A stretch of 48,965 bases of DNA, filler included, from Stramenopiles sp. TOSAG23-2 (lineage: Eukaryota): assembly GCA_900128395.1 (NCBI GenBank). It is 2 parts of 2 records of this genome, joined end to end, with 100 filler letters (N's around TTAATTAATTAA, not from the genome) between each part and the next. Parts side by side here need not be neighbours in the genome. Positions count along the whole stretch, not along the records: positions 1 to 24,433 come from LT649464.1; 1 more part is not named here. One strand, 5' to 3'. Position numbers and translations under genes: made by a program. This document shows positions 1 through 48,965 of the stretch, one piece after another. Under the pieces are notes generated by a model. It had not been told where the DNA came from and did no database searches. It saw only the letters and a program-made list of their open reading frames with translations. Position 1 is the first letter of the stretch, and the number at the start of each line of letters is the position of its first letter.

Positions 1-925
1 TATTAAATATCTCTTTTCAATTGATATATATATATATATATATATATGGTTTTGTTGTTGTTGTAAAGTTTTAAAATGTTGTATAATGCACTATATATAT
101 CTATGCTTTTTTACTATTATTATTTTGTTTTAGACCGATAATATCCAGAGGAGATATCTATTGTGCTATTATAAAATATCTCAATACAGATAGGAACTAT
201 ATACTCTGGCAAGCGCAGAGTCTTCCCTAGTAGGAACTATACATGGTACTACATGTAGTAGAAGACGACTAGTAATATGCCGCTCTGTCTGTGTACATCC
301 TCGTCTGCTGTGTCGTCCTCTTTTCTGTCTGTAGTCTCTGCTGCAGCTGCCTCTGCAGGTTTTAGGGCTGGCCCGGCTGGGCGGATATATATAAGGTATA
401 TTTTTTATTTTCCAGCTAGCACTAGTTTAGTATACATTTTTGTATACTTAATATTTCTGTCCGAGAGGGACAGTTATTACCGTTGTTTNNNNNNNNNNNN
501 NNNNNNNNNNNNNNNNNNNNNNNNNNNNNNNNNNNNNNNNNNNNNNNNNNNNNNNNNNNNNNNNNNNNNNNNGTTATTACCGTTGTTTGTTCTTCCTGTG
601 TTTTCACACATAATAATAAAAAAAATTAAAATTGATCTTGATTATAAAACAAATAGCATGCACATACTATTGAAGAAAGAATAGATGTTATAGATATAAA
701 TATATAAATATATTCCATGGACTATTTATATCAATAAAATATACAAAGTAAATAGATATATGATATGAAAAATTATTGTATTCGTCATAACTATAACTAA
801 TAAATATTCATCGTATCCAATTTGTCCATTCTTTTAATTTTCTTTTCTTTAATATATATATATACACCTGTTTCGTTTTTTCCCAATATATATAGTAGAT
901 AGGAAACAGGGAGAAGAAGTGAAAG

Positions 926-3202
926 ATGGCGATATCAAGAGGAAATGAAAAGTTAGATTTGTTAAAGGAACCACCAGTCAATAAATCTTGGGTCTGGGTA
1001 TGTGAATCTTTGCAATCTGGTACCAGTCAAGGGGATCGCTGTGATGTAAATATGGTAGACAATATAGTAATACACAATGGACGCCCAACCTCATGGGCAT
1101 TTACGAATAAAAGTGGACAAGTCTTAAAAAAAGGCGAAAGTAAATTAGCTTTAGAAAACATTATAAAACAATTCTCTAAAACAGCGCTTAGTTATGGTAG
1201 GAAACAAAATCCAGAAAAAATGGCATTAGTTGTACAGGAAAGTGATCCATCAAGAAATCAATTTGTCCCAGCTGACCAAGCATTAGAATATTTACGAGCA
1301 CCATCAGCAACGGCTATTTCCATTCAAAGTTTTGTTCCCCCAAAAGGTGGATTGGCATCAGGCCAATATGCAAATTATCGCTGTGAGTATTTATTAGACC
1401 AACGTGGTAGACATGTAACAAGATCATTTAAACTTGGTGTTGCAACTGGTTTTACTACAGGTTCTGGTGGTGTTACAAGTGGTCATAGCCGAAACTTAGT
1501 GAAAAGTATGGATTCAAGTCTGAACAAAGTATTAAGTGATAATACAATGCGTATAGTTAGACATGTCCAACGTGTTAAAAAGTGCAAAGTTAGGCAAACG
1601 TACTGCGATTATGTTGTTGATACATCTGGTGACATTTGGTTTACACGTACTGCATCAATGAAAGTTGTTTCGTTGCGAGCAAAGAAAGCATTGCCGTTTA
1701 TCGACTCAAGACCAAATTCATCGGAAAATAATAGAAGAGGTAGGAGAAGTACTAGCAATAGAGGCCGGGAGCGTTCAAAATCACCACCAATTAAAAAAGA
1801 GCAACTAGAACGTTTAAGCCGTAAGGCAGAACAACCTGGAGGTATGCAAGCTATGTTACGTCATGCGAGGGATACTATGGCACATCCAGTTGCACATTTA
1901 AACGGTAGAGTGTCTATGGGTGATCGTGGGAAGAAAAAAATGTTGAAAGGAACAGCATTAGGTTCCAGTCAACGCGATGAATGTATAGGTGATTTTTGTT
2001 CGTATGATGTCAGTGTAAATTTTACAGAATTAGATGCGCAAGAGGATACGGATCCATTAACGGAGGCACGTAAAAAATTAAATACGCGAGATATGTCAAC
2101 GTTAATGCATCGCTTAGGAGAAACTGGAGAAATCAAAAGTGGTGAGCCTGCACCGAAAAATTATAATATTCCATATTACTGGGTGCCACGTGCCCGCGCG
2201 GAGAGAACTTTGGTAAACTTGATGTTAAGGCGACATAAACATGGGGAAAAAGGGGATTATTTAGGCACAATGGATAATACACATGTTGATTCCGATATCC
2301 TTGGTCAAAATTACCCGAGTCATTTTTATAAAAATCGCGTAGTTTGTGAGCAATGTTTTAAAGTCTATAAATTAATTGATGTGGAACGCGATAAAGCGAT
2401 GGATAAATTGCATCATAAGCAAGACTTAGCAAAATCAAAACGTTTAGGAACTAGTGGTCGCGATTCAAAAAAATCCCCGCCACGCTTATTAACTGGCGGG
2501 TCGTTTACATCTTCCATCCGTACAAATGCATGGGATCAAGAAGGTAGAAAAATTAACGCTGGAATGAAAGAAGGAAAACAAGATGCAGTCAGCGAAGGTT
2601 TATCTAGAGCAGAGCAGGCAATCGCTTGTTTGACTAAAGGGGATGTTGCTGAACTACGTTCATTTTCAAAACCGCCACCAGCTGTAATGATGGTCGTAAA
2701 AGCTTTGATGGTGTTATTAACCGGAGAAGCAATGGATTGGAAAAGTGCGAAACGAGTTATGGCCAGTGGTGAGCGCTTTTTGCAAATGATGGGCGCATGC
2801 ATGAGGGATAGGGAACGTTTGCCAGAATCTCGAATACGCACGTTGCGTCGTAAATTTACAAATAATCCTAATTTTCACCCAGATTGTGTCGAGCCTATTT
2901 CTCGTAGTGCGGCGCGTTTTTGCGCATGGGTACTGGGCATAGTTCAATACCATGGCTGGGCAACTGGAACGGCGCATCCACGTATTGATCCGTTGCGCCC
3001 ATACTCCGCTCCAAATGAATCTGGTATAGAAGGTGATAGTAGTATATTGTTCCCACCCGTTCATGAAACTGGATCATTAATGAGTGTATATGGAACAGCC
3101 ACAGTTTCTGGGTTGCAAATGAAAGACGATGATTTGTCGTTTGCAGAGAAATTATTGGTGAAAGTTCATACGGCGGCAGCTCCAAAAAGCAATTATCATT
3201 AG
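926..3202 (+). CDS. 5' part of a giant multidomain protein: N-terminal domain with possible ATP-grasp-like features, Cys pairs, and a dynein heavy chain microtubule-binding stalk-like domain
   Basis: 758-aa ORF. The segment AEQAIACLTKGDVAELRSFSKPPPAVMMVVKALMVLL..W..AKRVM..FL..NPNFHPDCVEPISRSAARFCAWV (~nt 2600-2950) follows the dynein stalk/MTBD pattern. CxGDFC and VCEQC motifs are present. It overlaps the open upstream frame of the next ORF, so the two are probably one gene. Confidence 0.75.
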   Translation: MAISRGNEKLDLLKEPPVNKSWVWVCESLQSGTSQGDRCDVNMVDNIVIHNGRPTSWAFTNKSGQVLKKGESKLALENIIKQFSKTALSYGRKQNPEKMALVVQESDPSRNQFVPADQALEYLRAPSATAISIQSFVPPKGGLASGQYANYRCEYLLDQRGRHVTRSFKLGVATGFTTGSGGVTSGHSRNLVKSMDSSLNKVLSDNTMRIVRHVQRVKKCKVRQTYCDYVVDTSGDIWFTRTASMKVVSLRAKKALPFIDSRPNSSENNRRGRRSTSNRGRERSKSPPIKKEQLERLSRKAEQPGGMQAMLRHARDTMAHPVAHLNGRVSMGDRGKKKMLKGTALGSSQRDECIGDFCSYDVSVNFTELDAQEDTDPLTEARKKLNTRDMSTLMHRLGETGEIKSGEPAPKNYNIPYYWVPRARAERTLVNLMLRRHKHGEKGDYLGTMDNTHVDSDILGQNYPSHFYKNRVVCEQCFKVYKLIDVERDKAMDKLHHKQDLAKSKRLGTSGRDSKKSPPRLLTGGSFTSSIRTNAWDQEGRKINAGMKEGKQDAVSEGLSRAEQAIACLTKGDVAELRSFSKPPPAVMMVVKALMVLLTGEAMDWKSAKRVMASGERFLQMMGACMRDRERLPESRIRTLRRKFTNNPNFHPDCVEPISRSAARFCAWVLGIVQYHGWATGTAHPRIDPLRPYSAPNESGIEGDSSILFPPVHETGSLMSVYGTATVSGLQMKDDDLSFAEKLLVKVHTAAAPKSNYH

Positions 3203-3204
3203 AT

Positions 3205-6200
3205 ATGGAATTTGATGATGAAGATTTTATTATGGATGGAGAGGGCGCAGAAGGCACTCTGTTGTACGGCAATCGTGCCAGATCTCCGATAATGCCCGAA
3301 GGACTTCCACCAACTCGTGAACGAAGTTTATCACCTGTAAATAGAGCATTTGGAAGGCACTCCTCTTTACCATCGGCTATGTCCCCATTACGCACAGGTG
3401 GAAAGACACGTGTTGTTGATGAATATGAAGAAATTGGCGCTACAAATTTAGCGATACAGAAGAAACCAAAAGTTAAATTAACTAAAAAGCAAAAACGTGC
3501 AAGAGCAAAAATTCAAGCTCGTCAAATGAAGCGCTTGGCAGGAGGAGATGAGGGTGGTGGCGAATCTACAAATGCAACGGAAGTTGGAAAATCTTATTTA
3601 TGCGTAGATGGACAAACAGAAATACCATACGAAGTGATGGGAACACAAGAGTTAGAGGGCAATAATGTAAATTTCATTGTTCTTCATGATTTTTTCGATA
3701 CCATGGAAGGTGTACAAATCTTTTTTCAACGTTTGGTGAAAAAATATGTCGGCTGTCAAGTACTAATTTTAAATATGCCCGGTCAAGGTGATACAAAATG
3801 GAGTGCTACTGGGCCGACAGCTGCGGAGAAGAAATATGGCAAGCAAGGTAATGAGCCTGTCATTAATAATCAGTTTTGTGCAGATAAGTTACACGAGGTA
3901 TTGCAACATGTTGAGAAAACTGGTGAGTTTACTTGCTCTATCCAACAATTTTATTTAATGGGTATTGGAAATGGTGGCTCAATTGCAACAAATTTTGCAT
4001 GTAGGTATGGATCTACAAGAGATTATGCACCAACATTTAAATCACTTGTCTTATTTAATGGTTATGCATATGTAGATAACCAATTAGCAGCAATTTTGCA
4101 TAGTTCCGTCAATGTCTTTTCCTGTTTCCCAGAATCAAGGCCAGATTTACCAATTAGTTATTTTACAAGGTTCCTTTTTAGTGATGCATATTTGCAAAAG
4201 GTTGATCCGAACTTAGTATTAAATATTTATACTGCAGTAGCAAACAAAATATCATTAGATGGTAGAATCGCTATTTGTAAAGGTGCTTTGCGACACATCG
4301 ATATGCGGCCGCAATTGAAAAATATCAAAGTGCCAATTGTTCTTTTACAATCAACTGAAAATGTCTTAATTGCACCAACTAATGTTGATCCATATTTAGA
4401 GGGTAGATCAGTGATGCATTTGTGGAGTCATCAACACACAGGTACTGGCATTAGTTCCAGAGCTCATTCACAGTTACGTGAATGCCTTACTCGCCCTGGT
4501 GGCCGCACAGCATTTGTTATGTGGTTAAGAGCTGGGCATGAGGTACGCCAAGAGAGTAAATCTGCTGTTTTTGATCTTTTGACACGTTTAGCAGATCCTG
4601 GTTCAAGTGTACCAACACAAAATACCGAAGAGACATCTGGAAAACGAGGCAAAAAAGGAAAAAAGAAAAAGAAAAAAGTGCAATACGTGGAAGATCCAAT
4701 GTTTGCTGAAGAGGAAAAAATAGCCGACATAGTTGATGAGACGAAAGAAGATGATGTCTTCAATGATGTAGAACAAACTAGCGCGGATCTTTTGTCGCAA
4801 ACAGTCCCAAATAAATTATCACAGCAACAAGATGAAAACAGTGAGAGTGCCCCAAAAAAAGCCGTTATTAAATCAAACCTAGCAAATACTGCACCTGCAG
4901 GGTTGGGAAAGAAGGATATAAGTGGAAGTAAAAAATCGGAAGAAATTGCTGAAGAAGAGGGAGGAAAAAAGACGACAAAATTCGAAGAAGATTTAATGGA
5001 AAGGCGCAGAAAAGAACGCCTAGAGGAAACCGATAAAGAATTTCAAGATGCTATGAGAGCTCACAAACAAGCGGTGTCAAAACAAACTGAAGATGGAGAT
5101 CTTGCTGCTATAAAAGAAGCAAATCGTTTGCTCGAACAAGCAGAAGAAGATGCAAAAAAATATGCGACAAAATACGACGATGGAAGCAAAAAGGTCGACA
5201 TAGAAGAAGATTTTCTAGTACGAGAAAGGAAAGAAAAGGAAGCGTTGAAAGCCAAGGGTGGTTTAGATCAAGGGATATCAACTAGACCTACTTTAGGACA
5301 TGGTCTCCGTACATTGGCCGAGGAGAAAGCAGAGTTGAAACGCAAATTAAAAGACTTCGAAAATCAGCGAATCGCACGCCGTAAAAAGGAAGAGGTTGAA
5401 ATGTCAAAAGCAATAGAAGATTTAAAGAAAGATACCAAACAACGTCGACAAGACTTTATGGAAAAAGACAAAGCGAAATTACGAGATCTTGAAAAAGAGC
5501 TTGAAGACAGACGTAAAAGACGAGAGCTGGAGGATCAAAAGCGGAGGGCGGAGCTTTCACAAATGGAAACGGACATTATCGCGCGCCATAAAGCTGAAGC
5601 TGAGGAGCTTTTAAATTTTGAAAAAAAGGAAGCGGAGGAAGAAGCAGAAAAAGAGCGAAAGCAAGAAGAATTGCTAATGACACCGGCTGAAAGATTGAAA
5701 AAAGACAAAGAGACTCAAGAAAAATTGAGAAGGAAATATGAAATGCAAATGATTATTGCGAAGCAGGATGCTGCAAAAGGTTCTGGACTTAGTGATATGT
5801 TTGGTGATATGGAAAAACAAGATGAAGAAATGAAGCGTATGGGAATTATGAAAATGGATGAATATGAGCGGGTTAAATCTGATTTAGTAATGGCAGAGGT
5901 GAAGCGGAAGGAAATGGAGGCTGCAATGGCACAAGGAGCTGCATTTGAGCGGGAAGCTGCAGCGGCACTTGTTCTGCAAGCTGCTGCACGTGGTATGGCT
6001 GGACGCAAAAAAGCTGAAATACGTCGTAATCAACTAGAGACAGAAGCGTTACGAGAAATCTCTGCGATTAAAATGCAATGTGTTGCACGTGGGCATTTAG
6101 GAAGGAAACGGGCTAAAGCAATGCGATTTGCATTACACCGACAGCGCATGGAACGCACGGCATCCGTCAAGATACAAAAAGTATTTAGAGGCATGAAAGG

Positions 6201-8220
6201 CAGAAAAATTGCAAGGAACAAACGTGAACGTCGTGCTGCCATACGCATTCAAAAAGTGTATCGCGGTCATTTGGGTAGGTTAATTGCGGAAGTGGAGCGA
6301 CAACGCTTGGCACGGATTGCACTGGAAAATAAATGCGCAACAAAATTGCAAGCTACCTTTAGAATGTACAAGGGACGCATGGAATTTATTGACAGGCGAG
6401 TGCGTGAAGTTGCTGCCGTACAAATTCAACGCATATGGCGTGGTGTTAGGGGCAGACGAAAAGCTGCACGAAAAAGGAAGTGGGAATCTACTGCACCTGG
6501 GCCAGACAGGCTCAAACTTGGTCTTACCCTTATCGAGGAAACAAAAGAGGCATTTCAAACACAGCAGGAAGAGATCAATGCATTGCATCGTGCACAAGAG
6601 CGATCGGAGGCGCGGGTAAGCGAAATACACGAAGGTTTGAAGGAATCAGAGGAAGAGCTACGCGTATTAGAACGCGAATTGGCCGATATCGATCAATTGG
6701 ATCGTGATTTGCATGAATTGACACACGAACGTGCTATGTTGGAAGCCAAAGCACAAGAATCAGAGGAACAAGCTCAAATTGCGATGGACCGTTTAGAGGA
6801 TGGGGAGCTTGGTGGTACACAGCCAGGAACAGGGCAAGGTGGCGCTCGTAGCAAATTGGATCCTGCAGCTAGGAGAGCAGCTGCTAAGAAAGCAAAGAAA
6901 GAAGCTCGTGAGCGAGCCGCGGAAGCATACGCTTTGGAGATGGCCATTCATTTAAAAAGGGCAGAAAGGGAACGAAAGAAGAAAGAGTTGGAAGCAGAAT
7001 TTGCTGGTGTATTTGCAGAAGTTGAAAAGAAAAAGAACGAATTGGCACGTTTGGAAAATCGTATTGCAGACATGGAGGCTACAAGAAAAAGGAAAGATCG
7101 CGAGTTTGTTCGTTTACAAAGAAATCTAATGGAGTTGTTGGAGGAACAAAAAGTCGAATTGGATAGCCTACGAGAGAAAGGTATTGAGTTGGAAACTGCA
7201 ACAGCGACATCTGCTGCAGCAGCTGCTGCAACTGCTCATGCTGCAAAAGAAAATGAACGTAGATCGAGGGCAATGTTTGAGAATACAGAAGAATTAATGA
7301 AATTCCAATTTATGTCTATGTCGCTCAGTTACTTCTCATCGCTTAATATGATCAAATCGTTGCGCGACATTAATGCTGATACAACTTCTGCTGCTGTGTC
7401 ATCTTCAGCACAAACAGCAGCCGCTGCCGCCGCTGCTGCTGCAGCTGCGAATATACCTGAGTTGAAGCATTTGAAATTAGGCACAGAAGATTTATTAGAT
7501 GCATCGACTAAAAAGAAACAACAGCAAATTATTGAACAAAAACGAAAAGCGGAGGAACAACGCGCGTTGTTGGAACAACCATTCCCAGAAGATGTTGCGG
7601 ATTGGACGGTTGAAGATGTAAGCAGATGGTTAGATACTATTTCATTATCGCAATATAAACGTGCATTTGCAGAAGCAGCGGTTGATGGCCAATTTTTAAC
7701 GGAGTTACGAAATGAAGATTTACGAGATGTATTAGGTGTAGAGCACGAACTTCATAGGAAGAAAATTGGCGTCATGATCGAAAAATTGAAACCATTGGAT
7801 AAACGCGAAGTGTTTATGCGCGATACAGTGTTGCAAGAGGAGAAGGCTGATAATGATCGCCAAGATTCAATTAAAAAAGAAGCAATGCCAACTACCGATT
7901 CTGTATTCAGTATGTGCCGTAATGGTCGTTACAAACGATTGGAAGCGGCTCTTGACCTTGGATTTCCTATTGATACCGTGGACTCGCATGGTAATACATT
8001 GTTAAGTCTTTCTTGCCAGCAAGTCAATCAGCGCATTGTTGAAATGTTGTTAGATCGCCGTGCAAATATCAATCATCAAAATAATCTTGGCAATACGCCA
8101 TTACACTATGCGATGGCATATGAACCAGAAGGTTCGCTAGGAGAATACTTAATCGGTCGTGGCGCAGATGATATGATTGAAAATAATGATGGATTAAGTC
8201 CGTATGATGGTATAGAGTAA
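3205..8220 (+). CDS. 3' part of the same giant protein: alpha/beta-hydrolase-like domain, coiled coils, IQ motifs, SAM domain, ankyrin repeats
   Basis: 1671-aa ORF. Motifs: VLHDFF/NMPGQG/LMGIGNGG/AGHE (hydrolase fold); repeated IQxxxRGxxxR; WTVEDVSRWL..YKRAF..VDG..L..LGV..HRKKI (SAM); GNTLL/GNTPLHYA (ankyrin). The frame is open upstream of the ATG to ~3133. Confidence 0.85.
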   Translation: MEFDDEDFIMDGEGAEGTLLYGNRARSPIMPEGLPPTRERSLSPVNRAFGRHSSLPSAMSPLRTGGKTRVVDEYEEIGATNLAIQKKPKVKLTKKQKRARAKIQARQMKRLAGGDEGGGESTNATEVGKSYLCVDGQTEIPYEVMGTQELEGNNVNFIVLHDFFDTMEGVQIFFQRLVKKYVGCQVLILNMPGQGDTKWSATGPTAAEKKYGKQGNEPVINNQFCADKLHEVLQHVEKTGEFTCSIQQFYLMGIGNGGSIATNFACRYGSTRDYAPTFKSLVLFNGYAYVDNQLAAILHSSVNVFSCFPESRPDLPISYFTRFLFSDAYLQKVDPNLVLNIYTAVANKISLDGRIAICKGALRHIDMRPQLKNIKVPIVLLQSTENVLIAPTNVDPYLEGRSVMHLWSHQHTGTGISSRAHSQLRECLTRPGGRTAFVMWLRAGHEVRQESKSAVFDLLTRLADPGSSVPTQNTEETSGKRGKKGKKKKKKVQYVEDPMFAEEEKIADIVDETKEDDVFNDVEQTSADLLSQTVPNKLSQQQDENSESAPKKAVIKSNLANTAPAGLGKKDISGSKKSEEIAEEEGGKKTTKFEEDLMERRRKERLEETDKEFQDAMRAHKQAVSKQTEDGDLAAIKEANRLLEQAEEDAKKYATKYDDGSKKVDIEEDFLVRERKEKEALKAKGGLDQGISTRPTLGHGLRTLAEEKAELKRKLKDFENQRIARRKKEEVEMSKAIEDLKKDTKQRRQDFMEKDKAKLRDLEKELEDRRKRRELEDQKRRAELSQMETDIIARHKAEAEELLNFEKKEAEEEAEKERKQEELLMTPAERLKKDKETQEKLRRKYEMQMIIAKQDAAKGSGLSDMFGDMEKQDEEMKRMGIMKMDEYERVKSDLVMAEVKRKEMEAAMAQGAAFEREAAAALVLQAAARGMAGRKKAEIRRNQLETEALREISAIKMQCVARGHLGRKRAKAMRFALHRQRMERTASVKIQKVFRGMKGRKIARNKRERRAAIRIQKVYRGHLGRLIAEVERQRLARIALENKCATKLQATFRMYKGRMEFIDRRVREVAAVQIQRIWRGVRGRRKAARKRKWESTAPGPDRLKLGLTLIEETKEAFQTQQEEINALHRAQERSEARVSEIHEGLKESEEELRVLERELADIDQLDRDLHELTHERAMLEAKAQESEEQAQIAMDRLEDGELGGTQPGTGQGGARSKLDPAARRAAAKKAKKEARERAAEAYALEMAIHLKRAERERKKKELEAEFAGVFAEVEKKKNELARLENRIADMEATRKRKDREFVRLQRNLMELLEEQKVELDSLREKGIELETATATSAAAAAATAHAAKENERRSRAMFENTEELMKFQFMSMSLSYFSSLNMIKSLRDINADTTSAAVSSSAQTAAAAAAAAAAANIPELKHLKLGTEDLLDASTKKKQQQIIEQKRKAEEQRALLEQPFPEDVADWTVEDVSRWLDTISLSQYKRAFAEAAVDGQFLTELRNEDLRDVLGVEHELHRKKIGVMIEKLKPLDKREVFMRDTVLQEEKADNDRQDSIKKEAMPTTDSVFSMCRNGRYKRLEAALDLGFPIDTVDSHGNTLLSLSCQQVNQRIVEMLLDRRANINHQNNLGNTPLHYAMAYEPEGSLGEYLIGRGADDMIENNDGLSPYDGIE

Positions 8221-8462
8221 GAAGTGTGTGTGTTACAAACTCGTAAAAAGGTTTTTTTTATATAATATTTATTAAAAATATTCGTATTATGGTCATAAAA
8301 ATTAAAATTTTATAATTTTGTTACGCGACACGTACGTATTGATGTGTATGATATTCATATATACATGTATGATATATCAAACATATAATGACACGAGTAT
8401 GATACATATGTCATATCATATATGATATGCATATTATATATGATACAACAACAAAAAAAAAC

Positions 8463-9719
8463 TTATTTGTAAAAGTTATATTCTGTGTCTTGTTGTTTCA
8501 CGTGTTTTGTATAACCATTTTCAAAGTCTTTTGGAATGATAACATATCGATTTTTACGAACAGCTTGTAACCCAGCTTCTGCGCAGATGGCACTAATTTC
8601 AGCAGCGGATACTTTCTCTGGCCTTGAAACATAATCTTCCAAATCAACTTCATCACTTAAATTCATCTTTGAAGTGCAAGCAGCAAAAATTAACCTTTTC
8701 TGTCTACGATCTGGTAATGGAAATTCAATTTTACGATCCAAACGTCCTGACCTCATTAAAGCAGGGTCTAATGTATCTGCACGATTTGTTGCCATGATTA
8801 CTTTGACGTTCGTTGATTGGTCAAAACCATCCATTTGGTTCAAAAGTTCCAACAAGATACGCTGTACTTCCCGATCTGCACCAGTTTGCGAGTCAAAACG
8901 TTTTGTACCAATTGCATCAATTTCATCGATAAAAATGATGGATGGTGCATTTTCACGTGCTAAACGAAAAACATCACGTACCATTCTAGGACCTTCACCT
9001 AAATATTTTTGAACAAATTCTGAACCAACTACTCGAATAAAAGATGCATTTGTATTATTCGCAACAGCCTTTGCAAGCATCGTCTTTCCTGTACCAGGAG
9101 GACCATACATTAACACCCCACGTGGTGGGTCAATACCAATTTGCTTGTACAATTCAAAGTGTGTTAAAGGAAGTTCTACTGCCTCTTTCATTTCTTGCTT
9201 TTGCAAATCTAAACCACCAATATCTGCATATGTCACGTCAGGCTTTTCACCCATTTGCATCATTTGTATTGTCGAATCCGCCTCTGGTGGCAATATATCC
9301 ACGACACTGTGGCTGTAACGGTGCAATGCGACGGAAGAGTTTGGTTTTAAAAGTTCACGATCTAATGTCGATAACACGCGTACGTAATATGTACTACCGG
9401 CAGTTGATGTTACTATCCCGTGGTTTGCGTCAATAGCTTCGTTAAATTGACCTATTACTAATGGCACTGCTTTAATACGTTTCACTTCCTCCTTTGCCCT
9501 AATCATTTCACGTTTTAAATTTTTCATTTCATCCTTTACGTAATCTGTTTTGATATCTAAAAATTCAAGCTTCTTCTGTAAGCCTTTCAATTCTTTGTAT
9601 AAATCTTCTTCCGTTTTTTCCGAAGCATTTTCTACTACATTATCATTAATACTAACACCTTTCATTTTAACATTCACTTGGTTTAACGAGGTAGTCGGGT
9701 TTGCAACTGCTACTGACAT
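8463..9719 (-). CDS. RPT3: 26S proteasome regulatory AAA-ATPase subunit 6B (Rpt3)
   Basis: Walker A GPPGTGKT, Walker [59 protein letters not shown]-terminal FYK tail. First ATG is at 9719. Confidence 0.97.
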
Positions 9720-9935
9720 ACTCGTGATCACTTATTTTATATATGTATATATCTTTTTTATACAAATATATGCACAGAGATAGAGAAATGGAGATGGAAA
9801 TATAAATATTGAAGATAGTGAGTATATATATACATACACTATAACTACACCATCAAGGTTTTTAATTTTAGTTCTATTTCAAAAAATAATAATTATTTAT
9901 TCATTTTTTTATTCTTCTTCTTCTTACAGTATTTG

Positions 9936-10052
9936 TCATTTTCGAAGAGCACAAAAGAAGAAGAAAAGCTATACTGTACAGTGGTATAATAATTTTTCAT
10001 TTTCGAAGAGCACAAGAAGAAGAAAAGCTATACTGTACAGTGGTATAATAAT
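9936..10052. repeat. Tandem duplication of a ~58-bp unit
   Basis: tcattttcgaagagcacaa(aa)gaagaagaaaagctatactgtacagtggtataataat at 9936-9993 and 9997-10052. Confidence 0.9.
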
Positions 10053-10438
10053 ATTTGAAAAATGTAATAGGAATATTAGTATTAATATACAATTATATAT
10101 ACTTAATATATTTTAAAAAAAGTATGAACGAAATTTTTCAGAAATTTTAAGTTAGTCGTCTAGTAAGTGGTTAGTAGTAAAACTATCAAATAACAAAGAT
10201 ACCTGGTATTAGTAATATTTATACAGTACCAAGTACGACGACTATTAATAATATATTTTTTCAACAACAATGATGAAATTTTTTTTTTGAATTTTAATTA
10301 ATGAATATACTTGTAGCATAGCAATATTATAGATATATTCAGTGTTGCTACCTCTCTATATTGAATTGATAAACGCACTATATATTGTATCACATAATAG
10401 ACGACAACTACATACATCGCTGAGAAGGAAAACACCAT

Positions 10439-10562
10439 AAACGAATATTACTAACAAAGTAATAACAAAACTATTATATTTCATTGTAATTAATTCTTAT
10501 TAACGAATATTACTAACAAAGTAATAACAAAACTATTATATTTCATTGTAATTAATTCTTAT
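10439..10562. repeat. Tandem duplication of a ~62-bp unit
   Basis: aacgaatattactaacaaagtaataacaaaactattatatttcattgtaattaattcttat occurs twice in direct succession. Confidence 0.9.
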
Positions 10563-11294
10563 TTTTAAAAACAATACACGTTTTGAGCTTTTGTTCTATA
10601 TTTCTTCTTCCTATTAAACGAGGTCGTCTACCATGTGTACATTGTATTATATAATATATGATCGATATGACTTTTAATTCAACAAATAAATATCCAGCTG
10701 AAACTAATAGTACCTGGTGAGCTAATAGCATGCACATATGGAATTGTATACCATCAGGTATACCGGTGCTATATTTTTTCATTCTATCATAATACATAGA
10801 AACAATGCTATATCTATGTATCCATTGATTGTATTTGATGTGAAGAATACAGAAATGGTACTTAATGGGCTAATTATTAGTCATATATTAATATATATAA
10901 CAAAAAATAACAATATTTTACTATGTAAAAGCCCAGTTGTCTGTTATTTACACAACATAAATTTTAAACAAAATTCAAGAACTCACAGATAACGCTATCT
11001 TTTATTTTTTTGTTTTTTGGTGTGGTCGTCCTTTTTTTCCCCCTTACAGGGGAGGCAAAAGTTATTACGAAGTGTCGTATTAGTTATTAATATGTTGACC
11101 TTGAATCATTGTGTGAATGTATGTAGACGTCACATAAAAAAAAATATTTATCTCCTATGCATATTTAAAAACTATTTCAAACCTAAAATACACAGAGAAC
11201 ATTTATTTATCAATATACAACTGCTAGTATATAGTATGCCATTAATTCTAGATTAATACATACACATACTCACACACACACAGATAAGCACAAT

Positions 11295-12086
11295 TTATGG
11301 CTTACATAATGGGCCATAAAAAATCAATACCATGGAACAGGTTGGAACAAGTAAACAAATTATTGGTGACAGAAAGACATTAATACCTTCAATCACATTC
11401 AACACACAATTCTTTTTACCTTCAGGTAATATATGCCAATGATGATGTAAAATATTTCTCACTGCTCTTCCATTTAATTTAAAATAATTTTCTTTGAATT
11501 CATTATCTAATTGCATCACAAATTCCATTGCTAATGAATTCAATACAATATCCAATGGCGATGTTGCGATAAAAACAAGCCATAGATTCATTATATACAA
11601 AATACCTTCATATGATATATCCATGATATCATCTATATGACCCCACTCAGCTAACTTTGACCTCATCAATGCTTTTATTTTTTTATTTTTACCAGCGAAA
11701 GCAACATATTTATCCCCAAAAATTAAGACACTGCGGCAAAAATACATGACAGCAATTGCGAATATTAAAAACCTATTTGTTGTTGATGCCGTGCCAGGGC
11801 ATATTCCGGCCGTATATTCCTGCCATTGTGATAAGAACATACCAGCAGGAATCATCCATTGCGACGATAATAGTAAAATTGGTAAAACTCTAATAAGCGA
11901 GTCAAAACATGTTTGATGAGGGTGAGTCATAAATATACTAAAGAGGCCGTAAGATTGCCATTCTTCTAGGGCATCCCTTAAATTGTCTATTTCTTCTTGA
12001 TCATGGTCATCGGCATTAAATGTTGAAGCTAAGTTCGTGGAAGACGTTGCACGTTCGATAACGAGTGCATGAATTTTTTTAGCCAT
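11295..12086 (-). CDS. Multi-pass membrane protein of unknown function
   Basis: ORF with 4-5 hydrophobic segments and a DIVLNSLAMEFVMQLDNE motif. First ATG is at 12086. Confidence 0.75.
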   Translation of the reverse strand: MAKKIHALVIERATSSTNLASTFNADDHDQEEIDNLRDALEEWQSYGLFSIFMTHPHQTCFDSLIRVLPILLLSSQWMIPAGMFLSQWQEYTAGICPGTASTTNRFLIFAIAVMYFCRSVLIFGDKYVAFAGKNKKIKALMRSKLAEWGHIDDIMDISYEGILYIMNLWLVFIATSPLDIVLNSLAMEFVMQLDNEFKENYFKLNGRAVRNILHHHWHILPEGKKNCVLNVIEGINVFLSPIICLLVPTCSMVLIFYGPLCKP

Positions 12087-12900
12087 TATATTTTTGTACA
12101 ATTAAATATATATTTACTAAAGTAAAAAGAAAGTGATAAAGGCAATATAGAAGTATTATAAGATATTTTCTAGATTTATTTTAATTGTATAAAGTAATAA
12201 AATACTATCAACAGGATCGTTATATTATATTTCTTCTTACCATACGATATAATTTAAATGCCATAAAAAAACTTATCATTAATATCTATAGATGTATTAG
12301 TATATTGTAAAAAAGAGGAAACTAAACTATTATTAAGTATAATAATAAGCTTGCCAGGCTTGCAAGACTTGCAACGACGACGATTTCAGTAGTCCATGGT
12401 AGTCTGGTAGTCTGGTAGTATAAGTTATATGTAAAAATTGTTATTCCAGTATTGTAAAACGTAAAACGAAAAACAGTCTATTATAATATAATAAATAAGT
12501 CGTCTATTATCTATTATATCTTCTATCTTCTATCTATTGCTATTACGAGATTACGAGGATATAGCTCTATCAGATGTGTGCGCTACAACATGGTGGTACT
12601 AGCTAGCTACGAGGATGCAAAATCCTACAATATAAATAGTATTAGCTTTATTAGTATATCAGTATATCAGTATATCCTGTTTGTTACAAAATTTATCCTT
12701 AAAAAGTCATTAACAACAACGCGAATCTAGAGAGGATCCGCTCTACGCGAATCTATAAATGTGGTGCAAATCTTAGTCACAATGCACCAAATACACATTT
12801 TTATTAATAATAAATTAATAATATGAAAATGTATAAAAATTAGTTTGCGTTAGTCTATTTTTTTATTTATTATCTGGTTCCATAGGAGAACATCGACATT

Positions 12901-13527
12901 ATGGCATCGTTTTTAAATAATTTAGTAGATACTACAGATATGAATGTATGGTCTGGTGTTTTGGGTGGTATGTGTGTTGGCATTGCGTTAACATTAGGAT
13001 ATAAAGAATTATATTTATTTGAAAAGCCGAAAGATTTACCAACAAAGAAAAAAGGGCTGGAGGAAGATGATGTTGACGGTGATGATAGTAGTGATGATAG
13101 TAGCGATGATGAAGACAGTTTGACTTCATCAGATGTAAAAGATGACTCTGGTATTTTTGATAATTTGAAAATGGTCTTATGTATACGAACTGATTTAAAA
13201 ATGGGAAAGGGAAAAATTGTTGCACAAGCATGTCACGCAGCGACGGGAGCAATTAAGACTGCCGAAAAATTAACACCTAAACTATGTGCTAAATTTTGGA
13301 GAAGTGGGTCTGCAAAGATCGCTTTAAAATGCCCAAGTGAGGAGGTAATGATGAATATAAATGCAGCAGCACGGGAATTAAAATTGGTAACTTATGTTGT
13401 ACGTGATGCTGGGCGCACACAAATAGCCCCCGGTTCAAAAACAGTATGTGCTATTGGCCCTGCTCCTGTAAATGAAATAGATAAAATTACAGGTAGAAAT
13501 GGTATCTTTCCATTGAAGTTAATGTGA
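12901..13527 (+). CDS. PTH2: Peptidyl-tRNA hydrolase 2 with N-terminal membrane anchor
   Basis: KMVLCIRTDLKMGKGKIVAQACHA, KIALKC, VRDAGRTQIAPGSKTVCAIGP. Confidence 0.95.
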   Translation: MASFLNNLVDTTDMNVWSGVLGGMCVGIALTLGYKELYLFEKPKDLPTKKKGLEEDDVDGDDSSDDSSDDEDSLTSSDVKDDSGIFDNLKMVLCIRTDLKMGKGKIVAQACHAATGAIKTAEKLTPKLCAKFWRSGSAKIALKCPSEEVMMNINAAARELKLVTYVVRDAGRTQIAPGSKTVCAIGPAPVNEIDKITGRNGIFPLKLM

Positions 13528-13984
13528 AAAAAATTTTATATAATATATTTAAAATGTTCTCTTACTCATATATTATATAAATTTGATAAAAAAATTTATT
13601 AAAAAATAAAATTATTTGAAAAAGCGTTATATGGATGGATGGTTTAATATTCGTCGTATCATACCGAATGAAGCCAGTGTTAGCGCATATCCTTGTCAAA
13701 ATAAGAGGGAAATAAGTGCCTCGAAAAAGTGTGGCAGTGGTTGGGATAGGAGTAGGGTTTTAGAGGGTATTTTTAAAAAAACAACGTAAAGCATAAACAG
13801 AAAAATATTATAAAATAAAATAATTATATATATATATATAATAAATTGCATGCATACATATGCATGTTCAAACAGTACATTTTCATCATTGAACTCCTGT
13901 TTACATTGTACAACTTTTTTCTGGAGTGTCTCAACATCGTCTGTAGTCCTGGTACCAAAATTTAATTGCAACAATCGTGTGATT

Positions 13985-14635
13985 TCATTTATTGCGTTCG
14001 CGTTGACATTTTTGCAAAAATTCTACTACACCTAATTTATTGTTCTTCAGGGATTCCAAAATAATCTGCAGCGGCCAGTATTTAATAGTGATTAACTTCC
14101 AATAAATAATAAATAATCCCTCCAATAGCCAATCCAGAATGTATCCACCATCATATTTGGATTTTGTGGATTCTATTACATTATCCATTGCTAAATCATT
14201 CTTCTTTTCCTTTTGCATTTCTTTTAGAATGCTGTGCATCTCATCTATAATGCTTTCTGTGCTTTTCTTATGCAATGATGGTAACACTTTCCACTTTTTG
14301 TCATAATGAACGAATTTGTCTTCATGTATATGTGCTTTGCCATTTTGCCATTTAATTAAATTACCATTCATTGCTGCTGTTACCAATGTCATTTTCCCCA
14401 ATGCAGCAACTAAAAAGATTGCAGAATTTTCTTGTTCCGTTGCCGTCTTTGAAATAATATCTTTTGATATTTTAGTTGGTTTACGATTATCATAATCATT
14501 ATCATTACTACTACTACTACTACTACTACTAGCAACAAGAACAAAATGTGTATTCATTAATATCAATAATAATGTTGTAATAATTATATTTATTAATTTT
14601 GTATGATAATAATTATTGTTTTTCATCATCATCAT
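13985..14635 (-). CDS. Putative secreted protein, 3' end uncertain
   Basis: Signal-peptide-like hydrophobic N-terminus followed by a Ser run. Coding-like sequence continues in another frame to ~13856, so the 3' structure may be frameshifted or spliced. Confidence 0.5.
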   Translation of the reverse strand: MMMMKNNNYYHTKLINIIITTLLLILMNTHFVLVASSSSSSSSNDNDYDNRKPTKISKDIISKTATEQENSAIFLVAALGKMTLVTAAMNGNLIKWQNGKAHIHEDKFVHYDKKWKVLPSLHKKSTESIIDEMHSILKEMQKEKKNDLAMDNVIESTKSKYDGGYILDWLLEGLFIIYWKLITIKYWPLQIILESLKNNKLGVVEFLQKCQRERNK

Positions 14636-14646
14636 GTCTGTATGTA

Positions 14647-14811
14647 TCTACGATGTGTAATATGTATATATTATGTATGGGTATGTCTTTTCAATTGTTT
14701 AAAATGTTACTATTCTACGATGTGTAATATTTTTAGATATATATATTGTATGTAGATTGTTTTATTGATTAAATACTAGTATTCTACGATGTGTAAATAT
14801 TTTTAGATATA
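14647..14811. repeat. Three degenerate direct repeats with ~67-69 bp period
   Basis: tctacgatgtgtaa at 14647, 14714 and 14783. Copies 2 and 3 extend to tattctacgatgtgtaa(a)tatttttagatata. Confidence 0.8.
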
Positions 14812-15275
14812 CTGCTTTGGTATATATAATATTTCAAATGAAATGGTTTTGATGTAATATATATCTAAATTTTCAATCATTCTACATTTTTTATTTATAA
14901 TATATATTCTTTTTGTATACGGCTCGTATATATATATTCAAATTTTTAATATGTGAAAAAAAGATGACATTTTATTTTTTAATAACGCGTAATATAATAC
15001 CTGCTGGTAACGTTTTTTGGTACACCTGGTATTTACATCATAGCACCATACTGTATTAAAATATAATAGAAAAAAAAAATATATATTATATATATAGATA
15101 GATGAAAGTTACACACACACACACACACATCATATATTAAAATACAAACTCAAAAACAATTATATATTACAATCAGGTTCATGATCATATATAAATATAG
15201 ATTTAACCAATTTCAACACACACACGTACGCATACATACACACACACACACATCATACATTGTAATCTTATCCCC

Positions 15276-17858
15276 TCAGTCTAAATTACCATATAAATCG
15301 CCCATAGCATTCATATTTTTCTTTGCATTCATGAATGATGGCCCTGTTGACTGTTTCTTGCCATGTGGTTTCTTCTTCGCCCGATGTTTGTTATTATTAT
15401 TATGATTATTATTATGTTTTTTCATCATTTTTTTCGCACCCATTACTGTATTTTCTTCTACTTCTTTTTTAATTAAATCAAGTTGTCGTTGAGATGGTTT
15501 TTGTGGCGCTTCTCGTATTGAAATAGCTTGAGTTGATAAAACATTTAAAATAAATTTTGCTTTTCCACCTTTTTGAACAGCAGCTACTACACATATTGGA
15601 TTTTGTTCAGGGGTAACCTCAATTACTTTTGATATCTCTAATGCTTTCATCAATACAGGTTTGCCAATTTGGAATTTTTCTTGTGCAGCTAATTTTTCTA
15701 CAGTATCTATATTATTTAAACATTCAACATGTTGATATGTTGATAAACCAATCCCAATTTTATCAATTTGAACTTGTTGTTTCTTCTTACCTACCATTTT
15801 TATTTTTTGTTGTTGCGATAATAAAAAAACTAATTTTGTTTTTGAGTTAACATTGATTTGATACTGTGGGTTTTTATGAAAGGTCCTCCCATGAGGTGGT
15901 CCTCCAGTTGTGTTATCATTCCATTCATGTTGAAATTTATATGCAAAATTAAATTTAGCATTGCTGCTATCATTGTTTTTTAATGATGCTGTTTCAATAT
16001 CATTATCTAATGCAATTTCACCAGTTTCATCATTCATTGGCAATTGCACATCGCCACTTTCACCAAACATTCGTCGTTCAAATACAAATTTATTTTCCTT
16101 TTTAATATCAATATTCTTATTCATTTCAATCTCACCAATAATTGAAAATGAACCCAATTTATTTGGGAAATATGTGGATGGAATAACAATTAAATCTTGG
16201 CCAATCATATCTGGCGTAATATTTAATTCAATAGAAACATCACGCTTGTTCCAATACGAAGATTTTTTTATGATATTGTATTTACCATTTACTACTTCCG
16301 GCCCATTTACATTTTCTTTCAATACAATAACTTCAATACCAATTTTATTTTCATAATTTAATTTCTCAAATTCATCCACGGATGATGTTTTCTTTCTTGA
16401 AGACCGTTTGTCAGTTTGTGAAATTGTCAAATAAAAAGTTTTAATATTTTTATCAAATATTTTCAATGCAAATGTTGGATTCAATCTCCAATTTGGAAAC
16501 ATGGAGCACCCACCAGCAGTCTCATTGGTCCATCTACTTTGAAATGTTTTTTTACAAGTATTTAACGCCGTCTCATCACAACCATTGACATCATAACCTT
16601 GCAAGGCGCATATATATACATTATTAAATATTTTATTCCATTTATCATATGGCATAAGAAAACAACCATCGTTATTGTTGCCATCTACACTATTTAAATG
16701 CCCCCAAGGATTTCGCAATTTTAAGACACCCTTACCTTTTTCACTAACATCAACAATTGCATAGGCATGATTTGGTACAATTTTAGGCCCATCTTTAATT
16801 TTCTCTTGACCTTTGTTAAACTTTTGTATTTCCACTTCATTACTGGAGCAATATCCACAACATAATAAATCTTGATTTTGATGTGTAGCACATATTTTTT
16901 TCCACATTTCACCTGTTTGTACCATATGCTTCCCTTCTTTATGATCCAGTCGCCATGAAAACACAGGGCTGCCTGTTAAATCTCTTAATGCTTCTCCTAT
17001 ATCACCACCACTAATTGCCCCATATGATTTATAAATTTTAGCATATGCTTTTTCAAGCAATGGCACCCACAGACCTTTGTTTTTTTTATTTTTTCCAAAA
17101 TAAAAAGATGTTATTTCTTTCATTTGCACCTCCTTTTCTTCCTTTTCATCTTCGTTGTTATTTTCATCATTATTTTTCTCACCATTTTGTTTGACAGGCA
17201 CCATGTAAGTTGATACAGGAAAATAATCATCTACATTAATATTATGAAAACGCCCTGCATGATATATTTTACATTGATATCTTCCATTTTTCATTGCTTC
17301 TGGAGTATTATTCTCAAATAAATGTTTGATATATTCTTTTCGTTCACATAATGCTGATAATGTCGCAATAAAATAACAATTTCCTAAATGGGCAGATTGT
17401 TTGACAGAGTTACAGGTTGGTTCATCAGCAGGGAATATTTCTAGCGGTGGTTCAACAAAATCTGGCAAACGTTTCCACACAAGATGTTCATCTGCTTCTT
17501 TGATACAACATATTGATTCAGAATTGTGAGGAAAATGTGCATCAACAAAGTTACTTGAACTCTCGTTGGATGTTGCTTTTAATGTTTCAAGTAGACTACG
17601 TAGTCTTATCAATTCCGAGTTTCCATCATCATTAATATCGCTACAATCAAGTGGTTTACCTGCTTCCAATTTAATAGCTTCAGAACCGACTTTGTCTAGC
17701 CCAGATTCATTAAACAATACACGTATCTTTTTGACTTCTTCTTTTACATTTGTTATTTCCGTAATATCACTTAAATTTTTAGGCTTGTTTAATTCAGCTT
17801 GCAATAACTGTAATTTTATTTGGTCCACACCTTCCAATGTTGATGCTCCTGCTCCCAT
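15276..17858 (-). CDS. Calpain-family cysteine protease (CysPc plus two domain-III/C2-like regions), likely N-myristoylated
   Basis: Catalytic triad motifs QSAHLGNCYF, PNHAYAI and LRNPWG; WVPLLEKAYAK; WTNETAGG and WNDNTTGG..NPQY domain-III starts; MGAGAS N-terminus. Confidence 0.93.
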   Translation of the reverse strand: MGAGASTLEGVDQIKLQLLQAELNKPKNLSDITEITNVKEEVKKIRVLFNESGLDKVGSEAIKLEAGKPLDCSDINDDGNSELIRLRSLLETLKATSNESSSNFVDAHFPHNSESICCIKEADEHLVWKRLPDFVEPPLEIFPADEPTCNSVKQSAHLGNCYFIATLSALCERKEYIKHLFENNTPEAMKNGRYQCKIYHAGRFHNINVDDYFPVSTYMVPVKQNGEKNNDENNNEDEKEEKEVQMKEITSFYFGKNKKNKGLWVPLLEKAYAKIYKSYGAISGGDIGEALRDLTGSPVFSWRLDHKEGKHMVQTGEMWKKICATHQNQDLLCCGYCSSNEVEIQKFNKGQEKIKDGPKIVPNHAYAIVDVSEKGKGVLKLRNPWGHLNSVDGNNNDGCFLMPYDKWNKIFNNVYICALQGYDVNGCDETALNTCKKTFQSRWTNETAGGCSMFPNWRLNPTFALKIFDKNIKTFYLTISQTDKRSSRKKTSSVDEFEKLNYENKIGIEVIVLKENVNGPEVVNGKYNIIKKSSYWNKRDVSIELNITPDMIGQDLIVIPSTYFPNKLGSFSIIGEIEMNKNIDIKKENKFVFERRMFGESGDVQLPMNDETGEIALDNDIETASLKNNDSSNAKFNFAYKFQHEWNDNTTGGPPHGRTFHKNPQYQINVNSKTKLVFLLSQQQKIKMVGKKKQQVQIDKIGIGLSTYQHVECLNNIDTVEKLAAQEKFQIGKPVLMKALEISKVIEVTPEQNPICVVAAVQKGGKAKFILNVLSTQAISIREAPQKPSQRQLDLIKKEVEENTVMGAKKMMKKHNNNHNNNNKHRAKKKPHGKKQSTGPSFMNAKKNMNAMGDLYGNLD

Positions 17859-18503
17859 TTTTATTATTATTTATGTTACAGATCGCCTATATATTAATTG
17901 ATATATCAATGATTATTTGTACAATATATATATATATATATATGATGTATAATATGATATCTATTTACAGCCATGATATTATACTTTTTATTATTTATAT
18001 TCGAATAGATACTTCTTATTTATGAATTATTGCACAATTGTTGCAATTGCTCCTCAGCTCAAAAAAATATTACAAGTTACAAGTGTGTGTCTTCTGGTCT
18101 TACTAAACTGAGGTGGTGCCGGTATAATACCAGGTAATACAAGGGTTTTTTGTTAAGTACATCATCCATATACTTTTATATATCCCTATCAAACACATTC
18201 CTACGTACTGCGTACTGCGTACTACGCCTGCACGCCTACCATCAGTGTGGTACTGTATGTAATAGTAATAATTATTATGTATTTTTTATACCGTTTTTTC
18301 TCCTGATATGACATACAGTAAACATACTGTAATATGTTTAGAATAAATGTGATGTGTACATTTATACATCGCAAAGATATATGTTCTGATGGAGAATGTC
18401 ATAGTAAATGCAAAGATAGATATATACACATATTTTTGTTTACCATAATTGACAAGAGGACAACCAGATACGTAGAATTATACGAGAATAAATATTTATC
18501 ATC

Positions 18504-18749
18504 ATGCATACACGTAGAAATAATAATAGTAGGAGGAAAACAAAAAAAAGAACAAATAATAAGTATAAAAATATACCAACTTCACATTTAATTAATGATC
18601 TTGATAATGAAATTGATGAAATGGAAAGTACATTAACGTCGTTTACGGATATGTTTCATAAAACGTTGTATACAATTCAAGATGATAATAATTACGACGA
18701 AATTGTTGCATTGAAAAAAGAAGAAGAAGAAGAAGAAGAAGAATATTGA
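18504..18749 (+). CDS. Probable 5' gene fragment joined out of frame to the PDE fragment
   Basis: 81-aa ATG ORF ending in a GAA run exactly where PDE similarity begins in another frame. Confidence 0.35.
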   Translation: MHTRRNNNSRRKTKKRTNNKYKNIPTSHLINDLDNEIDEMESTLTSFTDMFHKTLYTIQDDNNYDEIVALKKEEEEEEEEY

Positions 18750-19512
18750 TCATCCTGGTACAAATAATGGATTTCAAAATGCAAGTTTAACGCCATTATC
18801 ATTGTTGTATAATGATGTTTCAGTTTTGGAAAATCATCATGCAGCAACTACATGTAAGATATTAAGTCAAGCTAATTGTCAATTTATAGTAACAGAAAAA
18901 AAGTCAATTTTAAAATATTTTCGATCAACAATCATTAAAGCAATATTAGCAACAGATATGGTACACCATGCAAAGAAAGTAAAGGATGTTCGTGATATTG
19001 CTAGAAAAATGATCAAAGCTAGGGAAACTAATGAGGTGGTAGAACCATTTGATATTTCAGATGAAAATAGCCGTATGTTATTGTGTTCAATTGTCATACA
19101 TTCTGCTGATTTATCGAATCCTGTTATCTATGATTTTGAAGTTGTCTACAAATGGGCTAGTATGGTGTGTGAAGAATTTCATGCGCAAACGGTAATGGAA
19201 AAAGAGGCTGGATTGCCTGTAACAGCATATTTAGTTGGGGTAACTGAAAATATTCGAAAAGCGAAATTACAAATTAGTTTTTATGATTATGTTATAACTC
19301 CATGGTACGAAGCAGTAGCAGGCTGTCTTCCTAAAGCTAGGTTGATATTTAGTAATATTGAAGTAAATCGTCGACATTGGGTTGATATTGCTAGAGGAAC
19401 GGATCCAGAGGAAAAAATTAAACAAATAAAAGAAGCAAAAAGTGTTGGTTTTAGGCAAAGAAGAGGTAGAGTTCGAACGAGTAGTTTATTGGGGATTGGT
19501 ACGCCGAAATAA
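18745..19512 (+). CDS. Class I cyclic-nucleotide phosphodiesterase, C-terminal half of the catalytic domain only (5'-truncated)
   Basis: IDHPGTNN, LYNDVSVLENHH, ILATDM, HSADLSNP, EEFHAQ, LQISF. The HD expected immediately before IDHPG and the earlier His motif are absent. Confidence 0.85.
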   Translation: MDHPGTNNGFQNASLTPLSLLYNDVSVLENHHAATTCKILSQANCQFIVTEKKSILKYFRSTIIKAILATDMVHHAKKVKDVRDIARKMIKARETNEVVEPFDISDENSRMLLCSIVIHSADLSNPVIYDFEVVYKWASMVCEEFHAQTVMEKEAGLPVTAYLVGVTENIRKAKLQISFYDYVITPWYEAVAGCLPKARLIFSNIEVNRRHWVDIARGTDPEEKIKQIKEAKSVGFRQRRGRVRTSSLLGIGTPK

Positions 19513-19781
19513 ATAAAAATATATATTATAAAATATATTAATATTTACGAACGTATTAATATACTTCGTATATAATATGCATTAATGTATAATTTGAGTT
19601 TACGCACATAAATCTATTTTTTAAATTTACTCAATGATACGTAATTCCTACTCCTTCAAAAGAATACAATAACCTTTGAAATAATCTATCATACGAGTAT
19701 CTTATCATATCTCACACTAGTGTGTTGATAATGCATATTTTAATTTCTTTTAGTTTTTTTATAATTACACGCACGCGCACC

Positions 19782-20795
19782 CTATAATTTACTTTTACTA
19801 CTGAGTAACATACTTTGTTGAAAATTTTCCATATCTTTCATTTCTTGTTCAGTTGAACGTCTACGTTTTGCTGCATAACTTCTATATGCATTAATATAAA
19901 ATTCAGGAGTTTGGGAAGTTTCTTTCATAGATTCTCTTTTTCTAGAAGATTCCAACATATTTTTTAATTTACTAATTTCTTCGCAATTGTCTGGCAACAA
20001 AATAAAATTGCGATAAAATTTTAAATTTGTCGAAAACCGATCTAGAAATGGTATTAATGAAGTATCTGCTAAAGATATCTCATCACCAAATAAATATGGG
20101 CCATCAAGATCAAACTCACAAAACAGTTTGTTTGTTTCAACCATTTTTTTCCAAACCTTTGCAGCGATCTGTGTGTCAGTTTCTGGATTTTGATTCGATA
20201 ATAACTGATAGAAAGATGGGATAAGACCAATCGTTGCAACCTTTGCAATGTTTTGTCGCATTGTTGCTCTCTTCATAGTATCAGAGGGTATGATTTGAGA
20301 GTGATTTTTACTACCAAACTTTTGAAATAAATGCTCGGAGATAACATCATTTTCATATGTACCTTTCAATGCCATAAACGGTTCTGAATTGTCTAGCAAC
20401 GTCGGGATAGTTGCTATTGGAGATATATTTTCTTTGTACCAAACAGGCTTGTCATTACTAACCCAAAGCTGTCCACGCTCCGGTTTTTCAATAAAATCAA
20501 CATGTACGTATTCAATTGGCGCAGTCAACTCTTTAGCTACAATCCATGATCGATGGGCAAACGGGCATAGACCTATTATTATTATTACATTGATATATAT
20601 ATAGTTTAAGTTAGTTTGCAGTGACTTTGCATGGCTGAAAGGTTAGACGGGAGAGTTTTACTTACGGTTACTAACAAATTTCAAGCCAGTATTCAAATAA
20701 TGTATAGGCGCATTTTCTGCATTCGTCGCTGCAGTTATTTGTACTTGTGATGTCTCACAGCATTGTACTAAATCGTCCTTGTTGGTAGTAATCAT
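19782..20795 (-). CDS. Glutathione S-transferase, omega/lambda-like; two exons (20795-20666, 20572-19782), 306 aa
   Basis: Removing the GTAAGT...TAG intron restores NRLCPFAHRSW (CPF active site). Also KPVWY..ISP..TIPTL and GPYLFGDEISLADTSLIPFLDRF. Confidence 0.9.
20573..20665 (-). other. 93-bp spliceosomal intron in the GST gene
   Basis: Donor GTAAGT, CTAAC branch-like motifs, TAG acceptor; phase 1 restores the frame. Confidence 0.88.
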
Positions 20796-21117
20796 TCGGT
20801 TTCGTGAAAAACAAAATTGTTCATCAATGCATACGTATCTATCTAGCTACATATATAAAATAGATGTTTTTTGTTCTCTTTATTATTAATAATTTTGCTG
20901 GCCAGGCTGGCCAGCTTTGTTGCACCACCTTTTTGTGCTTTTAGTAGATTTAGGATGATTAAGGAGATAGCCTGGACGATCAGATGTAAATCGTATTAAT
21001 ACCAGAGAGGATACCTGCTATCCAGGCTATCCCCTAGCCAGGCCCATTTGGGCAGGCTAGGGGGAATTCCGGGTAAATTAAATACAATTGTAGAATATAA
21101 AATAGTTAAGTTTACTT

Positions 21118-21501
21118 TTAATCCCAACCAGATCGATCGCTATCAAAACTCTCTGCATCGGTATCTTCCTCATTTTCATCTAATTCGTTTTCCTCTGCAA
21201 CACTGCTATTCTCTCCTTCTTCCTCATCGTCGTCGCTAATTATAAAATCTTTTAAGGAACCTTCACTTCGACTATCACAACTTCTGTCTGATTTGGACAT
21301 TACAGATACACGTTCCGTTTCGTCGAAGTCAGAACAATTATCGTCATCCTTAAAAGTTCTGTCTCTATTTTCATTTGCTTGTTCATCTGAAAAACGAATT
21401 ATTGCTTTTTTGACTCGCTTTTTTACACGGTTATGCTCTTCCAGATTTTCTACTGTTAAATCCACGATCTTACGTTTATTTAAAACACTTTCAACGTTCA
21501 T
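21118..21501 (-). CDS. Small basic-then-acidic protein (127 aa), possibly viral
   Basis: ATG at 21501; KRVKKAIIRFSDE basic patch, GSLKDFIISDDD motif and acidic tail. Confidence 0.6.
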   Translation of the reverse strand: MNVESVLNKRKIVDLTVENLEEHNRVKKRVKKAIIRFSDEQANENRDRTFKDDDNCSDFDETERVSVMSKSDRSCDSRSEGSLKDFIISDDDEEEGENSSVAEENELDENEEDTDAESFDSDRSGWD

Positions 21502-21581
21502 AGTCTTGTTTCTTTGTTTTTTATTCGTTATCCCCAATATATAATGCTTTTTTTTGTCTTGAAACTGTTTTAGGAAGTGAC

Positions 21582-21788
21582 ATGGTAGAATTAACAGAAG
21601 AAGAATTTTCAAACTTAAAGGTGCCAAGCAGTGCTTCCAATTTAATTGATAGTGATGGAGAATTATGTTACGATTCAATTGAAGAATCTGAAGAAACACA
21701 TCTGCATAGTGTCATGGGTTTTCATGAACCTCCATTTCAACCATATCCTGAAAAACAAAGTTATTCTAAAAGTATATATAAGTATTAA
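21582..21788 (+). CDS. Small acidic ORF or exon (68 aa), possibly viral
   Basis: ATG ORF divergent from the 21501 ORF with only an 80-bp gap; coding-like composition. Confidence 0.45.
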   Translation: MVELTEEEFSNLKVPSSASNLIDSDGELCYDSIEESEETHLHSVMGFHEPPFQPYPEKQSYSKSIYKY

Positions 21789-21818
21789 TTTATTTGATGT
21801 ATTGAGACCAATAAACTA

Positions 21819-21850
<32 letters not shown>

Positions 21851-21913
21851 GTTTTTAACAGACTAACCAAACACATTTATTTACTAACCTTATGATTTTT
21901 ACTATACGTTTAG

Positions 21914-22123
21914 CTTTTGAAGAAACAATTACTTAATTTTAAACGCGTTGTGGTACACCCTAATAGAGGATTTCAACTACCAAAAATTGTGTATACTGGG
22001 AAATTTAAGGGAGGTCAGGATGACATTATAATGGCACTGACTATGGCAATATTTTTTACTATAGAATTTTGTACGGAAAGACTCGAAGGTGTTCCCTATG
22101 ATATGTTTGATGGTACTTCCTAA
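21914..22123 (+). CDS. Terminal exon resembling the C-terminus of herpesvirus/mirusvirus (Duplodnaviria) terminase large subunit nuclease domain
   Basis: LLKKQLLNFKRVV..IVYTGKFKGGQDDIIMALTMAIFF parallels the herpesviral pattern L.QL...Y(S/T)GK...DD..A..MA (recalled from UL15/UL89). It has no ATG at its 5' end and is preceded in phase 0 by TACTAAC (21882-21888) and TTTAG (acceptor ends at 21913). Confidence 0.7.
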   Translation, partial: LLKKQLLNFKRVVVHPNRGFQLPKIVYTGKFKGGQDDIIMALTMAIFFTIEFCTERLEGVPYDMFDGTS

Positions 22124-22131
22124 TTAATGTT

Positions 22132-22303
22132 ACAAAAAAACACTGGACATCCAATAAATTAGTATAGACGTAGCATTAGGTAAAAAACCATGAAATATAT
22201 ACAACGAGAATAGCACTAAGTGGCAATTTTACCATTTTTATTTTTCACAAAAAAAACACTGGTCATCCAATAAATTAGTATAGACGTAGCATTAGGTAAA
22301 AAA
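22132..22303. repeat. Direct repeat pair (~56 bp) with a 59-bp spacer
   Basis: acaaaaaaa(a)cactgg(a/t)catccaataaattagtatagacgtagcattaggtaaaaaa at 22132-22187 and 22247-22303. Confidence 0.9.
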
Positions 22304-22622
22304 ATCACACTTTTTTTTATTTAAATTACTAGTACTGCTTCTCTATTCATATGTACAGTATGTAAGTGTATATATATATATTATATATTTGTGTTTTGGA
22401 TGTATATATGTATTTATATTTCATTATTTTTTGTATTATATATATTTGTATATGATTTTATCTATTTTAAACTATGATCCGAAAGTATCCGGTTCAAGTG
22501 GGACTTATACATTTTTGTGTCTAGGGAGGTTTCCATTTTCTTTTCTACCGATTCTTACGTTCTATTTGTTTTTTTATTAAACGATAACACTTTATTTTAT
22601 ATTGGATTTTGTCAGCCAATAT

Positions 22623-24433
22623 TTAATATATTATTTCAACGCCATTCCTTTTCATGGACTTTTTCACGGACTTTAACATGTTTTTCGCTTTTTCTTTTAA
22701 ATCCCCCTTATCTTTATCCCAATCGCTGTAATTGCTTTTTAACGTAATACTTTTCAACGAGGTGTTGGCGTTGAATTTTAATGCATCTACTATTGCAATT
22801 ATTCCTGAATAATCACTTTTGAACTCAACTCCTTCTGGACAAAGACTTGTTTTTCTTCCATCTGTATGTCTAAATGGGTTATTGGTATTTGCAATATGTG
22901 TCCATCCACCACCTTTTGACATAAAGAGGTGACTATTTGATAAATCAATAGTTTTCAACGAGGTGTTGAACTTAAGGTCTAATGACAATAATTTACCATC
23001 TACAGGTTGCAAGTGATTCTTCTTTATCTCTGTTTCATCTTCTTTGATTCCACATACAGATTTTAAATTTTCACTTCCTTCAAACGCTATTTTTATTGCT
23101 TCAAATCCTTCCTCGGATATTTGGTTCTTTAACAAGTTAATACTTTTCAATGAGGTGTTGACCTTTATCATTTTTGCCAATTTTATTGCACCTACAGAAC
23201 TAAACAAATTACTTTCTAAATTTAATTCTTCCAACACACAATTCTTATTTTCTTGAATATTTTTTGCAATTATAGTTGCAACTTTATCATTAATTTTACT
23301 ATGTTCTAAACCAATATGTTTCAACGAGGTGTTGACCTTTAGCATTTCTACCAACGATCTTGCACCTTCAGCACCAATTAAATTCTTATTCAACTTAAAA
23401 ATTTTCAACGAAGTATTGACCTTTAGCATTTCTGCCAATGCTTTTGCACCTTCCTCCTCAATGTTTAAATTATGGCCTAAATTTAATTCTTCCAACACAC
23501 AATTCTTATTTTCTTGAATACCTTTTGCAATTGCACTTGCACCTTCATCACCTATGGAATTATCATATAAATTAATAATTTTCAACGAGGTGTTGACCTT
23601 TAGCATTTCTGCCAATGCTTTTCCACCTTCATCCTCAATTGCATTTTTTCTTAAATTTAATTCTTCCAACACACAATTCTCATTTTCTTGAATACCTTTT
23701 GCAATCGCAATTGCACCTTCCTCACGAATCCCCTCTCTGTACCTATTATATAAATTAATACTTTTCAACGAGGTGTTGACCTTTAATGCCTCTGCAATTG
23801 CAATTATTCCATCGAAACATACAATATAATCATCTTCTTCAGCCTTCCAATTTGCACCCTCATGTTCAACTATTTGTCCATTTATATATGGTAAGGTGGT
23901 CAATTGATTCCTTTCTACATGCTTACAAACTAAATTATTACTTGAAAAATTAATATTTTTCAACGAGGTATTGACCTTTAACGCATCTACAATTGCTATT
24001 ATTCCAGTTGCATCATACGTTCCGTTTTTATGGCTATCCAATCCACAAAGTTGATTTTCTGATAAATCAATATTTTTCAACGAGGCGTTGAACATAAGGT
24101 CTAATGCTACTAATTTTCCATCTACAGGTTGTAAATCATCATACGGCTTTGTTTCCAACCAATATTTACCCGAATTACCCGATAAATCTTTTTCTGTTTC
24201 ATCTTCTTTGATTCCACATACAGATTTTAAATTTTCATTTCCTCCAAACGCTATTTTTATTGCTTCTAATCCTTCATTGGCTATTTGGTTCCTTAACAAG
24301 TTGATACTTTTCAACGAGGTGTTGACCTTTATCATTTCTGCCAATGATTTTCCACCTTCATCCTTAATTTCATTACTACCTAAATTTAATTCTTCCAACA
24401 CACAATTCTTATTTTCTTGAATACCTTTTGCAA
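22623..24433 (-). CDS. RNI-like/NLRC3-type leucine-rich repeat protein, 5' end lost in the gap
   Basis: Repeated VLEELNL..N.I..EG..ALAEMLKVNTSLK.INL..N. The frame is open up to the N-run. Confidence 0.9.
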
Positions 24434-24533
24434 NNNNNNNNNNNNNNNNNNNNNNNNNNNNNNNNNNNNNNNNNNNNTTAATTAATTAANNNNNNNNNNN
24501 NNNNNNNNNNNNNNNNNNNNNNNNNNNNNNNNN
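24434..24533. other. Artificial 100-bp contig linker (N44-TTAATTAATTAA-N44)
   Basis: Palindromic 12-mer with stops in all six frames, centred between equal N-runs. The sequences on either side need not be contiguous. Confidence 0.9.
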
Positions 24534-27053
24534 GAGAAATATAAAGCATTAGTTGAAAGCCACAAATCAATGATAGGCATGGTTGCTCACAATAGTATGA
24601 AAGCAGAAAGAGAAGCTGTTGTAAAAAAACTGAAAGTAATGAAAGATATATTTCTTGGGAGTAATGAAGACGCAATGAAAATAATTGTAGAGCAGCTTGG
24701 TACTGGGGCAACAGAAGAGGTCAAATCGTTAGTGGATGTTGCAGTGCAGAAAATCACTACTGTGCAGGATAAACGAGAAAAAGCCACGGAGAGATGGCGT
24801 CAAATTAGACGTATATCGATGCCTCAATTAGAACACAATATGTCTAGAATTACCAACAGATTAGTCGAGCAAAAAAAAAAATCCGATGAATTCAATCAAA
24901 TGCGCGAAGTGATGGCACAACCTGTAACAAGCGCTGATCCTAGAGATGGGCATTTTGTAGAAGATTTTCATAAACACTCGCGTGCTATGCACGATAAATT
25001 TGCCGGGCAATTGAAGGATGCTAAAAAAGAAAATGAGGATTTGAATCAAACGATTGAAGATTTACGAGAGGACATAATTGATAAGAATGTACAAATGGAT
25101 GAATTAAACGCTACGATTACAAAATTAAAGGAAGAAGTAAGAACAAAAAGCGAATTGGAAGATGAAATTGTAATTCTTAAGGAGCAAATTTTAGGCTTGA
25201 ATTCGGAAAAAAAAAGGTTACTTTCGCATCATTCGCAAGAGACTACAAATTTCGAAGTTCAAATAGAAGGATTACGTGCTGATTTGAAACGCAATGAAGA
25301 AAAAATGGCAGAGGTAAATCAAGACGTTGCAGAGTTAACCGAAGAATATAAAAAAAAACAAACTTGAAAAACAAGATATGAAAAAAAGTTACGATGAACA
25401 GCAAAAAGCCATTCGGAATGTACAAATGAAATTATTGAACGCTACAAAGAAAAACGGAAAACGAAGTAGAAGAATGTCAATGGCGGCATTAGATTTACAA
25501 TGGCCGGCAGTTGAGAAAGCGGTGGATGATTTTCTTGATGAGCGGAAAAGGCTGGATAAGGATATCAAACGGAATGAAAATATGAAAAAAGAAGTTGACT
25601 CGACTAAAGCTAGAAATAGAAAGTGGGAACGTGAAATAGATGAAAAAAATGAAAAAACACAACATCAATTAGATGCATTGAAGCACCAACAACGTGAATT
25701 ACGAACCTTAAAAGAAGATTTAGATAATAGACAAGCAACTTTAAAGACGAATGAAGAGAAATATATGGAAAAAGATGTGATACTCAATCATAGAGAGCAA
25801 GATATCATTAAAACAGAAACGCATTTACACAATTTGGAAACTACATTGCAAGAGCAAAGCGAACAAAACGAGGAAGAACAAGAAAAGTTAAGAGCTGATT
25901 TAATGGATTTCCATAAACGCGAGCATAATTTGAAAGTACAATTTCTTAAAGTAGACGCGGCAACTGCAATACAGCGTGTTATAAGACAAGCATTATTACG
26001 CAAAGCCTCTTATAATTCGAAAAAAGTTTTGAAAAAATTAGCAGACGTCGAGGAAAAATCTAAGATAGTTGAAGCTCAGTTAGTTAAACAACGTGAGAAA
26101 AACGAGGATATTCATAGTAAAGAACTTCAATTAAATTTTCTGGAGGAAGATTTGAATAGAAGAAAACATGATATAGATGACCGTCAAGCTAGAATGGAAA
26201 AGTTACAAATCGATTTAAATAAACTTGAAAAGCAAGAGAAAAAGATTCAAGATGACTTAGATAAGCGTACGATGGAAGTTGCATCGGAGCAACAACAATT
26301 AAACGATTGGAGGCAAGACTTAGCAAAAAAAGATGCTGAAAATCGTGATTTGGAAAAACAATTATCAGAATTGAAAATTGAAGTTGATGAGAAATTAAAG
26401 AAACAACAGCAAGACTTTTTAGTTTTGGAACGGGAGAAAACAACATTAGCAGTGGAACGGAGTGCCATTAAAAGCAGAAAACAACAAATCGAAGAAATGA
26501 CTAAGAACAAATTAGCATTGAACGTGGTGAAATTAGAGATTCAAAAGCAAAATTAGGAGCAGTGGAAGTGGCATTGCGTTCTAGAGAAGAATCGGTAGAT
26601 AATAAATTGGCAAAATTAAGCAATATGAAAGTAGATATTGAGGAAAGAGAAGAGAAAGGAAAAGGAATAGCTGCCAAATTATCTCAATTAGAACGTAGAG
26701 AGCATTTATTATCAGAGTCAGAAAATGAATTTTATACAAGGAAAGCGGCAACGTTGGTTAAAAAATACAAAAATGAAATCAACAGTTTAGAAGAGCAATT
26801 AAATGCATCATGTGATTCGGTCACTCGGTACAAAAATAAAAATGCTGCGTTGACAAAGGAATTGACCGACTTAAGAAGGACATTGCAATCAAGTAAAGAG
26901 GAGGAATTTGGCATGTCCAGGGAAACTGCCATGAAAAGCTTAAATGAAGCAAGGTCATTGCTACGATCAATGCAAGATTCCATGCAAGAAAGTTCAAGTA
27001 GAAAAAATTACAAGACTACTCGTATTGCAGAAGTGATAAATGTAGAATTATGA
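24534..27053 (+). CDS. Long coiled-coil protein with one IQ-like motif; 5'-partial, split into three ORFs by two single-base frameshifts
   Basis: E/K/Q/L heptad composition runs through ORFs 24570-25367, 25378-26556 and 26562-27053. Breaks are at an A9 run (25350-25358) and near 26503. Contains AATAIQRVIR. Confidence 0.75.
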
Positions 27054-27828
27054 AAAATTAGAAGAAAAATATAATATAATAGGATTAAGTTACAGTATTT
27101 CAAACCCATTCTAATATAATTAAGGATGTTATTTTATTATATATGTAATAAATATAATATATCTAAAGATACAAACATCTATCCTTAAAACAATCCCTTT
27201 TCTTCTTTTTGGTATTTATTATTTATTATCATACTAGTATTATTTACTATTCAATAATTTACTATCGATAGTCGATTTAGATTAGTGGCTTTTGTGGGCT
27301 ATACCAGGTATTAATATAGCACAATATACCTGGTAGTATAATAATAATAATAATATAAATATTTTATTATTATTGCATGGCACCATGCCATTATTATATG
27401 CATTCCAGGCATTGAAGAATGATAGACTAATCTAACTAATGCACTAATGATGATGCCAGAAAAAATAATAATGCATGCATTATTATTATTATTATTATGA
27501 TGTATTATATTGTTTTTTAAAAACAGAAATATATAGAATCTATTTATTTGGACCACACACTATAATATTAATATATATCATATATTCGTAAATTCTTGGC
27601 ATTGTTTGTTTTTGTAATATAATACAATTATAATTTTTGTTATTTATATTGGTGACATCATACTTTTTTGTTCGTTTGGTTTTTTTTTTGTGCACCACCT
27701 TGTTGTATATATTTTTTTACATTTTTGTATAAGATATTAAAATATATATATATATACGTCAACTGTTTTTTTGTATAATATATTTTTGTCTTTTTTACAA
27801 TAATATAGAAAGAAGAAACAAGAGAAAG

Positions 27829-30800
27829 ATGTATACTATCAAACATAATTTATTATTGCAACTGCATATTTTTCTGATCCTAATTATGCAAATGTATATA
27901 GAAATTAATGGAATTGAAAATAATGTTGGTGTTTTAAATACATGGCTGGTTAGTGGAAACTCAGAGAATGCACTGGATTTAGTATTTTTATCCGAGGGAT
28001 ATACCGATAGAGAAAAAGATAAATTTCTTAATGATGTAAAACGTTTTAAAAAAGAAGGATTCGAAGAAGGGGGGCTGTATTTCAATTATAGTCCATTTTT
28101 TAATTTACACAGTGTCTTTACCCCGTCAAAATTATCAGGTGTTGGTACAAATGGAAGCCCAAAAGATACCGCATATCACCTGTATCGTGATTCAGGTAAA
28201 TTGCGGTCTATACTTCCTGTAGACGATTTTTCATATCCAAAGGCACTAAGGCTTTGTAGAAAACACGCGCCAGAGTGTGATATTGCTGTGATTTTAGTCA
28301 ATGATCCATTTTATGGTGGACTTGGGGACGAAGTAGCGATTTTAAGTGCGTCGAAATCTACAGGTTCGATAGCATTTAGGCATGAACTAGGTCATATATT
28401 GGCTGATATTGGCGAGGAGTATGATGGTGGAGATGATTACAGCGGTGCAAATTTTGCAAAAACAAATAGATTATGTAAAGAAAATGAAAAACCTGAGAAG
28501 AAGGTATTGTTTGATGGTGTTGAACGCATAGAGTGGCCATGTGTACCATGGGGTAAATGGTTGAGCAAACCATTGAAAAGTGGAGAAAATAAAATTACTC
28601 CACAACCTATACGTATGGTATATATGGAACATCCTTGGGCCAGTTTTGATAAAGACGACGATGAACTTCATGAATTAATTTGGAAAAATAAGTTCCACTC
28701 CAAAGGGAAACCGTCATTTTTAAATTTAGAATTTAGTGCATCTGGTATAAGTGGATCTGGAAAAATAAAATTATTTGTTGATGAACATGAAATTGGAGCA
28801 TTAGATTTGCCAAAAGACAATGATCGGCATTTTTTTGAATTTCATACGAAAAATAATGTCGATTTTATGTACAGTGAGGAAGATTCGGAACATGAAATTG
28901 TGATTGCAATTGAGAGTACTGTTAAAGGAAATATAGGCTCCGCATTTCCTAAACACCCACCTCCGATGTTATGTCATATTGGAATTTGGGAATATTTTGA
29001 ACCATTTGACTCAAAGGAAGGATTTATTGGCGCGTTTCCTGTTTATCAAAAGGCAGGTGGGGAAATAATAGGATACCGACCAACTGATAATTCATGTTTA
29101 ATGCGAGAAATGCAATCAAAAAAATTATGCCCAATCTGTAGAGAAGCAATATGGAAACAGCTATTCGCAAAAACACAAATATTGGAATCCATACAATACA
29201 CAGTTGTGTCAAATGATGTGACCATATCATTAAAAACATTACCTTTTAGCATAATGCGTCGTTTGGAAAATGTGAATGCACATGATTCGCTTCAAAATGA
29301 AGAATTTCAAATTCGGTGGGAAAGATGCAATGAAGTTAGTAACAATGTAAGAAGAAAAGCATGGCAACAAAATGCAAATATGTTCTCCATAGATACAAAA
29401 GTTAAAACTGCAATTGGCTGCTGGAAAGTTTATTTACAATTAATATCTGATGAAGTAAGGAACGGAAGAATGCTTCTAGGTGCTAAATTTAATATACCAG
29501 CAAATATGACTTCAAATGCAGTAAAATTTGCAATCATTCCGGCGGATGACAGTTTAAATTTATTAGAAAGTAAAAAGGATAAAAAAATAGGCGATATGCC
29601 TGGAAAAGAAGAAGAGAGGGATGAACTTAATTTGAAGAAGAGAAAGGACATGGCGAGGACGAAACAGCATTTTAGTAATATTGAACAAAAATCTTCAAAA
29701 AAAGATAAACATGTTGTATCAATATTAAAACAGGAAAAAGTAATTGCAGTACAATCTAAAAAATCAAATTTTGGTATATATCTGGTTTATAAAGTTGATT
29801 TTTGTGTAGTAGCAACTATTTTGATATTTTATTTGGTTGGTGGTTCAAAAATTCGAAGTTTAATCAGGCGAAATAATATCGTTCTAATATTTTTATTTGT
29901 ACTTGTCCATGTAAGTTTGATTGCTTTTTATCAATATGAAATTGAAAATCAACCATACCAATCATCTGTCTTAGTACAAAATGTTAAAAACAACCAAAAC
30001 CAACAACATATTACAAATAAAAAAAAAATAGAAATACAAAGATTACCAACAAAGAAAGTTGTAAATGCTGTACAGAAACATGAAAGTAAGCAATTGCAAG
30101 GAGATAAAAAAGATATACAAGATCAAAAAGAAGAAAAAGTCCCTACTTCAAATAAATTAAATGATATGATTAAGACCAACACAATAAATTTAGCAAAGAC
30201 CATACGTCGAGAGAAATGTAAAAGTGCACATTATGGACCAGAGAAATTAGTTGATGAAGATGGTTACATTTGTCCGCTGGTATTAGCTGATTTTACCAAT
30301 GGTTGTTGCCCACGACAGACTAGTTCATTATTATTGAAGAAAAAAGCAATATCAAAACGATATCAATGTAATAATTGTCACAAAAAAATGCAATGTTGCA
30401 AAGAATATGAGACTTGTATATCTTGTTGTATTGGCAAACTTGAGGAAGAAAAAGAACAAAATGGCAATAATGATAAGAGCACAATCAAGAATGCAAAAGA
30501 TAATATGGATAAAACGAAACCAATAGAATTAGTTTATGATGGAATTAAAATTTTTAAACCACCCCAATGCTATGATGAAAATCCATTTATTAAATGCCAA
30601 TGTAGATGTAAAACACATAGTCAATTGTCAAGGCATGAAAATTCATATAGAACACCTTGGCATTTTTGTTATCACGAGACCCCACCCTCACGTCCACCAT
30701 ATGAATTAATAATAGCCAATCGTGAGGAATCGTGTGTATCAGCTTGTCATCGTCATCAAGGTATGATATGTGAAGACCATGATCTAGTAGCGATTAATAA

Positions 30801-30981
30801 TTGTGCATATTTAAAGAAAACATTTTCATGTAAATCGTGTAACGGGAATCGAGGTAGTGATCAACCGGCATTTAACCCAAAAGAAAAATCATGTCTCTTT
30901 AACAATAATTTACAATACATAAGTTGTTCTGGGCAACATAAGGATACTAAACGGTTGTGCCCGTGCAGAAAACCATGGTAG
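27829..30981 (+). CDS. M64 (IgA-peptidase-like) metallopeptidase fused via two TM helices to a SPRING1/UPF0454-like Cys-rich domain and a GnT-V C-terminal-like Cys domain
   Basis: Signal peptide; DLVFLSEGYT, YGGLG, FRHELGHILADIGEEY, YRPTDNSCLMR..LCPICREAI (M64); VDEDGYIC..NGCC..C..C..CCKEYETCISCC..C.CRCKT..RHENSY..FCY (SPRING-like); ESCVSAC..INNC..DQPAF..SCSG.H..RLCPC. Confidence 0.8.
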   Translation: MYTIKHNLLLQLHIFLILIMQMYIEINGIENNVGVLNTWLVSGNSENALDLVFLSEGYTDREKDKFLNDVKRFKKEGFEEGGLYFNYSPFFNLHSVFTPSKLSGVGTNGSPKDTAYHLYRDSGKLRSILPVDDFSYPKALRLCRKHAPECDIAVILVNDPFYGGLGDEVAILSASKSTGSIAFRHELGHILADIGEEYDGGDDYSGANFAKTNRLCKENEKPEKKVLFDGVERIEWPCVPWGKWLSKPLKSGENKITPQPIRMVYMEHPWASFDKDDDELHELIWKNKFHSKGKPSFLNLEFSASGISGSGKIKLFVDEHEIGALDLPKDNDRHFFEFHTKNNVDFMYSEEDSEHEIVIAIESTVKGNIGSAFPKHPPPMLCHIGIWEYFEPFDSKEGFIGAFPVYQKAGGEIIGYRPTDNSCLMREMQSKKLCPICREAIWKQLFAKTQILESIQYTVVSNDVTISLKTLPFSIMRRLENVNAHDSLQNEEFQIRWERCNEVSNNVRRKAWQQNANMFSIDTKVKTAIGCWKVYLQLISDEVRNGRMLLGAKFNIPANMTSNAVKFAIIPADDSLNLLESKKDKKIGDMPGKEEERDELNLKKRKDMARTKQHFSNIEQKSSKKDKHVVSILKQEKVIAVQSKKSNFGIYLVYKVDFCVVATILIFYLVGGSKIRSLIRRNNIVLIFLFVLVHVSLIAFYQYEIENQPYQSSVLVQNVKNNQNQQHITNKKKIEIQRLPTKKVVNAVQKHESKQLQGDKKDIQDQKEEKVPTSNKLNDMIKTNTINLAKTIRREKCKSAHYGPEKLVDEDGYICPLVLADFTNGCCPRQTSSLLLKKKAISKRYQCNNCHKKMQCCKEYETCISCCIGKLEEEKEQNGNNDKSTIKNAKDNMDKTKPIELVYDGIKIFKPPQCYDENPFIKCQCRCKTHSQLSRHENSYRTPWHFCYHETPPSRPPYELIIANREESCVSACHRHQGMICEDHDLVAINNCAYLKKTFSCKSCNGNRGSDQPAFNPKEKSCLFNNNLQYISCSGQHKDTKRLCPCRKPW

Positions 30982-31413
30982 TTATGCATGTGTATATGTA
31001 TCATACGAGAAAGAAGAAACACGTGTATGGAGAAATATGACACATATATTTGCATATCATCTATCAATAGTGTGTGTGGAAGTTTTATACGGTATGCTAT
31101 CAGGTACGAAGTGTTCGTACGACATTAAAATTTTTACAAATAATTGTACGCGTCAATATCTTACTGAAGAATGAAGAATCGTTTTTCATGTATTCGAGAG
31201 ATTAATTAAATCAATACTACTCTAGAATTTAATTTATACACTCACACACCGCAAAAATTTATTTTATTTTTACGAACTTGTACGAGTCGTAATATTTACT
31301 CACATGTGATTAATTTCCTACTCTTCAAAAATCTACGTTCGTAAGAAATTACAACAATAACTGAGGCGCAGTAATATCTATCTCACACTATAGGGCTTTC
31401 TCCCCTATAAAAA

Positions 31414-32871
31414 TTACAACTCACTTATGTTCATAACACTACTAGTATTATCATGGATATCACTTAAGATACGAATTTCATCAATATTACCCCCGTTAAT
31501 ATTGCTACTACTATTATACGAGGCGTAATTATCTTTTTCCTCATAATTATTTTTATGCCCATTGTTTAAACTATTCATTGTGACTGACAGATTTAATGAG
31601 TTTGTTTTATTTTCCAGCACAATTTGTTTCATACTTTGTTGAAATTTATCTAAATAATTGAAATAATCCAATTCATTTGGCTGTTTATTAAATAAAACAG
31701 CCGCATCTTTATCATTCGTTTCATTTGGAGCTATGAAGCTTTGTAATCCTTTTCTATTTGAAGCGACTTGAATAGTATCAGCTTTATAATTCCTGTTGGT
31801 AGAATATTGCTTCTTTTTATTTTTGGTTTTATCATTTTTGTTCAAATTTATTTGCGATAATGTTGTATAAAATGACTTCGCCTCATTCTTTTCTTCGTGT
31901 TGATTCAAAGGAATGCTTTTAGCAGCCGACAGAACCGCATCAAATTCAAACATCGCATTTCCAGGCATAGAAATAAGCTCTTTTTCAGCTGGGTGAAGTT
32001 CTTGAACCTCTTTTAATTTTTTTAAGTTATTAGTTTGTACACGACTGAGATCATCAATTTGAACTTCATGGAATTTTTCTAACCTCTCTATTTCTCGACT
32101 TTGTCCCGCTTTTAAATATTTAAGTTCTTGTTCTAAATGGATGATCCTTATTTTTTGCCCCGCGACAATTTTTTCAAGCTGCATAGCTTTTGTTCGCCAA
32201 CGCTTTGTACTTTGCTCTATTATGATATTTTTTGTACTAGTAAACTGATTTTGTCTATTGGAGTTGTCGTCTTTCATTTCATGTGTTTGTTGTAAATAAT
32301 AATTATTATTACTTTTATCCTCTATATTGTCACTTTTTCGATAATTATGACTTTGTTGATGATTGTGTGTTTCATGTTGGTTATGTGAATGGCTATAATT
32401 GCTATTATTGGTATCGTGGTGATTAGCTTTCGACATTTCTCCTAATGTTTCAAGATACGAGGAATGAATATGATGTTCCTCTTGCGAATTTCTATGTCCT
32501 TCATTGTTTTTAGTTATATTTCTAGTATTGCTATTATTATTTACATTGTGATTGTTACCCAAATGTATATGTTTTCGGTAATGTTTCTTTTGATATTTTA
32601 CTTTACTTTCCGCTTGAAAATTCTTTAGCACATCAGGTGCATTTTTATTAAATGGAAAGCTAAAATCCTTTTCAGTTGTCATTTGTTTTACAAGATTTTT
32701 GGCATATTTGTTTCTTAAACGCTGCCACGTTAAAACAGTGGTAGGCTCATCTAGCTTTTTCAACCAATTTTTAACACGAACTTGACGTCTTCTATGAATA
32801 TTCGGCTTTAACTTTACAATTTTCTTTCGTGTTGTTTCATATTCGTGGTCTAATTTATGCGATAAAGACAT
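31414..32871 (-). CDS. DUF4485 (CEP112 N-terminal-like) protein with coiled coil
   Basis: RVKNWLKKL..WQRLRNKYAKNL..FPFNK.AP. First ATG is at 32871. Confidence 0.75.
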   Translation of the reverse strand: MSLSHKLDHEYETTRKKIVKLKPNIHRRRQVRVKNWLKKLDEPTTVLTWQRLRNKYAKNLVKQMTTEKDFSFPFNKNAPDVLKNFQAESKVKYQKKHYRKHIHLGNNHNVNNNSNTRNITKNNEGHRNSQEEHHIHSSYLETLGEMSKANHHDTNNSNYSHSHNQHETHNHQQSHNYRKSDNIEDKSNNNYYLQQTHEMKDDNSNRQNQFTSTKNIIIEQSTKRWRTKAMQLEKIVAGQKIRIIHLEQELKYLKAGQSREIERLEKFHEVQIDDLSRVQTNNLKKLKEVQELHPAEKELISMPGNAMFEFDAVLSAAKSIPLNQHEEKNEAKSFYTTLSQINLNKNDKTKNKKKQYSTNRNYKADTIQVASNRKGLQSFIAPNETNDKDAAVLFNKQPNELDYFNYLDKFQQSMKQIVLENKTNSLNLSVTMNSLNNGHKNNYEEKDNYASYNSSSNINGGNIDEIRILSDIHDNTSSVMNISEL

Positions 32872-34082
32872 CTGAGCAATAATTTCAATTTTGCTTCTTA
32901 TTGATTTATTTAAGTTTATGTATATATATAACTGGCAAAACAAAGTTTGTGTGCGTTGTTTCTATTATTAATAAATATGACAATATTATTTTACCAGGCT
33001 TATAACTGTTGTTGTTATTATATTATACCTAAGCCAGGTAAGTACTAATACCTGGTAAATAATAATAAAAATGAAATACAAGAATAATGATACCAGGTAT
33101 ACTATGATATATATTAAAATAGAATGCTGGAATGCCTGTGGAATGCACTCTATTAGACTAGTAATTATTATAGTACAATACACCTGATGGCCCCTGGCCT
33201 GGCCAACTAACTGGCCAGCTGCACAGCCTAAAAATATCAGATTTTTATGTAGGAGTTTTTATTAGGAGTTCTCTATAGGGAGCGTCGTGTGTTCCGAATA
33301 TAAAATACGTTTTTCGGTTTAAGATATCCTCAATACACTTTGGAGCGGCCGAAATCAATTCCAACAGTTTAATGCTGAGTGGTGTTAAAAAAGGGTTCGT
33401 TGGTATTAGACAGTCCGGTTTTTAACACGGCTGACTGGCTGATGGCTGATGATTACCGGGTAAAATTATGTGGTGATACTAGGTATTCCCTGCCCTGAAG
33501 GAAGTGTGTGGGTGTCAATAATGTATCTTGTGTTTCTATATGCTGTTTTTAATATTATAAGGATTTATTTATTTGTAACACTACAGTATAATATCTTATA
33601 GTTTATATAGTGTAAAAGTATCTATTAATGTAGTTAATCTATTTAATACTATGGATTTTACCATTTCATAAGCATATCGGCAATCTACTATGAGAACCTT
33701 AAATTGATTAAAATTTTATAAACTAAAAGTAATTACTTATGATATTTCAGGGCAGGGGTCTTATTAATTTCATTAATAAAGAATTTTAAATATTATTAAA
33801 TATATACATTATACATTATATAATATATAAAGAGTATAAGAAGGAAAAAGCATAATCATAACAATACATACGTAAATGACAACAACATCCTTACATTTAT
33901 TACAACAATACAAAAGTCACGTAAACAAAACGAAATAAAACCACCTAGACGAGATAAGTTTTGTCTGCTAATAATCAAAACACCAAGTAAAGCTACATCT
34001 AAGTAATTGTAAGAACGTATTTTATTTACTATTAATACTATAGTATTAACTATTAAAAGAAGAAATAATACAATATAATACA

Positions 34083-37000
34083 ATGCAGCCGCAACCAATG
34101 GTGCAACAACGGCAGATGGCGCAACAAATGGTGCAACAACAACAAATGGTGCAACAGCAACCAATGGTACAACAACAACCAATGGCACAACAACAACCAA
34201 TGGCACAACAACAACCAATTAAGAAGGAAGTAGAACTAGTACAGCAGCAACAAGAACAATTAAGTTCTTTGTATGAAAAAGAAATGACTGAAGAAGAACG
34301 CAAAAAGGCAGAGAAAGCAGCAAAAAAAGCAAAACTGAAAAAACACGTTGGAATGGCAATGGCATGTAAGAAAAGAATCACTAGATTAAGAATATATTAT
34401 GTAATAATGGCGTGGCTCAATGTTGCAGCGTTAGGTTCAATGTTTGCTTCGCTAGCTATTCTTGATGCACCTGTTGCATTTGATGAAGATCCTCTAATTG
34501 TACAAGCAACCTTTCAACCGAATGCTGATATACCTGCGAGTAATGCATTGTTTGAGGCACTTGCTGCAGCTTCAACTAACGAAAAATTGAAAGATACGTA
34601 CTACATCTACGCTTATCAGCAAGGAAAGTCGCAAGTACGAGTATGCACCGATCTGACAAGAGAAGAGTTTGAAGAAACGACTAAAGTAACTGAAGATGAA
34701 TATTTTCGATGGGATTGGATTCGTAGTAAAAGTTCAACATTTTTTAAGAATTGTTTAAATGCAACTACTTTAGCATATAATGGTGGTTGTACTGAAAGAA
34801 TCGCGTACCAAGATGGTCATAATTTTCATACACGAGGAGAAGGGCAAAAAGGTAGATGCGGCAAACCCGGCACTCAGACGAAATTATTCTCTCCACCAGT
34901 TGATGATATCCCAACGGATCTAAAGCCGGATGAACAGAATGGTCTTAATAACGGTTGGCTGTGGAATCACATGTTACGGTTCAAAGATCCAATACCATTT
35001 CATTCTGAAGTAAAAACTCAAAATTGTTCCTCCGATCTATGCACCACTGCTCAATGTGAAGATGGAAACTATTATAATCCAAGTGCAACATGTTTGGGGT
35101 GGTTTACTGCTGGTGAAGTTTCACATAGTTGTGAAGGACGAACGGATGAAACAAAGATACCAAAATATGCTAAAGACAAGGAAAATTACAGGGCAACCGT
35201 AGACAGACAAAGTAATCCACAAGTAAATGCAGATATAATAAAAGAATGTCAAGCTACGCGACCTAATCCCGATGCAAACTATGGGTATTGCTTATGTAAA
35301 GACCCCGGGGCAGCATCTGGAACAAAAAGACGAAAGTGGATGTGTAAGGTTGGTGTTGAATTTACATGCGAAGAAGCATGTAAATGTACAAGTGAAAGTG
35401 GAACTGGAAGTTCGAGTACGGACGACACGGACGACAGAGTATACTTCAATGGTGTTAAAATATATTGTGCAGCAGGGCAAAGTTGTAACAATTGGAATTG
35501 TAATGATTATAGGTGTAATAAGTGTAATAAGTGTTGTGGGGAAGAGCAGCAAGGAAAATGCGGAGATTATTCGAACATTCCAAATAATCAATGGATAAAT
35601 TTAGAAGACGGAGAAAAAGGGAGCGATTTTTTTCGTGTTGGATATCAAAATATACCAGGCAGTCAAATCCAGATTATAGTATCAAAACAACCCAATGGAG
35701 GAGGTCAAACGTGGACGTATACCCGTAGTTTCCAAGTATTGGAGAACAACGGACCTGGCTACGATGAAATACGCTCCTTTAAAGTAATATATAGCGAAGA
35801 CACTACAATAGAAGTGTTTTGTGGTAGTCAATGTTGGTGCTCTAGAGCACCAAATGTGCTTTCAGCCTGCTGGGGTGGCACGACCGATGTTGCTAAAGGA
35901 AAATGTGGTTCATACGAAAACCCTGAAGTAAACAAATGGATAAATTTAGATGGCGCTGGAGCTGGTGCTGGTGGCGTTGATTTCGTTAGAAATAATGGGC
36001 ATAAACAAAGAACTATTGAAGTTGCAAACCAACGCGATGGCGGTGGAGAAACGTGGACGTATTCGAGTAGTTTTTGCGCAACTGAAAAGGATATGAATGA
36101 AAAACACGGACCAGGTTTTGATCGTATAAAATCGTTTAGAATTCGTCCAGATGCTGGTAGTGTTGAACAATGTTCTTGCAACGATGTAAGTGAGATTAAG
36201 GATGATACTGGGTCAGATTATCCCGAGTTTATGAAGAATACAGAATTTGAGAATCCAGAATGTAAAGCAATATTTGCTCAATTTCACAAAGGAGTTTGCA
36301 AACCTGGGCATACGGTTCTGAGTTATGGTTTGGAAAATGAAACCATCATTACGTTTTTTGTCATGGGCACGGTCTTTCGTATATGCAGTGTAATTTTTTC
36401 GATCACCTGGGCTTTAGATGCAAAAAACCAAGATCAAAGAATTCTTTTTGCCTCATTAAACCCATGGGCAACTTTCATAGTTTGCTGTTACAAGATTAAA
36501 GACATTAATTTTGCAATGGAAAATGAATATTTACAAGGTTTCCCATGGTTGCTCGATTTTCTTGATACTGCATTTGTAGCTGGTGCATTAGCTGGTGTGG
36601 CATTTGGTGCAAATCCATTTCCAGGAATTCCAAGAGGAAAATGGGGTATGTTTTTCCTTTGGGTTAATGCATTTAGGGAACTTGGAAAACTCGCTATGGT
36701 GTTACGTACAACAAAAAAACAAGAAGCATGGAATGTTATAGGAGAGAAACGGCTTGTGCGTTTGCCATGGGCAATATTTTGTGATATTGGTCGCAAATGT
36801 TGCAAACGTTGCGTACCAAATTTTTGTGTTTCAGCAATACCATGGTGTTGTGTAAAACGAGAATTCATGATTATCATCGATAAACCTTCTTCTGATTTTG
36901 AAAAAGGTGATAAGTTAAAGCGAAAGGGTAAAAAAGGTAAATGGGAAACAGTAGGACGTCTTGAGGATCACGGTAGTGGTCATTCAGTTCATGTGGCGGA

Positions 37001-38498
37001 GCTTAAAGGCAAATTCAAAATAAATGACACGTTTAAAGTTACAAAAAAAACTATAAATAAAGACAACAAAAAAGAAGATACAAGTGGAAAGGACAGCAAA
37101 ACAGAAAAAAAGGATAAGAAAGAAGAAGAAGAACCAGAAGGTGTGGATTGCAAAATTTTAAGTATACCAGGAGACCCGGACGATAAAGGGTTTGATGGCA
37201 GGGGTCCCATTGTCATTGAAAAAGCCAATGTCAACGTGTCATTTGATGGCCAAATACAACACGCAGCGTTAAAAGAAGGCAGATTATTAACTGTGCAGGA
37301 AAGCAAAGCATTTATCAAGACCCAATTGAGAGGTTGCTTGTGGTTGGATCAAGTGCTTGATAAAGGAAAGCTTGATAAAGGGACAATGGTACCTAAAGGC
37401 AAATATTTTGCTGCATACAAAAACACTAATATTGGCGTAGCGAAAGCATGGGTTAGCGCGCGGACAGGTAAAAAGGGTGAATCCGGGAAGACATATACGG
37501 AAACCGAAGGTAAATATCCAGACTGGGGTGATAAAAAAATCACATCTTATGGTTTTACATATGGTCCTGGAACTAATTTGATAGTGTATCGTTTGTATAA
37601 ACGTGGCTTGCCACAAGGAAACGGTTATTTTAATACGGTAACGGTGAATGTACAAATAACGGCACCACATAATAAAAAGAAGGGCAGAACTATGACTATG
37701 GAAGTGCCATTACCTGATGGTAGCGGAAAGACAGAAAAAGTGACAGTACCAAAGAATGTTGCCGCTAATCAACAATTTATTGCATCTGTTCAAGTTCCAA
37801 TAAAGCAAAACTCACAACAGCAAATCTTGCAGCAACAGCAGCAATCAATACAACAACAGCAATCTGCACCAATGCAGCAACAACAGTCGGTGGTGCAGCA
37901 GCAGCAACCTGCACCAATGCAGCAGCAACAGCCGGTGGTGCAGCAGCAACAACCGATGATGCAACAACAACAGCCGATGCAACAACCAATGCAACAACCA
38001 ATGCAACAGCAGTCAATGCAGCTGCAACAGCCGATACAGCAGCCGGTGATGCAACAGCAACAAGTGCAACGCAGCTCTTCATACGTTGTGCAGCAGCCAC
38101 AGCAACAGATGAACGTTCAGCAACAGCAGGTCCAGCAGCAGCAAATGCAACAGCAGCAACAGCGAATGATCCAGCAACAGCAAATGCAACAGCAGCAACA
38201 GCAGCAACAGCAAATGCAACAACAGCAACAGCAGCAACAGCAAATGATCCAGCAACAGCAAATACAAATGCAACAACAGCAGCAACAGCAAATGCAACAA
38301 CAGCAGGTACAACGCCAGCCAAGTGCACAGCGATACGCAGTACAACAACAACCACAACCAGTAGTAATGAATATTACTATTCCACAGGGAGTAGTAGCAG
38401 GGCAAGTTTTGCAGGTTCAAACCCCAGATGGAAGAACTGTTCAAATTCCAGTACCTGCTGGAGCCCAACCTGGGATGGTATTTCAAGTTAGAGTTTAA
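34083..38498 (+). CDS. Large membrane protein with polyQ termini, Cys-rich ectodomain and multi-TM block
   Basis: 1471-aa ORF; TM near aa 103-125; Cys-rich region with an internal duplication; several TMs around aa 755-870; C-terminal IPQGVVAGQVLQVQTPDGRTVQIPVPAGAQPG module. Confidence 0.85.
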   Translation: MQPQPMVQQRQMAQQMVQQQQMVQQQPMVQQQPMAQQQPMAQQQPIKKEVELVQQQQEQLSSLYEKEMTEEERKKAEKAAKKAKLKKHVGMAMACKKRITRLRIYYVIMAWLNVAALGSMFASLAILDAPVAFDEDPLIVQATFQPNADIPASNALFEALAAASTNEKLKDTYYIYAYQQGKSQVRVCTDLTREEFEETTKVTEDEYFRWDWIRSKSSTFFKNCLNATTLAYNGGCTERIAYQDGHNFHTRGEGQKGRCGKPGTQTKLFSPPVDDIPTDLKPDEQNGLNNGWLWNHMLRFKDPIPFHSEVKTQNCSSDLCTTAQCEDGNYYNPSATCLGWFTAGEVSHSCEGRTDETKIPKYAKDKENYRATVDRQSNPQVNADIIKECQATRPNPDANYGYCLCKDPGAASGTKRRKWMCKVGVEFTCEEACKCTSESGTGSSSTDDTDDRVYFNGVKIYCAAGQSCNNWNCNDYRCNKCNKCCGEEQQGKCGDYSNIPNNQWINLEDGEKGSDFFRVGYQNIPGSQIQIIVSKQPNGGGQTWTYTRSFQVLENNGPGYDEIRSFKVIYSEDTTIEVFCGSQCWCSRAPNVLSACWGGTTDVAKGKCGSYENPEVNKWINLDGAGAGAGGVDFVRNNGHKQRTIEVANQRDGGGETWTYSSSFCATEKDMNEKHGPGFDRIKSFRIRPDAGSVEQCSCNDVSEIKDDTGSDYPEFMKNTEFENPECKAIFAQFHKGVCKPGHTVLSYGLENETIITFFVMGTVFRICSVIFSITWALDAKNQDQRILFASLNPWATFIVCCYKIKDINFAMENEYLQGFPWLLDFLDTAFVAGALAGVAFGANPFPGIPRGKWGMFFLWVNAFRELGKLAMVLRTTKKQEAWNVIGEKRLVRLPWAIFCDIGRKCCKRCVPNFCVSAIPWCCVKREFMIIIDKPSSDFEKGDKLKRKGKKGKWETVGRLEDHGSGHSVHVAELKGKFKINDTFKVTKKTINKDNKKEDTSGKDSKTEKKDKKEEEEPEGVDCKILSIPGDPDDKGFDGRGPIVIEKANVNVSFDGQIQHAALKEGRLLTVQESKAFIKTQLRGCLWLDQVLDKGKLDKGTMVPKGKYFAAYKNTNIGVAKAWVSARTGKKGESGKTYTETEGKYPDWGDKKITSYGFTYGPGTNLIVYRLYKRGLPQGNGYFNTVTVNVQITAPHNKKKGRTMTMEVPLPDGSGKTEKVTVPKNVAANQQFIASVQVPIKQNSQQQILQQQQQSIQQQQSAPMQQQQSVVQQQQPAPMQQQQPVVQQQQPMMQQQQPMQQPMQQPMQQQSMQLQQPIQQPVMQQQQVQRSSSYVVQQPQQQMNVQQQQVQQQQMQQQQQRMIQQQQMQQQQQQQQQMQQQQQQQQQMIQQQQIQMQQQQQQQMQQQQVQRQPSAQRYAVQQQPQPVVMNITIPQGVVAGQVLQVQTPDGRTVQIPVPAGAQPGMVFQVRV
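37813..38360 (+). repeat. CAA/CAG polyglutamine-coding low-complexity tract
   Basis: Directly visible mixed CAA/CAG repeats; a shorter tract lies at 34083-34217. Confidence 0.95.
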
Positions 38499-38940
38499 TT
38501 ATGCTACACGAAACCGTAAAAAATATACTATATCGAAGTTCCAAATATTTCGTACAGTACGGCTAAGCAACTTAACATGTAAATTATGATCATTTTTATT
38601 TTTAAAATACGAATCCTAAAATCCTTAAATATTGTATTCAATAAGTATAGATTAAAGTATACACTATTTATTAATATTCTAATTATAGCTCTATATCTAA
38701 TTTACATTTTTTTTTTTGAATTTGCAAGCTCGAATGCATCAGCATCATGTGCTCATCATCACACACAACATACCACACCTGTATATTGTTGGTTTAATAA
38801 TAATTAATATATCTATATCTAATTCCACTAATATAGTTGTGAATTAATAGAGTAGTCTAAAATAACATAATCATAGTTTGAATTGCAAGAGTAGAATATA
38901 ACACGATCCTAAAATAATATATATATATAGTATCTTACCG

Positions 38941-41523
38941 ATGTCTGCAATAACGCGTTCAACTTCCTCGGAAGATGAATTGCAAATGGCATTGAATACG
39001 AATAATGTAAATAAAAATAAATTATTACATGGATATGAAGTACTAAGGATATTAGGGAAAGGTAATTATGGCAGTGTAGTGCTAGCGTCAAGACCACCGG
39101 GTGCAGTACAAAATGTCAATGGTGGTGAAGGAGACCATGGGAATGAAGATGGCGAAGAATATTTTAATAAAAATTTATGTGTAATTAAATCTGTGAAACA
39201 TACACGGAAAAGAGATGGAGCAAATGTTGACGCAATTAAAGAAGTCTACGTATTGAAAGATTTAAAACATCCGTGTATTGTAGAATATATTGATAGTTTT
39301 TTTAACGAAAGTGAGACCAGATTGTTTATAGCAATGGCATATTGTGATTCTGGCAATTTATCTGATCGCATTAAAAATTCTATTGAAAAACAACAATGGA
39401 TCCCAGAAAAGCAAATAGTTGCATGGTTTGCACAATTATCATTAGCCTTAGCATTTATTCACGAGAAAAAGCCAAGTATATTACATCGTGATATTAAACC
39501 AGAAAATATTTTTTTAACATATGGTGGAACATGTGTTAAGTTAGGCGATTTTGGATTTACTAGAACATTGGCAAACACAATGGAGCTAGCATTAACTCGT
39601 TGTGGTACACCGTATTATTTGTCACCAGAGCATTGCATGAATAAAGCATATAATGCAAAAGCAGATGTTTGGGCAGCTGGTATTGTATTGTATGAATTAT
39701 TAACACTTCAAGTACCATTTAAAGGGAAAACTATTTTGGAGTTAAGAAATAATATATTAAGAGCACCATTGAAACGACCAGCAGCGCATTACAGCAAGGA
39801 TATATGTAGTTTATTATTGCAAATGTTAGCAAGGGAACCTGAAAAAAGGCCGAAAATGCGAGATGTAGTGCGCCGGCCGATCCTTCAAACATTTTTGAGA
39901 TCATTTTTAGCCAAATATGGATATAATAATAACAATAATTTAATGAGCAATGGTAATAATAATAATAATAATAATAATAGTAATAATAATAATAATTACA
40001 ACGGCAACAACAGTAACAACAATTGTAACAACAACATAAAAAAACAAATAGCAATACCAGAAAAAGGCCCATTTCAACCACAAAGGCCGCCAAAAGGACC
40101 ATCTCCAACTAAACCAAAACGTTCCATATCATTACAAGCTGCAAAAACAAATGACACAAGAGATGCTACTAATATGTTCATACAACAATTGGAAAAGGAA
40201 CGAATGTCAATTTTATCAAAAATGAATAATGATCGAAATAAATTAATTTCTATAAGACAAAAGCGCCCAAGAGAAAAGCGTGGAAGCAGCCGTTTAAGAC
40301 GCGAGGCGTCAGAGCCAATTCCATCATCTTCAACACAAACCCAATCCACCAATAATGCCATACGGAACCGTACATTTGTGAAGCCACGTGGTTCACCACC
40401 ACGAAAAACGGGAAAAGCAAATATTAACCATTTGAAATTGACACCAGAAAAAAAATTAAGTGCTTTAAGTACAAATGAACAATTCAACAATCAATCCTTT
40501 GTATCCAATCCATCTCCACAAATGAAACGTATGCGTTCCGAATCCCCTGCCATGACAGGTAAAGTGCGTTTTAATTATAATGTCAATGATAATGAGAATG
40601 AACTTGTCAATTCTCTTAATTTTTTAAGAAATGAATTGGCAGAAAAAGAATTGAAGTTACATGATGCAAGACAAAGTCAACATTATGATCAAAATATGCG
40701 TAGTATGCAAAATTTATTTCGATCATCATTAGTCCTTGATATTGATGAAGACATTGATAATAATAACAATAACAATATTGGTAACAACAACAAATATAAT
40801 GAGTTAAACAACAACAATAACAATAACGATCAAAATTATTTCAACAATAGTTATGCAACAGCAGCGTCAATTCAAATAAATTCAAAATCACGTAAATCTA
40901 GCTCAAGCAATGATTATTCCGACGATTTTGAACACGATGATGGTAATTTTGATGATGACAACGTATATCAAATTAAAAGTAAAAATATTGGGAATACATT
41001 AAGTGATCTTGAGATGGATAGTGATGATGATGATGAAAGTAGTCTGCGAAATCAAGTATCGGAGCTAGGAAAATCTGTTTTTCAAATGACTGTTGATGAT
41101 GATAATTATGGTGATAATGATGACGAGGATAACAATATTCAATCATCTGGCAAGTTTTTAATGAGTGGCAATTCGACATTAATTCATCAAGGTGCCAATC
41201 CAGATAATGTGCTAGATACAAGTGTTGATCGTGATTTATTTCATAGCTTATCTTCTGATCATTTAGATGATGGTGATGGTAATGACATGTTCTTTGATGA
41301 AGGCAAAATGAATGATATGGATGAAGATAGTTATAGAAACGATAATAATAGGATGAACAGTAACAACAATAATACTATGCAATCATCTCTTGCTAATTTA
41401 AAAAATAAACATGGTAATAGAAGGAAAAAATTGCCACCACCATCACCAAAAGCACGTGGAAATGGTATCAATGCATTAAGGCGATTAAAACAGCGTGAAA
41501 ATAATCGTTATGGTAAGAAGTAA
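38941..41523 (+). CDS. NIMA-related (NEK) Ser/Thr protein kinase with Asn-rich disordered tail
   Basis: LGKGNYG, VIK, HPCIVEY, IAMAYCDSGNL, ILHRDIKPENIFL, KLGDFG, CGTPYYLSPE, KAYNAKADVW. Confidence 0.93.
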   Translation: MSAITRSTSSEDELQMALNTNNVNKNKLLHGYEVLRILGKGNYGSVVLASRPPGAVQNVNGGEGDHGNEDGEEYFNKNLCVIKSVKHTRKRDGANVDAIKEVYVLKDLKHPCIVEYIDSFFNESETRLFIAMAYCDSGNLSDRIKNSIEKQQWIPEKQIVAWFAQLSLALAFIHEKKPSILHRDIKPENIFLTYGGTCVKLGDFGFTRTLANTMELALTRCGTPYYLSPEHCMNKAYNAKADVWAAGIVLYELLTLQVPFKGKTILELRNNILRAPLKRPAAHYSKDICSLLLQMLAREPEKRPKMRDVVRRPILQTFLRSFLAKYGYNNNNNLMSNGNNNNNNNNSNNNNNYNGNNSNNNCNNNIKKQIAIPEKGPFQPQRPPKGPSPTKPKRSISLQAAKTNDTRDATNMFIQQLEKERMSILSKMNNDRNKLISIRQKRPREKRGSSRLRREASEPIPSSSTQTQSTNNAIRNRTFVKPRGSPPRKTGKANINHLKLTPEKKLSALSTNEQFNNQSFVSNPSPQMKRMRSESPAMTGKVRFNYNVNDNENELVNSLNFLRNELAEKELKLHDARQSQHYDQNMRSMQNLFRSSLVLDIDEDIDNNNNNNIGNNNKYNELNNNNNNNDQNYFNNSYATAASIQINSKSRKSSSSNDYSDDFEHDDGNFDDDNVYQIKSKNIGNTLSDLEMDSDDDDESSLRNQVSELGKSVFQMTVDDDNYGDNDDEDNNIQSSGKFLMSGNSTLIHQGANPDNVLDTSVDRDLFHSLSSDHLDDGDGNDMFFDEGKMNDMDEDSYRNDNNRMNSNNNNTMQSSLANLKNKHGNRRKKLPPPSPKARGNGINALRRLKQRENNRYGKK

Positions 41524-42230
41524 AAAGTATTTTTGTTTTTTTTTATTTTATATATAATTTTTATAAAAAAAAATACGAATTCGTAAAAATTAAAAAATAC
41601 GCTCGTATGTAACGGTGCTACGAAGTTAATAATTAATCTCTCTTATATATCATATTTTACGACGAAGTGTATCATATATATTATATTATACAGAGTAATA
41701 TATATAGCACTATACGATAATTCGAATAATATGGTACGTAAAAATTATTTTTAGCAAATCTGGAAAAATTCTTCGTAATTGATGGAGGCCGCTTCCCTCC
41801 ATGTTGGTTTCATAAATGTGCAAATAAATTTCATTAAAAAGAAAGTGCAAAACCATAAATCTAATAGGTATTTGTAGTAATTAGACTAATACATCACGGA
41901 AACTATTTTTAACTCATGCCTCAAAACCATCACATCATGGTGCCTCTTTTTTTTTTGTTCTTCCACTTTTTGTTAATGATAATCATATGCTAATGTGCCA
42001 ATTATCTTTATTAAAAATCGTTTAATTTACACTCTCTTAATACAGTCCATATCACAAACATATATCATATTAGTACGAACAGATATTATATACATCCATT
42101 GTATTGTACAGGGAGTTTGATATACTTTATTCAAATCTAAATCGTATATATATCATCAACTGTACCATGTTTTTTACCGAGGAATAATCAATGCTAATAT
42201 AGCAGTATTGTGCTATTTACTCAGGAAACC

Positions 42231-42624
42231 TTAACGAGCAAATCCACTACGCTCCTCAGTATTATCAGCTATTCGATAAATAATAATGTTCAAAATAAGG
42301 TGATTGATAATGACACAAAATAATTTTATAATTGAAGAACACGTGTTTTATTGAAAAACATATAATTATTGAAATAATTATGTGTGTAAATGTTGTTTGT
42401 GCTTTTGTCATTAATACAAAAGAGGGCATACGTTGTCTCGCAGTTGTACTTAACTTGGCCGTTTTGGCTAATCTGGATTTACTCGGTCCTGGTTTTCGTG
42501 GGGAACTTTTAAACGCATTGTGTGGCGCAGGCAATTTTGGTGGTGGCGGTTGACGTCTATCACCAGTTGGTGTACATCGCATCATACGAAAGTTAACATC
42601 ATTATCACGTTGCACAAAGGACAT
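42231..42624 (-). CDS. Small basic Pro-rich protein, predicted two exons (42624-42432, 42268-42231), 76 aa
   Basis: Coding-like exon 1 ends at a GTATGC donor, followed by an AT-rich 163-bp stretch and a TAG acceptor. The phase-1 join gives ...ARQPDNTEERSGFAR-stop. Confidence 0.5.
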
Positions 42625-43567
42625 ATTGTTATTTTATATAGTAATATTTTTTTAATTTTTTTTTCAACTATGATAGTCCTTTCGTTGTTTTTGTTGTTGT
42701 TATATATATATATATATATAGACTTAAATATGATTCTATTATTGTTATATACACGAATGAATGTCTCTCACTTTGTCTATATATATATTTATATATGTTT
42801 GCATGTGTTTGTTATATCATGTTTCTATCCTTTTGTTTTAACTATATAGTATGTATAATAGTTAAATGTGTTCGGGCATATCGTTTGCAAGTTTATTTTT
42901 ATTCATTTTCATCATTTTTGCAATATTGGATAGGGTAATACTAAATATTAAGTATAAAATATTGGTAAAGTAATGAACGGTGATATTATTAGATCACAGG
43001 CGGTTTTATAATTAATCATTGCAGCGTTAGCATAAACATAGCATTACAACCCGATTTTTAGATACCAAATTGAACATTTAGAGAGGGATAGGAATAATAA
43101 TATCCGATAATTAGTAATTTGCAATGTATTTAATAATCTTACTTTGATAATTATTTTTAGATGATGAAAATTCCTGAAATGTTATTGATTTTTTTTAAGG
43201 CTAGCTAAGGCTAGCGAGGGGATAGCTTTGCGAATGACACATATATAGGCATAAAATAATTCGATTTTAAGTCACAATAATTGTATACTCATTTTTTACC
43301 AGGAGGATAAAGGATACAATTATAAGATCGTCCAGGGATTTTTTCAGTTTAAAAAATTACAATCTGTTGGGTTGGTTGGGCTTTGGCCGGGGGCGCTATT
43401 TATACTTGTATGCAAATAGTATACAGGTATAATACTCCTAGCACAATAAAAAAAAAATCTACTATAAAATGCGAATAATATTATAAAAAATAATAATAAT
43501 GTTACTAATAACCCAATTTTAGTTGAAATAAATTAGAGTATGGTGATAGAAGGTTGTGTTTTTACAT

Positions 43568-43598
<31 letters not shown>

Positions 43599-43620
43599 TA
43601 CACGTAATTATTTCACAACC

Positions 43621-44198
43621 ATGCGCCGATCATTATTAAATCGAAGTACAAGCTACAGTGATAGTAGTAGTAGTAGTAGTAATAGTAGTAGTGATAGCAG
43701 CAGCAGCGCTTCAAGTTATGAAAGAAGTGATGAAGATGAAAGGTCCAGTGAGGAGGAGGAGCAGGATGAAACAAGACGAAGAAGAATGCGTTTAAGACGT
43801 CGTATTAGAAGTCATCGAGCTTCTGCACCAACACGGACTGCTAGTGAGGAGGCCCGGGAACGACGGACTAGGATAAGGTTGGCTAGGAGAAGAAATACGT
43901 CACGTGAAAATAATACAGAACGTCCACAAAGACGACAAAGTACTCGTACACAAAATATTCTTGCAAGAGTGAGGAGAAGAAGAGAATCAAGAATTAGTCC
44001 TTCAGAAGTTAACCAAATAATGGAACGACAACAACAAAGCAACAACAGCAATAATAGTGATAATAATGATGATGATGATGATAATAATAATAATAGGGAT
44101 GATGAAAGCAGTAGCGACAGCTACACCAGTTCCAGTAGTGATATCTTCGATGATACCGACCGCGAGGATGACGGAGATGTCCCACCACCACGGAGAAT
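43621..44198 (+). CDS. 5' part (Ser/Arg-rich) of the PH-domain gene, present here as an inverted copy cut at a junction
   Basis: MRRSLLNRSTS...DDTDREDDGDVPPPRR. 44144-44198 is the exact reverse complement of 48911-48965, where the frame continues into the PH ORF. Confidence 0.75.
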
Positions 44199-47100
44199 AA
44201 AACCCTCCTCGATTATTACCACTTGGTCGCTTTACCCTTGCTTGTTCTTTTGCTCTCATTATTTCCTCCTCTTCTTGCATCTTTTCTCTTGTAACTTTAC
44301 ATCGTTTTTTATATGCTAAGACTTTTTTTGCTTTATGTTTTCTAAACAATGATTGTAACTTCATGACAGCGCGTAATCGCAACATACGCCTATACATTAA
44401 ACCGTCTTTTTTAGATGGTTTCTTCGACCTACCCTTGCGGTATGCTTTTAAAGGGTCATCTCTTTCCTTATTTTCACCACGGCTACGATTGATTTTGCTA
44501 CGATTATTATTTCTACTATTATCACTACGACGAGATCCATTATTACGTGCTGACTTTCGTCCAACTGCTTTATTCGCTGGCCGTGTATTATTACTACTAC
44601 TTTTTCTTGCTGTCGGTCTATTTTTAAATTGATCTTTGCCTTTTTGAGCACCAAATTGATTCTTTTCGTCATCTAATTTAGCATATAATTCCATTTTATC
44701 GAATTCTAAACCTTGATCTCTTAAATTTTGCTCCATTGCTTTTTCATCATCTTTCCCAATGAACAAATCATTTTTAACCTCTTGTATCGTTTGTTTCCCA
44801 TCTTTCCCCGTCACGACTACACGGCGATTTGTAGTATTGGCAGTTTGCCCAGTACCACCAGAAATATGCCATGCATTTCTCATCATCAATTCCCAATAAT
44901 CGTCCCCGTCAATCGATGCACTTAAATTTTGATAGTATTGTACAAATTCCTCAAATGTTACGACACCGTCTTTATCTATCGTATCAAATTGAGATAAAAA
45001 TTCCGTTAAATATTCATCTGATTTGACTTTCCCCGTTTTTACGCTCGGATGATGATCTGCATCGTAATTATATTTCAAATCATCGATAGTACAAGTTCCG
45101 TCTCCATTTCGGTCCAACAGCTTAAATGCCATTTTCACAAACTTCATGCGCCTGGCATCCATCGGCGGGGCTAACGAAAGCACGAGCTCGTCAAAACTTA
45201 TCGATCCATTTCGATCGCGGTCAAAGACGGTCATGCAACTATCTACTTCTGTTAATGTCAATTCTACGCCGTAATCTTTCATCCCATTTTTAAATTCCTC
45301 CTTTGATAAACTTTTATTTCCATCGTCATCCATAATTTTCAACACTCTAGACAATGCATGTAAACCGTGTGAACCAGCTCTTGCTATTATCTTTTTACGT
45401 ATCTTATCGACAATATTGGAGGAACTTCCAACGGGAGCTACGCCACCAGTGGAAGAAGCGCCTTTTGAGCCACGGGAGCCGAAACGTCGAACCATCTCAT
45501 CATGCAAGTCACTGACATCGACTTGATTTGCCCCTAACGTAGCTGTTTGAGCAATTCTATCGCATGCTCTTTTATTCAAATTTGCACCCTTAATACTTTT
45601 AATTTTCAATGCAAACGTAGATGGAAACATTTTATCATCACTGACTGACATATTCATACCTAACTTTTGCATGAAAATCGGTAAATTTGCTGGCGGTGTA
45701 AATAAAATTTTACGTAAAATATCCCAATCAGTTGGAGCTTCCACTTTCGTTGATCCTGTTTTATTACTTGCGATTTTCACCTGTTGTCTTGTATTATTAC
45801 TACTACTTTTTCTTGCTGCCGGTCTATTTTTAAATTGATCTTTGCCTTTTTGAGCACCAAATTGATTCTTTTCGTCATCTAATTTAGCATATAATTCCAT
45901 TTTATCGAATTCTAAACCTTGATCTCTTAAATTTTGCTCCATTGCTTTTTCATCATCTTTCCCAATGAACAAATCATTTTTAACCTCTTGTATCGTTTGT
46001 TTCCCATCTTTCCCCGTCACGACTACACGGCGATTTGTAGTATTGGCAGTTTGTCCTTTGCCACCACTCATATGCCATGCATTTCTCATCATCAATTCAA
46101 AGAAATCCGTATTATCAATCGATGCACTTAAATTTTGGTAATATTGTTTCCATTCGTCCCATGTTACAATGCCATCTTTAACATCGGTTTCGAATTCATT
46201 CAAGTACTTAGTCAACCATTCATCTGGTTTCATTTTGCCTCGTTTCACTTCATCATGACCAGTTGGATCAACATTTAATTTCATATCCTCAATTGTAATG
46301 GTTCCATCTTGGTTATAATCCATTAAATCAAACGCTGCTTTGACCAGATCTAAGCGTCTTTGATTCATTGGCGGCGCCATGCCAAGTAGAAATTCATCAA
46401 TATCTACTGTGCCATCGTGGTTCCTATCAAAGTATGTCATAACCGCATCCAATTGCTTATTGCTTAAATCTATGCCATAATCACGCAATCCATATTTCAA
46501 TTCTTCTCGACTCAACACTTTATTGCCATTGTCATCCATGATTTTCAACACACGGCCCATTGCATGTATCCCATGCGATCCACCACGTTTTATAATCGCA
46601 GCTTTTACCTTTTCAATAATACTTTCGCCATGTGCATCGGCGGCAGCTGATTGTCCCCGTTTTGGTGTACCTATGGATTGCACTGCTTGGCGCCTTGAAC
46701 CGGATTTTAAGCTGTACTTGTCGTTGCCATGGTTCGACCGTCGACTACGTTGGCTGCCACGAACACTACCACCATCATAACCGCTACGTCTACTACTACG
46801 AATGCTTCCACCGCCACGAGCGCTAATTCGTCGGCTACTAGCATGGCTTGGCACTGGAGATTGCTCGGAGCGTCTTGATGATGCCCGTGTACTTTGAATT
46901 TGGGCTGCATCTTGCTGTACTTTTTCTGCAAACGTGCTTAGCGCCGGTTGTGTGCCTAGACGTGCTAAATTTCTGGGATTTAGACGTGCTGCACCTTGAC
47001 GAGCTAAAAAATCATTAAAGTAAGTTGAGCCAATCTTCATATCATTGCAGGTCACTTCACCTACTGGATTAAAGCTTAAACGTACGCTTTTTCCACGTCC

Positions 47101-47490
47101 TTTGTTCACAGTAATTGTAAACGTCTCTATAATGCATTTCATAACTTCTTCAACAATATTTTTTGGTTGAGTCGTTTCCCTTGCAACTTTTGAAAGGTTT
47201 AACTTGCCATTTGGCCTTGAACCGGCTAATGATGATTTTGCTTGCACGGCTCGTGAATTCCTGGCAAAAATATTGGATACGATAAAAATTGGTTTCCCAG
47301 CAGCATTGAATGTGAATTTCCCAAGTTTTGGTACATCAACACCACGTTTAGCACTCAACTCTTGATCAATTACTGGACCAATTCCACGCCATACTTTTGA
47401 AAACTCTGAAAAGTTATATTGTTTTTTCAAAGATTTTTTAAAATTTTCATATGCTTTTTCCAATACTTGATGTGAGGATATATCAATCAT
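44199..47490 (-). CDS. CCDC81-type HU-like N-terminus plus two calcyphosin-like EF-hand modules and an IQ-like motif; true 3' end lost at the junction
   Basis: VWRGI..I..EL..KRGVDVPKLGKFTF and VRLSFNPVGEV (HU-like); multiple DxDGN/DRNxDG EF loops; ELMMRNAWH occurs twice. The ORF tail to 44002 is antisense read-through of the other gene. Confidence 0.85.
44584..46053. repeat. Intragenic 264-bp direct repeat (44584-44847 and 45790-46053), one mismatch
   Basis: Offset 1206 bp (402 codons); encodes QTANTTNRRVVVTGKDG...RKSSSNNT twice. Confidence 0.95.
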
Positions 47491-47744
47491 ATTTCTTTAA
47501 ATATACAAATGTCTAATGTTTGGTGGTATATTATCTATTATATGGATATATCTTACACGTTTGTTCTTCTTGTTTCAATTTTTCTAAAGAAAGTTCTATA
47601 TTGATATTCTATCTACATTCATCCATTTATCTTGACTGTTATTCAATATAATAAAAATGACTTTTTTTTCGATTTGTTGTTTTTTTTTCTCAAGCACTCA
47701 ACGGCAGAAATAATCAAACAACAACAACAACAAATACAGAAATT

Positions 47745-48058
47745 TAGCACTACATAGTACTAAAAACAAGATTTCAGGTGAAAATATTTATCGACGAAAC
47801 CGAAATGACACTTATTGTAAATATTAATTTTATTAAATAGAAAATATCCGAATAATTTATGGTATAATTATTTATAAAAATACAAACTATACATTGAGAA
47901 AATATCATCAAAATTCCAATAAATACATGATGATAGATGCAAAAATCTGATGAAAAATGAAAATATTTCATTTTCGATTTCATGCAACTCATGTGCTCAT
48001 CAAATTTTCATGATAAATGCATCACCTAAAATCTTGTTTTTAGTGCTATGTAGTGCTA
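47745..48058. mobile_element. MITE-like non-autonomous DNA transposon (~310 bp)
   Basis: 38-bp inverted repeats with 2 mismatches (47744-47781 and 48022-48059), non-coding AT-rich interior, compatible with a TA target duplication. Confidence 0.75.
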
Positions 48059-48144
48059 AGTCTATACAATAAATAGAAGTCCTTGATGTGATATAATTTT
48101 CAATCACATCCAGATGTTTAATCAATATATATATATCATTTTAT

Positions 48145-48965
48145 TCATGAAGAAGGCAAGACAAACGATTTCACATTACTAAATGCTTGTAACCATCGAT
48201 AAAATACACTTGTGGAACTACAGGAAAAAGTCAATAATGTTACTAAATTATTGATGTTTGTATTATTAATTGGCTGTGCTTGTCGAACTAAAATGATATT
48301 TTTTCGTCCATAAGTTTCCACATCAGGAGTCAATGGCTGAATTCGTATATCAATTTTTGATAAATTGAATTCCTTATATGGAGTTGTATTATCTTCATCG
48401 TCTTTTGATATAGATAATAAGCCATTACTTATATCAAATTTCATAAAACGATGATGCCAACTTTCCCTACCCAACAACTTATTTTTCGCTAATTTATACA
48501 TCCATCCTGATATTATCGAATCATCATATGATAAATCATTTATAATAGTATTAGACGTATTGGCATTTGCTTGTATCATATTATCAACCTCATTAGGTGA
48601 AATTTGTTCAACAACAGTAGCTATTGGTATTGCATTATTATTATTATCATTATTTAAATTTGTTTTCTGTTCATCATCAGCAATGTCATTATTATCATTA
48701 GTGCTATAATTATTGTTATTATTATTATTGGATGGGTTGGGACGAGGTGATTCTTGGCTTGTAACAACCGCTGTATACGTTTCCGAGTTTTGAGGGGTAA
48801 GTTGTGATAATGCTTGAATGTTTTGAACTTTAATCAGATTATTATTATCACTTGATGATAGTCCGTCCCCTGTTGCTACACGAAACAAAGTTAATCCTAA
48901 GGATGGTTTAATTCTCCGTGGTGGTGGGACATCTCCGTCATCCTCGCGGTCGGTATCATCGAAGA
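48145..48965 (-). CDS. C-terminal PH-domain protein (runs off the window end)
   Basis: ISGWMYKLAKNKLLGRESWHHRFM...FSCSSTSVFYRWLQAF. The frame is open to the window end. Confidence 0.85.
   Translation of the reverse strand, partial: FDDTDREDDGDVPPPRRIKPSLGLTLFRVATGDGLSSSDNNNLIKVQNIQALSQLTPQNSETYTAVVTSQESPRPNPSNNNNNNNYSTNDNNDIADDEQKTNLNNDNNNNAIPIATVVEQISPNEVDNMIQANANTSNTIINDLSYDDSIISGWMYKLAKNKLLGRESWHHRFMKFDISNGLLSISKDDEDNTTPYKEFNLSKIDIRIQPLTPDVETYGRKNIILVRQAQPINNTNINNLVTLLTFSCSSTSVFYRWLQAFSNVKSFVLPSS

What the first reader, a model, noticed from the sequence alone, without database searches (positions are those of the whole stretch)
21800..22123. Spliced herpesvirus/mirusvirus-type terminase exon in a protist sequence
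Seen: an ORF lacking a 5' ATG, LLKKQLLNFKR..VYTGKFKGGQDDIIMALTMAIFF, starting in phase 0 right after a textbook TACTAAC branch point (21882) and TTTAG acceptor (21913), with a (CTA)n tract upstream. Known: the RNase H-like nuclease of herpesviral terminase (HSV UL15/HCMV UL89) ends in QL...YSGK/YSAK...DDL..A..MA (recalled from memory), and the DD supplies a catalytic Asp. Mirusviruses are Duplodnaviria of protists with herpes-related terminases, reported as endogenous in thraustochytrids and as intron-bearing. Inference: last exon of an intron-containing mirusvirus-like packaging gene, pointing to a nucleus-replicating virus of this host. The upstream ATPase exons are not in the window, and the preceding 68-aa ORF does not look like terminase.
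Basis: partly seen in the sequence, partly recalled or inferred. Interest (0 to 1): 0.8.

Follow-up and report, generated by a model that had tools for sequence, protein, structure and literature searches.

The report
Mirusvirus terminase exon fragment in protist
A marine protist chromosome carries a roughly 1 kb scrap of giant-virus DNA that includes the intact last exon of a mirusvirus DNA-packaging gene, which is a likely trace of past infection and not a working gene.

Summary
The 69-codon frame at 21914-22123(+) is a true homologue of the last 64 residues of large terminases found on giant marine viral contigs. A profile of 89 full-length relatives matches it at E 6.6e-19, on profile positions 513-576 of 577. 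It keeps the invariant G-K...D-D motif and the natural stop.

A related metagenome contig (L001) has the same layout: upstream ORF, AATAAA, CTA/CTG repeat, CTACTAAC, TTTAG, exon. Of 18 exon differences, 16 are synonymous (dN/dS 0.025, P 1.8e-9). So it has evolved as a protein-coding exon preceded by an intron 3' end.

No other terminase piece lies anywhere in the 49 kb, and every neighbouring gene is cellular. Marine metagenome contigs hold 21074-21572 and 21572-22129 separately, each with flanks unlike the window's. A second small run of the same organism bridges the outer junctions as the window does.

My best reading (0.68) is a two-piece, 1,056-nt endogenous fragment of an intron-bearing mirusvirus-like genome. 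It cannot work as a terminase here. It does link this protist lineage to such a virus. This is a new member of a known kind.

The parts
21074..21572 (.). Piece A: 499-nt foreign segment, the left half of the insertion
   Evidence: Metagenome contigs X3 record 11 and X4 record 15 (16,953 nt) match exactly this span with 18 differences, then run on unlike at both 21074 and 21572. X2 record 1 bridges 21074 as the window does, with 0 differences.
21121..21504 (-). Acidic 128-codon ORF inside piece A, function unknown
   Evidence: ORF list. No Pfam family. No relative in IMG/VR. A polyA metatranscriptome contig covers 21235-21385 with 8 differences.
21572..22129 (+). Piece B: 558-nt segment of mirusvirus-like DNA holding the ORF1 remnant, the intron 3' end and the terminase terminal exon
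   Evidence: X3 record 12 and X4 record 16 match this span with 7-8 differences. Both run on unlike before 21572, and X4 record 16 also runs on unlike behind 22129. X2 record 3 bridges 22129 as the window does. L001 aligns from about 21584 to about 22129.
21582..21788 (+). ORF1 remnant (68 codons plus stop): the 3' part of a longer acidic ORF of the virus-like element
   Evidence: In L001 the homologous ORF is at least 136 codons long and open at its 5' end. There is no Pfam or PHROG match. A crude pN/pS is about 1.1.
21810..21815 (+). AATAAA after the ORF1 stop, inside a block (GAGACCAATAAA) conserved in L001. It may be a polyadenylation signal.
   Evidence: The function is inferred.
21820..21850 (+). 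(CTA)n microsatellite
   Evidence: L001 has (CTG)n(CTA)n at the same place. The metagenome contigs show gaps here.
21882..21888 (+). TACTAAC, a branch-point-like motif 25 nt before the acceptor
   Evidence: It is conserved as CTACTAACCTTATGA in L001. It fits the WCTAAC branch consensus reported for some mirusvirus introns (PMC12768974, passages read). It is not enriched in the window.
21909..21913 (+). TTTAG, an acceptor-like site whose TAG also closes the frame upstream
   Evidence: It is identical in L001. It is the only AG that opens the homologous frame with the whole match in it. Its use in splicing is not shown.
21914..22123 (+). Terminal exon of a mirusvirus-type large terminase: the last 64 or so residues of the RNase H-like nuclease, plus the stop codon
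   Evidence: Profile E 6.6e-19 on positions 513-576 of 577. Q5, G29, K30, D36 and D37 are invariant in 23 sequences. dN/dS against L001 is 0.025.
22019..22024 (+). Codons for D36-D37 (GAT GAC), the DD motif that aligns with the DD of HSV-1 pUL15 and T4 gp17
   Evidence: Alignments. That one of these Asp residues binds the catalytic metal is recalled knowledge and was not tested here.

Best explanation
The 69-codon frame is the genuine 3'-terminal exon of a mirusvirus-type large terminase. By the model of a relative, it encodes the end of a helix, the last two strands, and the final helix that starts with the DD motif of the RNase H-like nuclease.

In the virus, this exon is presumably joined to upstream exons by the host spliceosome, using CTACTAAC as branch point and TTTAG as acceptor.

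In this window it exists only as part of a 558-nt scrap (piece B, 21572-22129). That scrap also holds the 3' part of an acidic ORF and the 3' end of the intron. It is fused to a second 499-nt scrap (piece A, 21074-21572) that sits in a different sequence context in environmental contigs. The 1,056-nt composite lies between a GST-like gene and an LRR gene of a cellular eukaryote.

The most likely origin is capture of two pieces of viral DNA at a chromosome break in an infected cell that survived.

- **Shown:** homology, selection on the exon, conserved layout in L001, absence of the rest of the gene from the window, cellular neighbours, different flanks in the environment, and the outer junctions confirmed in a second run.
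- **Inferred:** the mechanism of capture, actual splicing in the virus, and lack of function here.
For: **The exon is a terminase exon**
- 26 proteins at E<=1e-3; 26 of 26 map back only to 21878-22120.
- A profile of 89 full-length relatives gives E 6.6e-19 on its last 64 positions.
- The G-K...D-D motif is invariant.

**The family is a large terminase**
- A profile of 63 relatives hits T4 gp17 at 5.8e-8 and HSV-1 pUL15 at 3.5e-6.
- The AlphaFold model of P0048 (pLDDT 83) is closest to HSV-1 terminase 6m5u_A (4.6e-20), then T4 gp17 (2.4e-19).
- P0039 carries the P-loop TPRRFGKT.

**It is of the giant marine virus type, not phage**
- The best phage TerL is 21% identical.
- Relatives sit on contigs up to 478 kb and on 24 IMG/VR loci from contigs up to 372 kb. 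Several of these have split genes.

**It has behaved as an exon**
- L001 has the same ORF1 / AATAAA / repeat / CTACTAAC / TTTAG / exon layout.
- 16 of 18 exon differences are synonymous, dN/dS 0.025, binomial P 1.8e-9.

**It is a fragment here**
- The next best six-frame piece in the 49 kb scores E 0.37.
- 14 of the 19 larger window ORFs scanned have Pfam matches, and all of those are cellular families (proteasome ATPase, calpain, PDE, GST, PTH2, LRR, kinase, EF-hand and others). The other 5 had no match.
- X3 and X4 contigs carry A and B apart and run on unlike at 21074, 21572 and 22129. L001 runs on unlike after the stop.

**The junctions are real**
- Contigs from run X2 (another sample of the same coded organism) bridge 21074 (574/92 nt) and 22129 (99/48 nt) with 0 differences.
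Against: - The A|B junction at 21572 is bridged in X2 by only 16 nt on one side. That is below the tool's 31-nt rule.
- X1 and X2 come from one study, and I cannot show that they are independent cells.
- The exon is perfectly intact, has its acceptor-like site and its stop, and lies 98.6% identical to environmental copies. So use in trans cannot be excluded from sequence alone.
- No whole genome is held, so other viral genes or exons may lie elsewhere in this organism.
- That piece A is viral rests only on its different context in the metagenome contigs. It has no recognisable viral gene.
- The mirusvirus label is by inference. I saw no MCP or portal on any contig and built no tree with reference mirusviruses or herpesviruses.
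Confidence: 0.68

Rival explanations
1. One reading: the exon is a working last exon of an intact resident (integrated or episomal) mirusvirus terminase gene. Its other exons lie outside the window and are joined by very long-range cis-splicing or by trans-splicing.
For: - The exon is intact, with a conserved branch-point-like motif and acceptor-like site, and has been under purifying selection.
- Mirusvirus terminases are reported with up to 20 introns, and with ATPase and nuclease halves trans-spliced from about 30 kb apart (PMC12768974, passages read).
- IMG/VR relatives L019, L020, L021 and L023-L025 are visibly split.
Against: - No other terminase piece lies in the 49 kb on either strand.
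- Cellular genes fill both flanks.
- The virus-type sequence is cut inside ORF1 and 6 nt past the stop, where environmental copies continue differently.
- The selection signal could have accrued entirely in viral lineages before insertion.
- The published trans-splice sites lie near Walker B, not 64 residues from the end.
- None of the 24 IMG/VR loci is split at profile position 512/513.
Confidence: 0.12
2. Assembly or amplification chimera: DNA of a virus present in or on the sorted cell was joined to host DNA in vitro or by the assembler, so there is no integration.
For: - The runs that hold the window are very small (17-21 million letters), as for amplified single cells.
- The window has homopolymer frameshifts and N gaps.
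- The A|B junction has only weak independent support.
Against: - X2, a different sample, bridges both outer junctions with identical sequence and carries the window's alleles, not the metagenome's, at 21105-21136.
- Random chimeras should not recur at the same nucleotide in two samples.
Confidence: 0.1
3. Exapted host element: the fragment is kept by the host. It might make a small chimeric protein (for example ORF1 codons 1-13 spliced at AAG|GT 21620/21621 to 21914), or serve as a source of antiviral small RNA against the virus.
For: - The open frame survives in an AT-rich genome.
- In-frame donor candidates exist at 21585, 21621 and 21711.
- The window's own form, with II at residues 38-39 and its own flanks, recurs with 0 differences in run X2, a second sample of the same coded organism, over the stretches X2's contigs cover, including the end of the exon (22030-22177).
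Against: - No RNA contig covers the exon.
- The environmental RNA contig that covers ORF1 carries the non-window upstream flank.
- 98.6% identity to environmental copies means the frame may simply be too young to have decayed.
- 64 residues holding one of three catalytic acids cannot form the nuclease fold.
Confidence: 0.05
4. Chance open frame, or tailed-phage/bacterial contamination.
For: Pfam alone is sub-threshold, and the single peptide against PDB is not significant.
Against: - E 6.6e-19 to the family profile.
- dN/dS 0.025 against L001.
- The best phage TerL is 21% identical to the family.
- The contig is eukaryotic throughout.
Confidence: 0.01

Closest known systems
Mirusviricota large terminase genes with spliceosomal introns, intron-harboured genes and trans-splicing (PMC12768974; passages read)
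   Same: - Herpes-like terminase found on giant marine viral contigs.
- Exon preceded by a WCTAAC-type branch motif and an AG acceptor.
- An ORF lies inside, or just before, the last intron.
- Relatives have halves that start near Walker B (P0034, P0040; L023-L025).
   Different: - Here only the last 64 codons are present, inside a host chromosome.
- The split position (profile 512/513) was seen in none of the 24 IMG/VR relatives I examined.
- ORF1 is acidic and low in complexity. I could not compare it with MING-1 or the homing endonucleases, because supplements are closed and no such sequence is held.
Integrated mirusvirus genes and genome fragments in eukaryotic assemblies (PMC10827195, passages read; thraustochytrid integrant and episome, PMC12606086 and bioRxiv 10.1101/2023.06.15.545109, search listings only)
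   Same: Viral DNA of this phylum lies inside a protist chromosome and is used as evidence of host range.
   Different: - Those reports concern whole or large viral regions, or marker genes.
- This is a 1 kb, two-piece scrap holding 11% of one gene.
- A screen based on MCP or full-length markers would probably miss it.
Herpesvirus terminase ATPase/nuclease subunit (HSV-1 pUL15, HCMV pUL89; PDB 6m5r/6m5u, 4iox, 3n4p)
   Same: - Best structural match of the family model.
- The Y-[ST]-G-K...DD-[LI]...A motif aligns.
- The gene is spliced in herpesviruses (recalled).
   Different: - Only 12-16% identity over the fold.
- T4 gp17 scores almost as well.
- The herpesvirus intron lies in the ATPase part (recalled), not before the last 64 residues.
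Phage T4 gp17 large terminase
   Same: - Same two-domain architecture.
- The ATPase domain matches at E 5.8e-8, and the C-terminal DD motif aligns.
   Different: - 21% identity at best to T4-like phage TerL.
- No introns of the spliceosomal type.
- Bacterial host.

Membership tests
Large terminase (TerL) of Duplodnaviria | Significant sequence similarity to full-length terminases | tested here: met
   Profile of 89 full-length relatives: E 6.6e-19, positions 513-576 of 577. The family profile hits T4 gp17 at 5.8e-8 and HSV-1 pUL15 at 3.5e-6.
Large terminase (TerL) of Duplodnaviria | N-terminal ATPase domain with Walker A and B encoded at the locus | tested here: not met
   Absent from all six frames of the 49 kb. 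Present in relatives such as P0039, P0048 and the A3 alignment.
Large terminase (TerL) of Duplodnaviria | Complete RNase H-like nuclease with its three acidic metal ligands | tested here: not met
   Only the last segment with the DD motif is present. The DPNGGG and ESNLG motifs of relatives have no counterpart in the window.
Large terminase (TerL) of Duplodnaviria | Terminase fold | tested here: met
   Met for the family, not for the fragment. The model of P0048 (pLDDT 83) matches 6m5u_A at 4.6e-20 and T4 gp17 at 2.4e-19.
Mirusviricota terminase | Closest relatives lie on large eukaryotic-virus contigs and are far from phage TerL | tested here: met
   57-59% identity to P0003 and P0005. The family sits on contigs up to 478 kb and on IMG/VR contigs up to 372 kb. 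The best phage hit is 21% identical.
Mirusviricota terminase | Spliceosomal intron processing of the gene | tested here: inconclusive
   CTACTAAC and TTTAG are conserved in the window and in L001, and an in-frame stop lies just upstream. No RNA contig covered the junction. TACTAAC is not enriched.
Mirusviricota terminase | Groups with mirusvirus references in a tree with herpesvirus and phage terminases | not tested
Mirusviricota terminase | Same genome encodes mirusvirus HK97-type MCP, portal and triplex | not testable with these tools
   No whole genome is held. The metagenome contigs behind X3, X4 and P0029 could not be fetched.
Endogenous viral element (fragment) | Virus-derived DNA flanked by host genes on one molecule | tested here: met
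   A GST-like gene (19785-20642) and an LRR gene (22626-24431) flank it. All window ORFs with Pfam matches are cellular families.
Endogenous viral element (fragment) | Host-virus junctions confirmed in independent data | tested here: met
   X2 contigs bridge 21074 and 22129 with 0 differences. 21572 is bridged by only 16 nt, which is weak. The independence of X2 from the source sample is taken from its coded label only.
Endogenous viral element (fragment) | The same sequence exists elsewhere in its native, different context | tested here: met
   X3 and X4 contigs and L001 carry it with other flanks.

The most novel reading that the evidence does not exclude
In the living virus, represented by L001 and the X3/X4 contigs, the last 64 codons of the terminase are set apart from the rest of the gene by at least 0.5-0.8 kb. 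That spacer holds a fast-evolving acidic ORF with its own AATAAA.

This would be either a gene-carrying spliceosomal intron or a second trans-splice site. Its position (profile 512/513) was seen in none of the 24 IMG/VR relatives examined and is not mentioned in the passages I read.

The host-borne copy keeps a splice-competent acceptor plus exon. It could therefore still enter viral or host transcripts during infection, as a decoy, a spare part, or a template for small RNA.
Probability: 0.2. Interest if true: 0.6.

Novelty: new member of a known kind. Interest (0 to 1): 0.45.

Why it matters
**A host link.** Hosts of most marine mirusviruses are unknown. A confirmed viral scrap inside the chromosome of an uncultured marine protist, 98.6% identical to copies found in marine metagenome contigs with other flanks, gives a direct virus-host link. 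It points to an intron-bearing, and so probably nucleus-dependent, virus.

**A gap in current screens.** Kilobase-sized, multi-piece insertions can hold a perfectly preserved exon. Screens that look for capsid genes or whole viral regions would overlook them.

**A possible new gene layout.** The conserved layout in L001 hints at an intron or trans-splice position near the end of the nuclease domain, with an ORF in front of it. This is worth checking against the published intron catalogue.

**Otherwise known.** Integration of mirusvirus DNA and intron-rich terminases are both already described.

Tried and rejected
**Searches that found nothing**
- PHROGs gave nothing for the peptide or for ORF1.
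- The word-indexed search for longer relatives of the peptide found none. The exhaustive search was needed.
- IMG/VR holds no close relative of the peptide, of the acidic ORF of piece A, or of the L001 downstream ORF.
- The word-indexed search with L001 ORF1 found none, near lengths only. The exact sequences of the piece A ORF and of ORF1 are not in the protein collection.
- Pfam gave nothing for the L001 ORFs.
- Rfam and tRNA scans of 20000-23000 and of the window found nothing meaningful.
- This scan's earlier notes hold nothing on this genome or this sequence.
- No whole genome is held, so MCP, portal and the other exons could not be sought.

**RNA and depth**
- The one RNA run laid (X20) gave contigs only over 21235-21385 and 21572-21698. 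Nothing covered the exon or its acceptor, so it says nothing about splicing or expression of the exon.
- Depths of the metagenome contigs are higher for A and B (16.1 and 14.1) than for the host flank (3.4) in X4. This fits a virus or a multicopy element, but the tool warns against ranking by contig depth, so I give it no weight.

**ORF1 as a terminase exon: rejected**
- It has no profile match.
- The GT sites nearest its stop codon (21760, 21772, 21782) are out of frame with 21914. Only 21585, 21621 and 21711 are in frame.

**Other ideas rejected**
- I took the ORF breaks at 25340 and 26510 for possible host introns to learn the host's splice signals. They are A-run frameshifts.
- The flanks are not copies of a repeat elsewhere in the window; I found only microsatellite matches.

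Full report
**1. What is in the sequence**

Bases 21914-22123(+) are a stop-to-stop frame of 69 codons plus TAA. The frame has no ATG until residue 40. It is closed upstream by a TAG whose AG is the end of TTTAG (21909-21913). TACTAAC lies at 21882-21888, a (CTA)n tract at about 21820-21850, and a 68-codon ORF1 at 21582-21788. TACTAAC by itself is not remarkable: there are 8 copies in the window against 5.6 expected, and 18 of 100 shuffles reach 8.

**2. Is it terminase?**

Single-sequence tests were weak:
- Pfam DNA_pack_C scored E 0.0033, at 16.9 bits against a cut-off of 22.8. It covered profile positions 301-341 of 349.
- PHROGs gave nothing.
- Against PDB sequences, UL15 scored E 0.58-1.7, behind a chance phycoerythrin hit.
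- The word-indexed search for longer proteins found none.

The exhaustive phmmer search settled it. It found 26 proteins at E<=1e-3, of which 11 were at E<=1e-10. In the longer ones the match lies at the very C-terminus.

Their cluster mates and relatives are proteins of 560-640 residues:
- 211 proteins scored E<=1e-3 with P0034 as query, among 1,055 candidates.
- Many carry PF03237 (Terminase_6N).
- Some lie on contigs up to 478 kb.
- P0039 shows the P-loop TPRRFGKT.

In a 23-sequence alignment the window peptide keeps every invariant column: Q5, G29, K30, D36 and D37. It ends where the relatives end.

Profile and fold comparisons agree:
- A profile of A1 hits HSV-1 pUL15 at the Y-T-G-K...DD motif (E 0.0047).
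- A profile of 63 full-length relatives hits T4 gp17 (5.8e-8) and HSV-1 pUL15 (3.5e-6, two stretches). The gp17 alignment puts the DD on gp17's own DD.
- An AlphaFold model of relative P0048 (mean pLDDT 83, pTM 0.55) is closest to the HSV-1 terminase (6m5u_A at 4.6e-20, 6m5r_A at 1.4e-19). T4 gp17 follows at 2.4e-19. The HCMV and HSV nuclease domains match at TM 0.65-0.70 on the target.

The family is therefore a large terminase. Herpesvirus pUL15 is the closest solved structure, though only narrowly ahead of T4.

It is not a phage gene. The best of 327 phage records is 21% identical. The window peptide is 57-59% identical to the marine proteins P0003 and P0005.

In the model, the segment that corresponds to the window exon (residues about 510-573) is the end of a helix, two strands and the final helices. 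It cannot fold or cut DNA on its own.

**3. Is the rest of the gene here?**

No.
- tblastn of all 26 homologues against the window gave 26 of 26 hits at 21878-22120. Nothing better than E 0.019 appeared elsewhere.
- An HMM of 89 full-length relatives (577 positions) against 2,599 six-frame pieces of the window hit only this frame (E 6.6e-19, positions 513-576). The next piece scored E 0.37.

Nineteen larger ORFs of the window were scanned against Pfam. Fourteen have matches, and all of those are cellular families:
- dynein-stalk-like protein
- SAM/ankyrin/IQ protein
- proteasome AAA ATPase
- PTH2
- calpain
- phosphodiesterase
- GST
- LRR protein
- M64/SPRING-domain protein
- DUF4485 protein
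- protein kinase
- EF-hand/CCDC81 protein
- PH-domain protein

The other five ORFs had no match. The terminase piece sits in the 1.98 kb between a GST-like gene and an LRR gene.

**4. Evidence that it is, or was, an exon**

The one metagenome locus found, L001 (1,262 nt), carries a diverged copy with the same layout. In order it has:
- a longer ORF1 (at least 136 codons, open at the contig end) and its stop
- a conserved GAGACCAATAAA block
- (CTG)n(CTA)n
- CTACTAACCTTATGA
- TTTAG
- the 69-codon frame and its stop
- then unrelated DNA with an ORF on the other strand

.

The two exon copies differ at 18 of 210 nt. Sixteen differences are synonymous and two are I to V. This gives dS 0.49, dN 0.012 and dN/dS 0.025. 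The chance of at least 16 of 18 being synonymous under neutrality is 1.8e-9.

ORF1 shows no such constraint (crude pN/pS about 1.1), although its gaps come in multiples of three.

So the frame has been a translated exon over the history that separates the two copies, and an intron 3' end is conserved in front of it. In L001 no other terminase exon lies in the 534 nt upstream.

The WCTAAC branch consensus, gene-carrying spliceosomal introns and trans-splicing of terminase are all published for mirusviruses (PMC12768974; passages read).

Among the 24 IMG/VR loci with relatives, splits occur at several places:
- at profile positions 391/392 (L019, L020, L025)
- at positions 222 and 311 (L021)
- as C-terminal parts that begin at positions 209-229 (L023-L025)
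- none at 512/513

**5. Why it is a fragment here**

I laid contigs of four public runs on 20500-23200.

*Marine metagenomes X3 and X4*
- They hold 21074-21572 (piece A, 18 differences) on one contig and 21572-22129 (piece B, 7-8 differences plus repeat-length gaps) on another.
- The piece A contigs run on with sequence unlike the window at both 21074 and 21572.
- The piece B contigs run on unlike before 21572. The X4 contig also runs on unlike behind 22129, while the X3 contig ends 3 nt past 22129.
- Their exon variants match the database proteins. X3 carries VV, as in P0002 and P0028. X4 carries IV, as in P0029.

*PolyA metatranscriptome X20*
- One contig covers 21572-21698 with the metagenome-type upstream sequence, not the window's.
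- Another contig covers 21235-21385.

*Run X2, a second small run of the same coded organism*
- It has the window's arrangement.
- One contig bridges 21074 (574 nt on one side, 92 on the other, 0 differences, window alleles at 21105-21136).
- Another bridges 22129 (99 and 48 nt).
- A 159-nt contig crosses 21572 by only 16 nt.

The window therefore holds two non-adjacent pieces of a foreign genome, joined at 21572 and set into host DNA at 21074 and 22129. Piece B is cut inside ORF1 and 6 nt after the terminase stop. Base composition does not mark the pieces out: GC is 0.32-0.33, and GC3 is 0.16-0.27, like the host genes.

**6. Explanation and rivals**

*Best reading (0.68).* This is a young endogenous viral fragment. 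Two scraps of an intron-bearing mirusvirus-like genome were captured between host genes. They preserve an intact but functionless terminal terminase exon.

*Rivals.*
- **A working exon of a resident virus, joined over a long range or in trans (0.12).** The missing exons, the cellular flanks and the truncations weaken this reading. They do not exclude it, because no genome is held and no RNA covered the exon.
- **An amplification or assembly chimera (0.10).** The recurrence of both outer junctions in X2 weakens this.
- **Host exaptation (0.05).** In-frame donor candidates exist, but there is no supporting RNA.
- **Chance, or phage contamination (about 0.01).** Refuted.

**7. Comparison and novelty**

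Integrated mirusvirus DNA in eukaryotes is known (PMC10827195, passages read; other papers seen only as search listings). Intron-rich, split terminase genes are also known (PMC12768974).

Two notes of this scan on other genomes describe split mirusvirus terminases. They agree in kind, and I did not test them.

This is a new member of a known kind. Its value is a host link for an uncultured marine protist, and a hint of an unlisted split position with an ORF in front of the last exon. The paper's supplementary intron tables, which I could not open, may already cover that position.

Noticed in passing
window 22134-22187 and 22250-22303: Two 54-nt direct repeats, 98% identical and 116 nt apart, begin 5 nt to the right of the insertion's right junction. 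They are present in run X2. They have no other copy in the window and no Rfam match above noise.
   Followed up: partly
window 20880-21073: A 194-nt block with 46% GC sits in a 34% GC window. It is rich in GGCCAGGC / GCCTGG-type motifs and lies directly left of the insertion. It has no Rfam or tRNA match. I could not tell whether it is host DNA or a third foreign piece.
   Followed up: partly
window 25340-25367 and 26505-26556: A long coiled-coil gene (about 24534-27053, + strand) changes frame twice at runs of A. These look like homopolymer length errors of the assembly, not introns.
   Followed up: partly
window 44144-44209 and 48900-48965: A 66-nt inverted duplicate, 97% identical, encodes FDDTDREDDGDVPPPRRIKPS in both places. 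One copy lies at the very end of the window.
   Followed up: no
window about 490-570 and 24432-24485: Runs of N (assembly gaps). The second lies at the start of the LRR gene and abuts the next gene.
   Followed up: no
L019, L020, L025 (IMG/VR loci); L021; L023-L025: Relatives of the terminase on viral contigs are split at profile positions 391/392 in three loci and at 222 and 311 in one locus. In three loci, C-terminal parts begin at positions 209-229, near Walker B. This fits the published trans-splicing.
   Followed up: partly
P0011 and P0012 (metagenome proteins): P0011 reads like a gene call that runs through an intron ending a few residues downstream of the window's exon start (...LTNKSFF|SFKRV). 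Its relative P0012 is continuous there. This hints at a nearby intron in another lineage. No DNA was available to check it.
   Followed up: no
L001 801-1262 (- strand): An open 153-codon frame on the other strand lies downstream of the terminase exon. It has no Pfam match and no IMG/VR relative. It is absent from the window.
   Followed up: partly
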